Positions 1-64,000 of a stretch of DNA of 64,000 nucleotides are shown piece after piece. Made by a program: the position numbers and the translations under genes. The stretch is from an uncultured Gammaproteobacteria bacterium (GTDB lineage Bacteria > Patescibacteriota > Microgenomatia > CAYXHB01 > CAZYTL01), in NCBI GenBank assembly GCA_964650355.1, contig CAZYTL010000008.1:89-64088 (forward strand). Reading direction: 5' to 3'. The notes beneath the pieces were generated by a model, which did not search any database, was not told where the DNA came from, and saw nothing but the letters and a program-made list of their open reading frames with translations. Position 1 is the first letter of the stretch, and each line of letters starts with the position of its first letter.

Positions 1-171
1 GGAATTCAAGCCTGAACAAACTGGAAAAGACAATCAAAGAGTAATTTCTTCAAACTTGGCCTTAGATTAAGAGATTCGCTTGGCAACTATCCTGCGTTAA
101 TCGAAGGATTTAACCCAGGCTTTTTGGATTTTTGGATTTGGACTGGAAGGAGGTAACTATTCTCTATTATT

Positions 172-199
172 CTGACTTAATCCGAACTTAAGGTATAAT
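172..199 (+). promoter_or_regulatory. sigma70-like promoter (-35 CTGACT, 16-nt spacer, -10 TATAAT); predicted TSS ~206, the first base of the left inverted repeat
   Basis: ctgact at 172-177 and a perfect tataat at 194-199. The expected TSS, 6-8 nt downstream of the -10, falls on the first base of the 12-bp repeat gagagctgtgac at 206-217. Confidence 0.35.
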
Positions 200-205
200 A
201 ACAGT

Positions 206-356
206 AGAGAGCTGTGACAATCGGTATTTGCTGTTGATTTCACGGCAACTAATTGGATTCTTGACTTTACGCCTAACATAAATAACTTTGTTAGGTATTT
301 AAGTATATAGTTTTTGATTGTTCACTTAGGAAAAGTAGCTTTTAGTCACAGCTCTC
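206..356 (+). ncRNA. putative retron-type msr/msd non-coding RNA flanked by a1/a2 inverted repeats
   Basis: Perfect 12-bp inverted repeat gagagctgtgac (206-217) / gtcacagctctc (345-356). It sits immediately upstream of a retron-type RT, as in retrons. Internal hairpins: ttgctg/cggcaa (~231-251) and a 7-bp stem cctaaca/tgttagg (272-295). An SD aagggg lies after the right repeat, 4 nt before the ATG at 371. Confidence 0.4.
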
Positions 357-370
357 CCTTAAGGGGAATC

Positions 371-1909
371 ATGGATACAATAATACAGAGAAATGATGAA
401 GAACTAGAGAATCTCTTTAGATCCTTAAGCAACAATGATGATATTGCTAACTTGCTTGAGGTAAGCAAAGGAACGTTAATTTACTATGTATACAGACTGA
501 ACAAAAGGCTACAGTACAAAACATATCAAGTTGCTAAACGCAATGGTTCTACCCGGACAATCAGTGCGCCTACGTCCAATATCAAGATATTACAACAGAA
601 ATTTAATTATATTTTTCAGTTAGTATATTCACCGAGAGAATGTGCTTTTGCCTATTCTATGGGTAGGAATGTTATACAAAACGCAAGAGTGCACAAACAG
701 TCACGTGTTCTTCTCAAAATTGACCTTAAAAATTTCTTCGAACAAATACACTTTGGAAGAGTCAGAGGATTCTTTATGTCTGAATACCCCTTTGGTTTTG
801 GAGATAAAGTCGCAACAACACTCGCCAACATTTGCACTTTTGAAGGAAAATTACCCCAGGGAGCACCGACCTCTCCCATCATTTCCAATATGATTTGTTG
901 GGGTTTAGATAGAGATCTCCAGCGTCTGTGTAGAAAACTAAAATGCAAGTACACAAGATATGCTGATGACATAATTATCTCAACAAAGCAGAACGAACTG
1001 CCCCTTGATATCGCAATTAATAATAATGGTGTATGCACAATTGGAGAAAAACTTACTTTCTACTTTGAAAAGCACGATTTTGCGTTAAATTTTGATAAGG
1101 TAAAGATGATCAGATCTAATAAAAGACAGTTAGTAACAGGTTTAGTAACAAACGAAATCGTGAATGTCCCCAGAAAATACATCCATGAATTAAGACTTCA
1201 AATGCGAATATGGGAAAAATACGGTTATAAAGAACTGAGTCAATGTGTCCCAAATCGTACTCATAAAAACCCTAAAAAGCGCATAAAGAACTATAAATGG
1301 ACAATCCAGGGAAGATTGAACTATTTGAAACAAGTGAAAGTTGAGAGTGTTTTAGAAGGGCGGCATTATGATATCTATTTAAAGTTGCAACGTTGGTTTG
1401 ACTATCTAATATTGCGCGACAAATTTAATAGTTTAAAAAGTAGTTCTGCTTATCAAGCTAGAGGCTATGCATTAGAGGATATCTTAAACAAATTATTCGT
1501 CATTAATGGCATTAAAGCAAAAAATCCATTTCGTAGGAGGAAAGGTGCAGATCAAATCGATGGTGCGTTTGTATTAGAAAAAAACAAACACTTTTTAATT
1601 GAGTGTAAATGGATAAAAGATACCGACAAAATTAATAAAGAAATTGATGCTTTTGCCAAAAAACTAGATAGATCCGGAGATGAAATTAGTGGTTTATTCA
1701 TCTCGATAGCAGGGTGGAACGAAAATGCTGTACATAATCTTAAAGAAAGCAAAACTAAAAATATTTTACTGTTAGATGGTAAAGATCTAGAAATAGTACT
1801 AACAAATAGAAAAGTAAGCTTAGATGATTTATTTGCCTGGATGCTAGAAAACTTATCTTTTAAAGCTGAACCTCATATACCAGTTAAAGAATTTTTAAAA
1901 ACCTTTTGA
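371..1909 (+). CDS. retron-type reverse transcriptase fused to a C-terminal Mrr-like PD-(D/E)xK nuclease-fold domain
   Basis: RT motifs read from the translation: Y..AKRNGSTRTISAP, NARVH...LLKIDLKNFFEQI (the NAxxH region), LPQGAPTSPIISN, YTRYADDIIIS (YADD at nt 959-970), and the retron-typical KRQLVTGLVTNE (VTG). The C-terminal ~150 aa carries RGYALEDIL...GADQIDGAFVLEKNKHFLIECKW, a D...(D/E)xK pattern typical of Mrr/restriction-endonuclease-like folds. The longest ORF begins at TTG 314, but that start overlaps the right inverted repeat. ATG 371 has an AAGGGG SD. Confidence 0.8.
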   Translation: MDTIIQRNDEELENLFRSLSNNDDIANLLEVSKGTLIYYVYRLNKRLQYKTYQVAKRNGSTRTISAPTSNIKILQQKFNYIFQLVYSPRECAFAYSMGRNVIQNARVHKQSRVLLKIDLKNFFEQIHFGRVRGFFMSEYPFGFGDKVATTLANICTFEGKLPQGAPTSPIISNMICWGLDRDLQRLCRKLKCKYTRYADDIIISTKQNELPLDIAINNNGVCTIGEKLTFYFEKHDFALNFDKVKMIRSNKRQLVTGLVTNEIVNVPRKYIHELRLQMRIWEKYGYKELSQCVPNRTHKNPKKRIKNYKWTIQGRLNYLKQVKVESVLEGRHYDIYLKLQRWFDYLILRDKFNSLKSSSAYQARGYALEDILNKLFVINGIKAKNPFRRRKGADQIDGAFVLEKNKHFLIECKWIKDTDKINKEIDAFAKKLDRSGDEISGLFISIAGWNENAVHNLKESKTKNILLLDGKDLEIVLTNRKVSLDDLFAWMLENLSFKAEPHIPVKEFLKTF

Positions 1910-2013
1910 AGAATGTTTGATTGTGAAGGAGGATAATTCAAGTGTGAGTGTCAAGATTAGTATGTGAAGGGCAAGATTTTTCACCATTGAGGTTTTTAAG
2001 GTAACCCGACAGT

Positions 2014-2275
2014 ATGAGATTGAATGTAATATTTATTCGTTATGTTTATTTAGGTAAACAGCATGGAAGCTATAAAATCGGTGAATCGAAAAACCCAAGT
2101 CGACGTAGAGAAGATAACACTTTTAGGGCCAGAGCCTTTTAAGTTAATCCATGAGATTAAAACAGATGTTATGAATGGAGTTGAGAAGTACTGGCATGAG
2201 AGGTTTAAATCAAAACACAAAAGAGGTGAATGGTTTAATTTATCTAGCACCGACGTTAAGAGTTTTAAGAGGTAG
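2014..2275 (+). pseudogene. T5orf172 / GIY-YIG-like domain gene interrupted by a +1 frameshift near nt 2104
   Basis: Frame 1 (2014-2142) reads MRLNVIFIRYVYLGKQHGSYKIGESKNPSRR..., which matches the YVY...YKIG(x)T...RR N-terminal motif. Frame 2 (2063-2275) reads ...VEKITLLGPEPFKLIHEIKTDVMNGVEKYWHERFKSKHKRGEWFNLS, which matches the ...E..H..F...R..GEWF C-terminal signature. Skipping one nucleotide at ~2104 joins them into an ~87-aa intact domain. Confidence 0.6.
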
Positions 2276-2347
2276 AAACAACCGTTTGGTAGCTGGGTCT
2301 GCCAATTTAAATAGCTTTTTTATCAGACTGAAGGTATTATTACTAAT

Positions 2348-3154
2348 ATGGGCCGAAGGAGTAGTAAGGCAAAAAAAGTTCTCTTTGTTGGGGCAATGGA
2401 AACAGAACTCCGTCCCTTATTGAAAAGTTTGAAGGCAACAGAAAGCAAGAAACTTATTAACATTTACCCTCTTTATAAAGCACGACACCAAACGGCGGAT
2501 ATATTTGTAGTGGAAACATTTGTAGGAGAAGCTAATGCATCAATCGCGGGTTTTGAAGCGATAAGAGAAGTAAATCCTGATTATGTAATCAAATTTGGAG
2601 CAGTTGGGGGAAGTTATCCTGAAAGCAAAGCCAGGGAGATTATCATTCCACTTGGTTTTTTCCATAGAACAGGATGGATTACTAAAGATCAAAAAACTCA
2701 TATACCAACGGCAGATGCTTCTAAATGGGACTCCATTTACGGTGAAAAAGATTACCAAATTCAAGAAAGTAGACACAATTTAGGCGGCATGTCATATTAT
2801 TTTTCAGTTCCCGAACGTTTACAAAGATTTTGTGAGAATACTCTTCGTAAACATAAGATGAAATACGTTACCGCTTATGTGGGGGGCGGTGATATGTGGA
2901 TGACCAATCAACAGGTGTTAAATAATGTTGCGGCAACGATGCTGCCCGCTTCAGCTACACACAGGCGATTTGTATCTGATATGGAGTCATACTCACTTGC
3001 TCATGCCTGTTACCTGACAAAGAAGCCATTTATCGGATGCTATGTGGTAGCAAGTAACGACTACATTAACGAGCTCTACAACCCGGAACTGGTACCGGCT
3101 CAAATGGAGCGGTTGGTGCCATACGCTCTTGAACTCATAAAGACTTTCGGTTAA
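2348..3154 (+). CDS. PNP_UDP_1 family nucleosidase/phosphorylase (MTA/SAH-nucleosidase-like)
   Basis: Motifs VLFVGAMETEL (the GAMEEE-type N-terminus), GEANASIAGFEAIREVNPDYVIKFGAVGGS, YVGGGDMWMTNQ and SDMESYSLAHAC align with Pfs/MtnN active-site segments. It has a ~60-aa insertion relative to the canonical 230-aa enzyme. Confidence 0.7.
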   Translation: MGRRSSKAKKVLFVGAMETELRPLLKSLKATESKKLINIYPLYKARHQTADIFVVETFVGEANASIAGFEAIREVNPDYVIKFGAVGGSYPESKAREIIIPLGFFHRTGWITKDQKTHIPTADASKWDSIYGEKDYQIQESRHNLGGMSYYFSVPERLQRFCENTLRKHKMKYVTAYVGGGDMWMTNQQVLNNVAATMLPASATHRRFVSDMESYSLAHACYLTKKPFIGCYVVASNDYINELYNPELVPAQMERLVPYALELIKTFG

Positions 3155-3206
3155 TAGCGCTTTTAATGAAGGGCTTAGTGAAAATGGCAAAATCAAGATT
3201 CTCTCT

Positions 3207-3986
3207 TTAAACCTTCACTGCATGGATGACCAGGCCAATGGGGCGATCAATGTATTTAGTAAACCCGGGATTGTATTGCAATAACTCTTTATTTAATTCA
3301 GGTTCGTATAAGGCTTTAACGTTATAGCCGCCTCTCACTACCGCATTAAAGTAATCTTCTATTGTCCACTGTTTTTGGTTGACAGCGAAATTTTTCTCAA
3401 CTTTAACGGCTTGGGCAGGTTTGGTCACACTGACGGTGCCCATGAGATACTTAGAGTCGTTGTGGCTGAAGTAACCCCCTAAGTTGATAAATTTACCGCT
3501 GTCTACACCGGCAGTTTGTTGAGCATAAAAATACAACAAATAAGCGGGGTGAAGCACGGAGAAAATTAATTGACCTTGGGTTTTCAACACTCGATGACTT
3601 TCTTGAAGGGGAATATCAATCACCGCCACCTCATTGAGTACCATATTGGAATAGATCAGATCAACTGTCTTTGATTTAAGTGGCCATTTCTTAGTGATAT
3701 CGTGCTGCAAAAATTTAACTCTGGGATCCGATGTTTTTTCTTTGGCGTGCTCCAAATTAGCCGCTGAGATGTCCATCAGCCAAACAGTGGTGGGGTTTTG
3801 CTTTAAAAAGAGGTTTGCCATATATCCATTGCCACAACCCATTTCCATGACCACTTTTTTCTTTAGTGAGCCGACTTTTTCTAGCATCAGCGGATCCAAA
3901 ACATATCTCTTGTAATCTTCGCCTTCATCACCTACTCGACTGTTCCAAAAATCTGAAAACTCCTGGTCTTGATAGATGGACTTCAT
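3207..3986 (-). CDS. class I SAM-dependent methyltransferase (small-molecule type)
   Basis: Motif I VMEMGCGNGY, an acidic motif II (LMDIS), and a Methyltransf_11/25-like layout. It has no DNA-MTase motifs. The longest ORF extends to 4094, but its first 36 aa are low-quality, so the ATG at 3986 is preferred. Confidence 0.65.
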   Translation of the reverse strand: MKSIYQDQEFSDFWNSRVGDEGEDYKRYVLDPLMLEKVGSLKKKVVMEMGCGNGYMANLFLKQNPTTVWLMDISAANLEHAKEKTSDPRVKFLQHDITKKWPLKSKTVDLIYSNMVLNEVAVIDIPLQESHRVLKTQGQLIFSVLHPAYLLYFYAQQTAGVDSGKFINLGGYFSHNDSKYLMGTVSVTKPAQAVKVEKNFAVNQKQWTIEDYFNAVVRGGYNVKALYEPELNKELLQYNPGFTKYIDRPIGLVIHAVKV

Positions 3987-4079
3987 GATGTAAATATACC
4001 AATAACTATCAAAAGTTTGTATACTTAAACAGGTATTATAGGTATTTCTAATTTGCGAACAAAGCAGTGTAAAACTCTT

Positions 4080-4529
4080 ATGAAAACCAGACATCGGACC
4101 ATCGTTTCCGCTTTAATTATCTCAAAAGACAGGAAAGTTCTATTGGGAAAAGAAGAAGAGGGAGGCGTATATCCGGACTGTTGGCACTTACCCGGCGGGG
4201 GACTGGATGCAGGGGAAACTAAACAGGAGGGGTTACGGAGGGAAATTAAAGAGGAAACGGGTATGGATATCACAGGTTTACCCACGAAGTTATTGTCAGA
4301 CAAGGATACGGGAGAACATGTCAAGACTGATAATAAAACCGGCGAAACTTATCTGGCAAAAATGCAGTTTAATGATTATCAAGTCGAATTGGATAAAAAC
4401 GCTGATGAGGTAAAGATAACTTTAGGTGACGATTTGGTGGAATATCGCTGGGTGTCGATTGGTGACCTGAAAAATTACCACCTGACTCCCCCATCTCAGA
4501 AATTATTTACTTCGCTGGGATGGATTTGA
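4080..4529 (+). CDS. NUDIX hydrolase
   Basis: Nudix box GGGLDAGETKQEGLRREIKEETG (GX5EX7REUXEEXGU). The longest ORF starts at TTG 4053. Confidence 0.75.
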   Translation: MKTRHRTIVSALIISKDRKVLLGKEEEGGVYPDCWHLPGGGLDAGETKQEGLRREIKEETGMDITGLPTKLLSDKDTGEHVKTDNKTGETYLAKMQFNDYQVELDKNADEVKITLGDDLVEYRWVSIGDLKNYHLTPPSQKLFTSLGWI

Positions 4530-4606
4530 AAGTTTCATTCTGCGGCAAAGGGGAAATTGACTTTTGAGGTCGCTTTTGGAGTACTCGGGTTGTACAATTA
4601 GGCCTG

Positions 4607-5107
4607 ATGACCAATGTAACCATCAGAAAACCGAATCTTAAAGATCTGCCGGCTTTAATTGTCTTGTGGCACGGCCAGTACGATTATCATCACGATATTG
4701 ACTCGACTTATTACGTACCCAATTCAAAAGAACTGGATCAAAAATTCAGAAAGTATCTTAAAAAGGCAATTTTAAAAAACGGCCCCTATATTTTGCTGGC
4801 TGAAGTGGATAATGAACCGGTGGGTTTTGTTACCTATGAGAAATCACATGTTGATTATTTTGATACCAAAATCGTGGAGTATGGCGACATTATAGAGCTT
4901 TACGTGCGCCCCGAATACAGAAAACAGGGGATTGGCAAGCAGTTAATGGAAGAGGTGGAGAGGTTTTTTAGAGACAAGGGGATCGAATACCTGAGCCTGG
5001 GGTGCTCTACTTTCAACAAAGACGCGTTGGATTTTTATGAAAATTTCGGGTTTGTTAATAGACAGTCACTGCTTTACAAAAGCCTTCAACATGAGAAAAG
5101 CGACTAA
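4607..5107 (+). CDS. GNAT family N-acetyltransferase
   Basis: Motif A IELYVRPEYRKQGIGKQLM (Q/RxxGxG/A). Confidence 0.75.
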   Translation: MTNVTIRKPNLKDLPALIVLWHGQYDYHHDIDSTYYVPNSKELDQKFRKYLKKAILKNGPYILLAEVDNEPVGFVTYEKSHVDYFDTKIVEYGDIIELYVRPEYRKQGIGKQLMEEVERFFRDKGIEYLSLGCSTFNKDALDFYENFGFVNRQSLLYKSLQHEKSD

Positions 5108-5654
5108 TTTAGAAACTTATTTTGAACCATATATTTCGATTTGCAGGCCTGGTGATTGGGAACATGCCAAAAGGGTAGTTGCTTGGATCAAACAACTTGC
5201 TTCTGATCGGGAAGATTTAGATTTGCTAATCATTGCCGGATATATACATGATATTGGCTGGAGTGGATTAGCTCCCAAGACCAAAAGGCTGACTCGAGAT
5301 GAGTTACTAAAGCTCCAACCTCAAGCTGATAAACAAACGGATAAGCTAGTAAAGAAGGCCTTGGCCAGTTGGGCATTGACCGATGGTGAGCTGAATAAAA
5401 TTTTAAGACTTATTAAGGCCACAGAAACTTATGAAGCAAAACAAGAAGATGAGATGATTTTGGTTGATGCAGACAATTTAAGTAAAACATCACCCGACCA
5501 TATCAAAGAAAAATACGCCAGATCAGATTGGTTAAGTCTTTGTGAGCTTTTCGAAGAAAAATTACCGCAAAGAATTAAGACCACCAAAGGAAAACAACTA
5601 TTCCCTGCCAAACTAAAACAACTAAGAAATCAACTGGAAATGGAGCTAGCTTAA
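5091..5654 (+). CDS. HD-domain phosphohydrolase
   Basis: H...HD motif: AGYIHDIGW and an upstream EHAKRV. The longest ORF (5037) overlaps the GNAT gene, so the internal ATG at 5091 is preferred. Confidence 0.55.
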   Translation: MRKATNLETYFEPYISICRPGDWEHAKRVVAWIKQLASDREDLDLLIIAGYIHDIGWSGLAPKTKRLTRDELLKLQPQADKQTDKLVKKALASWALTDGELNKILRLIKATETYEAKQEDEMILVDADNLSKTSPDHIKEKYARSDWLSLCELFEEKLPQRIKTTKGKQLFPAKLKQLRNQLEMELA

Positions 5655-5752
5655 AGTTCGAATTTAAAAAAGTTTTTCCTATCAAGAATGTTCTTTGAGG
5701 AATCAGAGTAGTAAAATTAGTTCAGGGGTGGAAATTTACCAAACAGAGTAAA

Positions 5753-6535
5753 ATGCAGAGGAAGGTATTCATCACCAACAGGAAAGGGTTAAAATTGGCT
5801 ACGGTGGTTGAGGCTCCGAATGATGATGAGAAGTTGCCATGCGTGATACTGCTTCACGGATTTAAAGGATATAAGGAAGAAGAAACCTACACTGATTTGG
5901 CAGAAAGACTAGTTAAAAAGGGTATCTCCTCTGTTCGGTTTGATGCTTCAGGATTCGGAGAAAGCGAAGGAACTTTAGAAGAGGATTACCGATTTTCAAA
6001 CTATATAAATGATACAGAAGATGCCTATGAGTGGTTAAAACAACAGGCCTTTTGTGATCCAGACAGGATTGGGGTGTGCGGACAGAGTATGGGCGCTGTC
6101 CAAACTATTCTTTTTGCTTCTCAACATCCCGAAATCAAGGCAGCCTGCGCTATTTCTCCTCTGAATAAAGTCGGGACCAAAGATGCCCTGGGGCAAGTCG
6201 TGGGCGCATGGAAACAGAAAGGATATTTGGATGAAGTAAGTTCAAAATACGGCAAGATTAGAATTCCTTATGCCTATTTGGAAGACGTTCAGCAGTATGA
6301 TTTTGTTAAGCTGGTTAAAAACGTCAAATGTCCATTATTAATTGTGGCAGGAAAAAAGGATATCACTGTACTTCCCGAGCAAACTATGGCAGTCTATAAG
6401 GCGGCCCATCAGCCTAAGCAGTTACTGGAATTCGATAACATGGACCACTTTTATAAGAGAAACCCCAAGGTATTAGCGGGGATAGACGAAAAAGTTGTTG
6501 CTTTCTTGATGGAAAATTTACAAAGCACTTTGTAA
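5753..6535 (+). CDS. alpha/beta hydrolase fold protein
   Basis: Nucleophile elbow GQSMGA (GxSxG), a HGF oxyanion region (ILLHGFKG), and a C-terminal D...H. Confidence 0.7.
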   Translation: MQRKVFITNRKGLKLATVVEAPNDDEKLPCVILLHGFKGYKEEETYTDLAERLVKKGISSVRFDASGFGESEGTLEEDYRFSNYINDTEDAYEWLKQQAFCDPDRIGVCGQSMGAVQTILFASQHPEIKAACAISPLNKVGTKDALGQVVGAWKQKGYLDEVSSKYGKIRIPYAYLEDVQQYDFVKLVKNVKCPLLIVAGKKDITVLPEQTMAVYKAAHQPKQLLEFDNMDHFYKRNPKVLAGIDEKVVAFLMENLQSTL

Positions 6536-6537
6536 AA

Positions 6538-7404
6538 ATGGACGCCTTTGAGATAAAAGAAATTCAGGCAAAAAGCATTCTTAGTCCTTCAACACTAAAA
6601 GATGTGGACTATGATTACTCTTGTAATCCTTATGTGGGATGCCGTTTCGGGTGTGTATATTGTTATGCCAGCTTTATGGGAAGGATGGTGGGGAAAAAGA
6701 CCAGCGATTGGGGAAATTTTGTCTATGCAAAAATGAATGCTCCTGACCTGTTAAGAAAAGAAGTCCCGAAACTTAAAAATCATGGTCGGGGGAAGGTAAT
6801 TTGGTTTAGCTCCGTAACTGATCCCTATCAGGGTTTAGAGGCTAAATATCAGCTGACACGTAAATGTTTACAGGTGTTGGTTGAGGACAATTTCCAAGGG
6901 GAGGTGTCTTTTCTCACCAAGTCAGACCTGGTGCTCAGAGATATTGATGTTTTAAAGCAACTTAAAAACGTGGAAGTGGGATTGACTGTCACGTCAACCG
7001 ATGACTCCATCTCCCGATATTTTGAGAAATACGCTCCTCCGGTTTCTGCCAGACTAAAGGCGCTTAAAAAGTTGCATCAGGAAAAAATTAAAACTTATGC
7101 CTTTGTGGGCCCACTTTTACCACACTTTATGGCCAACAAGGATGAACTCGACAAACTTTTTGTTTCAATTCATGAGGCAGGAGTGAGAGAAATATATTTT
7201 GAATTTTTAAATTTATCTACTTATATCCGTAATCGGCTGAAAAATGAGCTTAAGGACCTGGATATAAACATCTGGAATGAGTTTTACGCGACCAAAGATA
7301 ATGATTATCGAGACAGGTTTAGCGACCTCGTTTATGGTCTGGTTAAAAAATTCGGATTTAAACTGCGATTGGAAAAGACTTTATATCATGACGAGATGAA
7401 TTAA
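6538..7404 (+). CDS. radical SAM protein, SplB/DNA-repair-photolyase-like (COG1533)
   Basis: CRFGCVYC = CX3CX2C within CNPYVGCRFGCVYCYA. It is translationally coupled to the upstream gene (TAAaaATG). Confidence 0.6.
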   Translation: MDAFEIKEIQAKSILSPSTLKDVDYDYSCNPYVGCRFGCVYCYASFMGRMVGKKTSDWGNFVYAKMNAPDLLRKEVPKLKNHGRGKVIWFSSVTDPYQGLEAKYQLTRKCLQVLVEDNFQGEVSFLTKSDLVLRDIDVLKQLKNVEVGLTVTSTDDSISRYFEKYAPPVSARLKALKKLHQEKIKTYAFVGPLLPHFMANKDELDKLFVSIHEAGVREIYFEFLNLSTYIRNRLKNELKDLDINIWNEFYATKDNDYRDRFSDLVYGLVKKFGFKLRLEKTLYHDEMN

Positions 7405-7604
7405 CAATTCACATTGGCATACAGCATTGAAGTAAGAGTTTTTATTAATTGGAGGTTATAAACTAGTTCAAATGTCAGACATGCTAAAATATGAGAAAGA
7501 TGCTATCTTAACGTTAAGAAGTTTGACCTGGATATAGTCGTCAGCACAAGTCTCTAGCTCAGAATAACCAATGTTGACTCTAAAATTACAAATAACTTTG
7601 TCAC

Positions 7605-8318
7605 ATGGCTGAAGAATTTAGTGAACTTCCGGTAGAGCAACTAGAGTCGTATCTGTTGTCAAAAGATGTTCTGTGGAAATTGCAATTTGCCATTGGAGAC
7701 GCTGCTAAAGACTTCGGCTTAGGTAAAGAAGGTCATGAAATCGAACTGGCACGAGCGGCGAGTAAATTTCCAAACTTGAATACTGATTTTTTCTTTGAGA
7801 CTAGAGGTAATATGGAAGGCTTTAATTATGATCTTAGAACCCATTCTCACTTGGAAAGACTTCTAGATCCGAAAAGGTCAAAGCCGGAAAATTACTTTGG
7901 TTTGCTGTTTGCCCATTATGGAATTGAAGCCGGTAAGCGCCAATATCCGGCCGTTGCGAGTAAAGAGACACCAAGTACGCCCTTCTTTTGGTCGATAGCT
8001 CCTTATTTAGCTCAGGAATTACACTACTATGGTGTCCCTCCGCGGCAAATTGCTGAAACCGTTTTCGCCTGGGGAAACACCGCTGGTAGTAGAGGCCAGA
8101 AACAGTTGCTCGGTATGGATAAATTTTATGGGCTTGATGCTTTTTATAGCATGGAGCTAATCCTGTCAGAAGATCCTGATAACCTTACCCACAAATTCTC
8201 AAGCGGAGTGGCGCAATTACTTTGTCGAAAACACGACATGTTCAAGGATGCAATCAAGGAAGCAAACCCCATGGCGGTCAGAGATACAAACAGAGAATAC
8301 CAGTTCACAGAGGATTAA
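7605..8318 (+). CDS. hypothetical protein
   Basis: 237-aa ORF with an ATG start and no recognisable motif. Confidence 0.4.
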   Translation: MAEEFSELPVEQLESYLLSKDVLWKLQFAIGDAAKDFGLGKEGHEIELARAASKFPNLNTDFFFETRGNMEGFNYDLRTHSHLERLLDPKRSKPENYFGLLFAHYGIEAGKRQYPAVASKETPSTPFFWSIAPYLAQELHYYGVPPRQIAETVFAWGNTAGSRGQKQLLGMDKFYGLDAFYSMELILSEDPDNLTHKFSSGVAQLLCRKHDMFKDAIKEANPMAVRDTNREYQFTED

Positions 8319-8376
8319 CTCGGATACCTCGTTTGACTTACCCACTAACCAGATAATAGTCCCAAAATTAATCGTA

Positions 8377-8865
8377 ATGACACACAATAAATTACTTCAT
8401 GAAGTGGTGATCACGGCCATTGTGGTTAAGAATGGCAAGTACTTAATTACCAAGCGGTCTGCAAATGAAAACCGCTTTCCTAACAAATGGACGGTACCGG
8501 GAGGCAAACTGGAAATCGAAGATTATGTGAACCTGCCAAAAGACACAGAGTTTTACTGGTATAACGTTTTGGAGCAAGTCTTGCGCAGGGAAGTGAAAGA
8601 AGAAGTGGGGATTGAAATTGCCAACATTGAGTATGTGACCAGTTTGGCCACGATTCACGCTGACGGCAAGCCGTCTCTGGTGGTTTCCTGCATGGCGGAT
8701 TATCAGTCCGGAGAAGTGACACTGCAAGAAGAGGAGATGGATGATTTTGCTTGGGTGACTTTGAAAGAAGCCAAAGATTATGATCTGATCGATGGGATTT
8801 ACGATGAACTGGTCATGGCGGAAAAGAAAGCCAAAGGAGAAAAGAGTGAGTGGAAAAGGGCATGA
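8377..8865 (+). CDS. NUDIX hydrolase
   Basis: Nudix box PGGKLE...REVKEEVGIE with an insertion. The internal ATG at 8377 is chosen because the longest ORF overlaps the upstream gene. Confidence 0.7.
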   Translation: MTHNKLLHEVVITAIVVKNGKYLITKRSANENRFPNKWTVPGGKLEIEDYVNLPKDTEFYWYNVLEQVLRREVKEEVGIEIANIEYVTSLATIHADGKPSLVVSCMADYQSGEVTLQEEEMDDFAWVTLKEAKDYDLIDGIYDELVMAEKKAKGEKSEWKRA

Positions 8866-8871
8866 AGCCGA

Positions 8872-9930
8872 CTAAGATTCCCTTTCCTGCCCACCGTAAA
8901 ATACAAAATCTTTAGGTGAGAGTTTAGGCGTCACCCTGGTTTCCACTCCTTGAGATTGACCATTAAGCATCGCGAGTATCATATCCCGTGCTACCAGTCT
9001 GGGTAAGGTAGCGCCACCCATTGGGAGCTGAATCATGTTATAAAATGCTTCGTCATCGATGTTCTTTTTAATCCTAGCTCCATTGAGAAACAGCCACATT
9101 GAAGTCTCTGTATCATCAATGATAGCTCCACTAAGGATTTCACAAAATCTGATGTCGCCGGCTTTTGCTTTTTTAATACAATATTCCAGCATTGCAAATT
9201 TAGCTGCCCCAATGGAATCAACGTATTTATTCAAAACTCTTTCAAACAAAGGACCCACATCAGGAGATACACTTTGCAGACCTTCCGTTATCCTTCTCTG
9301 GTTTTCTTCTTTACTGAAGTGGCCTGGGTAACTATTAGTGGTGAGCACAAGTAGGGGTGACAAATCAGGATACTTTTGTCTTTCCTCCACTGCTGCATCT
9401 AAAATGTTTTTGGGGGTAACGAAGCCAATATTGCGAGCAACCTGTTCGCCCTCGCGCATCCCGCCTGCGGCACAAAAGGCGAGAATTCCTACTGGATATG
9501 TTAGTAGTTCCGGCTGAAATAGTCTCTTTATTTCATCTCTGGTCAGCGGTTCGCTAAAATCCGCTTGAACCGGAAATACAAAAGGTGGCAACTGATCTTT
9601 ATTCTCAAGGTTGCCTAAGGCTAGTGGATAGCGGCTATGATACTGAACAATTAGCGGAGTGTCTCCGTCGCCATATTCAATCAACGCTCTCATCGCTTCT
9701 CCCACAGCTATGCCTACCGGAAGTCCGCTCGCGCCGAAGAACGCTGTGCCATTGGCATTTTTCAGGGACAGGGCTAACATTTGCCGCTCCTGGACGGAAA
9801 GATCTAAACCAGGGATCAATCTCTGTTCCGGACCTCTGATCATAATTGATAAAAGTTTACCATAATTCCTCTGTCCTGAATGGTGGTTAATATCGAGTTG
9901 GTTTGGGTATATACTATTCTTTGTGGGCAA
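8872..9930 (-). CDS. conserved hypothetical protein
   Basis: 352-aa ORF with Gly-rich segments (FFGASGLPVGIAVGEAM, CAAGGMREGE). The fold was not recognised. The start is uncertain: TTG at 9930 or ATG at 9843. Confidence 0.4.
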   Translation of the reverse strand: MPTKNSIYPNQLDINHHSGQRNYGKLLSIMIRGPEQRLIPGLDLSVQERQMLALSLKNANGTAFFGASGLPVGIAVGEAMRALIEYGDGDTPLIVQYHSRYPLALGNLENKDQLPPFVFPVQADFSEPLTRDEIKRLFQPELLTYPVGILAFCAAGGMREGEQVARNIGFVTPKNILDAAVEERQKYPDLSPLLVLTTNSYPGHFSKEENQRRITEGLQSVSPDVGPLFERVLNKYVDSIGAAKFAMLEYCIKKAKAGDIRFCEILSGAIIDDTETSMWLFLNGARIKKNIDDEAFYNMIQLPMGGATLPRLVARDMILAMLNGQSQGVETRVTPKLSPKDFVFYGGQERES

Positions 9931-9941
9931 AAAGGATGATT

Positions 9942-11063
9942 ATGGCTATAAAAACACAACTTTTAAGAACTTTATACCGGTTGCTCGGTAGACCCTGCTT
10001 TTTCCTTATCGACCCAGAGACGATTCACGACCTGATTACCCGGTTGGGATATGGGTTGGGCAGTAACCAGATGCTCAGATCGTTAACCAAATGGAGTTTT
10101 GATTATCAGCATCCGAGTTTGGAACAAACTGTTTGCGGGATGAGATTCCGCAACCCGATTGGGCTGTCAGCCGGATTTGATAAAGACGCTAACTTGGTGC
10201 AGGTATTGCCGGCGGTGGGATTCGGGTATATGCAGGTGGGCACGGTGACGGCAGACCCGTATAAAGGCAACCCCAAGCCCAGATTGTACAGGCTGCCTAA
10301 ATCACAAGCACTGGTGGTTTATTACGGACTGAAAAATATCGGGGCAAAGAAAATTATTGAGAAGATGAAAAAATACCAAGTTAAACGGTTTCCTTTAAGT
10401 ATCTCAATCGGTAAAACAAATAGCTCCAAGACTGCCAAGCAAAAAGCAGGAATTAATGACTATTTTGAATGTCTGGAAATGTTTGCTAAGGCTGAAATCG
10501 GGGATTTTTACACGATTAACATTTCCTGCCCCAATACTTTTGGAGGAGAGCCGTTTACCACCCCGGAATCGCTAGAGTCCTTATTAAAAAAACTCACCAG
10601 TCTGAAAATTAACCGACCCGTATTCCTGAAAATGCCTATTAATCTGCCCTGGCCCAAATTCAAAAAACTTGTGGATGTGGCGGTTAAGTATAAAATAGAC
10701 GGAGTAATTATCGGCAACCTGAATAAAAACCATGGGGACAAAACAGTTATGGATGCGATTCCTGAGAGAGTGAAGGGCGGAATCAGCGGCAAACCCACTT
10801 GGAAGTTGTCAAATGAACTGATCTCTCAAACCTACAAACATTATGGCAAACGACTCACTATCATTGGCGTGGGAGGGATTTTTTCTGCTGAAGATGCTTA
10901 TGAGAAAATCAGAAGAGGATCGTCTTTGGTGCAGTTGATTACCGGCATGATTTATCAAGGCCCGCAATTGATCGGAGAAATTAATCAAGGCTTGGTGGAA
11001 CTATTAACTAACGACGGGTACGAGAATATTCACCAGGCTATCGGAGCTGACTATAGGAAGTGA
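9942..11063 (+). CDS. pyrD: dihydroorotate dehydrogenase (quinone), class 2
   Basis: GLSAGFDKDAN, GFGYMQVGTVT, ISCPNT, IGVGGI. The ATG at 9942 has an AAGGA SD; the longest ORF starts at TTG 9903. Confidence 0.85.
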   Translation: MAIKTQLLRTLYRLLGRPCFFLIDPETIHDLITRLGYGLGSNQMLRSLTKWSFDYQHPSLEQTVCGMRFRNPIGLSAGFDKDANLVQVLPAVGFGYMQVGTVTADPYKGNPKPRLYRLPKSQALVVYYGLKNIGAKKIIEKMKKYQVKRFPLSISIGKTNSSKTAKQKAGINDYFECLEMFAKAEIGDFYTINISCPNTFGGEPFTTPESLESLLKKLTSLKINRPVFLKMPINLPWPKFKKLVDVAVKYKIDGVIIGNLNKNHGDKTVMDAIPERVKGGISGKPTWKLSNELISQTYKHYGKRLTIIGVGGIFSAEDAYEKIRRGSSLVQLITGMIYQGPQLIGEINQGLVELLTNDGYENIHQAIGADYRK

Positions 11064-11148
11064 TCTTGTCCGGGTTACTGTTTCAAGAATTTGGTTTGGT
11101 GAGAAGTATGAGTGAGGGATTTTGAGACGAAATGAGGACTATTATTAG

Positions 11149-12237
11149 ATGGAGGCGAAATCATATTTGGCTGCCTATTCGCAAAATGCCGATCAGTTCC
11201 TAGATGAATTTTTTGCCCACAAGACCAGAGAGGCTCGTCAACTTGGCGATTCAGGCAACGGATTGATTAATGTTCCCGAACAGATGATGGTCATGTATCG
11301 GGAATATATGCGGGGAGGAAAGAAGTTAAGAGGCGCGTTAGTGCAATTGGGTTATGAGTGTGGAGGAGGAGCAAATCTGAAGGAAATATTGCCTATTAGC
11401 GTGGCTTTGGAAATCATTCACAGCTTCATTCTCATGCACGATGATGTGATGGATCAGGATGAGTTGCGGCGGGGAATGTATACCTTGCATAAACAATGGG
11501 AAACCATCAGCAAACAAAAATTAGTCTCCCGAGCCAACCACAAGCATCTGGGAGAATCATTGGCCTATACCACCGGAGACGTGGGCGGTTTTTTAGCTAT
11601 GGGTCTGATCGCCAACTCACAGTTATCTCCTGAAAAGAAATTGACAGCTTTTTCGCATTTAAGCAAGTTCTTATTGAAAACCGGTTATGGTCAGGGTTTG
11701 GATGTGGTTTATGAAGTCAGCGAACACGTGGGGGAACGAGATGTGTTACGAGTGCATTTACACAAGAGCGCCCACTATACGATTTCCGGCCCGCTGATCC
11801 TTGGTGGTTTACTGTCAGGTGCCACCCAACAACAATTGGCTGCCATGGAACAGTTCGGAGAAAAAGTGGGGATCGCCTTTCAACTAAGAGATGACGAGTT
11901 AGGTTTGTTAGGCAACGAACAAATTTTAGGAAAGCCCATTGGGTCTGACATTCGGGAGGGGAAAAATACTTTATTAAGGATCAAGGCCATGGAATTGGCC
12001 AACCAGAGACAAAGAAAACGACTGGAAGAGATTTATGGCAGGCAACAGGTGACTGATCAGGAAATTAATTTGGTTAAAGAAATTACGGTTCAGAGCGGAG
12101 CCTTGGATTATTCCCAAAAACTGACTCGCAAATTGACCACTGAAGGTAAACAGACAATTCCGTTAATCACTGCTGATATCCAACTCCAGGATACTTTGGG
12201 ACAGATTGCGGATTTTATTGTGGAAAGGAAAAAGTAA
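11149..12237 (+). CDS. polyprenyl diphosphate synthase (trans-IPPS, IspA/GGPPS family)
   Basis: FARM LMHDDVMD and SARM FQLRDDELG aspartate-rich motifs. Confidence 0.85.
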   Translation: MEAKSYLAAYSQNADQFLDEFFAHKTREARQLGDSGNGLINVPEQMMVMYREYMRGGKKLRGALVQLGYECGGGANLKEILPISVALEIIHSFILMHDDVMDQDELRRGMYTLHKQWETISKQKLVSRANHKHLGESLAYTTGDVGGFLAMGLIANSQLSPEKKLTAFSHLSKFLLKTGYGQGLDVVYEVSEHVGERDVLRVHLHKSAHYTISGPLILGGLLSGATQQQLAAMEQFGEKVGIAFQLRDDELGLLGNEQILGKPIGSDIREGKNTLLRIKAMELANQRQRKRLEEIYGRQQVTDQEINLVKEITVQSGALDYSQKLTRKLTTEGKQTIPLITADIQLQDTLGQIADFIVERKK

Positions 12238-12261
12238 CTTCCGGCCATTGAGGTGATTTGG

Positions 12262-12984
12262 ATGCCTATGAGTAAACCCGACAAAATTCCCCGCCACGTG
12301 GCCATTATCATGGATGGCAATCGCCGCTGGGCCAAGAAACGCGGACTGCCTGAAGTTGACGGCCATCGCCAGGGAGTAAAGGTGATTAAGCCCATTATCA
12401 GACGGGCGTTTGACTGCGGAGTAGAAGTGATTACTTTTTGGGCTTTTGCCACCAAGAATTTCAAGCGGGATAAGAAATTTTTGAAGGACATCATGGAAGT
12501 TTTTCGGGAAACCCTGGATCGCAGACAATGGTTTGAAGAGATTAAAGATGCCGGAGGAAAGATCAATATTATCGGCGACCCCAAACGATTTCCCAAAGAC
12601 ATTCTTAAGAAGGTTGACCAGTATTTGACTGAAATGCAGCCGAAAAATCCCAAGGGGTTAGTGAATTTTGGCTTGGAATATGAAGGCAGAGACGAAATTG
12701 TGAGAGCGATTAAGAAAATGTATGCCCAGATTGAAAGCGGCGAATTTAAGATTAAGGATTTGACGATTGATACTTTTGTCCAGTTTCTGGATACGGCCGG
12801 AATGCCTGATCCTGATCTGATGATCAGGCCGGGAGGAGAATTGCGGTTGTCAGGATATTTACTGTGGCAGGTTTGTGATGCCGAACTCTACTTCACGGAT
12901 GTACTATGGCCTGACTTTACGGTGGAAGAATTTGATAAAGCTCTGGAAGAATACTCCAGGAGAAATCGGAGGTTTGGTAGATGA
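12262..12984 (+). CDS. uppS: undecaprenyl diphosphate synthase
   Basis: HVAIIMDGNRRWA signature. The ATG at 12262 has a GAGGTGA SD; the longest ORF starts at GTG 12253. Confidence 0.9.
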   Translation: MPMSKPDKIPRHVAIIMDGNRRWAKKRGLPEVDGHRQGVKVIKPIIRRAFDCGVEVITFWAFATKNFKRDKKFLKDIMEVFRETLDRRQWFEEIKDAGGKINIIGDPKRFPKDILKKVDQYLTEMQPKNPKGLVNFGLEYEGRDEIVRAIKKMYAQIESGEFKIKDLTIDTFVQFLDTAGMPDPDLMIRPGGELRLSGYLLWQVCDAELYFTDVLWPDFTVEEFDKALEEYSRRNRRFGR

Positions 12985-12998
12985 CTTGGGATGGTTAT

Positions 12999-14336
12999 TT
13001 AAATTCTTTCTATGGTATAGGTAACGGGTTGGAAGAGAAAAATCGCCGGAACGTCTTCAACTAAATATCTCTGAAAATCAAGATAAATCTCCAGCCGTTC
13101 ATCCTGGTTCAATTCTTTACGACCGTCTTCTAAAAGTTTGTCAATTTTGGGACTCTGGTAATGGGTAATGTTGGTAGACTGAGTTGAATGCCAAAGCACG
13201 TATTGATCCGGATCTTTGGGAACTTCCTGAGTAACCAGGATGGCGTCGAAATTTTCAGGCAGAGAATTAATTACCCGCACTTGAGTGGGCATGCCAAACT
13301 CTGTCCAGTCGTTTGCGATCTGGTCGGCCACGGGCAGAAGCGAAGCCACTGTGGCTAACTGGATGGGTTGAGACTTAGCAGCTTCCAAATCTTCCTCACC
13401 CACTAATTTTTTGGCTCTTTCCTGGTCATAGTCGTAGGGTTTGACATGGGCGTTATAAGCCCAAGAGCTTTCCATGATCGGGGAGATTACCCGCCGAAAC
13501 CCGGCTGATTTGTCTTTAATCGCATACGCCAAAGCTTGGCGAACCGACTTTTGTTTGAATTGAAGGTTATCCATGTTGAAAAACAGGCCCACGTAGCGGT
13601 AAGGATGTTCCTGAGCCGTGGTTTTCACCATGCTCCAATCGGCAAATTCCTGGGCATTGATCAGACCGACAACTTGATTGATTTCTCCTAATTTAAAGGC
13701 AGTTTTGGCAGCTTCTTCCGTGCCATAAAACAGATAGCGTAATTTGGGTAAAGTGCTTCCCTTGCTCACCGGCATCAGGTTAATAGATTTAAAATAGTTG
13801 CCTTCTCTGTGCAAGCGGGTAAATTTATAGGGGCCAATACCCACTAAGTCGTCACGCAGTACGGGAGTCGACACTACAGTAGGAAAAGGAGAAAACGGAT
13901 CCTGAAGTTTGAACTGTAAGTGGTGGTCATCCAAAACTGTGACGGTGACATCCTTAAAATCATATTTGATTTGCGAGGCTTTGATGGGCTGGCCATCTGA
14001 CCAACTGAGCTGGTCATCCAGTTCAAAGGTCCAGATTCTACCTTCGTCGCTTACTTGCCAGCTTTTGGCTAGTCCCGGATAAGGTAAACCCTGCTCGTCG
14101 AGTTGAGTGAGGCCGATGCTTACTTGTTTTAAAATCACCTCGGGGATATCGTTTTGCTGAAAAAGCCCGATTAATCCGATGGTTTGCGTAGGTCGGATTT
14201 TGGGAATGAGGTTGATAATTCTGGGAGTTAACCAGAATCCTGCTACTCCCAGGAAGATGCCAATTAGCAATAAATAAAAGTAACGACGGACAAAAGTATA
14301 AATCAGTCTGGCCGTATAACGCAGTTTACGCCACAT
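12999..14336 (-). CDS. ABC transporter substrate-binding protein, family 5 (oligopeptide-type)
   Basis: 445 aa with an N-terminal TM/signal anchor. The overall composition looks SBP_bac_5-like. Confidence 0.55.
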   Translation of the reverse strand: MWRKLRYTARLIYTFVRRYFYLLLIGIFLGVAGFWLTPRIINLIPKIRPTQTIGLIGLFQQNDIPEVILKQVSIGLTQLDEQGLPYPGLAKSWQVSDEGRIWTFELDDQLSWSDGQPIKASQIKYDFKDVTVTVLDDHHLQFKLQDPFSPFPTVVSTPVLRDDLVGIGPYKFTRLHREGNYFKSINLMPVSKGSTLPKLRYLFYGTEEAAKTAFKLGEINQVVGLINAQEFADWSMVKTTAQEHPYRYVGLFFNMDNLQFKQKSVRQALAYAIKDKSAGFRRVISPIMESSWAYNAHVKPYDYDQERAKKLVGEEDLEAAKSQPIQLATVASLLPVADQIANDWTEFGMPTQVRVINSLPENFDAILVTQEVPKDPDQYVLWHSTQSTNITHYQSPKIDKLLEDGRKELNQDERLEIYLDFQRYLVEDVPAIFLFQPVTYTIERI

Positions 14337-14378
14337 AAAGTTTGGTTTGAGTTAGAGTTAGGGAACTTCGATCAGCAG

Positions 14379-14594
14379 TTAGGTTACTAATACCAAAATA
14401 GAGTTAAGAAAGAACAGAACAGCCAGAATGATGGTTAAGCGGAAGACAAGTTGTTCCACTCCCCTTTTGGAGTGGTAGGCCATGCCTGAGCCACCCCAGG
14501 CTCTACCCAAGCCGGTACCTCTCGCCTGGAGTAGGATGGTAACCGACATTCCTAGCCCAAAGATGATCTGAAGAATTAACAGCCATTCTTTCAT
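14379..14594 (-). CDS. secG: preprotein translocase subunit SecG
   Basis: 71 aa, two TM helices, LLQ..G.GLG...GG motif. Confidence 0.7.
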   Translation of the reverse strand: MKEWLLILQIIFGLGMSVTILLQARGTGLGRAWGGSGMAYHSKRGVEQLVFRLTIILAVLFFLNSILVLVT

Positions 14595-14684
14595 AGGAGC
14601 TATTATAACAAGAGGAGGAACTGAATATCCAGTTTTCTACCAAATTCAACCAAAGGCAAGAGATCGAGCAAAATCTCCAGGGGG

Positions 14685-15092
14685 CTATTTTCTAACTAAC
14701 CAGATTAACAGGCCTGAAATAACGGAAAGGAAAAAAGATACGGCGATCCAGGCAGTCAGGTGGTTAAGATTGATCTGGGGAATGACCAGCCCGGAATAGG
14801 TGAATTCCTGAATGGTAAATGCTTGTACTTGAATTCCGGATACAAAATGGACTACCAGGTAAAGCAAGGCCACATTGGTTACCCAGCGGAACATGCCAAA
14901 GGTAAGCAGGTTAAGAGGCAAAAGCATGAGGGAGAACAAGGGTTTGACGATGACATTGGCAATGGTTAAGCCGATGCCTGCCTGGGCTAAAGTAAGCAGA
15001 CTGTGGTCCCAAACCAGGCCTTGAGGAAAAAATTGGCTCACAGCATACAGACTGACAGTAGAGATCACAAACATGCGGAGCAGGCGCTTCAT
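14685..15092 (-). CDS. DUF360 / phage-holin-4_2 family membrane protein
   Basis: Four TM helices; LNLLTFGMFRWVTNVALLYLV resembles the DUF360 core. Confidence 0.45.
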   Translation of the reverse strand: MKRLLRMFVISTVSLYAVSQFFPQGLVWDHSLLTLAQAGIGLTIANVIVKPLFSLMLLPLNLLTFGMFRWVTNVALLYLVVHFVSGIQVQAFTIQEFTYSGLVIPQINLNHLTAWIAVSFFLSVISGLLIWLVRK

Positions 15093-15121
15093 TAGTTCAA
15101 AATTAACACAAATGGGGTTGG

Positions 15122-15703
15122 TTATTCAATAAGGGATTGGTTTTGGAGGAGCAATTTTTCCAGATCAATTTGGTTAATTTTTTTACCTTGGCGGTCATAA
15201 CAGCTAATCTTTTTGCCTAAAGTTTTGGCTATTTTTACGGTATATAAAGTGCCACCGGATGGCCGGGCCAGAAAAGCCCAGACCTCGTCGGCCATTTGAG
15301 TTAGTCGTCGATTCCTAAGCCGGGAGGCCTGAATGTGATCGGCAATCTGAGAAGCTAGATTGTCGATCAAAGCTGGTTTATTAATTTTAATAACTTGGGA
15401 AACGGACCGTTTTGCTCTGGCTAAACTTTGCTTTAGTTTAGGCGTTAATTTACCGTATTCGGGTTTCCATTGGTAACTCTGCTCAAAGGCATAAGGCAAG
15501 AGCACCTTCAAGTTGTCTAAACCAGGATCCTTTTCCAACAAAGTCTCGATTACAAAAGTATCAACTCCGGTGGCTCCTCCGGTGATAATCAGACAGCCTT
15601 TCTTTAAGGCTTGTTTGGTTTTACTTTTTACTAACTGTTCTAGGATCTCTGCATCTGGCCCGCTGGTTCCGACAATGGCTAAGACTTTTGGAGATGTGGA
15701 CAT
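15122..15703 (-). CDS. DprA/Smf-like Rossmann-fold (SLOG) protein
   Basis: VLAIVGTSG ... IITGGATGVD resembles the DprA GxARGID region. It is shorter than full-length DprA. Confidence 0.35.
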   Translation of the reverse strand: MSTSPKVLAIVGTSGPDAEILEQLVKSKTKQALKKGCLIITGGATGVDTFVIETLLEKDPGLDNLKVLLPYAFEQSYQWKPEYGKLTPKLKQSLARAKRSVSQVIKINKPALIDNLASQIADHIQASRLRNRRLTQMADEVWAFLARPSGGTLYTVKIAKTLGKKISCYDRQGKKINQIDLEKLLLQNQSLIE

Positions 15704-15706
15704 AAG

Positions 15707-17056
15707 CTAGTGATGAATTTTAAGAAGATTTTTCCGGTACTTATTGGCAAAGCGGTGGGCTTCGTCGCGCAGGTGCTGGATCACCTGCAGGGACAGAGAG
15801 GAAACAGATAAGAGTAAGGTGGAATAAGGATGGGTTTTCTGACCGGTGTAGATGATGATTTCCTCCTGTTTTTTGGCCAATCCAATGAGAGGAATGTCCA
15901 GATGGTAAGACTTGAGCACTCCCAAGGCGGCACTAATTTGCGGTTTGCCGCCGTCCACCACGATTAAATCCGGGAGAGGCCAGGAGTCGATATTTCGGGG
16001 TTTCGTTTTGTCGTGGTGTTGGCGTCTAAACCTCCGTTGGAGCATTTCGGCCATCATGGCCACATCATTGGGATGGCCTTCTTTTTTGATTTTAAATCTG
16101 CGGTATTGGGATTTATCAGGTTCTCCCCCGCTGAACACCACCAGCGATCCCGTGGAAAACTGGCCGCTGAGGGTAGAAATGTCGTAAGCTTCGATTCTTT
16201 CCAGTTGATGAACAGCAGGAGAGATTTGGTTCTGGTTTAACACCAGGATTAATTCCTGAAGAGCCTGATGTCTGACTTCCAGCCGGAGATGAGGATTTTC
16301 AATATATTTGAAAGGGGACTGTTGAGGCTGGAGAAGTTGTTGCAAATAGGCGTATCCGTCGCGGTATTCGGCTGCTAATTCGTAATTTTGTGTCCGAGAA
16401 GCATGATTCATTTCCCTTTCAAAGCTCTGTAATACCTTGGGAGCCTCTCCGGACAACAAGCGAGTCAACCAGCGCATCTGTCTGCGATATTGCCGCTTAG
16501 ATTGCCTTTGTTGGGGCGTGTCAAGAGTAAGCACTGTTCGAGGACAAGGTTGGCACAAACCGATTGAAGCATACAAACAGGGTCGTCCCCGATTGCTTTT
16601 ACAGGAGCAATAAGGAAAGATGCGGCGAAGAAATTTGAGCACCTGGCGCACAGTATGAGCTGAAGGAAAGGGACCGAAAATATCTGCCGGACCAATGTCC
16701 TGAGTGCGTCTGACAATCCGCACTTTAGGAAAATCCTCTTTGGTAATGGCAATGTACAGAGGATGTTTGTCGTCTTTGGCAACGGTGTTGAATTTGGGAA
16801 GATATTTTTTGATTAAAGCCGCTTCCAATAAGAGAGCCTCAAATTCGCTGTTGACTTCGATGTGTTCAATCCGGGCAATTTGGGGCAGCAGCAGGGAAAC
16901 TTTGGGCCGGGAATCCTGACCGAGAAAGTAAGATTTTACCCGAGAGCGGAGATCCACGGCTTTGCCCACGTAGAGCACTTGATCCTGGTCATTTTTGAAC
17001 AGGTACACGCCGCAGCTTTTGGGCAATTTTGATACTTGTGAGCGTAATGATGACAC
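15707..17056 (-). CDS. uvrC: excinuclease ABC subunit C (short form)
   Basis: N-terminal GIY-YIG (GVYLFKN...LYVGKA...RV), a Cys cluster, a UVR motif, and the RNase-H-like IPLIGLAKK endonuclease region. It appears to lack the C-terminal (HhH)2. GTG start. Confidence 0.85.
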   Translation of the reverse strand: MSSLRSQVSKLPKSCGVYLFKNDQDQVLYVGKAVDLRSRVKSYFLGQDSRPKVSLLLPQIARIEHIEVNSEFEALLLEAALIKKYLPKFNTVAKDDKHPLYIAITKEDFPKVRIVRRTQDIGPADIFGPFPSAHTVRQVLKFLRRIFPYCSCKSNRGRPCLYASIGLCQPCPRTVLTLDTPQQRQSKRQYRRQMRWLTRLLSGEAPKVLQSFEREMNHASRTQNYELAAEYRDGYAYLQQLLQPQQSPFKYIENPHLRLEVRHQALQELILVLNQNQISPAVHQLERIEAYDISTLSGQFSTGSLVVFSGGEPDKSQYRRFKIKKEGHPNDVAMMAEMLQRRFRRQHHDKTKPRNIDSWPLPDLIVVDGGKPQISAALGVLKSYHLDIPLIGLAKKQEEIIIYTGQKTHPYSTLLLSVSSLSLQVIQHLRDEAHRFANKYRKNLLKIHH

Positions 17057-19340
17057 ATAAACCTCCTATCGCCAATGATACCACTAGTTGCCAAAGATAA
17101 ACTTTCAAAGGCAGGGGCAGAGTGAATTGCTGACCGGCCAGTTTAAGTTTGATGGCTTGACGGTTAAATGCCAATAGGGAAGGCCGGAAGCGGAACTGAT
17201 AATCATAACTGCCATAAGGAGGAATCAAAGGCAAGTATGAATCTGACAGGGACATGAGCGTCAGGGTGTTATCCAGAGAAAAATTAGCCTGGAGATTACT
17301 AGCAGAGGTAGGGCCTAAATTTTTAATGGTCACTCTACCCGACCACCAGGAAAACGGCCACCAGGGATAATCCGCTTTCAGCCGGAGATTTAATTCCGGA
17401 GGATCCTCGGGAAATTGCTGTCCCAGGGTCACGACCACGTCTTTTTGCGGATGAGAGGCGGGTTTGTAATAGCCGGCGGGCAAGGGCCCGGAACTGTCTA
17501 AACCATTGAGAGCCATGGTCAAGTGGTTGTAATCCCAGTGATGAAAGTAGTCACTGCCTCCGGTGGTGACCTCCCAGGTGGGATCGACCGGTTTCCAGAC
17601 CTGCAGGTGATCATCCCAATATTCCGGCCAGGCGTGCAGCACGTCAGCCACCAGGGACAGAGGTTGTAATTCAGGGCTGTCTGAATGGGCATAGCCAATG
17701 GCTTGCCGGGCAGGAATACCGGCCGCCCGGGACAAAGCAATAAACAGATCCGTAAATTCCATACAAATTGCCTCTTGCGGCTGATTAAGAGCCTGAAGAG
17801 CCCCCAAGCGATTGGTTTCATTGGTCAGACGCTGGTAATCGTATTGCAGATGGGTAGTCACATAACCGTAAATGGATTCAGGATTGGACAAAGAGATGGC
17901 CAATTCGCTGATCTTTGGCTGGTTCACCTCCCAATATTTCTGTGATGTCAGCCAAGGTTCGCGTTGCGGCAAGGCGGCGATGCGCCAGGGTTGGGCAAAT
18001 ACCATGGCTGATCCACTGACCTGAATTTCAGAGGTTTGTCCGGCCGTGAGCTGATAACTGGCTAACCAGTTTCCGTCCGGATCAACTGTCACTTGGTCCG
18101 GTAAAGGCGCGATTTTTGAAATGGCGATTCTTTGATAGCTGGTATCAGGAGGCAAGGTGATGGTTTGTTGAGATGAATGTTGCGATTCACCGTTCAAGGT
18201 GTAGGAGAGTTGAAAATCATAAAGTTGAAAATCGCCAAACACCGCCCTCAAGCCCCCTGTCTGCAGTTCGTCCGGGGAAAAAGTGAATTTCTGCCATTCA
18301 GGCAGATTTTCCCTGGAATCGGGTGGGGGAATCAGGTATGCCAACCTGCCCAGACTGTTTTTGACCAATAGTTGGATATGGGTTTGTCTGGCCGAGGGAT
18401 TAGGGGCCATTTTGGGGAGTTTGAGTTCTCTGATTTGGCCCTGATCAACGACAGCCTGGTGAAGATCATAAAAGACCTGAAACCGGGTGGTTTGTCCTTT
18501 ACCCAAAGCCAAAGGGGGATGGTCCGGATCCTGCTGGGTGGGAAAATATACGATCAATTTGATAATAGGTTGATTTAAGGACTGGGATTCAGTGGACTGC
18601 CATTTTAAGGGATGGTTCAACTCATCCTGAGCAAAGATGTTCGTGATTTTTTCTCCGGTCAGAAGAAGAGTATAGCTGTGGGGAAAATTCTCAGTGGTCA
18701 GATTTTCGATGCTGATATCTTCTTTAACTCCGACCACCAGATCTTCGTTTAAGGTATAAGTGACATCCCGATCCACGGCAAAGTCGGCAGCACGGACAAG
18801 TGGCGGTTGCCACAGAAAAATACAGAAACATAGGGAAAAAATAGCTACTAGCCATTTATGGCCGATTTCGTCAAACCTTCTGGTAAATTTGATCGCATGT
18901 TTTTGCATATAGGCAGCAGAAATATTATTAATAAAATGAATCCCTATCCCTAACCAAATTGTTTGCGTCTGATAAGCCACAACTGCCATCAAGGGTCCAA
19001 AGAAAAATGTGGAGTACAAAATTTGTTTAATTAATTCTATTCTGTCTAATAAGAAAATATTTTTAAGATGCCAGAGACCAAAAAATAAAGATGAGATGAT
19101 TAAGGAAAAGGTGAAAGAAAAATTGTGGATAAAGAAGGCAAATATAAGGCCTCGAAAAATAATTTCCTCGTAAACAGGAGCAAATAAATACATGACGTAA
19201 ATACTGATGTTGTGTTTTTGAAAGTATTTTGTTTTCGATAATAACCTTAGGTGCGCATTTAAGGCAAACAGGAATATAATTATGCCAATTTGAATACTGG
19301 GAGTTAAGAAGCCAATGCGTATTAATTGAAAGTAGCTCAT
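16989..19340 (-). CDS. CPBP (CAAX-protease-like) intramembrane protease fused to a transglutaminase-like domain
   Basis: The N-terminal EEIIFRG motif and FGLWH are CPBP signatures. The C-terminal CMEFTDLFIALSRAAGIPAR is a transglutaminase-core Cys motif. Its 3' end overlaps the uvrC start by ~68 nt. Confidence 0.65.
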   Translation of the reverse strand: MSYFQLIRIGFLTPSIQIGIIIFLFALNAHLRLLSKTKYFQKHNISIYVMYLFAPVYEEIIFRGLIFAFFIHNFSFTFSLIISSLFFGLWHLKNIFLLDRIELIKQILYSTFFFGPLMAVVAYQTQTIWLGIGIHFINNISAAYMQKHAIKFTRRFDEIGHKWLVAIFSLCFCIFLWQPPLVRAADFAVDRDVTYTLNEDLVVGVKEDISIENLTTENFPHSYTLLLTGEKITNIFAQDELNHPLKWQSTESQSLNQPIIKLIVYFPTQQDPDHPPLALGKGQTTRFQVFYDLHQAVVDQGQIRELKLPKMAPNPSARQTHIQLLVKNSLGRLAYLIPPPDSRENLPEWQKFTFSPDELQTGGLRAVFGDFQLYDFQLSYTLNGESQHSSQQTITLPPDTSYQRIAISKIAPLPDQVTVDPDGNWLASYQLTAGQTSEIQVSGSAMVFAQPWRIAALPQREPWLTSQKYWEVNQPKISELAISLSNPESIYGYVTTHLQYDYQRLTNETNRLGALQALNQPQEAICMEFTDLFIALSRAAGIPARQAIGYAHSDSPELQPLSLVADVLHAWPEYWDDHLQVWKPVDPTWEVTTGGSDYFHHWDYNHLTMALNGLDSSGPLPAGYYKPASHPQKDVVVTLGQQFPEDPPELNLRLKADYPWWPFSWWSGRVTIKNLGPTSASNLQANFSLDNTLTLMSLSDSYLPLIPPYGSYDYQFRFRPSLLAFNRQAIKLKLAGQQFTLPLPLKVYLWQLVVSLAIGGLCVIITLTSIKIAQKLRRVPVQK

Positions 19341-19345
19341 GATAA

Positions 19346-22300
19346 CTACATTCTACCTTGCCTTGCTTTCTTCAGCCATTCGCCGGTATAAGACCCTTTG
19401 AATTTGGCTAACTCTTCCGGGACCCCGGTGAAAACTACTTCTCCACCCTTTTCGCCTCCTTCCGGACCTAAATCTATTACCCAATCCGCGGACCGGATAA
19501 CGTCCAAGTGGTGCTCTATCACGATCACGGTGTTGCCTTTGTCAACTAAGGCCCGCAGGACCATGAGCAGTTTTTCCAGGTCGGCAAAATGCAAGCCAGT
19601 GGTAGGCTCGTCTAAAATGTACACGGTTTTGCCTGTAGATCGCTTGGATAGTTCAGTGGCCAATTTGACGCGTTGAGCTTCTCCTCCGGACAGGGTGGGG
19701 GCTGACTGGCCTAATTCGATGTAGCCCAAACCCACCTGACGGATGGTGTCCAGTTTTAACCTGATGGGAGGAATGTTGTGAAAAAATTCCCAGGCTTCAT
19801 CCACGGTCATTTTTAATACTTGGGCAATGTTTTTGCCCTTAAATTCCACCTCCAAAGTTTCATCGTTGTAACGCCGGCCTTGGCAGACTTCACAGGTAAC
19901 ATACAGGTCGGAAAGAAACTGCATTTCTATCTTGGTTTGTCCCCCGCCTTCGCAGACTTCGCAGCGCCCGCCTTTGACGTTGAAAGAGAAGCGTCCGGGT
20001 TTATAACCCCGGATGCGGGCTTCTGCGGTTTGGGCAAATAATTCTCTGATAGGGGTAAACACGCTGGTATAGGTAGCCGGATTGCTTCTGGGAGTGCGAC
20101 CAATCGGCGACTGGTCCACCAGAATTACCTTGTCGATCCGCAGATAGCCGGCCAGATCCTCAAATTTTCCGGGTTTTTCTTTGTGGCCGGGATGAAGTTT
20201 CTCTGCCAAGGCATGATAGAGAGTTTCCACGATCAAAGTTGATTTGCCTGACCCACTGACTCCGGTGACCACGATAAACTTACCGAGAGGAAAATCAACA
20301 TTGATGTGTTTCAAATTGAATTCGCTGGCGCCATTAAGCGACAGGTGGTGCGGAGAGGAGTCGGAGTCAGAATTTTGGTGATGATGATTAGAGGCCGGTT
20401 GATGAGCAGCTAACTCATGCTGGTCAGCCGAAGGGGAGGAATTTGTTCTTCCGTTTATTTGGATTTTTTTCTTTCCGGCCAAATATTTGCCGGTGAGTGA
20501 ATGAGGTGCGGTCTTGATCTGCTCTACTGTGCCTTCGGCCACGACTGCGCCACCGTGTTTACCTGCTCCGGGTCCAAAATCAATCACCCAATCTGCTGCT
20601 TCAATGGTGGTTTGGTCATGTTCGACCACAATCACGGTGTTACCCAGATCACGCAAATAATCCAGGCTGTCGATGAGTCTTTGATTGTCTCTGGCATGCA
20701 AGCCAATCGAAGGTTCGTCAAGGACATACAAAACTCCGGACAAGCCGGAACCGATTTGAGAGGCCAGGCGGATGCGCTGGGCTTCACCTCCGGCTAAAGT
20801 AGTAGCGGTGCGGTCCAGGGTCAGATAATCCAGACCCACGGAAACCAAGAATCTGAGCCGGGCTTTGACTTCGCGCAGAATAGGGGTGGCAATGGTTAGT
20901 TCGCGTTCCGACAGGAGAGAATTTCCTTCCTGTTCGGGAAAGTTATTTTTATCTGACTTTTCCAGCGGTTTATCATCCGCAGAGTTTTTGGAAACAGTTG
21001 ACTTTTCGTCTGGGGATAAACTTTCCGCCCAGGCCAGGGTCTTATCAATGGGCCAACTGGTCACCTGAGCAATATTTTGACCTTTGATGGTCACAGACAA
21101 AGATTCGGGCTTCAATCTGGTGCCCTGACATTCACTGCAGACTTCTTTGCGCATGTATTTTTCAATTTCTCCCCGCACCCACTCGGATTCTGTTTCCTGA
21201 TAGCGGCGTTGCAATTCAGGAATGATGCCAATGAATTTTTCGTGGATGGCAGTTAATTTACCTTGCTTGTTCTCGCCGGAAACCGCATATACCCGATTGC
21301 CGGTGCCATAGAGAAGTTTCTGCAAATGATCAGCAGGCAAATCTTTGATGGCTGTCCGCAGGTTAATCTGGTTTTCTTGAGCCATGGTGGACACCAGCCT
21401 GGACCACCAGGTGTCATGCTCAAACATGTTCATGAAAGGCAAAATTCCGCCTTCGGTGACCGACAAGTTGGGCTTGAGAATTAAATGCTCGTCAATTTTC
21501 AGCACCATACCCAAGCCGGTACAGCCCGGACAGGCGCCGTGAGGCGAGTTAAAGGAAAAACTCCGGGGTTCTATAGGAGGCAGGGAGATGTTGTCAACCG
21601 GGCAGGCAAATTGTTCGGAAAAAAGATGGTCCTTAACCTGCTGAGGCTTTTCAGGGATTTCAAATCCGGGGTCTAGAATTTCACCCAGAATCAACTGGCC
21701 GTCAGCCACCCGCAGAGCCTGCTCGACGTCGTTGTTAATCCGCGATTTCAGATTGGCCCAGGCAACTTCATCTTTGAGTTGTGACTTTTCCCAACTCAGA
21801 CGATCCACCACCACGTCTATCTGATGTTTGTTAGTTTTGATTAAGGCAATATCCTCATCCAGTTTAATCATCCTGCCGTCAACCCTGACTCTGATAAATC
21901 CTTGTTTGCGCAAATTTTCAAATAAAGTCACAAACGTGCCCTTACGATCTCTGACCACCGGCCCCAGGATCAATAACCGCACCACGGGTTGTTTCTCCAG
22001 TCGCTCTTTAATTAATTGAAGAGCTTGGTTGGTGATTTGCTGGGCAGATTGAGAGGCAATTTCCTGACCGCAAATGGGACAGTGAGGATGGCCGACCCGG
22101 GCAAAGAGCAAGCGGAGATAATCATAAATTTCCGTAACCGTGCCTACTGTAGATCGGGGATTGTGACTGGTGGATTTTTGATCAATGGAAATGGCCGGGG
22201 ACAGACCGTCAATCTGATCCACGTCCGGCTTGTTCATTACGCCCAAAAACTGGCGGGCGTAGCTGGAAAGCGATTCCACATAGCGCCGTTGGCCTTCGGC

Positions 22301-22450
22301 GTAAATGGTGTCAAAAGCCAGAGAAGATTTGCCGCTCCCGGACAAGCCGGTGAACACTACCAGCTTGTTTTTGGGAATATCTACATTGATGTCTTTGAGG
22401 TTATGTTCTCGGGCTCCACGCACCCGAATAAAATCCGAAGTGTTTTGCAT
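19346..22450 (-). CDS. uvrA: excinuclease ABC subunit A
   Basis: IRVRGAREHNLK, two GLSGSGKS Walker A motifs, and LSGGEAQR signatures. The start is likely the second ATG (MQNTSDFIRVRG); the longest ORF runs to 22462. Confidence 0.95.
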   Translation of the reverse strand: MQNTSDFIRVRGAREHNLKDINVDIPKNKLVVFTGLSGSGKSSLAFDTIYAEGQRRYVESLSSYARQFLGVMNKPDVDQIDGLSPAISIDQKSTSHNPRSTVGTVTEIYDYLRLLFARVGHPHCPICGQEIASQSAQQITNQALQLIKERLEKQPVVRLLILGPVVRDRKGTFVTLFENLRKQGFIRVRVDGRMIKLDEDIALIKTNKHQIDVVVDRLSWEKSQLKDEVAWANLKSRINNDVEQALRVADGQLILGEILDPGFEIPEKPQQVKDHLFSEQFACPVDNISLPPIEPRSFSFNSPHGACPGCTGLGMVLKIDEHLILKPNLSVTEGGILPFMNMFEHDTWWSRLVSTMAQENQINLRTAIKDLPADHLQKLLYGTGNRVYAVSGENKQGKLTAIHEKFIGIIPELQRRYQETESEWVRGEIEKYMRKEVCSECQGTRLKPESLSVTIKGQNIAQVTSWPIDKTLAWAESLSPDEKSTVSKNSADDKPLEKSDKNNFPEQEGNSLLSERELTIATPILREVKARLRFLVSVGLDYLTLDRTATTLAGGEAQRIRLASQIGSGLSGVLYVLDEPSIGLHARDNQRLIDSLDYLRDLGNTVIVVEHDQTTIEAADWVIDFGPGAGKHGGAVVAEGTVEQIKTAPHSLTGKYLAGKKKIQINGRTNSSPSADQHELAAHQPASNHHHQNSDSDSSPHHLSLNGASEFNLKHINVDFPLGKFIVVTGVSGSGKSTLIVETLYHALAEKLHPGHKEKPGKFEDLAGYLRIDKVILVDQSPIGRTPRSNPATYTSVFTPIRELFAQTAEARIRGYKPGRFSFNVKGGRCEVCEGGGQTKIEMQFLSDLYVTCEVCQGRRYNDETLEVEFKGKNIAQVLKMTVDEAWEFFHNIPPIRLKLDTIRQVGLGYIELGQSAPTLSGGEAQRVKLATELSKRSTGKTVYILDEPTTGLHFADLEKLLMVLRALVDKGNTVIVIEHHLDVIRSADWVIDLGPEGGEKGGEVVFTGVPEELAKFKGSYTGEWLKKARQGRM

Positions 22451-22612
22451 ACAACTTGTCATTATATATGAATGTCAATCAAAATTCACGAGCGGGTTTG
22501 CGGATAAAAAATGAAGACAAGTGGTTAGCATTCATGAGTCCACCAGGCACAAAATTACCAGATAATGCAAGATTCATGAGCAGGAGATGCGATGTCGGTT
22601 GTCGAGTTTCTA

Positions 22613-24040
22613 TCAGGAAGAGTGAGTTTTCTTGGCGACTAAAATTGCCTTCTTGACCGCTTCTTGATCTGACCAGGGTGTTTCGGTGGTGCCGAAGCAC
22701 ATGGATTTTTCATGGCCTTTGCCCAGGACGGCGATAGTATCCCCTGATCGGGAGAGTTTAATGGCTAAATTGATGGCTCGTTGACGATCTGCTTGCCTGA
22801 GGAAAACTGGTTTTCCTTGGCGCGGTAACCCCTTCCCTTGCGGGGATTTAATTTCCTTAGCGCCGGCGGTAAGGCACCCTTGGGCGATTTGGTCGATGAT
22901 CTGGTTCACGTCTTCAGTCCGTGGGTCTTCGGCTGTGAGGATAATGATGTCTGCATAGCGGGCAGCAGTTTCTCCCATTTTAGGTCTTTTTATATGGTCG
23001 CGGAGTCCTGCACTGCCGAATACTGCGATTAGTTTTTTATTCTTAGACAGTCCTGATGCCAGGTAACTCAATACTTGTGCGATGGAATCCGGGGTATGGG
23101 CAAAATCAATCACAATTTTTCTTCTCTGGTGCTCGATTATTTCCATGTGTCCGGAAATTTGCGGAAAAGACGCGAGAGCTTTTTGAATTGTTTTTACCTT
23201 GATTTCCAGAGACAAAGCCGCGCCCAAAACCGCAAGTCCGTTGTAAACATTGTATTTGGCCTGGAGATTAAGGTTGATGGGGAATGATTTTGGGTACTGA
23301 AGATATTTATCGGTCGATAATTTACACACAAAGCGGCTTCCTTTTGGAGTGCTTTTTAAACTACGGGCAGAGATCGAGGTGATCTCCCCTATTCCCGACT
23401 GGAAAACGGAAGCGTTATTTTTAATCCCGTATGCAATGATTTCCGCGTCGTAGTTGTGTCTTTTGAGATGATTAAACATGGTTTCATAAGAGTCGTCTTC
23501 CCGATTCAAAACCGCGACTTTGACTGAATTAAAGAGTTTGGCTTTAGCCTGGGTATATGCGAACATGGTCTGGTGGTAGTCCAGATGCTCAGGCTGGATA
23601 TTGGTTAACACTCCGACATCAAATCTAATTCCCCAGAGGCGATGTTGGGCTAACCCGTGGGAAGTAGATTCCAAAACCAAGTATTCGCACTGTTGACGGA
23701 CTGTTTTTTGAATTAATTTTTGTAATAACCAGGGGTCGGGCGAGGTGACATGAAACCCGGTATCGATTTTTTCCTGACCGATCAAGGCTTCCACAGTGGA
23801 AATCATGGCCACTTTTTTTCCAGCGGTTTTTAAGCAGTGGTAAATACCGGTTACGGTAGTGGTTTTACCTTTGGTACCGGTAACTCCGATGACTTTTAAT
23901 TTCCTACCAGGGAACCCGTAATAGAGGTTGGCGGCTATAGCCAAAGGCAAATGCCAGAAGGTGTTGACCCAGGAATGAGGGATCTGATCACGTAACTTGG
24001 TTATTAACGGCCAATTGCGAATTGAAGAGTATATTGACAT
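22613..24040 (-). CDS. Mur ligase family protein (MurE-like UDP-MurNAc-peptide ligase)
   Basis: GVTGTKGKTTT P-loop, DNKVTL.., and C-terminal Mur ligase domains. The ATG at 24040 abuts the gltX stop; the longest ORF starts at TTG 24079. Confidence 0.75.
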   Translation of the reverse strand: MSIYSSIRNWPLITKLRDQIPHSWVNTFWHLPLAIAANLYYGFPGRKLKVIGVTGTKGKTTTVTGIYHCLKTAGKKVAMISTVEALIGQEKIDTGFHVTSPDPWLLQKLIQKTVRQQCEYLVLESTSHGLAQHRLWGIRFDVGVLTNIQPEHLDYHQTMFAYTQAKAKLFNSVKVAVLNREDDSYETMFNHLKRHNYDAEIIAYGIKNNASVFQSGIGEITSISARSLKSTPKGSRFVCKLSTDKYLQYPKSFPINLNLQAKYNVYNGLAVLGAALSLEIKVKTIQKALASFPQISGHMEIIEHQRRKIVIDFAHTPDSIAQVLSYLASGLSKNKKLIAVFGSAGLRDHIKRPKMGETAARYADIIILTAEDPRTEDVNQIIDQIAQGCLTAGAKEIKSPQGKGLPRQGKPVFLRQADRQRAINLAIKLSRSGDTIAVLGKGHEKSMCFGTTETPWSDQEAVKKAILVAKKTHSS

Positions 24041-24041
24041 A

Positions 24042-25460
24042 TTAAGACAAGGTACTGACAGCGTTTTGCAGTCTTTCAACGGCCTTATCTTTCCCGAGAA
24101 TTACCAGACATTCGGTAATCGGCGGGGTGACAGGCTGTCCGGACACGGCCAGACGCAGATTCATGAAGAAGTGGCCGGTTTTCCAATGATGGTTTTCAAT
24201 AGTGGCCATAAATTTGTCTGTCAGATAATTCGTAGTCCAGTTCGGTTCAGTAGTCTGGCTAAGAATTTCCAGTGCAGCTTGTAAATGCTCGGAGGCTAAA
24301 TCTTTCCATCCGGAATCCTGCACTTGAATGTCTGCGAACATAAACCCTGTAAGTTCTTTAAACTCAGCTAAAGTTTTCAGACGTTCTTTAACTAACGGAG
24401 CCAAATGCAGCAGAGTCTGATGATCAGCTGTTTCCGGGGCAAAAGGAGCCAGGCGGTTAGCCAACTCTTCATCATCAAGTTGATGGATGTAATGAGAATT
24501 AAAGTAGTTAAGTTTGTCTATATCAAAGGCTGGGTTAGCGTTGTTGAGATCTTTTAAATCAAAGGCTTGGATGAATTGATCCAAGGTGAAAAACTCCTGG
24601 TCGTCGTGAGGTGACCAACCTAAGAGCATAAGAAAATTGACCATGGCTTCCGGCAGATAACCTTGATCTAAAAAGTAGCGGGCGGTCACATCTCCGTGTC
24701 TTTTGGACATCTTGCCTTTCCTGCCCGGGCTTAAGATCACGGGCAAGTGAGCAAATTCCGGCATGGACCAACCAAAAGCTTGATAGAGAAGCACTTGTTT
24801 GGGAGTAGAAGAAATCCATTCTGATCCCCGCAGGACATGAGAGATGTTCATGAGGTGGTCGTCAACGACTACGGCCAGATGGTAAGTGGGAAAGCCATCC
24901 GATTTGACTAATACGGTGTCGTCGAGATCTTTGGTGTTGATGCTGATTTCGCCCATGACCAAGTCGGTAAATTTGACATCTTGGTTGTCAGGTAGTTTTT
25001 GCCGGATAACGTGAGGAATCTGTTGGTCCAGTTTTTGTTTGGCTTCCTGATCTGTCAAGCGCAGACAGCGTCTGTCATATCTGGGAATCTCACCTCTTTG
25101 TTTTTGTTCCTTCCGCATTTGATCCAGAGTCTCCGGCGTGCAGAAGCAATAATAGGCATGCTGCTGTTCAACTAATTGATGCGCGTGTTGTTGATAGATG
25201 TCTTTTCTTTGGGATTGAATATAAGGCGAATATGGACCGCCAACCTCAGGGCCTTCATCCCATGACAAGCCGTAATCTTTAATATCTTTGAGGATACGTT
25301 CAGTGGCTCCGGGAACCAAGCGCTTTCGGTCCGTATCTTCAATGCGGAGGATAAATAGGCCCTGGTTTTTTTTAGCCCAGGCATAGTTAAAAATCACTCC
25401 TCTGATCGTGCCAATGTGTAACTCTCCAGTCGGGCTGGGGGCCATGCGAGTTCGTACCAT
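24042..25460 (-). CDS. gltX: glutamyl-tRNA synthetase
   Basis: HIGTIRGVI (HIGH) and KMSKRHG (KMSKS). Confidence 0.9.
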   Translation of the reverse strand: MVRTRMAPSPTGELHIGTIRGVIFNYAWAKKNQGLFILRIEDTDRKRLVPGATERILKDIKDYGLSWDEGPEVGGPYSPYIQSQRKDIYQQHAHQLVEQQHAYYCFCTPETLDQMRKEQKQRGEIPRYDRRCLRLTDQEAKQKLDQQIPHVIRQKLPDNQDVKFTDLVMGEISINTKDLDDTVLVKSDGFPTYHLAVVVDDHLMNISHVLRGSEWISSTPKQVLLYQAFGWSMPEFAHLPVILSPGRKGKMSKRHGDVTARYFLDQGYLPEAMVNFLMLLGWSPHDDQEFFTLDQFIQAFDLKDLNNANPAFDIDKLNYFNSHYIHQLDDEELANRLAPFAPETADHQTLLHLAPLVKERLKTLAEFKELTGFMFADIQVQDSGWKDLASEHLQAALEILSQTTEPNWTTNYLTDKFMATIENHHWKTGHFFMNLRLAVSGQPVTPPITECLVILGKDKAVERLQNAVSTLS

Positions 25461-25501
25461 GCTGTTTGCATTTTAGCACAGGCCGCTTATATACTAGAAT
25501 C

Positions 25502-26545
25502 ATGGCTTCAAGCTTAAGTTCAACTGCCTACTATTCCAGGAAAGCGATTAAGTATTTTGCCATCGGGGTGGTTGTTTATCTGATTTTGTATATTGCATAC
25601 AATATCGCTCAGCCTCTGTTGCAAAGAGAGCCACCCCCGCCCCCGATTGTGCCTCAATTCGGAGGGTTGCCCGCGCCGGAATTTCCCCAAGTCAATCAGA
25701 GCTTGAATTTCACTTACCGACTGGAAACTATAACCGGAGGGTTGCCGGTAAACTTTCCTGATCGGACCGTCGTATTTTCTAACCAGCTGCCCCCTTCAGG
25801 ATTCTTTTCTCTCACTAACGTGATCAAATCTGCCGCCAGTTACGGATTCAGAGAAGAGCCCATTCCGATTGCCCCACCGATGTATCAATGGAAAAAGGTT
25901 GATGCCTTGCCAGGATTATTGGAGATTCACACTCTAACCAAAGAAACGGATCTGATTTTTAATTGGAGATTTGATCAGGATTTGTTGATTTCGAATAAAA
26001 GGTTAACGGAACCACAGGCTTTTGGTTTTGCTGTAGGAGCTTTGAAAAAAGGCGGATTATGGAATAAAGACTTGGAAGGAGGAGACCACAAATTACTTTT
26101 TTATCGAGTGTTTAAAGACCAATTGCTTAAGGTGAGTTCCGTTTCCGAAGCTGATATGGTGCAGGTTAATTTCCGGCGGTCAAAAATAAGCGATCTGACC
26201 TCGGTGTTTCCTGACCCGGAGAGACCTCCGGTTTGGGTGATGGTCTCGAGAACAGGGAATTTATTAGAACTTCATTATCATTACTTTCCTAACAGTGAAA
26301 AGACCAGTGAATATCCTCTCCGGCCCGTTCTGAACGCCTGGCAGGATCTGGTGTCGGGAAAAGCATATATCGCCAGAATGGGGGATAATATTCCCGGAGA
26401 TGAGGTGGTTATTCGCCAGGTGGAATTGTCTTACTATATTACCAGTGATTTTCAGCCTTTCACCCAAACAGTGTATGTGTTTAAGGGCGACAAGGATTTT
26501 GTGGCTTATGTGCCTGCTGTAGAAAGAGGTCAGACTTCTAAATAA
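25502..26545 (+). CDS. hypothetical membrane-anchored protein
   Basis: N-terminal TM helix and a Pro-rich linker (PPPPPIVP). The ATG at 25502 is preferred over TTG 25466. Confidence 0.4.
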   Translation: MASSLSSTAYYSRKAIKYFAIGVVVYLILYIAYNIAQPLLQREPPPPPIVPQFGGLPAPEFPQVNQSLNFTYRLETITGGLPVNFPDRTVVFSNQLPPSGFFSLTNVIKSAASYGFREEPIPIAPPMYQWKKVDALPGLLEIHTLTKETDLIFNWRFDQDLLISNKRLTEPQAFGFAVGALKKGGLWNKDLEGGDHKLLFYRVFKDQLLKVSSVSEADMVQVNFRRSKISDLTSVFPDPERPPVWVMVSRTGNLLELHYHYFPNSEKTSEYPLRPVLNAWQDLVSGKAYIARMGDNIPGDEVVIRQVELSYYITSDFQPFTQTVYVFKGDKDFVAYVPAVERGQTSK

Positions 26546-26557
26546 GGAGGAGTTCGA

Positions 26558-27484
26558 TCATGGTTGCCAGATAGTGTCTCGATAAACCCAATCAATTAAT
26601 TCACGAGTATCACCAAAACGATCTTCGCTGGCCAACATAGCAATGAGCACGGAATGTCCATCCCGATCGATGAGGGTAACTAAGGCTTCTTTGGCCTGTT
26701 CGGTCCACCCAGTTTTTACTCCTTTCACGCCGGGTACGGTGGTTAGTAGTTGATTGAGATTGGTAATCTCGTGGCTGGTTTGTTGGTCGACACTGGTAAT
26801 AGTTTTTTCTTTTGTGGCTACGATTTGGGCAAATATTGGCTGCCCTAAGGCGACCTTAGCCAGTTTTAACAAATCAGCAGTAGATGATAAATGCAGGGGG
26901 TCGTGCAAACCCGTGGGGTTAACAAAGTGAGTTTGCTCTAAGCCCAATTCAATGGCTTTCCGATTCATCGCATCGATAAAAGCCGGCACACCTCCTGGAT
27001 AATGGCTGGCCAACGCCCAAGCCGCGTCATTTCCGGATTGCATCAGCATACCATAAAGCAGATTTTCCACTGTCATGGTTTCGCCTGGGTAAAGTTCAAT
27101 TTTGGCTCCGAGCACCTGGTAGTTAGGCACGGTGACCACATCTGTTAACTGGTAGTTGTCCAGAGCGATGAGGGCGGTCATGATTTTAGTAGTGGAAGCA
27201 GGAGGCAAAACGTGGTGGGAGTCTTTTTGGGCCAGAACAGTGTCAGTGTTCAGATCCTGAATGATATAAGATTGAGCACTAATTTGAGGAGGGGTGGTGG
27301 TCAGCTGGGGTGTGGGTAGGGGGGTCGGGGTCAGTGTGAGGGTAGGAGTGGGCGAGAGCGTTACTTCTAAGGTTGCGGGTTGGTAATTGGCAGTGGTAGG
27401 CGGCTGTTGAAATTGGATGATGAAGGTTAAAAGCAGCACTAAACCGATTACGCTGATGATGAAGGATCTCGTCGACATAGACAC
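26558..27484 (-). CDS. D-alanyl-D-alanine carboxypeptidase (serine-type, PBP5/S11 family)
   Basis: Signal anchor, ASTTK (SxxK), SGN (MQSGNDAA) and KTGWT (KTG) motifs. Confidence 0.8.
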   Translation of the reverse strand: MSMSTRSFIISVIGLVLLLTFIIQFQQPPTTANYQPATLEVTLSPTPTLTLTPTPLPTPQLTTTPPQISAQSYIIQDLNTDTVLAQKDSHHVLPPASTTKIMTALIALDNYQLTDVVTVPNYQVLGAKIELYPGETMTVENLLYGMLMQSGNDAAWALASHYPGGVPAFIDAMNRKAIELGLEQTHFVNPTGLHDPLHLSSTADLLKLAKVALGQPIFAQIVATKEKTITSVDQQTSHEITNLNQLLTTVPGVKGVKTGWTEQAKEALVTLIDRDGHSVLIAMLASEDRFGDTRELIDWVYRDTIWQP

Positions 27485-27612
27485 CAGTAACTAGTGATTA
27501 ATAACCGTCCTTAATCCATCATAAAGTTGTTAATCTTAAAAATCAAAAGGTATCTTGATAGCGGCCCTTAATCGGGAGGTAAATTCTCAAAAGTTTATGA
27601 TATACTAGGGAC

Positions 27613-27957
27613 ATGCAGGTGCAGCTAAGTACTGAGAATGTTAGCCTTACTGAAGCGCAAAAACACGCGGTTGATAAACGAATAAAAAAATTGGAGAGAT
27701 TGTGTCGACTATTTAAATCCGAATTGGTGTCCACCCGTCTGAAATTGACAATAAAACCACCGATTAATGCTTATGTTGCCCAATTGACTTTGGCTGTACC
27801 CGGTTCTCAGATGGCGAGTAAATTTCGGGATAAACGCTTTTCAGTAGCCATAGGCAAAGCGTTTGACAAAGTAGCTGCTCAGTTGAGGAAGTACCGCGCC
27901 AGATTAAGAGATACCCGAGACTTTGCCAAGGTAGCCAAAGATAAAGGCAAAGCCTAG
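27613..27957 (+). CDS. hpf: ribosome hibernation promoting factor (HPF/RaiA family)
   Basis: 114 aa with the S30EA pattern: ...KHAVDKRIKKLERL ... FDKVAAQLRKYRARL. AGGGA SD. Confidence 0.8.
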   Translation: MQVQLSTENVSLTEAQKHAVDKRIKKLERLCRLFKSELVSTRLKLTIKPPINAYVAQLTLAVPGSQMASKFRDKRFSVAIGKAFDKVAAQLRKYRARLRDTRDFAKVAKDKGKA

Positions 27958-28046
27958 GTAAGTTTTCAGTTGTTAGTTATCAGTTTTCAGTTCTCTTTAA
28001 TAAAAAACCTACAGCTGTTTATAATAATTTTTGATTTTTTGAGCCA

Positions 28047-28385
28047 ATGGCTCATCAGCCTCTGGCTGAGATTTTTAACTCATTTATCGTGCCTGTCCGC
28101 CATACCATCCATCCCACTTTCAGACAAACCTTTCTTCATGGAATCATCGCCGGGATCGGCTGGGCATTCGGAGCCACCATTGTGTTCGCAATATTAATCG
28201 CTATTTTTGGTTATGTAATCTCTGTCTTAGGACATGTTCCCGGGTTGAACTATTTGATTGCCCCCATAAATAGAATCGTTGAAGATACCCAAGACCCCAG
28301 GGTCGAAGTGTTGGAAAAGGATCAAGGGGTAGTCACCACCTTCCCGACAGGAGATCAAAATCAGATAGACAACCCCAGACGATAA
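28047..28385 (+). CDS. small membrane protein (hypothetical)
   Basis: Two predicted TM segments. Confidence 0.35.
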   Translation: MAHQPLAEIFNSFIVPVRHTIHPTFRQTFLHGIIAGIGWAFGATIVFAILIAIFGYVISVLGHVPGLNYLIAPINRIVEDTQDPRVEVLEKDQGVVTTFPTGDQNQIDNPRR

Positions 28386-28427
28386 GATTAAAGCATGAGG
28401 AAACGAATTAATGCTTCGGAAGGATGA

Positions 28428-29546
28428 TTGAAGATAGCGATATTCGATTATGGATTTAGGGATATAATTACGATAATGAAGCTACCAATTTACTTTCCGG
28501 ATGCAACTCGAGGGGTAGTCCGGGGTTTGGATAGTGAAGATCTCCACGAGGTTGGTATAGAAGGCTTGGTTGTAAATACCTATCACCTGTTATCGCACCC
28601 GGGTATCTCGGTCTTAAAGGCAGCTGAGGGGCTAAAAAATCTAATGAATTGGCATGGCTGGGTGATTTCTGATTCAGGGGGATTCCAAATGCTGTCCCTG
28701 ATTTACCAAAATCAATTGAACGGAAAAGTAAATAAGGATGGAATTGTATTTTATCGTGATACTAAGGGCAAAAAACGCCGAATCGAATTTACTCCGGAGA
28801 AATCTATCCAGACTCAGTTTGCGATTGGCAGTGATGTAATGTTCTGTCTGGACGACTGTCCACCGGTGAAGGCTGGACCAAAAGAGTACGAGGCCAGCGT
28901 GACCAGAACCGTAAGTTGGGCGGAGCGTTGTAAGGATGAATATTTAAGCCAAGTTAAATTAAAAAGGTTGAATGAACAGTCCCGGCCGAAATTATTTGCA
29001 GTAATCCAGGGAGGCAATGATAAAAGACTACGGCAAAGTTGCGCTGAATCTTTGTTGAAAATCGGTTTTGATGGTTATGGGTTTGGGGGTTGGCCACTAG
29101 ATCGTGACGGAAATTATGATTTCGAGATATTGCGTTACACGGCCAGATTAACTCCAGATGAGTTACCGAGATTTGGATTGGGGATCGGGAATCCCCAGGC
29201 AATCATTGATTGTTTCAAGCTGGGATATACGATGTTTGATTGCGTATTGCCGACCAGGGACGCCCGCCACCAACGATTGTATGTTTTTAACCACGATCCT
29301 AACCAAGGTGATTTGTTAGCAGGTAATGGTCATGTGAAGTATCTGCATATCATGCAGGAAAAATATGTCCGGGATACAAGACCGATCAGTCAATGGTGTG
29401 ATTGTCATACCTGTAAGCGTTATAGCCGAGCCTACTTGCGGCATTTGTTTGAGATCGAAGATTCTTTGGCAGGAAGGCTGGCCACGCTTCATAATTTAAG
29501 AACTTACACGACGTTAATAGAAAAGCTGAGAAAATATGTCAAATAA
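28428..29546 (+). CDS. tgt: queuine tRNA-ribosyltransferase
   Basis: LVVNTYHL, SDSGGFQ, DCVLPTR and a CxCxxC...H zinc site (CDCHTC). The start is uncertain: TTG 28428 or ATG 28476. Confidence 0.9.
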   Translation: MKIAIFDYGFRDIITIMKLPIYFPDATRGVVRGLDSEDLHEVGIEGLVVNTYHLLSHPGISVLKAAEGLKNLMNWHGWVISDSGGFQMLSLIYQNQLNGKVNKDGIVFYRDTKGKKRRIEFTPEKSIQTQFAIGSDVMFCLDDCPPVKAGPKEYEASVTRTVSWAERCKDEYLSQVKLKRLNEQSRPKLFAVIQGGNDKRLRQSCAESLLKIGFDGYGFGGWPLDRDGNYDFEILRYTARLTPDELPRFGLGIGNPQAIIDCFKLGYTMFDCVLPTRDARHQRLYVFNHDPNQGDLLAGNGHVKYLHIMQEKYVRDTRPISQWCDCHTCKRYSRAYLRHLFEIEDSLAGRLATLHNLRTYTTLIEKLRKYVK

Positions 29547-30333
29547 CCAGGACATAGACGGCTTGACGGATAAGGTTTTGCAATCCAAAAAGTATAAGTC
29601 CCTTTATAAACCTACGGTGAAAAGGATTGTAGAAGATGTGGCTTCACATTATCCCCCAAACAGGGTTGAAAAGGTAGTAAAAAGGAGACTGCACCAGATT
29701 TGGGGGGCCTATTTTAGGCGTCCCAATTTTGGAAAATTACTAAACAGAATAGAAGAAGATTTGCACGAGGGCACGGACATTAAAGTTGTCTTAAAGAGTC
29801 TATTAAAGTTGCAAACTTCCACGAATGAAAGAATCCCGATTTTAAAGAATTTTTATTCCAGAATTTTTTCTATTGCAGGACGGCCTCAAACAATTATCGA
29901 ACCTGCCTGCGGGTTGAATGCTCTGACTTATTTCTGGATGGGAACTGATATTGAGTACGTTGGTTTTGATGTTGACCAGGAAGAGATTGAATTTATCAAT
30001 TCTGTTTTCAGGTTAGCGGGAGTGCAAAACCAAGCCCGAGTAGAACTGGGTGACATCCTGGCTGGCGACTTTAAAAGTAAATCAGACTTGGTATTTTTGC
30101 TCAAGGTTATGCCAATTCTGGAGCATCAGCAAAAGGGATGCACTTTGGAGATATTAAGGAAACTGAAATGTAAACAGGTAGTAGTTTCGTACCCCACCAG
30201 AAGCATATCAGGGAAGGATAAAGGAATGGTCGATTTTTATCGAAAACAATTTACAAACCTGGTTAGGGGCGAGCCATGGAAGATAGAAAAGCTGGTTTTT
30301 GATACAGAATTGGTTTTTGTGATCAGAAAATAA
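29536..30333 (+). CDS. 16S rRNA (guanine1405-N7)-methyltransferase, ArmA/Rmt (FmrO) family
   Basis: Block-wise match to ArmA/RmtB as I recall them: SKKYKSL, LHQIWGAYF, LQTSTNERIPILKNFY (the HxSTNER block), EPACGLNALTYFW (motif I), DLVFLLKVMPILEHQQ, VVSYPTRSISGKDKGM, ELVFVIRK. Confidence 0.75.
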   Translation: MSNNQDIDGLTDKVLQSKKYKSLYKPTVKRIVEDVASHYPPNRVEKVVKRRLHQIWGAYFRRPNFGKLLNRIEEDLHEGTDIKVVLKSLLKLQTSTNERIPILKNFYSRIFSIAGRPQTIIEPACGLNALTYFWMGTDIEYVGFDVDQEEIEFINSVFRLAGVQNQARVELGDILAGDFKSKSDLVFLLKVMPILEHQQKGCTLEILRKLKCKQVVVSYPTRSISGKDKGMVDFYRKQFTNLVRGEPWKIEKLVFDTELVFVIRK

Positions 30334-30629
30334 AGTTCTAAAATGAAAACAGATATAAGATTAATTTGCTTTGATTTGAATAAAACCTTGATTGAGGAAA
30401 ACACCTGGCTGGAATTAAACCTGGCCATGGGAATGACCAACGAGCGGTTGACTTGGGGAACGAATCGGGTTAAGATACCATCAAATTAAATTTGCTGCGC
30501 AACATTAGAGAGATAGACTCACCAACTATCGAGCAGCAACGCTGATCCCCGAACGGATCGAATCAAGCGGTCCGATTTCACTTCGGACAAGCAAGATGGA
30601 ACCCTCCTGAGTAACGACAAAGGAGTCTT

Positions 30630-30657
30630 GCACCCATTGAAAAACGGGTGCTTTTTT
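30630..30657 (+). terminator. intrinsic-terminator-like hairpin (gcaccc-N10-gggtgc + TTTTTT), probable thrS leader attenuator
   Basis: 6-bp GC-rich stem at 30630-30635 / 30646-30651 followed by tttttt at 30652-30657. It lies 19 nt before the thrS ATG at 30676 and inside the longest-ORF extension. Confidence 0.45.
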
Positions 30658-30675
30658 ATTTGGTATGATGAATAT

Positions 30676-32439
30676 ATGGATAATAAAAACTTAGATAATT
30701 TACGGCATTCAGCCTCTCACCTGTTGGCAGCAGCGGTATTGGAATTGTGGCCGGATGCCAAGCCTACATTGGGACCCCCGATTGAGGACGGGTTTTATTA
30801 TGATTTTGATTTCGGAGAGGCTAAAATTTCTTCTGATGATTTGCCCAAAATTGAGGGAAAGATGCACGAGCTGGTGAACTCATGGAAAGGCTTTGAGCGC
30901 GTAGAAGTTTCTAAGACTGAAGCCAAGAAACAATTTAGCCAAAATGAATATAAGCAAGAATTGATTAATGACTTTTCAGAGAAAGGAGAGAAACTAACTC
31001 TATACAAATCGGGCGATTTTACTGATCTCTGCCGGGGCGGGCACATAGAAAATCCTGCGAAAGAGTTGAAACACTTCAAATTGTTATCAGTGGCCGGAGC
31101 TTACTGGCGGGGTGATGAAAAGAACAAGATGCTGACTCGGATTTACGGGACGATATTCCCAACTAAGAAAGAATTGGACGAGCACTTGGCCCGACTGGAA
31201 GAAGCCAAGCAAAGAGATCATCGAAAATTGGGAAAAGAGCTGGACTTGTTTACCTTTTCAGATCTGGTAGGATCTGGATTGCCTCTTTATACCCCCAAGG
31301 GAGCTCTGATTAGAAGATTGTTAAATGAGTATGTCGAACAAGTGCAATCTAAACAGGATTATCAACAGGTCTGGACACCTCAAATTGCTAAAGCAGAGCT
31401 ATTCAAAACTTCCGGTCATTATTCTAAATATAAAGACGATATGTTTAAGGTCATTTCCAATTATTCTGAAGAAGAATTGTATTTGAAACCCATGAATTGT
31501 CCGCAGCACACACAAATTTATGCCAGCCGGATGCGAAGCTATCGGGATTTACCAATCAGAATGACCGATTTTGCCATGCTTTATCGTGATGAGAAGCCAG
31601 GAGAACTAAGCGGTTTGGCCAGGGTCAGATCATTTTCTCAAGATGACTGTCATATTTTTTGTAGAGAAGACCAGGTTGATGAAGAAATTGATAAGGCATT
31701 AACCATGATCAAGGAAATCATGGGCACCTTTGGTTTCAAATATCGTTATCGACTCTCAACCAGGGATCAGGAACATCCGGAAAAATATTTAGGAGATCCG
31801 AAAATTTGGGACAAGGTTGAAAAATGGGCGGAAGTGATCATGAAAAGAAATAAAATTGATTATTATGACGGACCGGGAGAAGCGGCTTTTTATGCCCCGA
31901 AAATGGATTTAATGGCCACGGATGCTCTAAAAAGAGAATGGCAATTATCCACAGTACAAATCGATTACGTGATGCCGGAAAGGTTTGGACTTAAGTATAT
32001 TGATTCCACCGGATCAGATAAACATCCGATCATGATCCACAGGGCAATCGTGGGTTCACCGGAGCGTTTTATTATGATTCTTTTGGAACACTTTGCCGGA
32101 GCGTTTCCCACCTGGCTGTCCCCTATTCAGGCGAAAGTCTTACCCATCACAGATCAACAATTGGATTATGCGCAAAGGGTGGCGCAATTGTTGCGGGATA
32201 ATCGTGCAAGGGTGGAATTAGACGACCGATCGGAAACTCTGTCAGCGAAAATTCGTGACGCGCAATTGGAAAAGATACCTTATATGGTGATTGTCGGCCA
32301 GCGGGAGGAAAAAGCCAACCAGGTGGCGGTAAGAACCAGAAACGAGCAGGATTTAGGAGCTATGGAGATAGAAAAACTGACAAAACAGCTAACCGAAGAA
32401 ATTGCGACTAAATCGCTGAAATTGATGACTGCTCCTTAA
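30676..32439 (+). CDS. thrS: threonyl-tRNA synthetase (short form lacking the N-terminal TGS domain)
   Basis: LRHSASHLLAAAV (editing-domain His pair), HRDHRKLGKELDLF, class II motifs. Confidence 0.9.
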   Translation: MDNKNLDNLRHSASHLLAAAVLELWPDAKPTLGPPIEDGFYYDFDFGEAKISSDDLPKIEGKMHELVNSWKGFERVEVSKTEAKKQFSQNEYKQELINDFSEKGEKLTLYKSGDFTDLCRGGHIENPAKELKHFKLLSVAGAYWRGDEKNKMLTRIYGTIFPTKKELDEHLARLEEAKQRDHRKLGKELDLFTFSDLVGSGLPLYTPKGALIRRLLNEYVEQVQSKQDYQQVWTPQIAKAELFKTSGHYSKYKDDMFKVISNYSEEELYLKPMNCPQHTQIYASRMRSYRDLPIRMTDFAMLYRDEKPGELSGLARVRSFSQDDCHIFCREDQVDEEIDKALTMIKEIMGTFGFKYRYRLSTRDQEHPEKYLGDPKIWDKVEKWAEVIMKRNKIDYYDGPGEAAFYAPKMDLMATDALKREWQLSTVQIDYVMPERFGLKYIDSTGSDKHPIMIHRAIVGSPERFIMILLEHFAGAFPTWLSPIQAKVLPITDQQLDYAQRVAQLLRDNRARVELDDRSETLSAKIRDAQLEKIPYMVIVGQREEKANQVAVRTRNEQDLGAMEIEKLTKQLTEEIATKSLKLMTAP

Positions 32440-32471
32440 TTCGGGGTGACTTGTTGGCTACGTGAAACACA

Positions 32472-32903
32472 CTATTTGGTTCTAAAGTTGACGTCCATAA
32501 ACAGCTCTGGAGGATCCAAATCTTGTTCCCGGAAATCAAGGCTTTCCAGTTGGCGTTCAAAGGTTTTTAAGGCGCCTTCCAATTGCAGAATTTGGGGATC
32601 GGTATTGTAAATCGTGGGATCACCGATAGTTACGGGCGGCACGCTGGGCCGAGGCACCATGGTAGGCGTGGGAATAATTGCTGCGGGTGGTTTGGGCCCG
32701 GGGGTAGGACCTGATGTACCTCTCTTGACCAAGGTGGTTAAAACTAAAGTGAACACAAAAAACACCCCAGCCCCGATCATAAACGTGGTTTTCAGACTCA
32801 TTTTCTTCTTCGGCGCAAGAGGTTTAGCTTCTGCTCCCGGGGCTTCTTCCGTTGGTTTGCCTGGTAATTTTATGCTCGCGGGTTTTTCTAAAGCGGCTGC
32901 CAT
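32472..32903 (-). CDS. Pro-rich single-pass membrane protein (hypothetical)
   Basis: One TM helix and PT/PG-rich extracellular tails. Confidence 0.4.
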   Translation of the reverse strand: MAAALEKPASIKLPGKPTEEAPGAEAKPLAPKKKMSLKTTFMIGAGVFFVFTLVLTTLVKRGTSGPTPGPKPPAAIIPTPTMVPRPSVPPVTIGDPTIYNTDPQILQLEGALKTFERQLESLDFREQDLDPPELFMDVNFRTK

Positions 32904-32933
32904 AAGTTAATTAATGATCAGACATTCACCTTA

Positions 32934-33737
32934 TCAGTCGAAGCGGATGTCCTGAACGATTTCGAGTAGGATATCATTGATCTCTTTGTGGTATTGGGTA
33001 ACTTTCATCAAATTGTTAATAAAAGTACCAAAAGTTCTGGTGGATACTGTCCTGGTTTTTAATAATGAGGTCAAAGCTGTTTCTTCATCAGCCTGAGATA
33101 AGAAAAGTTTTCTATTGGCTTCGATGATCCAGCGTTCCATATTGTCTGTGGGCATCACATTTTCCTTTTTTATTCTGGCGACTTGTTCGCTAGTTAGGCT
33201 GATGAGTTCGTTGGCAGTTTTTTCTAATGAACGGACTTTGCTGTCAATTACCAAACCTTTCATAAAATAGGATTGAGTAGTGAATTTTTTGTAACGGCCT
33301 TCAACCTGTTTGGATAATTTTTCCAGAGCACCCAAATCTTGCGCGTTATCAAAAAGCGGCTGATTTTCTTCCAGAAAATCTAACTCTTGATTGATGTAAA
33401 GGATTTTTTCTTTGAGTTCTTCTTCTGTCAGTTCCGGGCTTTGTTCCAGTCGTTCTTTCATCATGCGCAAATAAGTGATGAGCACTTGCTGACGGGCATT
33501 AAGAAATTTTTTGGTGGCATCGATAGCTACGTCCTGTGATACTTGGGTTTGGTATTTTAGATACTCCGCCCGGGCCAGATTGTATTGGTCCAAAGTTTGT
33601 TTATAAGTGTCAAAAGCATCACGATAGGCATCAAGAAGTTGCTCGTATGTGGTCTGCGCATGCGCCACGGCAGGAAAAGAAAAGACGCTCAAAACAGAGA
33701 GTAGAATAATGACGAAATAAGTTCCTCTCAGTCTCAT
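32934..33737 (-). CDS. secreted coiled-coil protein (hypothetical)
   Basis: Signal peptide ...FPAVAHA followed by heptad-like charged repeats. Confidence 0.45.
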   Translation of the reverse strand: MRLRGTYFVIILLSVLSVFSFPAVAHAQTTYEQLLDAYRDAFDTYKQTLDQYNLARAEYLKYQTQVSQDVAIDATKKFLNARQQVLITYLRMMKERLEQSPELTEEELKEKILYINQELDFLEENQPLFDNAQDLGALEKLSKQVEGRYKKFTTQSYFMKGLVIDSKVRSLEKTANELISLTSEQVARIKKENVMPTDNMERWIIEANRKLFLSQADEETALTSLLKTRTVSTRTFGTFINNLMKVTQYHKEINDILLEIVQDIRFD

Positions 33738-33764
33738 GATTCCATACTAACATAGAACGACCAT

Positions 33765-35426
33765 TTAATCCTGAGGCACTTCTACTACTTCGGCTTCTTT
33801 GCGTCTTAAAAATTGGCTCCATTCTTCAACTGCCCCTACCAAGGCCTTAAGCGGGGCATCAATGATGACGTCTAAAATAAACATGAAGATGTTAATTTGA
33901 GCCAATCCGGCTGATAACCAGGCTCCCAGACTAATGAACGGCATGGTAAGGACGCTGACCACGTGAGTAATGATTCCTCCGCTGTCTTTGGCAACGGTGA
34001 GTTCTTGTGACTCCCATTTGACCCGATAACCGAAGAGGAGAACCAAACTCATAAACATAAAAAAGATTAACAAGCTGATATAGTTGTAGCCCACGACTTG
34101 TAAAAGGAAGCTGGCAAACAAATAAATTAATACGGAAAACAGGATGAAGTAAAAGATGGAAAAATACTGATTGAGTTTTTTCTGGCGGACAGATAAGGTC
34201 AACTGGGCAGTGAGGGGTTTGTGCTTTTCCTGAGTCTGATAGAGCAATCTTTTCAGTTGTTTTAAAATCCGTTGGGTGTTTCCCTCTCCAGGCACCCGGA
34301 TAGATAATCCGATGACCAACATAAGACCTGGAGGAGTGAGCAGGTTAATGGTTAAAGGTATATATTGAATCTCCCCCAACAGGTAATGTTCATAAGGTAA
34401 TTCAATTATCAGGGCCAGCAAGACTTTGGTGATTAACAGGTAGATAACACTGCGCATGATCGCGTTCGAAATCTGTTGCTGGAGTCTGGAGTACCTGTTA
34501 TCTGCCACTTCGGTAGTGGCCTTAGTCAGAAGCTCCGGTGATTTGATCACGGTTTGGGGTTTGGGGTTGTTGATTAAAATTTCGTTGAGGATGACAAATA
34601 CCGGTGTGAAATGGCGGACAAATCTGAATACTAGGTTGCGTTGAGAGTAGTTGAGCAGGTTTTCGATTTGAACTACCAGTTGAGGAAGGGTTTGAGCCAG
34701 CTGTGACTGTTGGGCAGGTGTGGAAGCAGTTTTCCATTCCGGCTGCAGAAGCAACAGTAACCGGTAACGGAGAATGGGTTGGTCGGATTTGGCCAAAGCT
34801 CGCTGAGCGGCGATAAATAATTGAATTTCCCGATCTTCATCGGATAAGGCCTCAGTATCCCAAGAAAAATTATTCTTCAGCCAGGCAAACATCAAGGGGG
34901 CTAAGACAGTGCGCAAGTATGAAGGAGAGATGGTTTCTTCGATTTCAGTTGAAGCCACTCCTAATAGCCAGGTAGTCCAGTCAGTATGTTCACCCGGTGG
35001 GGAAGAGAATTCTTCGGTTTGTGATAAAAGGTATTGGTATTTGTAAACGATTAAAGTCAGTTCTTTGAGTTTGGAGCGGGGGAGGGTTTCGTTCGCCAGG
35101 AAGCGGGACCAGGTAAGTTCTTTGACTAAGAGTTCGGCTTTTTCTTCGGGAGATTTTTCCAGCCAAAAAAGACGGTTAAGGGTACGTTCGATTGTGGCCC
35201 GGCGGAGCACGTGTTCTCCTCGATATTCTACGGCGGACCGCAGCTTTTCGTAAACATAAGCTACAAAGCCAAAAGTTTCTGAAATATCGAGCATTTCCTC
35301 TTGTTGCTGGCGGCGTTGTTGTTCGGTAAATTCCTGCCAGCTATCCAGGACGTATTGGCCTTCACGAGTAAGCTTAGGCAAGTCAGATGAAGATTTATCC
35401 GGACGTGGTTTAGCCATAGGTTCCAA
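33765..35426 (-). CDS. polytopic membrane protein (hypothetical)
   Basis: 553 aa with a large N-terminal soluble region and 4-5 C-terminal TM helices. Confidence 0.45.
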   Translation of the reverse strand: MEPMAKPRPDKSSSDLPKLTREGQYVLDSWQEFTEQQRRQQQEEMLDISETFGFVAYVYEKLRSAVEYRGEHVLRRATIERTLNRLFWLEKSPEEKAELLVKELTWSRFLANETLPRSKLKELTLIVYKYQYLLSQTEEFSSPPGEHTDWTTWLLGVASTEIEETISPSYLRTVLAPLMFAWLKNNFSWDTEALSDEDREIQLFIAAQRALAKSDQPILRYRLLLLLQPEWKTASTPAQQSQLAQTLPQLVVQIENLLNYSQRNLVFRFVRHFTPVFVILNEILINNPKPQTVIKSPELLTKATTEVADNRYSRLQQQISNAIMRSVIYLLITKVLLALIIELPYEHYLLGEIQYIPLTINLLTPPGLMLVIGLSIRVPGEGNTQRILKQLKRLLYQTQEKHKPLTAQLTLSVRQKKLNQYFSIFYFILFSVLIYLFASFLLQVVGYNYISLLIFFMFMSLVLLFGYRVKWESQELTVAKDSGGIITHVVSVLTMPFISLGAWLSAGLAQINIFMFILDVIIDAPLKALVGAVEEWSQFLRRKEAEVVEVPQD

Positions 35427-35747
35427 TCTATATTATCGCATATCAGAGCAAAAAAGGTTATTAGATTGATAGATTAGGTTAATAATAGCCCTAAAAATAT
35501 TGCCCATCTTTGAACATTGCGTTAAAATCCTGCTAATGGGTCAAGCATGTCGTTTGAGGACAAAGGAAACTCCTAGTCTCGCGTGCGGAAATTGTACCAA
35601 ATCACGTTTCGAATCACCAGACAGTTCAACTGGCACATGCACAGTTTTCGATGTGGTGGTGCGAAGAAGTTCTCAACCAAGAGTGAACACGGAAGGTGGC
35701 GAGAGTTGTCATAGCTACCCTAGCTGGCTACCAATGGCCAGAATTGA

Positions 35748-37640
35748 TTAGAAAGGTAAATCATCTCCAGAAATAGTCGGCTGGTAATTATCAAGAGAGT
35801 AGATGGGACTGCTACCATTAAGGTTGTTGATTAATTCTTCGGGTATATCAGTAATGAATCGGCTGATGGCGTAAGAAGTGCTGCGGCCAAAGTAAAGCCG
35901 GTGATAAGCGTAGGTGAGGTAAAGTTGTTCCATGGCCCTGGTCATGCCTACGTAGCAAAGCCGGCGTTCTTCTTCCATTTGGGTATGATCCAGCTGGCTG
36001 CGGGAATGGGGAAACAGACCTTCTTCCATGCCGATCATAAACACGGTGTTAAATTCCAGGCCTTTGGCCGCATGCACGGTCATGAGGGTAACTTTGTCAG
36101 TGCGCCCGGTTTCCAGTTCTTTGGTGGTTTCCTGCTCTACTAGAGCCACGTTTTCCAAAAACTGGGTTAGGTCAGGGAATCTGTCTGCCACGGACCGCAA
36201 TTCTTTAATGTTCTCTAACCGGGCAAAGTCATCCTGATCTTCGGGATCAAATCTCTCCAGATAACCGGTGGCATCCAGCACCCGGTCCATCAGCTCCTGA
36301 GTAGATGAGGAAGAAGAAGGATTTTCGTTTAACTTTTCTCTCCACCGGACAAAGGTTTCCCATCGGTGTTTGCCCAGCTTTTTGATTCTCTCCTCGGACA
36401 CGGTATCTTTGGGATTGGCGATCAGCCGCAGGTAGCTAATGATGTCTTTGATTTCTCTGCGTTGATAAAATCGGGTGCCTCCTACTAGGAGATAGGGGAT
36501 GCCACCGTGCAATAGGGCCTCTTCCATGACCCGTGATTGAGCGTTCGTCCGATACAAAACCGCAAAATCGCCATAAGTCTTATGTTGAGTTAGTAATTTT
36601 TCTTGAATAGAATTGACCACGAACCTGGCCTCGTCCAACTCATTCCGGGCTGGATAGACAGCGATTTTTTTTCCTGCTGGTTTGTCCGTCCACAACCGGA
36701 GCACCGGATGCAAAGTATTCTTTTGAATCACCTGGTTGGCGCCGGAAAGAATGTTTTGGGTGGAGCGGTAATTTTGCTCCAAATTAATGGTCACTAAATC
36801 GGGAAAGTCTTGTTTCAAATGCTGCAGATTACGGAAATCAGCACCGCGCCATGAATAGATGGACTGGGAAAAATCACCCACGGCCATGAGGTTTTTATGT
36901 TTACCTGCCAACAGTTTGGTTAACACGTATTGGGCTTTGTTAGTATCCTGGTATTCGTCGACCAGCACGTATTTAAGTTGTTGTTGGAAGTTGTTAAGAA
37001 CTGTAGGATGGTTTTGGAATAAATCAACGGTATAGCTTAACAGATCATCGAAGTCCACGGCTGCTGCCTGGCGAAGAAGTTTTTGGTAGGCCTGATAAAG
37101 TTCGGCAATGGTTTCTTGATATGAGGACCGGGCATAGTTAAAATAGTCAGCAGGTTTAATTAGTTCGTTTTTGGCTTCGGAAATGGCAGCCAGTGCTGAT
37201 TTCGGCCGAAATTTTTTGGCATCGACTTTTAATTTATCTAACGCTACTTTAATCAGAGTTTCCTGATCGTCAGCGTCATAAATCACATAATCGTTTTCCA
37301 AACTGATCAGCTGGCCATATTTGCGTAGGATGCGGGCGCAGAAGCTGTGGAAAGTGCCTCCGAAGACACTGGGTCTGGAAGCCGCCGGCCCTGAAGCGGA
37401 AAGAGATGACTGTCCGATTAGTTGTCTGACCCGTCCGAGCATTTCCTCAGCAGCTTTATTGGTAAAAGTAAGGAGGATGAGTTCGTGAGGATGGGCGAGT
37501 TGCTGTTCGATCAGCCAGGCCGCTCTGTAGGTCAGAGTCCGGGTTTTGCCTGATCCGGCACCGGCCAAGACCAGCACCGGTCCGTCTGTGTGGGTGACCG
37601 CTTGCTTTTGTTGATCGTTAAGTTGAGCTAAAATATCCAT
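35748..37640 (-). CDS. ATP-dependent DNA helicase, UvrD/PcrA/Rep family
   Basis: AGAGSGKTRTL (motif I), VDEYQDTN (motif II), and the remaining SF1 motifs. Confidence 0.9.
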   Translation of the reverse strand: MDILAQLNDQQKQAVTHTDGPVLVLAGAGSGKTRTLTYRAAWLIEQQLAHPHELILLTFTNKAAEEMLGRVRQLIGQSSLSASGPAASRPSVFGGTFHSFCARILRKYGQLISLENDYVIYDADDQETLIKVALDKLKVDAKKFRPKSALAAISEAKNELIKPADYFNYARSSYQETIAELYQAYQKLLRQAAAVDFDDLLSYTVDLFQNHPTVLNNFQQQLKYVLVDEYQDTNKAQYVLTKLLAGKHKNLMAVGDFSQSIYSWRGADFRNLQHLKQDFPDLVTINLEQNYRSTQNILSGANQVIQKNTLHPVLRLWTDKPAGKKIAVYPARNELDEARFVVNSIQEKLLTQHKTYGDFAVLYRTNAQSRVMEEALLHGGIPYLLVGGTRFYQRREIKDIISYLRLIANPKDTVSEERIKKLGKHRWETFVRWREKLNENPSSSSSTQELMDRVLDATGYLERFDPEDQDDFARLENIKELRSVADRFPDLTQFLENVALVEQETTKELETGRTDKVTLMTVHAAKGLEFNTVFMIGMEEGLFPHSRSQLDHTQMEEERRLCYVGMTRAMEQLYLTYAYHRLYFGRSTSYAISRFITDIPEELINNLNGSSPIYSLDNYQPTISGDDLPF

Positions 37641-37753
37641 ACATTAATCAGGAACGGTTAAAGGTGGACTCTGTTAATTGTGGAAACCCACCTTGCTCTG
37701 AGATGGAAGGTGTCAAAGGTGCGTAGCTTATTTTATCATTAGTAAAGTCTGGT

Positions 37754-38902
37754 ATGACTAAATTAAAAGTCAAATCCTATCAGCAATTATATTCCCGGAT
37801 CAAAAGACAAGTTTTTAGCCATCCGAAATTAGTGAGACTGGTCATTATCCTGGTAGTGGTGGCTCTGGGGAGTTGGGGTTTATATATCACTTTGGGTAGC
37901 AAGCTGAACTTGTTTGGTTTATTCCGCACATCCAGGACCATGGCGGAGAGCTTTGTTGATCCCACTTCTATCTTAGCTCAAACTAACGGCAGAACCAATA
38001 TTGCCATCTTGGGAATCGGCGGTGCCAGCCATGAAGCTCCTGATTTAACTGATGCCATGATTTTGGTATCCATAGATTTGAAGAGCAATAATGTTTTGCT
38101 CTTGCCCTTGCCCAGAGATATTTGGATTGCTTCTTTAAGAGCCAAATTGAACACCGCCTATCACTACGGGGAAATCTCTCAGCCTGACGGCGGTGGGTTT
38201 ATTCTCACCAAAGCCGCTATTAGTGAAGTGACTGATTTGCCGATTCACTATGCTGTGTTAGTAGATTTTAATGGCTTTGAAAAGTTGATTGATTTATTAG
38301 GAGGCCTTGATCTGGACGTGGAACGGGCATTTGTGGATGACCGCTATCCGATTCCCGGCAAGGAAAATGCTGAACCAGAGTCAGCCAGATACGAACAAAT
38401 TAAATTTGAGGCCGGGTGGCAGCACATGGACGGAGCCACGGCGTTAAAATACGTTCGCTCGCGCAATGCCCAGGGAATTGAAGGTACTGATTTGGCCAGA
38501 TCTGAAAGGCAGAAAAAAGTGCTGCTGGCCATTAAAGATAGACTGTTAACCACCAAAGTGATGTTTAATCGAGCTAAGCTCGAAGAGTTGAAAGCCACTT
38601 TAGGAGAGGCCATCAAAACCGATATTGATGCATCTTTATATCCGGCATTTGCCAGACTGGCGTTAAATTTTAAGCAGGAAAACATCACTTCTGCCCACCT
38701 CCCTATTTATTTGGAAACGGATAATGGAAATTCAGCTTCGGAATCCGCACTGTTAATTCACCCTTCCATTTCCGACCGATATGATGATCAGTGGGTACTG
38801 GAACCTAAAACAGGAGATTTTCAGCAAATTCAGAGTTATGTGCGTTGTTTGCTGAATAGGGGAGGGGACTGTATAGCCATGGTTACCAACACGGACCAGT
38901 AA
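37754..38902 (+). CDS. LytR-CpsA-Psr (LCP) family protein
   Basis: N-terminal TM, NIAILGIGG...DAMILVSID...LLPLPRD (LCP core). Confidence 0.85.
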   Translation: MTKLKVKSYQQLYSRIKRQVFSHPKLVRLVIILVVVALGSWGLYITLGSKLNLFGLFRTSRTMAESFVDPTSILAQTNGRTNIAILGIGGASHEAPDLTDAMILVSIDLKSNNVLLLPLPRDIWIASLRAKLNTAYHYGEISQPDGGGFILTKAAISEVTDLPIHYAVLVDFNGFEKLIDLLGGLDLDVERAFVDDRYPIPGKENAEPESARYEQIKFEAGWQHMDGATALKYVRSRNAQGIEGTDLARSERQKKVLLAIKDRLLTTKVMFNRAKLEELKATLGEAIKTDIDASLYPAFARLALNFKQENITSAHLPIYLETDNGNSASESALLIHPSISDRYDDQWVLEPKTGDFQQIQSYVRCLLNRGGDCIAMVTNTDQ

Positions 38903-38987
38903 TCTAGAGGTGACGGGCAAGGCCGTCATTCTGGAGGCCCGATAAACATCGGCCGATAGAATCCCCTAGGGTGAAACTAATTTCTAA

Positions 38988-39458
38988 ATGGATAAATATC
39001 CCGTGAGTATGAAAGCTAAAATTTTGGCGAAAAATATAGGAGAGTTCTATCTCACGGTGATTATTCCCCTACTCTACTTGGCAATCTGGGGATTGATTGC
39101 CAAAACTCCCAGCACCTTTCCCCTATCCTGGTGGCCCGTCATGCAGTGGTTCGCCTACTCTGCGAGCCGTTACGCTTCCCTATTTATTGCTGGCATAGGG
39201 GTAATTCTTTGGCTGTGGTCTTTTTATAGTTTACGGCACGAGTTCGGGGTTTTGCCTCACAGACCCAAGCAAGTGGTCACATCCGGTCCTTACAGGTATT
39301 TACGCCATCCCATGTATCTGGGAATATTTTTGACCTTTACCGGTCTGGCTCTGGCTAATCTGTCCGTCCCCGGCCTGCTGGCCAACTGGCTGGCCTTAAC
39401 TCCGATCAATTGGTGGAGAGGAAGAAGGGAAGGAAAGTTGTTAAGAGGGGTGCGTTGA
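38988..39458 (+). CDS. isoprenylcysteine carboxyl / phospholipid methyltransferase family membrane protein
   Basis: VTSGPYRYLRHPMYLG motif (ICMT/PEMT). Confidence 0.7.
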   Translation: MDKYPVSMKAKILAKNIGEFYLTVIIPLLYLAIWGLIAKTPSTFPLSWWPVMQWFAYSASRYASLFIAGIGVILWLWSFYSLRHEFGVLPHRPKQVVTSGPYRYLRHPMYLGIFLTFTGLALANLSVPGLLANWLALTPINWWRGRREGKLLRGVR

Positions 39459-39617
39459 ACCTATTGACTTTGGGGATAAAGTAGAAGAGATGCAGATCTA
39501 AGTCTGTTGGGCTCCAGAAGAGATTGACTGATAATATTTATTTACCGAGAAATTATTTTTTACTATGATGAAAGTGTTGGAGTAATTTGGGTTTGAAGGA
39601 AGTAGGCGAGTAATTGT

Positions 39618-40949
39618 ATGGCTAAAACCGTGACGGTTAATTTTCAGCTTTCGGACTGGCAGAAAAAACTGGAAAAGTTTATTCGGAAATATGAATGGTT
39701 AGTGGTCGGATTGGTGCTGCTAGCGGGCGCAGTGGTGAGGTTATATAACTTTGAGTACCGCATAAATTTCGGTCCGGAACAGGCGGATTCGCTGTTAACC
39801 GCGGCTAACCAGTTAAGGGACGGAATTTCCCTGTTGGGGCAGGATTATTTTGCCCGCAAGACTTCTTTCGGACATCAGTTGTTTGCTTCTCCCCTATTCA
39901 CCTACAGTTTATTTCCCTTGTTAAAAATTTTCAGGTATGACCCACAGTGGGTCACCGGTTATTTTGCCGGATTGAATTTGTTGACGGCCGGATTGTTTTA
40001 TTGGCTGGCGAAGAAGATGACCGGAATCTTGCCTGCTTTGCTGGCGTTGGGGCTGTTTTTGTTTGACAGCTATATAGTTTACCATTCGATGTTTATTTGG
40101 ATTCTGAATTACTTACCTTTGGTGGGGGTGTTGACGATTTGGGCAATTTATAAAATCTGGCCGTCGGGAAATGAACGGCAGAAATTGATTTGGTACTTGG
40201 TTCTGGGAGCGCTGACAGGAATCGGAGTGGGGCTGGAATACCTTTATTTGATTACCGGGCTGGTGGTGATGGGAGTGGTTATCTGGAGAAGTCACAACCG
40301 GGTGTTGGGGCTGTTATGTTTCTTTGGGGGTATGGGGTTGGCTAATTTGCCCACTTTACTTTTTGAGGTGAGGAATGACTGGTATCATACCCGCACTCTC
40401 TGGCAATACGTGATCGATACCATGAATTCTCCCGGGCAAAGCGCGATTACTTATTATCACTTTCTGCAGTGGCATCCGCTGCTGGCAGTGGCGGGCAGTC
40501 TGTTGTTGTTGAGGATTTCCGTTTCCAAATGGCTATTTTTAGGGCTGGCTTTGGTGTTTTATTTGTGGTTCAATATGAACTCTCCTTTGTTATCCTGGTC
40601 ATCGGCAGTAGGAATGTCCGAAGACTGGGACTATCCGAGATTAAAAGCAGCAGCTGAAGAAATCGTGGGCCGGCAGCCAACGGACTTTAATGTGGCCTCG
40701 TTAGTGTCCTCGGATACGCTGAGGGCTTATCCATTAAGATATTTGTTGACTTATCGTTACGGTCGGGATCCCCAATCAGTCACGGATTATCCCCGGAGCC
40801 AAGTTTTATATTTAGTGGCAACTGATAATTATTTTGATCAATCTGAATTTCCCTGGGAAGTGCAGAGTATACAGCCGTTTAAGATCACTTGGACTCACGA
40901 TCTGCCAGGGAGATACAAGGTGTATGAATTAGGAAGAGAGGAAGATTGA
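39618..40949 (+). CDS. membrane glycosyltransferase, GT39/ArnT-like (PMT_2)
   Basis: Multi-TM N-terminal region and C-terminal periplasmic domain, typical of dolichyl/undecaprenyl-phosphate sugar transferases. Confidence 0.5.
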   Translation: MAKTVTVNFQLSDWQKKLEKFIRKYEWLVVGLVLLAGAVVRLYNFEYRINFGPEQADSLLTAANQLRDGISLLGQDYFARKTSFGHQLFASPLFTYSLFPLLKIFRYDPQWVTGYFAGLNLLTAGLFYWLAKKMTGILPALLALGLFLFDSYIVYHSMFIWILNYLPLVGVLTIWAIYKIWPSGNERQKLIWYLVLGALTGIGVGLEYLYLITGLVVMGVVIWRSHNRVLGLLCFFGGMGLANLPTLLFEVRNDWYHTRTLWQYVIDTMNSPGQSAITYYHFLQWHPLLAVAGSLLLLRISVSKWLFLGLALVFYLWFNMNSPLLSWSSAVGMSEDWDYPRLKAAAEEIVGRQPTDFNVASLVSSDTLRAYPLRYLLTYRYGRDPQSVTDYPRSQVLYLVATDNYFDQSEFPWEVQSIQPFKITWTHDLPGRYKVYELGREED

Positions 40950-40997
40950 TTACATCTGGGACCTCCAAAGGCGAACAGGTGTTTATGCGTACCTTGT

Positions 40998-41672
40998 TTA
41001 GGTTTTGTTTGTATCTAAAACTAAAGCGTTATTTCCCCTTATTTTACTTTTAGTGGCCGGGTAACCTGATTTTTGAACCAGGTTTGTAGAATTTTCATTT
41101 GGTGCGATGAGGAGTAATTGTTGATGCTGAGTGCGACGGCAGATGTCAATGGCACCGTCTAAAAAAAGTTGTCCCAGCCCAAGATGGGTATGTTGAAACA
41201 TATTCAGTCTGTTTCTATCAACTCCCTGCTTCTCAAGCTCATCAAGAACCTGGCTATTTAATCGGCCTTCCCCTTTGAGGCGGTTTAGGATTCCGTTCCG
41301 ATGTTCTTTGTAGGTACTGTCAAATCCAACGCGTAGAGCCGCTAATGGCACTTTTCGATTCACTATCGTGGCATCTACTTTCTCCACTAATTTTAAGAAC
41401 AAAGGATCCGGTCTTGTGCTTCCATCAGGACTATCAATTCTTGCGACGGCTCCCATTCCTATATTATCACTACAGATCATGCTTGAGCCCTCTTCTGATT
41501 TTTGGTACCCAACAACCTCTTGAAGAAATATAAATCCTGTCGGTTCTAAAGCAGTATCTTGGCTCCCGAGGGAGCGGTCTTCAAATAATCCGAGACAAAA
41601 AACTCTCTTACGATTTGGTCTATCATCATATTCATTTGAATCAAGACTTACTTCTTTTAAGGCTATAGACAA
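40998..41672 (-). CDS. hypothetical protein
   Basis: 224-aa ORF with no confident motif. It is adjacent to the tRNA-Lys att-like repeat. Confidence 0.35.
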   Translation of the reverse strand: MSIALKEVSLDSNEYDDRPNRKRVFCLGLFEDRSLGSQDTALEPTGFIFLQEVVGYQKSEEGSSMICSDNIGMGAVARIDSPDGSTRPDPLFLKLVEKVDATIVNRKVPLAALRVGFDSTYKEHRNGILNRLKGEGRLNSQVLDELEKQGVDRNRLNMFQHTHLGLGQLFLDGAIDICRRTQHQQLLLIAPNENSTNLVQKSGYPATKSKIRGNNALVLDTNKT

Positions 41673-41909
41673 GGGAAGACCATACCCTGACCTGAATACA
41701 GATGGAAGTGGTATCGGAACCGCGGGTTAGGAGTTGGTGCCGCGAGAACACCACACCTCATCGAATAGTATTTCTGATGTTTTAATTTCAGGAGAGCCTG
41801 TTTCGCCCATACTCTAGATTATAATATCCGACATCCTTATTCTGGTATATGAGTTACAAATTGTCTTGATAAACGTGGGTAATGCATCATCAATGCTTTC
41901 CTTGATAAG

Positions 41910-41934
41910 AAATCCCGCCATTGTGGCGGGATTT
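41910..41934 (+). repeat. perfect 11-bp-stem hairpin (aaatcccgcca-ttg-tggcgggattt) running into TTTTT
   Basis: Read directly; it is followed by tt, so ttttt spans 41932-41936. Confidence 0.5.
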
Positions 41935-41939
41935 TTAGC

Positions 41940-41958
41940 TGTGAGCCGCCTGGGACTC
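41940..41958. repeat. 19-bp direct repeat of the tRNA-Lys 3' end (att-like), second copy at 42040-42058
   Basis: tgtgagccgcctgggactc occurs twice, 100 bp apart. The second copy is the intact acceptor/T-arm 3' end of tRNA-Lys. Confidence 0.6.
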
Positions 41959-42041
41959 CCTTCGACTTCGCTCAGGACAAGCTTCTCGTCCCGGTCTAAC
42001 TTAGCCATGCCCAGTGTAGTTTACGCTGAGCTTGTCGAAGT

Positions 42042-42114
42042 GTGAGCCGCCTGGGACTCGAACCCAGAACCGTCCGGTTAAGAGCCGGATGCTCTGCCAA
42101 TTGAGCTAGCGGCC
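42042..42114 (-). tRNA. tRNA-Lys (anticodon CTT)
   Basis: Reverse complement folds with acceptor stem GGGCCGC/GCGGCTC (one G·U pair), anticodon arm TCCGG-CTCTTAA-CCGGA, T-loop TTCGAGT, discriminator A. CCA is not encoded. Confidence 0.9.
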
Positions 42115-42149
42115 CCCTTTTATAAACATTTAAGAGAACAAGCTGTTAT

Positions 42150-42225
42150 CTGGTGCGCCTGGAGGGACTCGAACCCCCAACCTACTGTTCCGAAGACAGC
42201 CGCTCTATCCGTTGAGCTACAGGCG
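42150..42225 (-). tRNA. tRNA-Arg (anticodon TCG)
   Basis: Acceptor stem GCGCCTG/CAGGCGC, anticodon arm GCTGT-CTTCGGA-ACAGT, T-loop TTCGAGT, encoded CCA. Confidence 0.85.
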
Positions 42226-42404
42226 CAAGCTAAACAGTAGCCAAAACGTGGTGTTATCCCTTACTTTACAGGCCAATCATATTATAGCATTCTACCTCCC
42301 AAGTATCAGCTTTAGTTGTGAGCAATCAAAAAGCGTCGGTTTTGTTTCTTTGAGTTCAGTGGAGAGAAATGTTAGAGATCGACCGATATGTAATGAGAGA
42401 TTTT

Positions 42405-42950
42405 TTAGTCCAGCAATTTCTGAAATATAAAAATTACTTCTTTTGCCTGATGTTTATTTCTTAATTCAGATTGGAGTCTTTTTCCTGATTCATAATCAGT
42501 TACTTTCTTTCGGGATATTTCGTTGTGATGTGAATCAAGGGCCACTAATTCATAGGGAAGGTAATTATTTTTTAAATAAAAGTGCTCAACTTTACGATCA
42601 TCTGCCGAAACGACATCAACTTTTGAGAAACCTTTATTTTTGGTAATTTTTTCAAATTCGAAAATTAAATTTGATCCTATACCTTTCCTGGCATACCCCT
42701 TTGTCTGGTCGAGATTGACCGCAATGCCTTGCAAAATGACAGCACCTTCAATTTTTTCTGAAGGACGGCCATAACAAACCCCTATCAGGTTATCCTGGTC
42801 AAGGGCGACCAGATACAAGTCTGGATTTTGTTCGATTCTTTTAACAAATGATGCAAAATTCTCTTTATCTAAATATTCAGATTGAAAAGAGAGAGCTTCA
42901 TGATAATACTTTTTTGATAATGGTTTAATTTTTATGTTCATATACGCCAT
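42405..42950 (-). CDS. GNAT family N-acetyltransferase
   Basis: LQGIAVNLDQTKGYARKGIGSNL (motif A). Confidence 0.7.
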   Translation of the reverse strand: MAYMNIKIKPLSKKYYHEALSFQSEYLDKENFASFVKRIEQNPDLYLVALDQDNLIGVCYGRPSEKIEGAVILQGIAVNLDQTKGYARKGIGSNLIFEFEKITKNKGFSKVDVVSADDRKVEHFYLKNNYLPYELVALDSHHNEISRKKVTDYESGKRLQSELRNKHQAKEVIFIFQKLLD

Positions 42951-42968
42951 AAAATTATTTTTCAGGTA

Positions 42969-43808
42969 ATGAACGGAGAGTTTGAGACGATATGGATGCT
43001 TTTTTATTTTATAATCTTTAGTAGTTGTTTGAAATATATGAGCGAAACTGAATCTCTAGAAGGGTTGGAAAAAGAGAAAAGGAACGAACAAAATTCGTTT
43101 ATCGTGTTTAACGAACCTTTACGACCTGATGACGTTGATGTGGTTCTGGTTCCCTGCCCTTACGATGGCGGTGAAGAAGAAAGAGCTGAAATAGAAGACT
43201 ATTGGTCAAAGCAAAATGAAAAAAGAAAAGCTGAAGGTCGGGGTGAACGATATAATGGGACAATTATTGGTGTTGATGGCTATGTTTATGACGGAAAAAG
43301 ATTATCGGTAAGTCTATACGAAATAGATTATAAAGATCTTCTTGGACTGTGGCATCTAAGAAGGGCTTCTCCTCCTAGAAATGGTTTTACCACTGGATTT
43401 ACCAGAACGAAGGATGGCTACTTTGTATTAGGAACCAAACGTAAAGGTTCACGGATGGGTACCAAGGATGTTCCGGGAGGGATTTTAGAAAAAAGTGAAT
43501 CTCACACAATAACTGCAGGACAAGATTTGTTTCAGTCCCACCAAAACGAGATTGAAGAAGAATTGCCTGTAAGTGATGTGGCGGAGATGGAATTGATAGG
43601 GATAGCTAATAATCAACTATCGATTGGGCTTGTTTTTGAAACTCAATTAGATGTCGACGGGATGACTTTGCAAGAAAAATTTAGGGAGATTGAGAGAGAA
43701 GGAGAGTTTTCTGAGCTCCATTTGATTAACCAACAGCAAGCTAATGATTTTTTTGGTTCAAGTGATGAAGGAGAATATCTTAGATTTCTGGCTCCTTTTG
43801 CTGATTAA
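42969..43808 (+). CDS. Nudix-like hydrolase domain protein
   Basis: DVPGGILEKSE...ITAGQDLFQSHQNEIEEELPV resembles a degenerate Nudix box. An alternative start is ATG 43038. Confidence 0.45.
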   Translation: MNGEFETIWMLFYFIIFSSCLKYMSETESLEGLEKEKRNEQNSFIVFNEPLRPDDVDVVLVPCPYDGGEEERAEIEDYWSKQNEKRKAEGRGERYNGTIIGVDGYVYDGKRLSVSLYEIDYKDLLGLWHLRRASPPRNGFTTGFTRTKDGYFVLGTKRKGSRMGTKDVPGGILEKSESHTITAGQDLFQSHQNEIEEELPVSDVAEMELIGIANNQLSIGLVFETQLDVDGMTLQEKFREIEREGEFSELHLINQQQANDFFGSSDEGEYLRFLAPFAD

Positions 43809-43857
43809 ATGTCCTTTTCAAAAATCTGGAGTGAGCTTAAGATGAAGTCGGAAAGTT

Positions 43858-44136
43858 TTATTCCTGATTCCGAATATATTTATTCCAGTATATAAACATT
43901 CCGATTAGGTTACTAAACACGATTACCAGAACCCACAATAATTTATTCTCAGAATTAACTCTTTTATTTTTTAAGACGTGATAAATATAAAGTGGTTCCA
44001 GTAATAATAATATTAAACATGTAAGTAGACCAAGGAAGAAGATGAGTGGCAATGAGATTAGCCGGGGAACTGTAATCGCTATTAGGATATAAATTACCGG
44101 GAAAAAGGTTAATAAGGTTAAAAGTTTTATATGCAT
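43858..44136 (-). CDS. PLDc_N-domain small membrane protein
   Basis: LLWVLVIVFSNLIGMFIYW matches the PLD-nuclease N-terminal domain (PF13396) pattern. Two TM helices. Confidence 0.55.
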   Translation of the reverse strand: MHIKLLTLLTFFPVIYILIAITVPRLISLPLIFFLGLLTCLILLLLEPLYIYHVLKNKRVNSENKLLWVLVIVFSNLIGMFIYWNKYIRNQE

Positions 44137-44137
44137 G

Positions 44138-44224
44138 CGGCGGGGGAGGGATTCGAACCCTCGTGCCTCTTGCGAAGCGCACGGTTTTCAAGACCGGCCC
44201 GTTAAGCCGCTCCGGCACCCCGCC
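44138..44224 (-). tRNA. tRNA-Ser (anticodon TGA), class II with a long variable arm
   Basis: Acceptor stem GGCGGGG/CCCCGCC, anticodon loop CTTGAAA, T-arm GAGGG-TTCGAAT-CCCTC, discriminator G. Confidence 0.9.
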
Positions 44225-44272
44225 TACCTCTTAATTATAATATATAACTGAACTCAACCCAATATCTTGGCT

Positions 44273-45319
44273 TTAGGCGAAGTGGAGTTTGAGATGAGCG
44301 TAATTGGTGACGGTAAGCACAGCTAAGGCTAGCAGTCCACTCAACAGGCTCAGGTGGCCTAAAAACGAACCGAAGATGATGCGTATCAAGATGGTGTGCA
44401 TGAAATAGATTTTTAGTGAGTGACGGCCTAAAAAGTTAAACAGTTTAGTGGTCAGGTCGCTGACCACCAGCCGCGTTCGCAATCCCCAAATACAGACCAC
44501 TGAGGCGTAGACCAGCACGGGCAAGCGGGTAAATTTTTCCGCCATTAAAGGATCTCTTCCTGTAGTAATGGCCCTGGTAGCCGCCGTGATTAACCACAAC
44601 AAACTCATAAGCAGAAGCCATTTAAGCCAGGGTTGCATTTTTTTCCATGTTGAGGATAACTGGCGGGAAGCCACCAGCGTGCCCAAACCGCAGTAGCCCA
44701 GCCAGCCTAAGATGGGCAGATATTGCCAATAATCAGAGTGAGCTAAGCGGGGAAACCAGCTGGCGAGCAAGCCTGTCTGCAAAAGGAAAACATAGAGTGC
44801 TGAAGTTCCCCCGGTAATCATGATCAGCCAAAACCAGGCACGGTTTAGTCCGCGCAGCAAAGGATAAAGCAAGTAGAATTGAATGATTAAGGGGATGAAA
44901 TAGAATTGATAATCAGCCTGGCCCAAAAGAAAAACTGCCGGCCATTTGTTCCAGGGAATGTGTTCTCCGGTGGTCGACCATTCGGGAATCAACGTCAGCA
45001 ACAGGAAAATTGCTACTGACCACAAAATGTAAGGCGGGAGGATCTTGGTGAATCGTCTCAGGTAAAAGCCGAGTGTACTAAATTTGCGGTTTTGGTACTT
45101 GAGTCCCAGGCCCAGGGCGGAGAGAAACAAAAACATGGGTACGGAAAATCTACTCAATTGATCAAGGATAATGGCTAATTCTTCAGTGGGTTGATGGCGG
45201 GTAATGCTCCAAGGCAAAGCGGAAAGCGTATGCAGTAGGATGACGGCCACAATGGCGATGCCTTTTAGATTCGTGGTGCGCAGTCTGCTATAGGAGTCGG
45301 GAGTTAAGGAGGAGGCCAT
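44273..45319 (-). CDS. acyltransferase family 3 (OafA/YrhL-like) membrane protein
   Basis: ~10 TM helices and N-terminal GIAIVAVILLHT (Acyl_transf_3 signature). Confidence 0.75.
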   Translation of the reverse strand: MASSLTPDSYSRLRTTNLKGIAIVAVILLHTLSALPWSITRHQPTEELAIILDQLSRFSVPMFLFLSALGLGLKYQNRKFSTLGFYLRRFTKILPPYILWSVAIFLLLTLIPEWSTTGEHIPWNKWPAVFLLGQADYQFYFIPLIIQFYLLYPLLRGLNRAWFWLIMITGGTSALYVFLLQTGLLASWFPRLAHSDYWQYLPILGWLGYCGLGTLVASRQLSSTWKKMQPWLKWLLLMSLLWLITAATRAITTGRDPLMAEKFTRLPVLVYASVVCIWGLRTRLVVSDLTTKLFNFLGRHSLKIYFMHTILIRIIFGSFLGHLSLLSGLLALAVLTVTNYAHLKLHFA

Positions 45320-45359
45320 AAGGTGCTTAGTGAAGGGAGTTTAGCAAAACTACAACTTG

Positions 45360-45722
45360 CTAGATCCACTTGTCTTGAGCTGTTAGATTTCCGCCTGTAT
45401 CGCCAGTATTTACTGTTCCGACCGGTTCAACAAGGAGGATTTTACATTCTTGGGCAGCGAACGGTTTATGTTCAACTCCATTAGGAACAACAGCCATTTC
45501 GCCTTTCTTTAAGTTAACGCTTCCGTCTCTAAAATCTATCCGTAGTTCGCCATCTAAGATAATAAAAACTTCGTCAGTATCTTTGTGATCATGCCAGGTA
45601 AAATCTCCTTTAACTCTGGCCAGCTTAAAATGGTAATCATTCATTTGAGCGATAATTTTGGGAGACCATTGATCGGAGAATTTTTTAAACTTCTCCTGGA
45701 AATTAATGGCTTTTGTTTTCAT
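45360..45722 (-). CDS. cupin domain protein
   Basis: [15 protein letters not shown] ... [10 protein letters not shown] (cupin motifs 1 and 2). Confidence 0.7.
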
Positions 45723-45757
45723 GAAGATCAGATTTGTTTAATTAAACCGATAAGAAC

Positions 45758-45848
45758 TGGCGGAGGAGGCGGGATTCGAACCCGCGCGGGACTGTGACAT
45801 CCCTTCGGTTTAGCAAACCGACGCAATAGGCCTCTATGCGACTCCTCC
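45758..45848 (-). tRNA. tRNA-Ser (anticodon GCT), class II
   Basis: Acceptor stem GGAGGAG/CTCCTCC, anticodon arm TCGGT-TTGCTAA-ACCGA, long variable arm, T-arm GCGGG-TTCGAAT-CCCGC, encoded CCA. Confidence 0.9.
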
Positions 45849-45937
45849 TGGGAATAATTCTAAATTCGTGTTTCGAATTCCTAAATAATTGGTATAATTA
45901 TACCTGATTTCCTGAATTGAATGAATGAATAATCGTT

Positions 45938-46408
45938 ATGGAACTGACTAAATCGTTGATAAAAGAGTTTCTGGGGCAGCATCAATTAATGACTTTGGCG
46001 ACCAGCGGGCATGATCATCCCTGGATTGCAGTAGTTTATTACACTTTTGATCAGGATTTGAATTTATATTTTCTGAGTAGTCCGGAAACGCTGCATTGCC
46101 GCCACCTGGTTCACAATAAACAAGTGGCCATTTCCATCTCTGACAGTCGGCAAAAAGTCTCTGACAAGAAAAAGGGGTTACAAATTTACGGGCTGGCGGA
46201 TCAGGTTTCCCGGGCGGATAAAATAAAACATGTTCTGAAGATGTGGAAGCGGGCCATCGGAGTCAAGGATCCGCAATTGTCTTACGAGAATATGATGGGC
46301 AAGGTGATTAAGAGCAAGATATATAAAGTTACTCCCAAGAAAATTAAATTCTTCAATCAGGAATTATTTGAGGTGGAAGCCGGGATGGAGCCGGTGTTGG
46401 AGTTGTAG
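45938..46408 (+). CDS. pyridoxamine 5'-phosphate oxidase-like FMN-binding protein
   Basis: MTLATSG...PWIAVVYY split-barrel N-terminal pattern. Confidence 0.65.
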   Translation: MELTKSLIKEFLGQHQLMTLATSGHDHPWIAVVYYTFDQDLNLYFLSSPETLHCRHLVHNKQVAISISDSRQKVSDKKKGLQIYGLADQVSRADKIKHVLKMWKRAIGVKDPQLSYENMMGKVIKSKIYKVTPKKIKFFNQELFEVEAGMEPVLEL

Positions 46409-46426
46409 TGGTTGATATAATTAAGT

Positions 46427-47827
46427 ATGACAACTCCGAGCTTACAGGTTACAGATGAATATCAGTACGGGTGGGCGGATGAGGAAGAGTTTGTGTTTAA
46501 GTCAGAACCCGGTTTGGATGAGCAAGTGGTGAGGCAGATTTCGGGCCATAAAAATGAGCCTCAATGGATGTTGAATTTCCGGCTGAGAGCTTTGAAAATT
46601 TTCGAGGGTAAAGCCATACCTACTTGGGGCGGAGATTTATCAGAGATTGATTTTGGCCAGATTTATTATTATTTAAAACCCAGTACCGGCGTAGGCAAAA
46701 CCTGGGATGAGGTGCCTGAGTCGGTGAAAAGGACCTACGAGCGGTTGGGGATCCCCGAAGCAGAGCGCAAGTATTTGGCTGGAGTGAAGGCCCAGTACGA
46801 TTCGGAAGTGGTTTACGGATCGATCAAGGAAAAGTTGGCTAAGCAGGGAGTGGTCTTTTTGAGCATGGACCAGGGACTGGCTCAGTATCCGGAATTGGTA
46901 AAGCAGCATTGGTCAACGGTGATTCCGGCGGCGGATAACAAGTTCGCGGCCTTGAATTCAGCGGTGTGGTCAGGAGGCTCGTTTATCTATGTGCCGCCCG
47001 GGGTGAAGGTGGATTTGCCTTTGCAGGCATATTTCAGAATCAACGCCCGTAGGATGGGACAATTTGAAAGAACTTTGATTATTGCGGACGAGGGGTCTCA
47101 GGTACATTACGTGGAAGGGTGCTCGGCGCCAGTCTATGCTGAAGATTCGCTCCACGCAGCCGTGGTGGAGGTGGTGGTTAAACCCGGGGCCCGGGTGAGA
47201 TACACTACAGTGCAGAACTGGTCTAAAGACGTCTACAATTTGGTGACCAAAAGAGCCCGGGTGGAACGGGACGGGGTGATGGAATGGGTTGATTTTAACG
47301 GCGGATCCAAGCTGACCATGAAATATCCCTCGGTCTATTTGGTGGGAGAGAGAGCCCACGGGGAAGTATTGTCGATCGCTTTGGCCGGTGCAGGACAACA
47401 TTTAGATGCCGGAGGCAAAGCCGTCCATTCAGCACCGAACACCACATCGCGGATTGTGTCCAAGTCAATTTCCTACCACGGAGGCAGAACTTCTTATCGC
47501 GGTTTGTTGCAGGCCACGATCAGAGCCACAAACTCCAGATCAAATGTGGTATGCGACGCTTTGATTCTGGATCCTGATTCGGCGTCAGATACCTACCCCA
47601 CCATGACTATTGATTGCGATCAGGTGGAAATCAGTCATGAAGCCACTGTATCCAAGATAGGAGACGAGCAATTGTTTTATCTGCGCAGCCGGGGAATTCC
47701 GGAAGCTGACGCTCAAGCTATGATTGTGAACGGATTTATCGAGCCGATAGTTAAAGAGTTACCCTTGGAATATGCAGTGGAATTGAATCGGTTGATTCAG
47801 TTGGAAATGGAAGGCTCGGTAGGATAA
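46427..47827 (+). CDS. sufB: Fe-S cluster assembly protein SufB
   Basis: 466 aa with strong SufB blocks ([23 protein letters not shown], ...[21 protein letters not shown]). Confidence 0.9.
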
Positions 47828-47836
47828 GATAGAGGG

Positions 47837-48499
47837 ATGAAAGCTAAGGGGATAACTCTGGAAAAGAACCAAACTGGTATCATTTGGGACACGGGCAACA
47901 CGATTCAACTTCTGGGAGAAAATTCTCAAGAAATGGTCGATCTTAGAGAGATACACGTACCCAAGGATGCTACACTTGATTATTATTTTATTTGGAACGG
48001 CTCTTCAATTAATCGAAGATTAACTATTCACTTAAATAAAGAAGGGGCAAGCGCTCGGGTGCTGGGGATATTTATCGCTGAGGATAAAAACAAAATCAAT
48101 TTTGACTCAACTATCATCCACCATGCCCCTAATACTTATGGGAATACTTTGGTAAAGGGGGCGTTAACAGATGCCAGTAAATCCAGTTTGAACGGGATGA
48201 TTAAGATTGATAAAGGAGCAGACGGATCAGATGATTTGTTAACAGAAAGAGTGCTGCTGTTGTCCCCCAAGGCTCGGGCCGAAGCTAAGCCAATGTTGGA
48301 AATTGATGCCAATGAAGTAAAGGCTACTCATGCTGCCACTGTCTCGAAGATTAATGAAGAGCAACTTTATTATTTACGCACCAGGGGAATTACCAAACAG
48401 GTGGCCAGCGATCTGATGGTGCAGGGATTCTTGCAGGAGGTGATTGGCCAATTCCCAGAACAGCTTAAAAAGAGTCTTCCCCAAAAGGTGAGTTTTTAA
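47837..48499 (+). CDS. sufD: SufD-like Fe-S assembly protein (short, SufBD C-terminal domain)
   Basis: ...EVKATHAATVSKINEEQLYYLRTRGI parallels the SufB C-terminus. Confidence 0.7.
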   Translation: MKAKGITLEKNQTGIIWDTGNTIQLLGENSQEMVDLREIHVPKDATLDYYFIWNGSSINRRLTIHLNKEGASARVLGIFIAEDKNKINFDSTIIHHAPNTYGNTLVKGALTDASKSSLNGMIKIDKGADGSDDLLTERVLLLSPKARAEAKPMLEIDANEVKATHAATVSKINEEQLYYLRTRGITKQVASDLMVQGFLQEVIGQFPEQLKKSLPQKVSF

Positions 48500-50289
48500 A
48501 ATAGTTGCATTTGTTGTTTTTTCTTCCGGCGGGCAGCTTTTTGTTTCTGGTATTTTTGAGCAAGTTGGTCTTCCATGACATGCAATAGGGGAGAGGTTAA
48601 AGATTGCAAAAATCTTGATGATTGCGACGGCTGGATTTGATTATGGATGGCTCTTTTGCGAGTAAGAGTGAGATAGAGTTGTTGTTTAGCCCGAGTGATC
48701 CCCACATAGAGCAAACGGCGTTCTTCTTCCAGTTGCTGCTCATCATCTAGGCTCTTGTGATAAGGAAGCAGACCTTCTTCCAGACCAATGATAAATACCA
48801 CTCCGAATTCCAGACCTTTAGCCGCGTGCATGGTAGACAAGGTAACTTTGTTGACTTCAGGCTGATATTCATCCGGGGTCTGCAGCATTTTTAACTGTAA
48901 GAGAAAATCACTCAGGGTGTCTGAAGCCGGCTGGTTGCCGTATTGCAAGGCAATGATTTTTAATCTATCCAATCTATCTTTTTTGGCGCTAGACGATTCC
49001 AGACTGAGTTCCATGATCAGCAAGTCTATCCAAGTATGCAGAGTGGCCTGATCATCTGATTTAAGATCGGTGATCAACTGATATTCTTGAGGTCTTAATA
49101 GCCAACGGTCATCTTCTAGTTCTGGTTGATTAATCAATTCCAAAATTCTGACTATTTGTTCTATTTCTGAGTATTCCAGTAGAGTCTTTTCGCCGATAAC
49201 TTGGTAAGGAATCGTGTCTTTGGCCAGTTGTTTTTCCAAGGATTCCGACAGACTGTGGGTGCGATATAAAATCGCAATATCCCGAAAACCATAATCGTGA
49301 TCCGAGATATTAACTTCGTGATGGATGCTAAAGTCTCCGGCACCGGTGAGTTGCTGAATTTGTTTACTGATCCAATAGGCTTCTGTTAGGTGATCTGTGG
49401 TATTAAGTAATCGGGTTTCCGAAGGTAAGTCATGAACGGCCCTAAGGACGCGGCTGTCTGAAAATAACCTGTCGGACAGATCCAGGATATTTTGTGTTGA
49501 TCGATAATTGGTAGTTAAATTGACGGTTTGAGGTTTATAAAGGCTCTTTAATTGATTAAAGAACTGCGGGGAGGCTCCTCTAAAACCATAAATGGATTGA
49601 TAGGGATCTCCGACAACGAATATTTTTGCATGAGAGATTTTTAACAGGCGGATAATAATTTGAAATTGCAACTGATTTAGGTCCTGAAATTCGTCGACCA
49701 AAATGTACTGGTAATCAAGAGCGGGGGGATTTTGAAGAAAATCCAGAGTTTCTAATAACAAGTCGTCGAAGTCCACTAAGTGATGAGTTTTTAGGTAGTG
49801 CTGATACTGGTCAATGATGGTTTTGAGTTGCTGTCGGTGATCACCATCTATCGGAGAATCGTTCGTCTGCTTCAGAAGGGAAATTTTATCCAGGATATCT
49901 TTGACTTTTTCGCCCTTGGGTTTGAATTCTTTGATGATGCGCTTCTGTTCGGCTTCGGAAATGATTTCTTTGGGATGGTCCTGCCAGTCAGGGTGATGTT
50001 GTTTGAGAAACTGATAACACCACGCGTGAATAGTGCCAATGAACGGTCCCCCTTTCTCTGAAGTTTTCAAGGAGAGACTCTCGTTTAAGCGCGACTTTAA
50101 CTCTTCAGCTGCCTTTTTAGTGAAGGTCAAAGCCATGATCTGCTGAGGAGGAATTTTCTTGTCCTTGAGTAAGTATTTCAGTTTGGCGATTAAAGTGTGA
50201 GTCTTACCCGTACCCGGTCCGGCGATGACAACACAAGATTGATCGGAAGAAACTGCTTGTAATTGTTGGGGATTAAGTTGCTCTTTCAT
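48496..50289 (-). CDS. UvrD/Rep-family SF1 DNA helicase (second copy)
   Basis: IAGPGTGKTHTL (motif I), VDEFQDLN (motif II), VGDPYQSIYGFRGA (motif III). Confidence 0.85.
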   Translation of the reverse strand: MKEQLNPQQLQAVSSDQSCVVIAGPGTGKTHTLIAKLKYLLKDKKIPPQQIMALTFTKKAAEELKSRLNESLSLKTSEKGGPFIGTIHAWCYQFLKQHHPDWQDHPKEIISEAEQKRIIKEFKPKGEKVKDILDKISLLKQTNDSPIDGDHRQQLKTIIDQYQHYLKTHHLVDFDDLLLETLDFLQNPPALDYQYILVDEFQDLNQLQFQIIIRLLKISHAKIFVVGDPYQSIYGFRGASPQFFNQLKSLYKPQTVNLTTNYRSTQNILDLSDRLFSDSRVLRAVHDLPSETRLLNTTDHLTEAYWISKQIQQLTGAGDFSIHHEVNISDHDYGFRDIAILYRTHSLSESLEKQLAKDTIPYQVIGEKTLLEYSEIEQIVRILELINQPELEDDRWLLRPQEYQLITDLKSDDQATLHTWIDLLIMELSLESSSAKKDRLDRLKIIALQYGNQPASDTLSDFLLQLKMLQTPDEYQPEVNKVTLSTMHAAKGLEFGVVFIIGLEEGLLPYHKSLDDEQQLEEERRLLYVGITRAKQQLYLTLTRKRAIHNQIQPSQSSRFLQSLTSPLLHVMEDQLAQKYQKQKAARRKKKQQMQLF

Positions 50290-50301
50290 TAAACGAAAAA
50301 T

Positions 50302-51432
50302 TTATAAGTCCAGTCCGGGAATTCTTTCCAAACTGTCAATATCTGGCCAAATGTTTCCTCTCTGGGCCATGAACCAGGCGGCCACTCCGATCATGGCAGC
50401 GTTGTCGGTAAACAGTTTTTTAGAGTAGGGGACTGCTAGTTGTAGCCCGAATGGTTTAAGGGTTTGACGAAGCGCTGTCCTTAGGGTCAAATTTGACCCG
50501 ACTCCCCCACCCAACCACATGCCCTGGGGTTGGGATTGGTGGAGGGCCCTTTTGGTTTTCATTACCAAGGATTTGACGATCGCCCGCTGGAAGCTAGCGG
50601 CAAAATCGCATGTGGTTTGGCGCTCCAGATCAGGTAACTTTCCCAGACGCACTTGAGTGGTGGACTCGGCGTGCTGCATGGATTTAAGTTTGTACATAGC
50701 GGCGGTTTTTAGTCCGGAAAAGCTAAAATCCAGGCCCGGTTCCCTACTCATGGGAATAGGGAACTGAAATTTTCTGCTGTCCCCTGCTTTGGCCAGCAAC
50801 TCTATTATTTCACCTCCGGGATAGCCTAGTTTGAGCATGCGGGCTACTTTGTCAAAGGCTTCGCCGGCAGCGTCATCTAAAGTCCTGCCTACTACCTGAT
50901 AATCGCCTTTAAGTAAATTTTTGATTAAGACGAGTTCTGTGTGGCCACCTGAAACCAGCAAAGCTAATATTGGCAAAAAGTCGGTCTTTTGGATATCGAT
51001 GTTCAAAGTTCCTTTACCTTTTGAATTTTGAGCCAAGGGCGATAATAAGTGTCCTTCGAGGTGATTGACAGCAATTAAGGGTTTGCGGTATTGGCGGGCC
51101 AATTGTTTGGCTTTTCTGATGCCCACTTCCAAAGCCGGCGCCAAACCAGGGCCATAGGTAACGGCGATGGCGTCAATTTTCGCAGGGCTAAAATCTCCCT
51201 CTTTGTTTCTTTTATAAGAAGTTTTAGCTCTTTGCAGGGCTTCCTTCACCACCGGATCAATTTTTTCCTGGTGGGCTCTTTTGGCTTCAGTGGGATAAAC
51301 GCCCCCGTATTTGCGATGGATTTCTACTTGGGTAGCCAAGACATTGGCGATTACCCTTCTCTGATGGGTAATCGCTACGGAAGTTTCATCACAGGAGGTA
51401 TCAATGGCCAGAATGGTATTTATCGGCTTCAT
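50302..51432 (-). CDS. tsaD: tRNA N6-adenosine threonylcarbamoyltransferase TsaD
   Basis: ILAIDTSCDETSVAI N-terminus, VSGGHTELV, ASFQ..., Kae1/TsaD family. Confidence 0.9.
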   Translation of the reverse strand: MKPINTILAIDTSCDETSVAITHQRRVIANVLATQVEIHRKYGGVYPTEAKRAHQEKIDPVVKEALQRAKTSYKRNKEGDFSPAKIDAIAVTYGPGLAPALEVGIRKAKQLARQYRKPLIAVNHLEGHLLSPLAQNSKGKGTLNIDIQKTDFLPILALLVSGGHTELVLIKNLLKGDYQVVGRTLDDAAGEAFDKVARMLKLGYPGGEIIELLAKAGDSRKFQFPIPMSREPGLDFSFSGLKTAAMYKLKSMQHAESTTQVRLGKLPDLERQTTCDFAASFQRAIVKSLVMKTKRALHQSQPQGMWLGGGVGSNLTLRTALRQTLKPFGLQLAVPYSKKLFTDNAAMIGVAAWFMAQRGNIWPDIDSLERIPGLDL

Positions 51433-51441
51433 GCGCGTATT

Positions 51442-52458
51442 TTATCGCTGTTCAACTGTTTCCTCCAGTGTTTGCGTTTGGTTCAGTTTCTGGCCCAGAA
51501 GTCCATATGACTGGTTAACTTCACTCATTTTGGTGTAAGCGTTATTAAGATGTTTGCCTAAGATAGAGAGATGGTCAGAGGTTTTTTGGTAATCACTCTG
51601 AATCGCGTGCAATAAGCGAAAGATTTGTCTGGCTTGGGTTTCAATTTTTTTGCCTTCATATGACAAGAGGATGGTTTGCAGAAGGGCATAAAGGGTTGAA
51701 GGAGAGACCACATAGACTCTGGCTTTTCTGGCATATTCAAGCAGTTGGGGTTCATTAACCACTTCGTAATATACAGGTTCGGAAGGAATATACATGATGG
51801 CAAAGTCCATGGTGCCTTCCTGAGGCAGAATATATTTGCCGGAAATGTCCCGGATGTGTTTGCGCACGTCATTGATGAAAGCTTTTTTAAAGTTGTTTCT
51901 GTCATTTTCGTGTTCGCTGGCAATCATCTGGCGAAAGTTTTCCATGGGGAATTTGGAATCAATGGGCAGGATGCCGGCATCGGTTTTGATAGCGGCATCA
52001 ACCTTTTCACCGGATTTAAATGTATATTGCAGGTGGAAAGAATGTTTGGGAAACATTTGACTAATCAGGTCCTGCAGGACTTCTTCACCAATATTGCCTC
52101 TTAATTTCGGGCTTTTAAGAAATTCCTGCAGATCTTTCATTGACCTACCGATTTCGGACATTTCCCCGATTTGTTTGGAGAGGGAAGACATGTATTTGGC
52201 TGCATTATCCAGCCGCTCATTCATAGCCTGAGAGCTGTGGTGCAGGGTTTTGTGGAAATCCTGACTTTGCGACCGCAGGGCTTCATTAACGGCTTTGTTG
52301 GTAGCATCAATGGTGGCTTGGGTGCTTTTGAGCCATTCCAGGAGGCCCTGTTCAGAGTCTTTTTGTTGCAGTTGGGATAAGCGTTTATTTACCAGCCAAA
52401 TGATGACCGCAAATCCCCCAATCAAAACTGCTAAGATAAGAGATAGGTCTGATGACAT
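51442..52458 (-). CDS. rmuC: DNA recombination protein RmuC
   Basis: N-terminal TM and coiled coil; C-terminal RmuC nuclease-like domain (DFAIMYIPSE...VVSPSTLYALL). Confidence 0.8.
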   Translation of the reverse strand: MSSDLSLILAVLIGGFAVIIWLVNKRLSQLQQKDSEQGLLEWLKSTQATIDATNKAVNEALRSQSQDFHKTLHHSSQAMNERLDNAAKYMSSLSKQIGEMSEIGRSMKDLQEFLKSPKLRGNIGEEVLQDLISQMFPKHSFHLQYTFKSGEKVDAAIKTDAGILPIDSKFPMENFRQMIASEHENDRNNFKKAFINDVRKHIRDISGKYILPQEGTMDFAIMYIPSEPVYYEVVNEPQLLEYARKARVYVVSPSTLYALLQTILLSYEGKKIETQARQIFRLLHAIQSDYQKTSDHLSILGKHLNNAYTKMSEVNQSYGLLGQKLNQTQTLEETVEQR

Positions 52459-52624
52459 AGATATATTTTACCCTATTTTAAATACCTGTCATTACGAGTC
52501 GTAGACTAAGCAGCTCAGTAGATTAAAGCGTCGGGTATTGCAGAATTAAAAACCAGAATTTAATTCTATCCTCCGGGATTGCTTCCCCCGATGTTTATCG
52601 GGGTCGCAATGACAATGTATAACC

Positions 52625-53044
52625 ATGATTCATAGATTAAGAAATTTAGACCATCTGCACCAGAAATCAGGATTAGCGGCTAGTTTTCAAAGGAGCAAGG
52701 ACCGCCTCAAGAAGAATGACTGGCTGGCAAGTAAATTAGGCTCCAGAAAACATTTCTGGAAATTGCTGATTTTGGATTTGGTTTTGTGGTCGATCTTTGC
52801 AGGCGTAGTGTGGCTGTTTTCCCCGGAAGTCCAACTGGGAGTCGGATTATTTTTCAGTTCTTTGTGTTTAGCGATTTTAGTGCTGACCTTTCTGCTCACC
52901 TACCACAAACGCAGAATGATACTAATAACTGTGGCCCTGATGGGTTTGGTAATCTTAAGATTTTATAGACTAGATCAGTGGTTTAATATGGGGATGTTGC
53001 TAGGTCTGGTAGTTACTATTGAGCTACTGTTTGTGGTCGAATAA
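52625..53044 (+). CDS. hypothetical membrane protein
   Basis: Three to four TM helices. Confidence 0.35.
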   Translation: MIHRLRNLDHLHQKSGLAASFQRSKDRLKKNDWLASKLGSRKHFWKLLILDLVLWSIFAGVVWLFSPEVQLGVGLFFSSLCLAILVLTFLLTYHKRRMILITVALMGLVILRFYRLDQWFNMGMLLGLVVTIELLFVVE

Positions 53045-54457
53045 ATTGACCGCATCTGAGATTAAATTCCTAAAACCTCCGGTAGTGAGGAAGAGGAGCA
53101 CATCTCCCGAGTGATGGTTGGCTGTCAGCCACTTCAATATCTGCTTATCAACGGGCAAATATTCGACATGAGGCTGAGTTTTTTGGATGGCGTTGCGAAT
53201 TTTTTTGCCTGTAACCCGATGTTGTTTAGGTTCGCCTTTTTTGAGTTGGCGGATTTTCATCATGGCAATAATTACCTGATCGGCTTTGTCCAAGGTGTGA
53301 GCATAAAATCTCAAGGAGTGGATATCATGAAGCACTGAAGCGTGAGGATCAATGATTGCGATTAACCTGCGATCCGGATATTGGTCTTTCAAGGCTTCCA
53401 CAGCGGCTTGGAATTTTTTAGGATGTTGGCCCTGGTCTTTGTAGATAGTTACTTGTTGGTTGGCAAAAATTAGTTCCAGATGACGTTTGAGGCCTTTGAA
53501 TGTCTGCATGGCCTTCTGAATCGCTTCTGGCTTGACCCCCAGCAATAAGGCCATAGCTATGGCTCCCACGGCGTTTTCCACATTATGCTTGCCCAGCATG
53601 GAAAACTCTACAGGAAATCTTTGGCCACCTTTATTGTTGATAAATTCAAATTTATAGTCCCCTCTCCCCTCTCCTTTCTGAGAAGAAAGTGAGGCGTAGA
53701 AGTCTGCCTGGGGATCAACAAGACTGTAAGTATATACGGGACAGGGGGCATGCTTGGCTAATGGCTGATTGTGTTCTCCTTCTAGTTTCATCAGAAGAAA
53801 TCCGTCTTTGGGCATTTGCTGAATCCGCTTTTTAAATACATTCAAATACTCGGATTCGGTAGGATAGATATTAAAATGATCCCAAAGTGCGGCTGTCAGT
53901 AACAAGTATTTGGGGGTGAAATAAGCAAATTTGGGCAGTTCACTATATCCTAACGTGGGGTGTTCATCTCCGTGGATGATTGAATAGCGGGAATCTGTAT
54001 TGCGGGTGCCGTCAGGAAAGTTCTCTGGGATTTCTCCGATATCAAAGGAAGGATTGCGACCGGCGGTTTCCAGAACCCAGGCTAATAGAGTGCAGGTGGT
54101 GGTTTTGCCATAGGTGCCGATGACTAAAATAGACTCAGGTTTTTCCAGATATTCATGAAATACTTCCGGATAGGATTTGACTGTCAATCCTAACTTTTTG
54201 GCTTGATCCACTTCAGGATTTTGTTTGGTGATATGAAAGGTATTACCTCCGACTACGACTAAATCAAGATCAGGAGTGATGTGTTCTGCCTGATAAGAAT
54301 CAAAGTAAGGGATATGGTTGTCATCAAGGTAATCAGTTATCGGAGGATAAGCCCCCTGGTCCGCTCCGCTTACCTCCCAGCCCAAATCCTTGAACATTTT
54401 GGCCAAAGGAGCCATGGTACGGCCGCAGATGCCAATGATATAGATTTTCTTCTTCAT
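53024..54457 (-). CDS. mpl: UDP-N-acetylmuramate:L-Ala-gamma-D-Glu-meso-DAP ligase-like (Mpl/MurC family)
   Basis: N-terminus IYIIGICGRTMAPLA...GWEVSGAD...YPP aligns with the Mpl N-terminus. GTYGKTTT P-loop. Confidence 0.75.
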   Translation of the reverse strand: MKKKIYIIGICGRTMAPLAKMFKDLGWEVSGADQGAYPPITDYLDDNHIPYFDSYQAEHITPDLDLVVVGGNTFHITKQNPEVDQAKKLGLTVKSYPEVFHEYLEKPESILVIGTYGKTTTCTLLAWVLETAGRNPSFDIGEIPENFPDGTRNTDSRYSIIHGDEHPTLGYSELPKFAYFTPKYLLLTAALWDHFNIYPTESEYLNVFKKRIQQMPKDGFLLMKLEGEHNQPLAKHAPCPVYTYSLVDPQADFYASLSSQKGEGRGDYKFEFINNKGGQRFPVEFSMLGKHNVENAVGAIAMALLLGVKPEAIQKAMQTFKGLKRHLELIFANQQVTIYKDQGQHPKKFQAAVEALKDQYPDRRLIAIIDPHASVLHDIHSLRFYAHTLDKADQVIIAMMKIRQLKKGEPKQHRVTGKKIRNAIQKTQPHVEYLPVDKQILKWLTANHHSGDVLLFLTTGGFRNLISDAVNLFDHKQ

Positions 54458-54465
54458 AACCCGCT

Positions 54466-55257
54466 TTATTTAAAACCCACTCGGACGCCATGATCGGTCA
54501 TTAACTGCTCAAGTTTTTGCTCCAGATACTGTTGTTTATATTCCTGGTCGTGAAGAAGGTAAGTCGAAGACTTTTTATTGATGAGATATTTCAATTCGTC
54601 TAAGTTATCAGACCACTTCCAGCCGTTGAAGAATTCAAATCCGGAAAATTGGGTCTTGTATAAAGCGCTTTTGGTATAGCAGGTGCCCAGATAAGCAAAC
54701 TGTTTATGTTGTTCCTGCGACCAAATAACAGACTTGAGCATCATGCCCATACCTAAATTGGGATTATCATACTTTAAATCATAAAAGGGATGAGCGTAAT
54801 GAAGAAAATGATCATGCACCACCACAGATGCATAACCGATTGGCTTGTTATCTTGCTGATCAGAGAAAGTAACTACGTGAGTGGTATTAGCTTGAGTAAA
54901 CATTTTACGGATGGCAGCGGTGGGCATCACTCCCCTACCAAACGTCTGATCGGCAAATCGTTTGCACAGTTTTTGAATGGCAGGAGTGTAACTAAACTGA
55001 GCAGCTGGTTGCACAGAGAAAGTAAGTTGTTCGGTTTTTCTTAAGATGCGCCGATTTTCAGAAGAAAGTTTAAATTGGGTCAGCCGCACTCTGGTGCTGC
55101 GGGCCAGGTAGAAGATGTCCTTTTTACTGCGGAAAGGTAAAAATCCACTGTAGTAGATTTGGGACAAATTGTCTTTTTTCTCCCGCACTAGCCAGACTTG
55201 GTAAGGAAATTGATAATGGTTATAGTCGGCGGGATATTCGCCAAAGATTAAACGCAT
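54466..55257 (-). CDS. arginyl/leucyl-tRNA--protein transferase-like (ATE/Bpt family, GNAT fold)
   Basis: YYSGFLPFRS...YLGTCY...ALYKTQFSGFEFF resembles the ATE_C motif. Confidence 0.4.
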   Translation of the reverse strand: MRLIFGEYPADYNHYQFPYQVWLVREKKDNLSQIYYSGFLPFRSKKDIFYLARSTRVRLTQFKLSSENRRILRKTEQLTFSVQPAAQFSYTPAIQKLCKRFADQTFGRGVMPTAAIRKMFTQANTTHVVTFSDQQDNKPIGYASVVVHDHFLHYAHPFYDLKYDNPNLGMGMMLKSVIWSQEQHKQFAYLGTCYTKSALYKTQFSGFEFFNGWKWSDNLDELKYLINKKSSTYLLHDQEYKQQYLEQKLEQLMTDHGVRVGFK

Positions 55258-55359
55258 ATTAGGTAGATTATACGATAACTTATAACTTGACGGGGTTCAG
55301 ATTTTTATGACTTTGCTTAACCATTCCGATCGGGTAGGGGAGAGTAACGCCCCAGATGA

Positions 55360-56157
55360 TTATTTTCTAAATATCTTTTGCCCGGTCCAGAGAACAAAGT
55401 GGATTAAGTAGTATTTGAATAGCCCATGGTAGCGCTGGCTGCTGGGAATGAGGCGTTTCCATTGGTCTTTTTTTTCTACCAATTGTTTACCGCTGCCCCC
55501 CAGGTGGTGAATGACTTGAATATTAGGCAGGTAATAAACCTTTAACCCTGCTTGTTTTAATCGGCGGCAATAATCCAGATCTTCGAAGTAAAAATAGTAC
55601 TTCTCGGCAAGTAAACCGATGCGGTCTAATGTGGTTCTGGGGATAAGCATGGCGGCCATGACTGCGGCCTCGACCGTTTGTGTAGAGGATGTTTGAGGAA
55701 CATAACCGCCAAAGAATTTACCTTGTCCAAGCCAGTATTGTTTGACTGCCCGGGTCAAAGTAGGCAAATAAAACACTGACGCCTGGACTGAATGGTCACT
55801 ATTCAAGAGTTGGGGAACTACTACGCCTACTTTGTTTAAGCCCTTGGCGGCCTTGACTAATTTGTCCAATGTATGTCTGGCAATGAATTCAGTATCCGAG
55901 TTTAACAGCAGGACAAACTCTCCTTTGGCTTGTTTAATGCCCTGATTGTTGGCTTTGGCAAATCCCGCATTATCCTGGTTGGCGATCAACTTAACAAAGG
56001 AGAAGTGCTTTTTGATCATTTCAACAGAGCCGTCTTGGGAATGATTATCCACTACAATAATTTCGTGTTTATTTAAGTCTTCATGGTCTTTAATTGATTG
56101 AAGACATTTTTGAGTCAATTTTTTGGTATTAAAACTGACAATGATGACGGAAACCAT
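55360..56157 (-). CDS. glycosyltransferase family 2
   Basis: VSVIIVSFN, DNHSQDGS, LLNSDT (DxD) motifs. Confidence 0.8.
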   Translation of the reverse strand: MVSVIIVSFNTKKLTQKCLQSIKDHEDLNKHEIIVVDNHSQDGSVEMIKKHFSFVKLIANQDNAGFAKANNQGIKQAKGEFVLLLNSDTEFIARHTLDKLVKAAKGLNKVGVVVPQLLNSDHSVQASVFYLPTLTRAVKQYWLGQGKFFGGYVPQTSSTQTVEAAVMAAMLIPRTTLDRIGLLAEKYYFYFEDLDYCRRLKQAGLKVYYLPNIQVIHHLGGSGKQLVEKKDQWKRLIPSSQRYHGLFKYYLIHFVLWTGQKIFRK

Positions 56158-56169
56158 AGGTGGGGGTTT

Positions 56170-57045
56170 TTAATTTAAGTTCACCAGTCCCCTATCCGCG
56201 ATAGGGGAGTGGCCCAATTTTTGTCGGCTGCTAATCAACATTGGGAGACGCATAAGTGCCAAGATCACAATTCTTAGATAGCCGGGATGATTGATGACTC
56301 TTTTCAATAACCCGCGACAATGGCTAATTAACAGTCCCCTATCTTGAAGATTCTTCCAGTTGAATAGCAAATGGTTGCGTTCCTGCAGTCGGCTTTTATA
56401 TGTCTGATCGAAATGCTCTCCGCCAAAACTTTGTTCTCGTTCATGATAGACTTTAGCCCGGGGATCCCAGAGTACTTTCCAGCCCCTTTTTTGCGCTCGG
56501 TAGCCGATGTCTAAATCCTCCCAATAGCCAGGATCATAAATGGGATCAAAACCGCCTAACTGATCCCAATATTTTTTGCGAAAGGATCCTGTGCCACCAC
56601 TAACCCAGAAAGACAAGGTAACTTTCTGAGGTCTGGGTTTGATAGGTTGGTGGACGATAAAGCCGTCTTGAAAGGCTCCTTTAGTAGGACCGAAATGCTG
56701 TTCTGCTAAGGATACTCCAAACACTTGAGGATCCCTGAAATCCTCTTTTAGAAATTTAAGGATGTCAGGTTGAGGTTTGACGTCCTGATTAAGCAAAACT
56801 ACTACCTCTCCCCTAGCCTGTTGAAATCCCTTGTTAACGTTGCTACCAAAACCCAGATTGGTTTTGTTTCTGTAAACTTTTACTGAAGGGAAGTGCTGTT
56901 TCACGAACTCTGCGTCGTTTTCCGGTGAGGCGTCATCACCCACGATCACCTCGTCGGCGCCCATTTTAAGTACTGCAGGCAGATTTTTCTTAAGTTGTTC
57001 GATTCCCCTCCAGGCGGGAATAACCACAGAAAAAGTCATGGTCAA
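56170..57045 (-). CDS. glycosyltransferase family 2
   Basis: FSVVIPAW, GDDASPEN, LLNQDV motifs. Confidence 0.8.
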   Translation of the reverse strand: MTMTFSVVIPAWRGIEQLKKNLPAVLKMGADEVIVGDDASPENDAEFVKQHFPSVKVYRNKTNLGFGSNVNKGFQQARGEVVVLLNQDVKPQPDILKFLKEDFRDPQVFGVSLAEQHFGPTKGAFQDGFIVHQPIKPRPQKVTLSFWVSGGTGSFRKKYWDQLGGFDPIYDPGYWEDLDIGYRAQKRGWKVLWDPRAKVYHEREQSFGGEHFDQTYKSRLQERNHLLFNWKNLQDRGLLISHCRGLLKRVINHPGYLRIVILALMRLPMLISSRQKLGHSPIADRGLVNLN

Positions 57046-57048
57046 ATT

Positions 57049-57870
57049 TTAGTTTGTATTTAATTCTACCCCCATTCTCATCTTAACAAATTCATTGAAA
57101 ATTAATTTGATGCCGGATTCGTTTTGATACCAACTTTCTTGCCTTAATTCAGGCGATTGTATGGGAGCATTGACCCGGTATAAAGGAATTGGTTCAGGAA
57201 GATATTTCATCATGTGGGACCAGGCCCGGCGTTGACCAAACCAGGCGGTGATCTGAATAATGCCTTGTTGATAATTAACTCCTAATTTATCCATTAAGTT
57301 AAGACTTCTGCGCACGTTATCCGCATATGAGATGGCCTCTGGCTCTAAAATTATTTTGTCTTCCGGAACTCCCAGCTGAATGGCATGGTTTTTAAAGATG
57401 ACGGCTTCGGGTTCTGATTCCTGATAAAGAGGACTTCTTCCAGTGATTAAGATCCGTGAAGCCAGCTTTTGTTTCCATAACTCAACGGCTTTTTCTATCC
57501 GGGAAAGATTTTTGCTCCCATAGACAAATATCAAATCAGAAGGTTGGGGTTGATCTTCTTCTCCTAGATATTGGGAAATTTCAGCACAGAGTTTGGTTAA
57601 GGTCGGGTGGGATTTTTTAATTAGACTTAAGGTTCTGGTTACAACTTCAGGTTTGATCCGTTCTCCCACGGAGACGATCTGTTGCCAGTTGTCTGAATTA
57701 GTTACAAAGGAAGAGTTTACATCAAGGATATTTAACCAATCTATTAATAAACCGAATTCAGGATAATGAATCTGTTCCTTTCCCTGGGCTAAAGGTCTTT
57801 GAGCTTCTTTTTGTAAAAGTTGATATACTTCTGAAACAGAAGGCAATTGTTGGGGTTTTATTCTAGACAT
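57049..57870 (-). CDS. DUF218/YdcF-like domain protein
   Basis: ILITGRSP ... ILEPEAISYADNV matches the YdcF pattern. Confidence 0.45.
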   Translation of the reverse strand: MSRIKPQQLPSVSEVYQLLQKEAQRPLAQGKEQIHYPEFGLLIDWLNILDVNSSFVTNSDNWQQIVSVGERIKPEVVTRTLSLIKKSHPTLTKLCAEISQYLGEEDQPQPSDLIFVYGSKNLSRIEKAVELWKQKLASRILITGRSPLYQESEPEAVIFKNHAIQLGVPEDKIILEPEAISYADNVRRSLNLMDKLGVNYQQGIIQITAWFGQRRAWSHMMKYLPEPIPLYRVNAPIQSPELRQESWYQNESGIKLIFNEFVKMRMGVELNTN

Positions 57871-57877
57871 TTAATCT

Positions 57878-58738
57878 TCAATAAGGACAGACTTGGTAAT
57901 CTGCGGGTGGTTCTATATATCCGTATTTAGCCTCAGATTCTTGATTCAAGTACGCAGATAAGGGATCCCCGTCTCCATAATGCCAGAATTCACCCGGATG
58001 CCAAGTAAATACTTCTTCTGGAGAAAAACAAACACTCGGGGTAGTTAATAAGTGAAAGAGGATGCGCCTGACTTGGCATTTGCTTTTTTCTATCTCAGTC
58101 AAATTGCGCTTTTGTTCTAAAGCAAAAGAGCTGATGACATCTCCGGGATAAGAAAATGACAAAGGAGCTTTTAGTGTCATTGACCAGAGTTCGATGTCTA
58201 TGGCCCCACCGGTGGCGTGGGGAGGAGGTGATTGGTAAACGTCTTGATGCACTTTGGCCAAGCGAATAGTAGCTTCTTTTTCTCCGAACTGGTTTTTTAT
58301 CAACTCTGCAGCCAAAGTTTGAATATCAGGATGACGCCAGCCACTATTAATCACCAGGAATAACCCATGATTTCTTAAAATCTGATCTGCTTTCTGCAAT
58401 CTTTCAGTGACTGACTTGCGCAGCCATGCGAAGGGGTACATGAGCCGCTGCTTAAACGCTGGTAAAAAGCTCTCGTCTTGGGTTAAAAATCCGTCAATAA
58501 GTTTACCCAGATAGTAATCTTTGCTCATCAGGCCAAAGTCAGCACAATTCACTAAGGGTTCCTGATTGTCCTTTATGGAAATTTTTCTATACCCATCTCT
58601 ATAAGGACCCTGATTGTTTTCCCCCACCTGGGCAATTTGCCAGGGATCCAAAACCGGGATTTGTTCCATCAGACCTTTTGCCCAATCATCAAACTGGTGT
58701 TTTTTTAAGTTATTAATTTGGATTTCTTCAGGCGACAT
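57878..58738 (-). CDS. peptidase M15 (VanY/LdcB-like D,D- or L,D-carboxypeptidase)
   Basis: SGWRHPDIQ, HATGGAIDIE (HxxxxxxD), EFWHY (ExxH) zinc-site motifs. Confidence 0.7.
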   Translation of the reverse strand: MSPEEIQINNLKKHQFDDWAKGLMEQIPVLDPWQIAQVGENNQGPYRDGYRKISIKDNQEPLVNCADFGLMSKDYYLGKLIDGFLTQDESFLPAFKQRLMYPFAWLRKSVTERLQKADQILRNHGLFLVINSGWRHPDIQTLAAELIKNQFGEKEATIRLAKVHQDVYQSPPPHATGGAIDIELWSMTLKAPLSFSYPGDVISSFALEQKRNLTEIEKSKCQVRRILFHLLTTPSVCFSPEEVFTWHPGEFWHYGDGDPLSAYLNQESEAKYGYIEPPADYQVCPY

Positions 58739-58743
58739 GAAAG

Positions 58744-59826
58744 TTAAAGATTAGCAAAAATAATTTTGGCAATTTTATTTCTAAACAGGTCTAATGAATC
58801 CGGATTGCTTCTTTTAGGATAAGTCCGATTGGTGAATAACGCGATACCGACTTCGTGCTTAATGTTAAACAACGCCAGACAACCGGTGAATCCACCTCTA
58901 TATAAAGTTCCCGAAGGAAAGGACTGACCAAGTCCCTGAGTGGAATTGCGTATCCACCCTAATCCTCTGAAATCTCTGATTCCCTTTTGTTGGTCTATCT
59001 GCATTTGCGTGATCATAGATCCTGAAAAGAAGCGTTTATTATTTAATTTTCCGTTGTTGAGTAACATTTCCAAAAAGATTAACGTGTCCGGGACAGTAGA
59101 AAACAATCCGGAACAGCCCACCAGGTACTTTTTCTGTAAAGCAGAAGTTATCTCATCGTGTACTTCACCTTGAATAAGTCGCTTCCTCCACTGGGTATCA
59201 ATTTCTGTAGGTAGGATTCTATGTTTGGATAGTCTTTCAAGATGAAAAGTGGTCTGGTTCATTTTTAAAGGATTAAAGAAAACTTCGTCCGCTAGTTGAT
59301 CTAATTTCTTTCCGGTTACTTTTTCAATGACAAAACCGAGAAGGATACCTACCGGGTTACTGGTGACGAATACTTGTCCAGGAGGATATTTTAATTTGGC
59401 AGTATAGACTTTACTTAAAATTTGATCAGGCTCTAAACTTTTGAAGTTCCGCAACCCCGGAAGGTCCAAATATAGGGTGTTAGTCAGTAAGTGTTTAATT
59501 AATACCTGTTTTTTGCGGACATCTCCTTTAGCGAATTCGGGAATGAATTGAATAATTTGATCATCATAAGAGAGTTTTCCTTTATCGATTAGATAGAGAG
59601 CCAGGCAAGCTACGGGGATGGTTTTAGTCATGGTGGCCACGTCAAAGATGGAATCTTCCTTTACTAATGGTGAGGACTGATCGTAAGTGAAATGGCCGAA
59701 GGGGAAAATGTATTTTTCACCTGATTTTCTGACTATGCCAATCACGCATCCGGGAAAGACATGGTCTTGGATGGCTCTGGTGGTCCGGAAGGTTATTTGT
59801 CTTTTAACTTTCTCATTCATGATCAA
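58744..59826 (-). CDS. beta-lactamase-family serine hydrolase
   Basis: SxxK = ATMTK (FDVATMTKTI), class C/PBP-like length. Confidence 0.75.
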   Translation of the reverse strand: MIMNEKVKRQITFRTTRAIQDHVFPGCVIGIVRKSGEKYIFPFGHFTYDQSSPLVKEDSIFDVATMTKTIPVACLALYLIDKGKLSYDDQIIQFIPEFAKGDVRKKQVLIKHLLTNTLYLDLPGLRNFKSLEPDQILSKVYTAKLKYPPGQVFVTSNPVGILLGFVIEKVTGKKLDQLADEVFFNPLKMNQTTFHLERLSKHRILPTEIDTQWRKRLIQGEVHDEITSALQKKYLVGCSGLFSTVPDTLIFLEMLLNNGKLNNKRFFSGSMITQMQIDQQKGIRDFRGLGWIRNSTQGLGQSFPSGTLYRGGFTGCLALFNIKHEVGIALFTNRTYPKRSNPDSLDLFRNKIAKIIFANL

Positions 59827-59860
59827 TGGTTGTCCCTTACCTATATAGTATAATCCAACT

Positions 59861-60853
59861 ATGATTAAGGCGGTAATATTTGATTATGGCGGGGTGGTCA
59901 GTCCCTACGAGAGAAAGATAAGTAAAGCGGTTACGGATCAGTATGGACTAAAAATTGAAGACGTTCTCGGTCCGTTTTTAAATTTAATTACTCCTTTATC
60001 AATGGGAAAAATAACTGAAACAGAATTCGTAAGTGAATTCGGTAGAGCACTTAATTTGTCATCTTTTGAAGATTATTGGGAGGAGTTAACTAATGACTAC
60101 AGACGTTCATTTTATTTGTTCCCAGAGGTCGTCAAGTTAATCCACGAACTAAAACAGGTAAAAATTAAAACAGCCGTGTTATCAAACAACATCCCCGTTC
60201 ATGCCCAAATTGCCAGAGAGCATAATGGGTATGATGATTTTGACGTGACAGTATTGTCATGTGAGGTGGGGTTGCTAAAACCTGACCCAAAAATCTACCA
60301 GATTACTTTGGATAGATTAAATGTTAAACCGGAAGAATGTTTATATGTTGACGATTTGGAGGAAAATTTGGTACCGGCAAGGGAATTAGGGATGAAAACT
60401 CTTTTAGCCAAGAATCCTAAGCAGGTGGTGGCAGATGTTTATCATCTGTTAAATGTTAATTTGGGAGTGGGGATTGTTTTGCTCAAGGATAACTCGGTTC
60501 TTTTACAATTACGTGATAATAAACCCGACATCTCGGCACCAAACACTTGGAAGGTTCCAGGAGGAGGAGCAGGCAAGAATGAAAATCCCATCAAGGCTGT
60601 AAAACGAGAATGCGAAGAAGAGACCGGCTATAAATTACATGATCCGCAGTTTTTTTATAAGCATTTAACCTATTGGGGCGATGAGATAAGTCTTGATAGA
60701 TATTATTGGGAAACATATGACGGGAGACAGGAGATTCAATGTTTTGAAGGACAAAAGATGGAATTTATCCCCATTGATCAGCTGGGTGATATAAATTTAC
60801 TGGAAGGACAAGAGGAGATTATTAAGAAAGCAGTGGAAGTTTCTGAGATCTAA
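59861..60853 (+). CDS. HAD-superfamily hydrolase fused to a C-terminal NUDIX hydrolase
   Basis: N-terminal VIFDYGGV (HAD motif I) ... VDDLEEN. C-terminal Nudix box PGGGAGKNENPIKAVKRECEEETG. Confidence 0.7.
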   Translation: MIKAVIFDYGGVVSPYERKISKAVTDQYGLKIEDVLGPFLNLITPLSMGKITETEFVSEFGRALNLSSFEDYWEELTNDYRRSFYLFPEVVKLIHELKQVKIKTAVLSNNIPVHAQIAREHNGYDDFDVTVLSCEVGLLKPDPKIYQITLDRLNVKPEECLYVDDLEENLVPARELGMKTLLAKNPKQVVADVYHLLNVNLGVGIVLLKDNSVLLQLRDNKPDISAPNTWKVPGGGAGKNENPIKAVKRECEEETGYKLHDPQFFYKHLTYWGDEISLDRYYWETYDGRQEIQCFEGQKMEFIPIDQLGDINLLEGQEEIIKKAVEVSEI

Positions 60854-60921
60854 TAATTCTCTATACAGGCAAGTCGAATTCAGATTTTCAGGAGATGGTT
60901 ATTCGTAAGCAAGTGATGTGT

Positions 60922-62457
60922 TTATAAGCCTCTCATGATCTCAATCTTGGCACCCAGGGTTTGCAAACGATTGGCCAGGTCTTCGTATCCGCGGTTGATG
61001 GAGTAGACATTACGAAGGATGGAAGTACCTTTGGCAGCCAGCATGCCGATAAGGATGATGGTAGCCGGGCGTAGGGCAGGAGGACAGACAACTTCGGCAG
61101 CTTGCAGTTTGGTGGGACCTTTAATGTATACCCGATGGGGATCGACCAAACGGACCTGAGCACCTAGTTTTTCCAGTTCGGTGTAATATATGGCCCGGTT
61201 TTCATACACCCAGTCGTGGATAAACGTCTCCCCCCTGGCCTGAGTGGCAATGGGCACGAATAAAGGCAGGTTATCAATGTTTAGTCCCGGATACGGCCGG
61301 CCGTAGAGTTTATGGTCAAGAGCTTTTAACTTGGAAGGCAGGGTTTTGATATCCACTAGTTTGGTATGGCCGTTTTGAGCCAGATAGTGTTTTAAGATTT
61401 CATACTTGAACCCCATCTTTCCCAGTTTGAGTAATTCCAGTTCCAGAAAGTCAATGGGACAACCCTTGATAATGATAGAAGAATTGGTGGTGGCCGCGAT
61501 GGAGATAAATAGCATGGCTTCAATAGGATCTTCGCTGGGGTAAAATTCCACCCGCCGGTTAATATGCGGTTGGCCTTCGATCACTAAGGTGGTGGTGCCC
61601 AGGCCGTGAATTTTAACGCCAAGTTGTTGTAAGAAGAGGCACAAATCCTGGACTTGATAATTAGCGGACGCGAATTTAATGGTGGTTTTGCCCGGAATTT
61701 TAGCAGCGGCCATTAAGGCGTTTTCGGTAGCTGTATCGCCGGATTCATACATGACGATTTTGGCGGGATGAAGCTTGTTGACCTGCACACGGTGAAAACC
61801 ATGGTTGGTATCGATGTTGACTCCCAAATTTTCCAAAGCATATAAATGGGGTTCCACAATGCGACGGCCAAGCTGACAACCTCCGGAAAAAGGCAATTTA
61901 AACTGGGGTAGCAAATGGATTAATGGACCCAGAAACATGAGAATAGAGCGGGTTTTGACTGCAGACTCGATATTCAACTGATCAAGTTTAATCTTTTTGG
62001 GAGGAGTGATTTGCAAATCATTATTCGCCAGCCACTTGACGGTCACTCCAATGCTTTCCAGCACTTCAATGATTCTGTTGACTTCTTCTATTCTGGGCAT
62101 ATTTTTGAGCAAAGTAGTATTCTGATTTAGTAAAGAAGCACATAAGAGAGCAACGGCAGAGTTTTTAGAGGTTCTGACCTGAATTTCCCCATGAAGTTTT
62201 TTCCCGCCTTCGACTCTGAAGTTAATGGCCTGGCTACCCAGACGAATAATTTGTTTATTTAAAGCCACACTGATTTTGGAGAGCATTTCAGTGCTGAAGT
62301 TTTGTTCACCTTTTTCCATGCGCGCGACTGCACTTTGACTGGTGTTTAAACGATCAGCCAATTCCTTTTGCGTTAAACCCTTTTGTTGACGAAGTGTGGC
62401 TATGAAGCGACCGATTTTAATTTGATTTCGTAATGTGGGCGTGGTTTTACGTGACAT
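60922..62457 (-). CDS. murA: XRE-family HTH domain fused to UDP-N-acetylglucosamine 1-carboxyvinyltransferase (MurA/EPT family)
   Basis: The N-terminal ~85 aa read LRQQKGLTQKELADRLNTSQSAVARMEKGEQNFS (HTH_3). The remaining ~425 aa are an EPT fold with MurA-like blocks (GCQLGRR, GATGTENALMAAA region, KGTSIL). Confidence 0.8.
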   Translation of the reverse strand: MSRKTTPTLRNQIKIGRFIATLRQQKGLTQKELADRLNTSQSAVARMEKGEQNFSTEMLSKISVALNKQIIRLGSQAINFRVEGGKKLHGEIQVRTSKNSAVALLCASLLNQNTTLLKNMPRIEEVNRIIEVLESIGVTVKWLANNDLQITPPKKIKLDQLNIESAVKTRSILMFLGPLIHLLPQFKLPFSGGCQLGRRIVEPHLYALENLGVNIDTNHGFHRVQVNKLHPAKIVMYESGDTATENALMAAAKIPGKTTIKFASANYQVQDLCLFLQQLGVKIHGLGTTTLVIEGQPHINRRVEFYPSEDPIEAMLFISIAATTNSSIIIKGCPIDFLELELLKLGKMGFKYEILKHYLAQNGHTKLVDIKTLPSKLKALDHKLYGRPYPGLNIDNLPLFVPIATQARGETFIHDWVYENRAIYYTELEKLGAQVRLVDPHRVYIKGPTKLQAAEVVCPPALRPATIILIGMLAAKGTSILRNVYSINRGYEDLANRLQTLGAKIEIMRGL

Positions 62458-62600
62458 AGGTAGATGTAGGTATCAACCACCATATCACATATGATATACG
62501 CTGTCAAGATACTGCTGAGTCATGCATTAAACAGGGGTTGGGTGAGTTTGACTGTTAATCTTTCCCTGAAAATTCGAACTAAGACCAACCAATCGAAGCA

Positions 62601-63665
62601 CTAGCTGGTGATTAGGTTTAGAAACTCCTTTACAAACCGGTCTTTGGAGAAGTCCTGGGCTCTTTTTTGGGCTGCCTGGCTGATTTGGTTGATCTCTTCC
62701 TGGTTATTAAATAAAGACGTGGTGCGGTTTAGCAATTCATCAACATCATTCCAAAGGTACCCGTTTCTTTCGTTAATGACTATCTCGCGTAGTCCTCCTT
62801 TATTAAGCACTATAGGCACACAACCTGCAGCCATGGCTTCGACTAAAGAGATACCAAAATGTTCACATTTTTCCGGTTCAGTTGTTTCATCGGCATCATA
62901 GCCTACGGCGGACCAAAATATTTTCGCCTTTGCATAAAGTTTTTTCATCGTGTCCCAATCTACGTCTGTATAAAAACTAATGGGATAGCCTTCTGCCATA
63001 GTTTTTAATTGCTTTAGTAACCCTCCATCCGACCCCACCTCCGTACTGCCAGCCAGCCAAAGTTGATAGTTGCTCACTCCGGTATCACATAGTTGTTTAA
63101 ATGCCTGAATTAGCACGTGGTGACCTTTTTGTTGGAGTAAATTTGAAAATCTTGCAGCGAAAAGGATGGAGTTAATTTTATTTCCGGGTTTCAGTTCGTT
63201 CGTTTCGACAGGTGGATAAATCACTTGGCTATTTATTCCGTACTCCTCATCTACGATTTGTTTTGTGAATTGTGAGTTGACAACAAAATTCGTAATAACC
63301 TTGGTTTTAATTTGATTAATTAAAGATCTACCTTCAACGCGTTTAAAGGGCACCTGTAAGTGTACGATATTCCGTTTGCCAAATAAAAAAGGTAGACTGC
63401 CATCTGATACAAAAAATACTAAGTCGTAGTCTCGTAAATAGTTGATCCTTTTCCAAATCTGGCCTTGTTGAAAAACATTCGGGTGATATTTAGTCGAAGA
63501 GATATTCAAATGGAATTTGTTTTGCACTTGGTCGCTAACTGACTGACCATTCCAAAACAATACCGTTTCCCAACCTTGATTATTTAAAGCCTCAACCAAG
63601 GTCAAAGCATAGCGCTCCCCTCCTCCCAGGGAGTCTAAATAGGGATCGTAAAAAGCGGCGCGCAT
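62601..63665 (-). CDS. glycosyltransferase family 4 (GT-B)
   Basis: EHFGISLVEAMAAGCVPIV (E-x7-E-like GT4 motif). Confidence 0.8.
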   Translation of the reverse strand: MRAAFYDPYLDSLGGGERYALTLVEALNNQGWETVLFWNGQSVSDQVQNKFHLNISSTKYHPNVFQQGQIWKRINYLRDYDLVFFVSDGSLPFLFGKRNIVHLQVPFKRVEGRSLINQIKTKVITNFVVNSQFTKQIVDEEYGINSQVIYPPVETNELKPGNKINSILFAARFSNLLQQKGHHVLIQAFKQLCDTGVSNYQLWLAGSTEVGSDGGLLKQLKTMAEGYPISFYTDVDWDTMKKLYAKAKIFWSAVGYDADETTEPEKCEHFGISLVEAMAAGCVPIVLNKGGLREIVINERNGYLWNDVDELLNRTTSLFNNQEEINQISQAAQKRAQDFSKDRFVKEFLNLITS

Positions 63666-63710
63666 AAGCTTAGTTATTAGTTGCCCCTAAGGGGCCCCTT
63701 TGGGGTTAGT

Positions 63711-63977
63711 TTAGTTTTTAGTTGGCTTGGTCTGCATTTCCCACAAGCGGGCAAAGTTAATAAACTGACTATAACTTTGATAAATAGCATCTATCAAGCC
63801 TTCAGCGCCATCAAGGATGCCGCCCTTAATGATTAAACGGCTAAATAGGCTGGTTAAAAAGGGGTGGATGCTGAGTCTGATAAATCGAAGGGTGGTCAAT
63901 GGCGGATGATGAGCTTGGATATACAACTTAGCCTCTTTTGTTGACCAGTCAATGGTTTTGGAAACGTAGTTTTCCAA
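63711..63977 (-). CDS. hypothetical protein
   Basis: 88-aa ORF at the window edge with no recognisable motif. Confidence 0.3.
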   Translation of the reverse strand: MENYVSKTIDWSTKEAKLYIQAHHPPLTTLRFIRLSIHPFLTSLFSRLIIKGGILDGAEGLIDAIYQSYSQFINFARLWEMQTKPTKN

Positions 63978-64000
63978 CTTTTGAAACTTAATATGTAATA

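What the first reader, a model, noticed from the sequence alone, without database searches (positions are those of the whole stretch)
2014..2275. Frameshifted T5orf172 (GIY-YIG-like) gene between the RT and the PNP gene
Two overlapping reading frames together encode a complete ~87-aa T5orf172 domain: YVYLGKQHGSYKIGESKNPSRR in one frame and VEKITLLGPEPFKL...EKYWHERF...RGEWFNLS in the other. A single +1 slip near 2104 (gtcgacgtagag, not a homopolymer) joins them. This is either a genuine inactivating mutation, an assembly error, or recoding. T5orf172 domains are characteristic of phage and mobile-element proteins, so its position inside the RT module is unlikely to be chance. The inactivated-toxin reading is speculative.
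Basis: seen in the sequence. Interest (0 to 1): 0.55.

Follow-up and report, generated by a model that had tools for sequence, protein, structure and literature searches.

The report
Dead remnant of homing-endonuclease-like gene
The split T5orf172 reading frames are real, but they are the broken last third of a roughly 241-residue selfish-nuclease gene common in tiny-genome (CPR) bacteria, lying by chance next to a self-contained retron and a housekeeping gene, so this is an ordinary pseudogene.

Summary
Window 2014-2275 carries a T5orf172/MUG113 (GIY-YIG-type) domain split over two frames: the joined sequence scores 48 bits against MUG113, against 33 bits for the longer ORF alone. The details need correcting.

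- **The lesion.** It is a 2-nt deletion (GAT ATA to GATA) after position 2115, not a +1 slip near 2104.
- **Only a fragment remains.** Intact relatives in Gottesmanbacteria, Parcubacteria and metagenomes are about 241 aa. They have two N-terminal homing-endonuclease-associated repeats followed by a C-terminal T5orf172 domain. The window keeps only residues about 159-236, at 2034-2281. The first 158 codons are found nowhere in the 64 kb.
- **Further damage.** The near-invariant Trp codon five codons before the natural stop is TAG, and a family-invariant Asp is Val. The gene is dead whatever the reads show at the frameshift.
- **Not an assembly artefact.** An independently built Logan contig is identical over 6.9 kb, including the lesions.
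- **Not part of an RT module.**
  - The retron (promoter, ncRNA, RT fused to a PD-(D/E)xK domain; about 190-1909) is self-contained.
  - Four relatives of the RT (44-66% identity) have no T5orf172 or PNP gene beside them.
  - PNP orthologues sit in housekeeping contexts.

Other CPR contigs carry independently decayed copies. Ordinary finding, low interest.

The parts
2034..2281 (+). Whole relic: the 3' third of a ~725-nt gene of the HNH_repeat + T5orf172 family
   Evidence: An nhmmer DNA profile of 14 intact genes matches here: profile positions 471-720 of 789, E = 1.1e-59, envelope 2014-2301. No other part of the profile is found in the 64 kb.
2041..2115 (+). Frame-A coding segment, YVYLGKQHGSYKIGESKNPSRRRED. 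It carries the GIY/YIG-equivalent motifs and the Arg cluster, and equals residues 159-183 of the 241-aa homologue.
   Evidence: tblastn gives 92% identity to the L040/L021 protein (Gottesmanbacteria). The ORF 2014-2142 is listed. The ATG at 2014 follows an in-frame TAA at 2002-2004 and has no counterpart in homologues.
2113..2118 (+). Site of the 2-nt deletion. Ancestral GAT ATA ACA (D I T) is now GATAACA, which shifts the frame by +1.
   Evidence: DNA alignment A1 shows a 2-column gap in the window only. nhmmer shows the same 2-nt gap. Protein HSPs switch from frame 1 to frame 2 here.
2114..2272 (+). Frame-B coding segment, ITLLGPEPFKLIHEIKTDVMNGVEKYWHERFKSKHKRGEWFNLSSTDVKSFKR. This is the rest of the T5orf172 domain, including the catalytic-type Glu of GEWF, and equals residues ~184-236.
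   Evidence: tblastn gives 80-82% identity to L040, L020 and L024. MUG113 scores 33.4 bits on this ORF alone. The invariant Asp of TDD is Val here.
2273..2275 (+). Premature stop: TAG where homologues have TGG (Trp), followed by K-K-I-x and then stop.
   Evidence: Alignment A1, the protein sequences, and Trp present in 19 of 20 members of A4. nhmmer homology continues to 2281, past the stop.
1910..2033 (.). AT-rich spacer of unassignable origin between the RT stop codon and the relic. The 5' breakpoint of the relic lies at its right end (about 2014-2034).
   Evidence: A family protein HMM searched at maximum sensitivity against all three forward frames of 1800-2110 finds nothing upstream of profile position 156. 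There is no similarity to the DNA downstream of related RT genes.
190..1909 (+). Neighbour, not part of the relic: a self-contained retron. It comprises a -10 box at 194-199, an ncRNA at ~203-360 with terminal inverted repeats at 207-218 / 345-356, and an RT fused to a PD-(D/E)xK (Mrr_cat-like) domain at 371-1909.
   Evidence: PADLOC and NCBIfam retron RT hits. RVT_1 plus a weak Mrr_cat_2 hit. Relatives carry PF04471. The ncRNA is conserved in L001, L002 and L044. The fold has z = -4.3. A promoter-like site is present.
2348..3154 (+). Neighbour, not part of the relic: a PNP_UDP_1 / MTA-SAH-nucleosidase-like gene, a conserved CPR chromosomal gene.
   Evidence: Pfam gives 68 bits. Orthologues at 55-67% identity occur in Gottesman-, Woese- and Paceibacteria. 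Their neighbourhoods are housekeeping and lack both an RT and T5orf172.

Best explanation
Window 2034-2281 is a non-functional relic of a gene for a free-standing, homing-endonuclease-like nuclease. The family is widespread in CPR/Patescibacteria.

**The intact protein** is about 241 aa. It has two N-terminal 'homing endonuclease associated repeat' modules (presumed DNA recognition), a variable linker, and a C-terminal T5orf172/MUG113 domain of the GIY-YIG clan (presumed catalysis).

**What happened to this copy**
- It lost about 470 nt at the 5' end: the start codon, both DNA-binding modules and the linker.
- It suffered a 2-nt deletion in GAT-ATA that splits the nuclease domain over two frames.
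- It acquired TGG to TAG near the end, and Asp to Val at an invariant position.

It therefore does nothing. It is decaying foreign DNA in a low-GC patch that also holds an unrelated, self-contained retron (ncRNA plus RT-nuclease fusion), immediately upstream of a housekeeping nucleoside phosphorylase/nucleosidase gene.

**Shown:** the homology, the architecture of intact relatives, the four lesions, the identity of two assemblies, and the lack of conserved linkage to the RT or PNP gene.

**Inferred:**
- that the family behaves as a selfish or mobile nuclease gene;
- that the 5' loss came from insertion of the retron or an associated deletion;
- that decay is fairly recent, since the remaining codons are still 80-92% identical to intact proteins.
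For: 1. **Domain and homology.** The joined sequence scores 48.1 bits for MUG113 and 35.9 bits for T5orf172. Intact homologues P0121, P0122 and P0124 are 69-74% identical across the junction. The DNA profile hit has E = 1.1e-59 and covers profile positions 471-720 of 789 only.
2. **Full-length family.** There are 26 metagenome loci and 4 genome loci (Ca. Gottesmanbacteria LCEX01000054 and LCFP01000001, Ca. Parcubacteria QZIP01000022, a Patescibacteria MAG). ORFs are 240-255 aa. Of 20 members, 20 hit MUG113 and T5orf172, and 10 hit HNH_repeat at E <= 0.01. L036 reaches 34.2 bits against a cut-off of 26. There are 636 50%-identity clusters at E <= 1e-10, and most of the 150 best-scoring ones listed are 237-255 aa.
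3. **Lesions.** The 2-nt gap is seen. No match to residues 1-158 exists anywhere in the window or in L006. TAG replaces TGG. D to V falls at a column invariant in 20 of 20 members.
4. **The family is under strong purifying selection when intact**, with omega 0.04-0.09, so a split, truncated copy is not a tolerated variant.
5. **Independent decay elsewhere.** L008 has a frameshift, L033 is truncated at the 3' end, L037/L043 has two internal deletions plus a shift, and L039 has a 1-nt shift.
6. **Not an artefact.** The Logan contig L006 is identical to the window over 6,909 nt.
7. **Not linked to the retron or the PNP gene**.
8. **Foreign composition.** The RT is 33.7% GC and the relic 35.1%, against 43.6% for the window. 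No 1,540-nt stretch elsewhere is as low as the RT, and only 3% of 248-nt stretches are as low as the relic.
9. **Literature.** T5orf172 is a GIY-YIG subfamily used by phage homing endonucleases, which have a terminal nuclease domain and repeated DNA-binding modules (PMC10448857).
Against: - The two assemblies may derive from the same sequencing run, so they exclude an assembler artefact but not a systematic read error. This matters little, given the other lesions.
- Homing or any mobility of this CPR family has not been demonstrated. Its contexts are merely varied and rich in small GIY-YIG and Bro-N genes.
- The remaining codons show only a slight excess of unusual substitutions: 2 at otherwise invariant columns, against 0-1 in intact members. 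Relaxed selection is therefore not demonstrable from substitutions alone.
- A gene caller does predict the 70-aa ORF, and expression of a fragment cannot be excluded by sequence.
Confidence: 0.88

Rival explanations
1. The relic and the retron arrived together as one mobile island. The T5orf172 nuclease originally provided the mobility (homing) function for the cassette, or marked its integration site, and then decayed once the island was fixed.
For: They are directly adjacent, only 124 nt apart. Both have similarly low GC (33.7% and 35.1%, against 43.6% for the window). There is no terminator-like site between them. T5orf172 homing endonuclease genes sit at boundaries of genetic exchange in phages (PMC10448857). 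One RT relative lies in a phage-like context and another beside a serine recombinase.
Against: None of four RT relatives at 44-66% identity has a T5orf172 gene or remnant (tblastn). None of about 30 T5orf172 loci has an RT nearby. The cassette ends within a few nt of the RT stop codon in relatives.
Confidence: 0.1
2. The frameshift is a sequencing or assembly error and the gene is intact and functional in the organism.
For: The source is metagenome-assembled, no read-level data could be inspected, and the lesion is small (2 nt).
Against: A second assembly is identical over 6.9 kb. The missing bases are two, in a non-homopolymer context. Even with the frame restored, the product would lack residues 1-158 and end at a nonsense codon. 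NCBI's protein set for the 77.8-kb contig holds the RT and the PNP protein but no product for this ORF.
Confidence: 0.02
3. Programmed +1 ribosomal frameshifting (recoding) produces a single ~87-aa T5orf172 mini-nuclease from the two ORFs.
For: The two frames overlap, and a continuous domain results if the ribosome shifts near 2113-2116. An ATG with a weak AAGG motif lies upstream at 2014.
Against: All 20 aligned intact homologues are in frame here. The other disrupted copies are broken at different places and in different directions. There is no slippery run at GAA GAU AAC. The ATG at 2014 has no counterpart in homologues. The family's DNA-binding modules are absent.
Confidence: 0.02
4. The 70-aa ORF (2063-2275), or the pair of ORFs, has been retained as a functional small protein, for example a retron accessory factor or a disarmed toxin/antitoxin-like partner of the RT-nuclease.
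For: The ORF is called by a gene finder and still scores 33 bits against MUG113. It is co-oriented with the RT with no terminator between them.
Against: It lacks the first half of the GIY-YIG-type fold (VYL...YKIG...RRR), so it cannot form the domain. There is no conservation with retron relatives. There is no such component in the main text of the retron classification. The only PADLOC hit is a marginal domain-level match to candidate PDC-S57 (E = 1e-4).
Confidence: 0.03

Closest known systems
T5orf172-class free-standing homing endonuclease genes of phages (ICP1, T5-like and others; Barth et al. 2023, PMC10448857)
   Same: Intact relatives of the relic have the same logic: a T5orf172 (GIY-YIG subfamily) nuclease domain at one terminus and repeated DNA-binding modules making up the rest of the protein. 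Copies are scattered in varied contexts and some are broken.
   Different: The DNA-binding modules here match PF18780 (HNH_repeat), not the CapR/DUF723/DUF4397 zinc fingers of the phage enzymes. The hosts are CPR bacterial chromosomes, and no hit was found in IMG/VR viral contigs. Homing has not been shown. The window copy is only a dead C-terminal fragment.
Degenerating homing-endonuclease genes in the invasion-fixation-decay-loss cycle (Goddard and Burt model; from my own knowledge, not checked in a paper here)
   Same: There are multiple independent inactivating lesions in one copy. Independently decayed copies occur in other genomes, while intact copies remain under strong purifying selection (omega 0.04-0.09).
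   Different: No empty or occupied allele pair was found, so the cycle is inferred rather than observed. The family could instead be a dispensable cellular or defence nuclease.
Retrons with an effector fused to the RT (types I-C Toprim, XI protease, XII TIR; Mestre et al. 2020, PMC7736814)
   Same: The neighbouring RT (371-1909) scores best against exactly these single-gene models over its RT part, and has a conserved upstream ncRNA.
   Different: This concerns the neighbour, not the finding. The fused C-terminal domain is PD-(D/E)xK / Mrr_cat-like rather than Toprim, protease or TIR. Neither T5orf172 nor a phosphorylase is named as a retron partner in the main text of that classification.

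Membership tests
T5orf172 / MUG113 domain (Pfam PF10544 / PF13455, GIY-YIG clan) | Sequence match above the Pfam gathering score | tested here: met
   The joined sequence scores 48.1 bits (cut-off 22.3) and 35.9 bits (cut-off 20). ORF B alone scores 33.4 bits against MUG113.
T5orf172 / MUG113 domain (Pfam PF10544 / PF13455, GIY-YIG clan) | All core motifs (VYL / YKIG tyrosines, the Arg cluster, the Glu of GEWF) on one uninterrupted polypeptide | tested here: not met
   The motifs are all present but split. VYL, YKIG and RRR are in frame A (2041-2115) and GEWF is in frame B (2114-2272). A 2-nt deletion lies after 2115.
CPR family of ~241-aa HNH_repeat + T5orf172 proteins (functional member) | Full-length ORF with two N-terminal repeat modules, a linker and a C-terminal nuclease domain | tested here: not met
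   Only residues ~159-236 are present. A profile search at maximum sensitivity finds nothing for positions 1-155. A TAG replaces the conserved Trp.
CPR family of ~241-aa HNH_repeat + T5orf172 proteins (descent from it) | Specific nucleotide and protein homology to family members | tested here: met
   80-92% amino-acid identity to the Gottesmanbacteria copy (L040). nhmmer gives E = 1.1e-59.
Homing endonuclease gene (mobile, selfish) | Terminal nuclease domain plus a modular DNA-binding region | tested here: met
   This holds for the intact relatives: 20 of 20 have T5orf172 at the C-terminus, and 10 of 20 hit PF18780 at the N-terminus. It does not hold for the window copy.
Homing endonuclease gene (mobile, selfish) | Presence/absence polymorphism at an otherwise conserved site, or demonstrated site-specific cleavage | tested here: inconclusive
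   Contexts differ between loci and include other GIY-YIG and Bro-N genes, but no matched empty site was recovered. Cleavage is not testable with these tools.
Retron accessory / effector gene | Conserved co-occurrence with the RT across related retrons | tested here: not met
   RT relatives at 66, 57, 48 and 44% identity lack it. T5orf172 loci lack an RT.
Retron accessory / effector gene | Belongs to a gene family listed as retron-associated | tested here: not met
   There are no occurrences of T5orf172, GIY-YIG, PNP or phosphorylase in the main text of PMC7736814. Supplementary tables were not searched.
Programmed ribosomal frameshift | Shift site conserved in homologues, with a slippery sequence | tested here: not met
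   Homologues are in frame. The site reads GAA GAU AAC ACU. Other broken copies are broken elsewhere.

The most novel reading that the evidence does not exclude
The retron cassette and the T5orf172 homing-type nuclease gene were once a single mobile unit. In that unit the nuclease would have driven lateral spread of an RT-nuclease defence cassette between CPR genomes, and the relic would be the footprint of that event. A weaker variant concerns the segment coding YKIGK...RRREDITLLG, where lesions of four independent decayed copies fall (window, L033, L037/L043, L039). That segment could be a mutational or recombinational hot spot in this family.
Probability: 0.08. Interest if true: 0.45.

Novelty: new member of a known kind. 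Interest (0 to 1): 0.12.

Why it matters
It matters mainly for annotation.
- The 70-aa 'MUG113' ORF should be flagged as a pseudogene fragment, not counted as a gene or as a retron component.
- The PNP gene should not be read as a retron effector.

A modest by-product is the recognition of a sizeable, unnamed CPR family: about 241 aa, two homing-endonuclease-associated repeats plus T5orf172, and 636 50%-identity clusters at E <= 1e-10. Its members look like free-standing homing endonucleases in bacterial chromosomes and decay repeatedly. That could be of use to people studying selfish nucleases in reduced genomes, but nothing here is surprising to a specialist.

Tried and rejected
- **Rfam** on 1-5000 (E <= 1) and on the whole window at gathering scores found only four tRNAs and nothing at the locus.
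- **The first genome-contig scan with the RT** found nothing. The viral-contig scan with the T5orf172 alignment also found nothing.
- **Extension of the relic up to the RT stop codon.** By eye, and in alignment A1, I suspected weak similarity between 1930-2030 and the family's linker. A family HMM against all three frames at maximum sensitivity (Z = 1) gave nothing upstream of profile position 156, and nhmmer gave nothing either. Rejected.
- **Repeats flanking the retron or the relic** as possible target-site duplications. Only short, chance-level matches were found.
- **dN/dS to date the decay.** Synonymous sites are saturated between the window and every homologue, so no estimate for the window branch was possible. 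Only the family's strong constraint (omega 0.04-0.09) could be read.
- **Leave-one-out count of unique changes at invariant columns.** The window has 2 against 0-1 in intact members, which is too weak to prove relaxed selection.
- **Internal repeat test of the two N-terminal modules** by BLASTP was not significant (E = 0.11). The two-repeat reading rests on the PF18780 hits and the shared sequence pattern, and is less certain than the rest.
- **PDB sequence search** with the full-length homologue found no informative relative.
- **NCBIfam** has no model for the family. **PHROGs** matches only families of unknown function, mostly over the nuclease domain. **PADLOC** gives only a marginal PDC-S57 match.

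Full report
**What is in the sequence.**
Between the stop of the reverse-transcriptase gene (1909) and the start of the PNP-like gene (2348) there are two overlapping + strand ORFs, 2014-2142 (42 aa) and 2063-2275 (70 aa).
- ORF B alone matches Pfam MUG113 (33.4 bits) and, weakly, T5orf172. ORF A alone matches nothing.
- Joined, they score 48.1 bits (MUG113) and 35.9 bits (T5orf172), both above the curated cut-offs.
A DNA profile built from 14 intact homologous genes hits window 2034-2281 with E = 1.1e-59.

**What the intact gene looks like.**
A search of the protein collection with the joined sequence returned three uninterrupted homologues, 69-74% identical across the junction.
- Scanning metagenome and genome contigs with their alignment gave 26 + 4 loci. 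These include Candidatus Gottesmanbacteria (LCEX01000054.1, LCFP01000001.1), Candidatus Parcubacteria (QZIP01000022.1) and a Patescibacteria MAG. Viral contigs gave nothing.
- In those loci the reading frame is 240-255 codons long.
- All 20 aligned full-length members carry MUG113/T5orf172 at the C-terminus. Ten of 20 also hit PF18780, the 'homing endonuclease associated repeat', in the N-terminal part. L036 scores above the gathering score (34.2 against 26 bits).
- The consensus suggests two such modules (residues ~1-60 and ~65-125), though a direct BLASTP of the two halves is not significant.
- An exhaustive HMMER search with P0122 found 636 50%-identity clusters at E <= 1e-10. Most of the 150 best-scoring clusters listed are 237-255 aa, with the match at residues ~90-245. 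About 241 aa is therefore the normal form.
- A terminal T5orf172 nuclease domain plus repeated DNA-binding modules is the architecture described for T5orf172-class homing endonucleases of phages. T5orf172 itself is a GIY-YIG subfamily (PMC10448857).

**The lesions in the window copy.**
1. *5' truncation.* Only residues ~159-236 of the 241-aa protein are represented. tblastn with 20 full-length proteins finds nothing for residues 1-158 anywhere in the 64 kb or in the overlapping Logan contig. nhmmer finds only profile positions 471-720. A protein HMM run at maximum sensitivity on all three frames of 1800-2110 finds nothing upstream of profile position 156. The ATG at 2014 follows an in-frame TAA (2002-2004) and has no counterpart in homologues.
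2. *Frame change.* Frame A remains homologous through RRRED (GAT = 2113-2115) and frame B starts with ITLLG (ATA = 2114-2116). Intact genes read GAC ATT ACT or GAT ATA ACC where the window reads GATA--ACA. The lesion is a 2-nt deletion after 2115, not a +1 slip at 2104.
3. *Nonsense codon.* The ORF ends at TAG (2273-2275) where 19 of 20 homologues have Trp followed by K-K-I-x-stop. Nucleotide homology continues past the stop to 2281.
4. *Substitution.* The Asp of the TDD motif, invariant in all 20 members, is Val.

Intact members evolve under strong purifying selection (pairwise omega 0.04-0.09), so this is not a tolerated variant.

**Artefact or recoding?**
- A Logan contig assembled independently from run SRR14802573 is identical to the window at all 6,909 overlapping positions, lesions included. 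I cannot tell whether the window's own assembly used the same reads. This excludes an assembler artefact rather than every read-level error.
- The 5' truncation and the nonsense codon make the point moot. NCBI's protein set for the 77.8-kb contig contains the RT and PNP products but none for this ORF.
- Recoding is not supported. Every intact homologue is in frame at this point, and the site (GAA GAU AAC ACU) has no slippery run.
- Other disrupted copies are broken elsewhere and differently. L008 has a frameshift near residue 129, L033 is truncated after RRR, L037/L043 has two internal deletions plus a shift, and L039 has a 1-nt shift after YKIGK.

**Is it part of an RT module?** No.
- *The RT is a retron RT.* Its best PADLOC models are RT-TIR_XII, RT-Protease_XI and RT-Toprim_I-C, over residues ~8-326. 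NCBIfam gives the retron TIR and Ec67 families below their cut-offs. It is fused to a C-terminal PD-(D/E)xK domain: Mrr_cat_2 is weak here, while PF04471 is recorded for many ~505-545-aa relatives.
- *The retron is a self-contained unit.* Upstream lie a -10-like TATAAT (194-199) and a structured ncRNA closed by a perfect 12-nt inverted repeat (207-218 / 345-356; fold z = -4.3). The ncRNA sequence is conserved upstream of related RTs: 91% identity to L001 over 207-252 and 324-368, and a 20-nt block identical in L002-L005. The retron is thus a compact unit, ~190-1909.
- *RT relatives lack the supposed partners.* Relatives at 66% (L001, phage-like context), 57% (L044), 48% (L002-L005, next to a serine recombinase) and 44% (L045/L046) have no T5orf172 or PNP gene beside them. 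No T5orf172 family protein matches those loci.
- *The reverse also holds.* None of the ~30 T5orf172 loci has an RT, PNP or other window gene nearby.
- *The PNP_UDP_1 gene is a conserved CPR chromosomal gene.* Orthologues are 55-67% identical in Gottesman-, Woese- and Paceibacteria. They sit beside a DUF1861 protein, peptidase M3, GreA or a Trp repressor.
- *Retron classification.* The main text of the 13-type classification mentions no T5orf172, GIY-YIG, PNP or phosphorylase partner.

**Most likely history (inferred).**
The block 1-2350 is compositionally foreign. The RT is 33.7% GC, the relic 35.1% and the spacers ~35%, against 43.6% for the window. No 1,540-nt stretch elsewhere is as low as the RT. 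A homing-endonuclease-like gene and a retron both landed upstream of the PNP gene. Either the retron insertion or a later deletion removed the 5' two-thirds of the nuclease gene. The leftover then picked up a 2-nt deletion, a nonsense codon and at least one damaging substitution. Because the surviving codons are still 80-92% identical to the Gottesmanbacteria protein, decay is probably recent relative to the family's divergence. Saturation of synonymous sites prevented dating. I cannot exclude that the two elements arrived as one island (about 10%).

**Comparison with known systems, and verdict.**
The relic descends from a family that works like, and is built like, T5orf172-class free-standing homing endonucleases. 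That family differs in having different DNA-binding modules (HNH_repeat-like instead of CapR-type zinc fingers) and in residing in CPR chromosomes rather than phages. Homing itself is untested.
- The window copy fails the tests for a functional member: it has no intact ORF, no DNA-binding region, and a split catalytic domain.
- It also fails the tests for a retron component and for recoding.
- It is an ordinary pseudogene fragment and should be annotated as such. Interest is low.

The neighbouring RT-PD-(D/E)xK retron and the unnamed 241-aa family are recorded as side observations.

Noticed in passing
window 190-1909 (+): A compact retron: a -10-like TATAAT at 194-199, an ncRNA at ~203-360 closed by a perfect 12-nt inverted repeat (207-218 / 345-356), and an RT fused to a C-terminal PD-(D/E)xK / Mrr_cat-like domain (371-1909). 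Full-length relatives of ~505-545 aa are numerous in metagenomes. The RT part scores best against the fused-effector retron types XII, XI and I-C, but an Mrr or restriction-endonuclease fusion is not mentioned in the main text of the 13-type classification.
   Followed up: partly
window 1-2350: A low-GC block (33-36%) against 43.6% for the window as a whole. It covers the retron, both spacers and the T5orf172 relic. The PNP gene (41%) and downstream genes are host-like.
   Followed up: partly
L008 10-689; L033 2693-3235; L037/L043 5685-6159; L039 5737-6458: Independently decayed copies of the same 241-aa family occur in other CPR contigs: a frameshift, a 3' truncation, internal deletions and a 1-nt shift. 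Lesions of L033, L037/L043, L039 and the window all fall within the ~15 codons coding YKIGK...RRREDITLLG. This may be coincidence or microhomology (the second L037 deletion appears to join two Ser-Glu sites in the translated alignment), or a fragile spot.
   Followed up: partly
L021 6756-7007 and 8176-8943; L023 6480-6704; similar genes in L015, L017, L020, L022, L024, L033, L038, L040, L041: Intact family members often lie next to a small stand-alone GIY-YIG gene (83 aa, 7 loci), an unknown 74-aa gene (6 loci) and a Bro-N domain gene (5 loci). These are other selfish- or phage-type genes, which suggests variable islands in CPR genomes.
   Followed up: partly
window 314-370 and 2348-2395: Start-codon discrepancies in the public annotation. 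NCBI's RT product is 531 aa (TTG at 314), which would overlap the ncRNA's 3' inverted repeat, whereas the ATG at 371 follows a GGGGA motif. NCBI's PNP product is 252 aa, but orthologues align over 97-100% of the 268-aa form starting at 2348.
   Followed up: no
window 3207-4094 (-): A class I SAM methyltransferase with a PADLOC hit to mad2 (mads_2, E = 5e-13) over the methyltransferase core only. This is probably a generic domain match rather than a defence system.
   Followed up: no
window 42042-45848 (-): Four tRNA genes, Lys(ctt), Arg(tcg), Ser(tga) and Ser(gct), are the only Rfam gathering-level RNA hits in the window.
   Followed up: no

What the first reader, a model, noticed from the sequence alone, without database searches (positions are those of the whole stretch)
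29536..30333. ArmA/Rmt-family 16S rRNA m7G1405 methyltransferase homologue in a housekeeping context (between tgt and thrS)
The 265-aa protein matches, block by block, the acquired pan-aminoglycoside-resistance methyltransferases ArmA and RmtB as I recall them: SKKYxxL, LHQIWGxY, the (H/L)xSTNER(I/V) block, a CG(L/F)N(A/P)L motif I, VVFLLK(V/M)(M/L)P(I/V)L, S(Y/F)P(T/I)(R/K)S(I/L)SGK(D/E)KGM, and ELV(F/Y). An intrinsic chromosomal FmrO-family gene in an environmental small-genome bacterium bears on the reservoir and origin of these resistance genes. It would also predict intrinsic 4,6-disubstituted-deoxystreptamine aminoglycoside resistance. It overlaps the tgt stop by 11 nt, which suggests co-transcription.
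Basis: partly seen in the sequence, partly recalled or inferred. Interest (0 to 1): 0.65.

Follow-up and report, generated by a model that had tools for sequence, protein, structure and literature searches.

The report
Chromosomal Rmt-type 16S rRNA methyltransferase coupled to tgt
An uncultivated small-genome (Microgenomates-type) bacterium carries on its chromosome an intact relative of the ArmA/Rmt ribosome methylases that make pathogens resistant to aminoglycosides, and in this bacterial group the gene is persistently tied to the tRNA-modification gene tgt rather than to mobile DNA.

Summary
ORF 29536..30333 (+, 265 aa) overlaps the tgt stop by 11 nt. It matches Pfam FmrO end to end (E=3e-46). 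It scores 229 bits on NCBI's generic Rmt model, just under that model's cut-off of 250.

The AlphaFold model (pLDDT 93) matches only solved m7G1405 methyltransferases at TM 0.8-0.88. All four SAM-binding residues are retained, as are nearly all residues shown by mutagenesis to be essential in RmtC. The best reading is a SAM-dependent 16S rRNA G1405-N7 methyltransferase acting on 30S subunits. It is probably co-expressed with Tgt and should make the ribosome insensitive to 4,6-deoxystreptamine aminoglycosides.

It is 32-35% identical to RmtC, ArmA and RmtB, about as far as those are from each other. It is therefore not their direct progenitor.

The new point is context. thrS is an incidental neighbour, but tgt-rmt linkage recurs across a large, mostly Patescibacteria clade. 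One relative sits among rsmF, rsmE, rsmI and a queuosine-precursor transporter. Others sit beside APH-type kinases.

Whether the gene is kept for drug defence or as a native decoding-centre modification is open. The gene itself is a new member of a known kind. The interest is moderate.

The parts
29536..30333 (+). rmt-like gene: FmrO-family, predicted 16S rRNA (guanine1405-N7)-methyltransferase, 265 aa
   Evidence: Pfam FmrO E=3.3e-46, full length. NF000466 scores 228.9 bits against a cut-off of 250. PDB sequence hits to RmtC, Sgm, RmtB, RmtF and ArmA. AF2 model pLDDT 93, and the Foldseek top 16 hits are all m7G1405 methyltransferases. Key residues retained.
28476..29546 (+). tgt (tRNA-guanine34 transglycosylase). 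Its stop overlaps the rmt start by 11 nt. It is the conserved partner gene of this rmt clade.
   Evidence: Pfam TGT E=4e-91 and TIGR00430 307.3 bits. NCBI's own protein is 356 aa, so the start is at 28476 rather than the longest-ORF start at 28428. tgt lies within 2 kb of rmt in 8 of 21 GTDB loci, in 5 of 6 further rmt contigs, and in 3 of 4 blindly chosen Tgt homologues; the fourth carries an rmt remnant.
29536..29546 (+). 11-nt overlap of the tgt stop with the rmt start (likely translational coupling)
   Evidence: Read directly from the sequence. The same 11-nt overlap is seen in L028, L032, L035 and the L026 remnant, with 8-nt and 17-nt overlaps in L004 and L007.
27613..27957 (+). Ribosome hibernation factor (HPF / S30AE family), same strand, two genes upstream. 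It recurs near tgt-rmt in relatives.
   Evidence: Pfam Ribosomal_S30AE E=2e-12. Also present near rmt in L004, L032 and L037.
28047..28385 (+). Small membrane protein (weak DUF5665 match) between hpf and tgt. Membership of the unit is uncertain.
   Evidence: Pfam DUF5665 E=5e-4, below the curated cut-off. Not found next to rmt in relatives.
30676..32439 (+). thrS (threonyl-tRNA synthetase). It is an incidental downstream neighbour, not a conserved partner.
   Evidence: Pfam tRNA-synt_2b, HGTP_anticodon and tRNA_SAD. Absent next to rmt in all related loci.

Best explanation
The gene encodes a working member of the FmrO/Kgm/Arm/Rmt family. This is a two-domain enzyme: a helical N-terminal domain (N1 and N2) docks on the h24/h27/h44/h45 surface of the assembled 30S subunit, and a Rossmann-fold C-terminal domain flips G1405 out of helix 44 and transfers a methyl group from SAM to its N7.

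It is a resident chromosomal gene of a Microgenomates-type (CPR/Patescibacteria) bacterium. It is most likely transcribed, and translationally coupled, with tgt. The organism's ribosomes would therefore carry m7G1405 constitutively and be insensitive to 4,6-disubstituted deoxystreptamine aminoglycosides (kanamycin, gentamicin, tobramycin, amikacin).

Shown here: family membership by profile, fold, retention of the cofactor and substrate-recognition residues, chromosomal context, and conserved tgt linkage. Inferred: the target nucleotide, actual activity, co-transcription and the resistance phenotype.

I leave open which selective pressure keeps the gene: antibiotic defence, or native tuning of the decoding centre. 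The two are not exclusive and share the same chemistry.
For: (1) Profile and sequence. FmrO is matched full length at E=3e-46. The best NCBIfam hit is the generic Rmt m7G1405 equivalog, at 228.9 bits. The only PDB sequence hits are RmtC, Sgm, RmtB, RmtF and ArmA.

(2) Fold. The AF2 model has pLDDT 93.0 and pTM 0.90. The Foldseek top 16 PDB hits are all m7G1405 methyltransferases, including RmtC bound to the 30S subunit (8ghu), at TM 0.78-0.88. The next hits drop to E about 1e-8.

(3) Cofactor residues. RmtC R111, D160, D188 and Q212 (10.1101/712810) correspond to R99, D145, D173 and Q198 in the window protein. The first three are invariant in 64 relatives.

(4) Residues essential in RmtC by MIC and binding assays (PMC10288597). 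K20, Y21, R50, H54, Y60, R68, K72, K204, K236, R241 and M245 correspond to K19, Y20, K49, H53, Y59, K67, R71, K190, R222, K227 and M231. Y20, H53, K190 and M231 are invariant across the clade.

(5) Distance. The protein is 32-35% identical to RmtC, ArmA and RmtB, which are 30-32% identical to each other. It therefore lies within the divergence range of proven enzymes.

(6) Context. The neighbours are housekeeping genes. GC is 0.40 and GC3 0.43, within the range of the window's other genes. No mobile-element genes are adjacent.

(7) Linkage. tgt-rmt linkage is conserved from 66% down to 32% identity. Tgt and Rmt distances co-vary (Mantel r=0.73, p about 2e-4). A predicted Tgt-FmrO single polypeptide exists (P0290).

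(8) A 16S target is supported by L033, where tgt and two rmt paralogues sit with an RsmF-like gene (C1407), rsmE (U1498) and rsmI (C1402).
Against: - There is no biochemical or phenotypic test.
- The score on NCBI's Rmt equivalog model is below its curated cut-off (228.9 against 250).
- Several secondary RmtC contact residues differ: R39 to H, K43 to N, K67 to G, K71 to N, R211 to H and N248 to F. ArmA and RmtB also vary at some of these positions (47, 67, 68, 71, 72 and 211), and N248A had no effect in RmtC.
- A 2026 preprint reports that a CPR 'grm-like' methyltransferase expressed in E. coli BL21 did not raise aminoglycoside MICs. The sequence and its expression level are not given, so this weighs little.
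- Promoter and terminator scans around the genes are at chance level, so the operon structure rests only on the overlap.
- The organism's own 16S rRNA is not in the window.
Confidence: 0.8

Rival explanations
1. Defence reading. The gene is kept mainly as an intrinsic aminoglycoside-resistance determinant. It would protect an epibiotic or soil and groundwater bacterium from aminoglycosides made by neighbouring or host actinomycetes. The tgt linkage would then be a historical accident of where the gene landed.
For: - The closest relative with usable context (P0006, 64% identity) has an APH-family kinase overlapping the rmt start instead of tgt (PF01636, E=6e-17; weak APH(3') hit).
- L036 has an APH(4)-Ia-like kinase (130 bits) 1.5 kb from tgt-rmt.
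- L035 has a GNAT acetyltransferase directly downstream.
- The gene is rare. Only 21 of 185,579 GTDB species representatives matched the search pattern, which detects about 68% of close relatives. That fits an accessory trait.
- Every characterised member of the family is a resistance or self-resistance enzyme (PMC9311965, PMC13602947).
Against: - PF01636 and GNAT are broad families, and all of these hits are far below the curated cut-offs.
- The window itself has no drug-modifying enzyme next to rmt.
- Fermentative CPR cells are argued to take up aminoglycosides poorly (the preprint's own argument).
- Accidental linkage does not explain why tgt stays linked across the clade while every other neighbour changes.
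Confidence: 0.4
2. Housekeeping reading. In these lineages m7G1405 is a native decoding-centre modification. It is installed by an old tgt-coupled RNA-modification module that tunes decoding together with queuosine-34 tRNA. Aminoglycoside insensitivity would be a by-product.
For: - tgt-rmt linkage spans the whole clade and several named classes (Saccharibacteria, Dojkabacteria, Microgenomates-type and unnamed), with variable spacing and even reversed order (L016).
- Tgt and Rmt distances co-vary.
- In L033, rmt sits among an RsmF-like gene, rsmE, rsmI and a queuosine-precursor transporter.
- In L002, rmt lies beside the same transporter family.
- HPF recurs nearby.
- In Staskawiczbacteria the gene sits in a different but conserved housekeeping block, gatC-gatA-x-divIC-rmt-ligT-murC.
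Against: - The patchy, rare distribution argues against an essential role.
- L026 shows the gene decaying to an 81-aa remnant.
- No fitness role of m7G1405 is known.
- In E. coli, m7G1405 is reported (from my own knowledge of the literature, not checked here) to interfere with RsmF methylation of C1407 and to carry a cost.
Confidence: 0.35
3. Divergent-specificity reading. The protein keeps the fold but methylates a different nucleotide or RNA, for example another G in 16S rRNA or a tRNA substrate shared with Tgt.
For: - The score is below the NCBI equivalog cut-off.
- Tight coupling, and a possible fusion, with a tRNA enzyme.
- The tandem paralogues in L033 imply that at least one copy may have a second target.
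Against: - The residues that position G1405 (Y59, K190, R222), the h44-wedging Met (M231), His53, and the h45-contacting K19, Y20 and K49 are all kept and mostly invariant.
- The full N1/N2 30S-docking domain is modelled with high confidence and superposes on RmtC, Sgm and RmtB.
Confidence: 0.07
4. Recent horizontal acquisition. The gene is a recently imported resistance cassette that happens to sit among housekeeping genes.
For: - The gene's distribution among species is patchy.
- The window's Rmt and Tgt have their nearest labelled relatives in other Patescibacteria classes, not among labelled Microgenomates.
Against: - GC and GC3 match the surrounding genes.
- No integrase, transposase or repeat flanks the gene.
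- The overlap with tgt is shared with distant relatives.
- No relative exceeds 66% identity in 5.8 billion proteins, so any transfer was ancient.
Confidence: 0.1

Closest known systems
RmtC (acquired 16S rRNA m7G1405 methyltransferase of Proteus and Enterobacterales; PDB 6PQB, 6CN0, 8GHU)
   Same: It is the best solved-structure match (E about 1e-44; 35% identity over the full length). It has the same N1/N2 plus Rossmann architecture. The SAM-binding residues are the same, as are 11 of the residues shown to be essential.
   Different: RmtC is carried on plasmids, ISEcp1 or IncC elements in pathogens, whereas the window gene is chromosomal and coupled to tgt. RmtC has an insertion of about 14 residues in N2 that the window protein lacks. 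R211 is His and N248 is Phe in the window protein.
ArmA (plasmid-borne m7G1405 methyltransferase; PDB 3FZG)
   Same: ArmA has low GC (0.305), like environmental low-GC lineages. In distance quartets ArmA groups with the CPR-labelled set rather than with Sgm, RmtB or RmtF in 83-100% of bootstraps.
   Different: The best relative of ArmA gathered here is only 39-40% identical, so this clade is not ArmA's immediate source. ArmA is mobile (Tn1548-type contexts, from my own knowledge).
Sgm / GrmA / KgmB / FmrO (self-resistance m7G1405 methyltransferases of aminoglycoside-producing actinomycetes; PDB 3LCU, 3LCV)
   Same: Sgm is the best structural superposition (TM 0.86-0.88, rmsd 2.2-2.3 A) and the sequence match is E=1e-37. 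These enzymes are also chromosomal and intrinsic.
   Different: The producers' genes lie in or near aminoglycoside biosynthetic clusters in high-GC genomes. The window has no biosynthetic genes and lies on the other side of the family split from Sgm, RmtB and RmtF.
Housekeeping h44 decoding-centre methyltransferases RsmF, RsmE, RsmH and RsmI
   Same: They act on assembled 30S subunits at neighbouring nucleotides (C1402, C1407, U1498). In L033 the rmt paralogues are clustered with an RsmF-like gene, rsmE and rsmI.
   Different: Their folds and families are unrelated, and they are near-universal, whereas rmt is rare.

Membership tests
Pfam FmrO (PF07091) / Kgm-Arm-Rmt family of 16S rRNA m7G1405 methyltransferases | Significant full-length match to the family profile, above the curated gathering score | tested here: met
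   158.2 bits against a cut-off of 27, E=3.3e-46, covering profile positions 2-255 of 255.
Pfam FmrO (PF07091) / Kgm-Arm-Rmt family of 16S rRNA m7G1405 methyltransferases | Two-domain architecture: a helical N-terminal 30S-docking domain (N1 plus N2) followed by a class I Rossmann methyltransferase domain | tested here: met
   The AF2 model (pLDDT 93) has six N-terminal helices followed by an alternating beta/alpha core. Full-length superposition on Sgm, RmtC, RmtB and RmtF gives TM 0.78-0.88.
Pfam FmrO (PF07091) / Kgm-Arm-Rmt family of 16S rRNA m7G1405 methyltransferases | SAM-binding residues (RmtC R111, D160, D188, Q212) | tested here: met
   R99, D145, D173 and Q198 in the window protein. 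The first three are invariant and Q is present in 61 of 64 relatives (residue roles from 10.1101/712810).
Pfam FmrO (PF07091) / Kgm-Arm-Rmt family of 16S rRNA m7G1405 methyltransferases | Residues essential for 30S docking, h44 distortion and G1405 positioning (RmtC K20, Y21, R50, H54, Y60, K204, K236, R241, M245) | tested here: met
   K19, Y20, K49, H53, Y59, K190, R222, K227 and M231 in the window protein (residue roles from PMC10288597). R211 is His here; ArmA has Gln at that position.
Pfam FmrO (PF07091) / Kgm-Arm-Rmt family of 16S rRNA m7G1405 methyltransferases | Catalytic activity: N7 methylation of G1405 in assembled 30S subunits | not testable with these tools
   Needs an in-vitro methylation assay or site mapping. 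The GCCCGUCA target context is present in the 16S rRNA of a related contig (L026), but the window has no rRNA gene.
Pfam FmrO (PF07091) / Kgm-Arm-Rmt family of 16S rRNA m7G1405 methyltransferases | Confers high-level resistance to 4,6-DOS aminoglycosides | not testable with these tools
   Needs MIC assays. The only related experiment in the literature is a CPR 'grm-like' gene in E. coli, which was negative and is poorly documented.
NCBIfam NF000466 'Rmt family 16S rRNA (guanine(1405)-N(7))-methyltransferase' (equivalog used to name acquired-type Rmt proteins) | Score at or above the curated equivalog cut-off (250 bits) | tested here: not met
   228.9 bits, E=6e-68, aligned over positions 2-253 of 254. 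This is just under the cut-off, so it is a close outgroup of the curated set. The allele-level models RmtB to RmtH score 76-158 bits against cut-offs of 500-550.
Acquired (mobile) 16S-RMTases ArmA and RmtA-H | Carried on plasmids, transposons, ISCR or integrative elements in pathogens | tested here: not met
   The window gene sits among housekeeping genes with matching GC and no mobile-element genes. All 1,596 plasmid matches are below 60% identity; the listed hits range from 27% to 37%.
Producer self-resistance methyltransferases (Sgm, GrmA, KgmB, FmrO) | Linked to an aminoglycoside biosynthetic gene cluster in an actinomycete | tested here: not met
   No biosynthetic genes lie within about 14 kb upstream or 10 kb downstream. 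The named relatives of ThrRS are Microgenomates-type CPR.
Kam/NpmA family (m1A1408 methyltransferases) | Profile or fold match to the NpmA/KamB type enzymes | tested here: not met
   No such family appears among the Pfam, NCBIfam or PDB sequence hits. The top 16 Foldseek matches are all G1405 enzymes, and none of the 50 listed is an A1408 enzyme.

The most novel reading that the evidence does not exclude
In a set of Patescibacteria lineages, m7G1405 is a native, constitutively installed decoding-centre modification. It is written by an ancient module in which an FmrO-family methyltransferase is genetically coupled to the queuosine-salvage enzyme Tgt, and is occasionally fused to it or embedded with an RsmF-like gene, rsmE, rsmI and the preQ transporter. 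Under this reading the low-GC acquired enzymes (ArmA, and perhaps RmtC) descend from this uncultivated-bacteria pool rather than from actinomycete producers. That would overturn the textbook view that m7G1405 exists only as producer self-protection or as acquired resistance.
Probability: 0.3. Interest if true: 0.7.

Novelty: new member of a known kind. Interest (0 to 1): 0.45.

Why it matters
m7G1405 methyltransferases abolish the activity of almost all clinically used aminoglycosides, and the sources of armA and rmtC are unknown. Reviews describe the modification as intrinsic only to aminoglycoside-producing actinomycetes, or as plasmid-acquired (PMC9311965, PMC13602947).

This window is a clean, full-length example showing that a much larger, mostly uncultivated pool exists on chromosomes of small-genome bacteria: 1,014 clusters at 50% identity with E<=1e-10. 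The enzymes in this pool are catalytically intact by every sequence and structure criterion, and their genes are stably wired into translation-related gene neighbourhoods.

This gives three directly testable questions:
- Do CPR ribosomes natively carry m7G1405?
- Is the gene's purpose drug defence or decoding?
- Does the tgt coupling reflect a functional link between tRNA Q34 and h44 modification?

There is also a practical use. Predicted insensitivity to gentamicin and kanamycin could be exploited to enrich such organisms in co-culture.

The gene is not itself a near-term clinical source, because it is at most about 40% identical to any mobile allele.

Tried and rejected
- Promoter and terminator scan of 27400..30800: counts equal the shuffled expectation, so nothing can be said about transcription units.
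- Rfam scan of the window: only four tRNAs, with no rRNA, leader or riboswitch near the locus, so the organism's own G1405 context could not be read.
- An apparent FmrO-HPF fusion in L004 (a 402-aa ORF) was rejected. The ORF runs through 100 N of scaffold gap.
- The idea that thrS is part of the unit was rejected. thrS lies next to rmt in no related locus.
- A direct-progenitor relationship to ArmA, RmtC or RmtB was rejected. The maximum full-length identity is 36-40% among 68 close hits, 150 cluster representatives and 21 genomes.
- The 'Gammaproteobacteria' labels of three MAGs carrying tgt-rmt (L013, L014, L017) were examined. The flanking Rho is only 55% identical to E. coli Rho and many neighbours lack any Pfam hit, so I treat the label as doubtful and draw no cross-phylum transfer conclusion from it.
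- The NJ tree is distance-based and unsupported at depth. I use only the bootstrap quartet summary, and only as a rough indication.
- A literature search found no description of tgt-FmrO linkage. The CPR resistome surveys mention 16S methyltransferases only generically.
- The 48-aa ORF in the rmt-thrS spacer has no Pfam hit.
Full report
**1. Observation**

The window has an ATG-initiated ORF at 29536..30333 (+) of 265 aa. The preceding ORF is Tgt: Pfam TGT E=4e-91, and TIGR00430 307.3 bits against a cut-off of 306.75. NCBI's own call for Tgt is 356 aa, so it starts at 28476. The tgt stop at 29544-29546 lies inside the first codons of the 265-aa ORF, giving an 11-nt overlap as reported. ThrRS follows after a 294-nt spacer. 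The only slip is that the residue two positions before STNER is Gln (LQTSTNERI).

**2. What the protein is**

Profile and sequence evidence:
- Pfam FmrO is matched end to end (158 bits, E=3.3e-46).
- The best NCBIfam model is the generic Rmt m7G1405 equivalog NF000466, at 228.9 bits. This is just below its curated cut-off of 250. The allele-level RmtB to RmtH models score 76-158 bits against cut-offs of 500-550.
- Against all PDB sequences, the only hits are m7G1405 enzymes: RmtC 1e-44, Sgm 1e-37, RmtB 1e-27, RmtF 5e-26 and ArmA 3e-25.

Structural evidence:
- An AlphaFold2 model built on 64 homologues is confident (pLDDT 93.0, pTM 0.90).
- Its 16 best Foldseek matches in the PDB are exclusively Sgm, RmtC (including the 30S-bound 8GHU), RmtF, RmtB and ArmA. 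All but the truncated ArmA chain align over the full length at TM 0.78-0.88. The score then falls to E about 1e-8 for small-molecule O-methyltransferases.

Residue evidence, mapped from authentic RmtC, ArmA and RmtB sequences taken from annotated plasmids:
- SAH-binding residues of RmtC (10.1101/712810) are R111, D160, D188 and Q212. In the window protein they are R99, D145, D173 and Q198. The first three are invariant in all 64 relatives.
- Residues whose substitution abolishes RmtC-mediated resistance (PMC10288597) are K20, Y21, R50, H54, Y60, R68, K72, K204, K236, R241 and M245. They correspond to K19, Y20, K49, H53, Y59, K67, R71, K190, R222, K227 and M231. Y20, H53, K190 and M231 are invariant in the clade.
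- The differences are R39 to H, K43 to N, K67 to G, K71 to N, R211 to H and N248 to F. ArmA or RmtB also vary at some of these positions, such as 67, 71 and 211, and N248A had no effect in RmtC.

The protein is 35%, 32% and 32% identical to RmtC, ArmA and RmtB, which are themselves only 30-32% identical to one another. By every test available in silico this is a catalytically competent member of the family. Activity and target site remain inferred.

**3. Whose gene it is**

- The window carries UvrA, UvrC, UvrD, a Mur ligase, GltX, a D-Ala-D-Ala carboxypeptidase-like protein, HPF, Tgt, ThrRS and LytR, plus many proteins with no family match.
- The named relatives of its ThrRS (72-73% identity) are Candidatus Woesebacteria, the Microgenomates group, Candidatus Pacebacteria and an ACD aquifer bacterium.
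- The named relatives of its Tgt are a Patescibacteria group bacterium and a WWE3 bacterium.
- The gene's GC (0.396) and GC3 (0.425) fall within the spread of 25 other ORFs in the window (GC3 0.47 +/- 0.06).
- There are no mobile-element genes nearby.

It is therefore a resident chromosomal gene of a Microgenomates-type CPR bacterium.

**4. The family around it**

- The word-indexed search found 68 relatives at 32-66% identity, all from metagenomes or MAGs. Some are already labelled '16S rRNA (guanine(1405)-N(7))-methyltransferase' by JGI or UniRef (for example in Candidatus Collierbacteria).
- The exhaustive HMMER scan of 1.84 billion cluster representatives found 1,462 clusters at E<=1e-3, 1,014 at E<=1e-10 and 237 at E<=1e-30.
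- Among GTDB species representatives, one peptide pattern recovered 21 loci. They are labelled Paceibacteria, Saccharibacteria, Staskawiczbacteria and Dojkabacteria/WS6, plus three MAGs labelled Gammaproteobacteria.
- That pattern detects about 68% of close relatives. Roughly 30 of 185,579 species representatives therefore carry a close relative, so the gene is rare and patchy.
- I doubt the Gammaproteobacteria label. The flanking Rho is only 55% identical to E. coli Rho and many neighbours have no Pfam match.

**5. The conserved partner is tgt, not thrS**

None of the window's other neighbours recurs beside rmt elsewhere, but tgt does:
- It lies within 2 kb of rmt in 8 of the 21 GTDB loci.
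- It is linked in 5 of 6 further rmt contigs examined: P0019, P0068, P0004, P0022 and P0044.
- Starting blind from the window's Tgt, 3 of 4 sampled top Tgt homologues have FmrO within 2 kb downstream.
- The fourth (L026) has an 81-aa N-terminal FmrO remnant that overlaps the tgt stop by the same 11 nt, followed directly by a 16S rRNA gene.

The arrangement varies. There are overlaps of 8, 11 and 17 nt, short gaps, one to three inserted genes, and a reversed order in L016. The linkage is therefore retained through rearrangement. Tgt and Rmt pairwise distances co-vary (Mantel r=0.73, p about 2e-4 over 11 pairs). One cluster representative (P0290, 628 aa) is predicted as a single Tgt-FmrO polypeptide. 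I could not check whether this is a true fusion or a frameshift error.

Other contexts also concern translation:
- L033 carries tgt, two rmt paralogues, an RsmF-like m5C1407 enzyme, RsmE (U1498), a queuosine-precursor transporter and RsmI (C1402).
- L002 has rmt beside the same transporter family.
- HPF lies near tgt-rmt in the window, L004, L032 and L037.
- Staskawiczbacteria share gatC-gatA-x-divIC-rmt-ligT-murC.

Hints point the other way too:
- The closest relative with context (P0006, 64% identity) has an APH-family kinase overlapping the rmt start instead of tgt.
- L036 has an APH(4)-Ia-like kinase 1.5 kb away.
- L035 has a GNAT directly downstream.

All of these hits are far below the curated cut-offs, so they are leads only.

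**6. Mechanism**

Most likely (confidence about 0.8), the protein docks on mature 30S subunits through N1/N2, flips G1405 out of h44 and methylates its N7 with SAM, exactly as shown for RmtC (PMC10288597). Expression is probably coupled to tgt through the overlapping stop and start. The expected consequence is insensitivity to 4,6-DOS aminoglycosides.

What selection maintains the gene is unresolved. I rate a defence role at about 0.4 and a native decoding-centre role at about 0.35. The two are not exclusive. A changed target rates about 0.07 and a recent import about 0.1. These are separate judgements and are not meant to sum to 1.

A 2026 preprint reports no MIC shift for a CPR 'grm-like' gene in E. 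coli. It also argues that fermentative CPR cells may take up aminoglycosides poorly. The sequence and its expression are undocumented, so I give the result little weight.

**7. Relation to the acquired genes**

No relative collected here exceeds 36% identity to RmtC, 40% to ArmA or 38% to RmtB. This clade is therefore not their immediate source. At depth, distance quartets place ArmA with the CPR-labelled set rather than with Sgm, RmtB or RmtF in 83-100% of bootstraps, and RmtC in 54-84%. The GC split is in line with this: armA 0.305 and rmtC 0.411, against rmtB 0.566 and rmtF 0.674. This is a rough indication that needs a proper likelihood phylogeny.

**8. Novelty and verdict**

The gene is a new member of a known family. 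Homologues in CPR genomes are already auto-annotated, and CPR resistome surveys have noted 16S methyltransferases in general terms. Reviews still describe m7G1405 as confined to actinomycete producers or plasmids.

I found no description in the searchable literature of the persistent coupling to tgt, or of the embedding among decoding-centre modification genes. That coupling makes the native presence of m7G1405 in CPR ribosomes a concrete, testable question. Interest is moderate, at 0.45.

Noticed in passing
L033:4920-11297 (JGI 3300044799, 278-kb contig): A cluster of genes that modify the decoding site. In order: tgt, two tandem FmrO paralogues (33% identical to each other), an RsmF-like m5C1407 methyltransferase, RsmE (m3U1498), a queuosine-precursor transporter (TIGR00697) and RsmI (Cm1402), followed by lipA. 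The second FmrO copy has Leu in place of the wedging Met and may have a different target.
   Followed up: partly
P0290 (628 aa; cluster representative): Predicted single polypeptide with a Tgt domain (residues 9-356) joined by a short Gly/Ser linker to a full FmrO domain (376-621). It may be a genuine Tgt-Rmt fusion or a frameshift at the usual overlapping junction.
   Followed up: partly
L026:6100-9067: After tgt, with the same 11-nt overlap, only the first 81 codons of an rmt gene remain. They are followed directly by a 16S rRNA gene of about 2.3 kb with insertions, whose best Rfam match is the archaeal SSU model. The GCCCGTCA (1401-1408) target context is intact at 8941-8948.
   Followed up: partly
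L034:837-2593; L036:7299-8228; L035:3418-3930: In relatives, rmt is preceded by an overlapping APH-family kinase (L034), lies 1.5 kb from an APH(4)-Ia-like kinase (L036, 130 bits), or is followed by a GNAT acetyltransferase (L035). These may be aminoglycoside-defence neighbourhoods, but all hits are far below the curated cut-offs.
   Followed up: partly
window 30343-30489 (+): A 48-aa ORF (MKTDIRLICFDLNKTLIEENTWLELNLAMGMT...) lies in the rmt-thrS spacer. It resembles the N-terminal DxD/T motif region of a HAD hydrolase and looks like a gene remnant. It has no Pfam hit.
   Followed up: partly
L004:5989-7197: An apparent 402-aa Rmt-HPF fusion ORF is an artefact of a 100-N scaffold gap. HPF nevertheless lies immediately downstream of tgt-rmt there.
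   Followed up: yes
L013, L014, L017, L029 (records titled 'uncultured Gammaproteobacteria bacterium'): These MAGs share the synteny rho-lit-VTT-LysM/M23-tgt-rmt-(nudix)-obg with L027 and a 549-kb JGI contig. Their Rho is only 55% identical to E. coli Rho and many neighbours have no Pfam match, so the class label looks doubtful.
   Followed up: partly
window 16989-19340 (-): A large 782-aa protein combines an Rce1-like CAAX protease domain with a transglutaminase core domain. It lies in a block with uvrA and uvrC.
   Followed up: no
window 42043-42226, 44138-44224, 45761-45848 (-): Four tRNA genes are the only Rfam matches in the window. Two are long (87-88 nt, type II-like). There is no rRNA gene in the 64 kb.
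   Followed up: no
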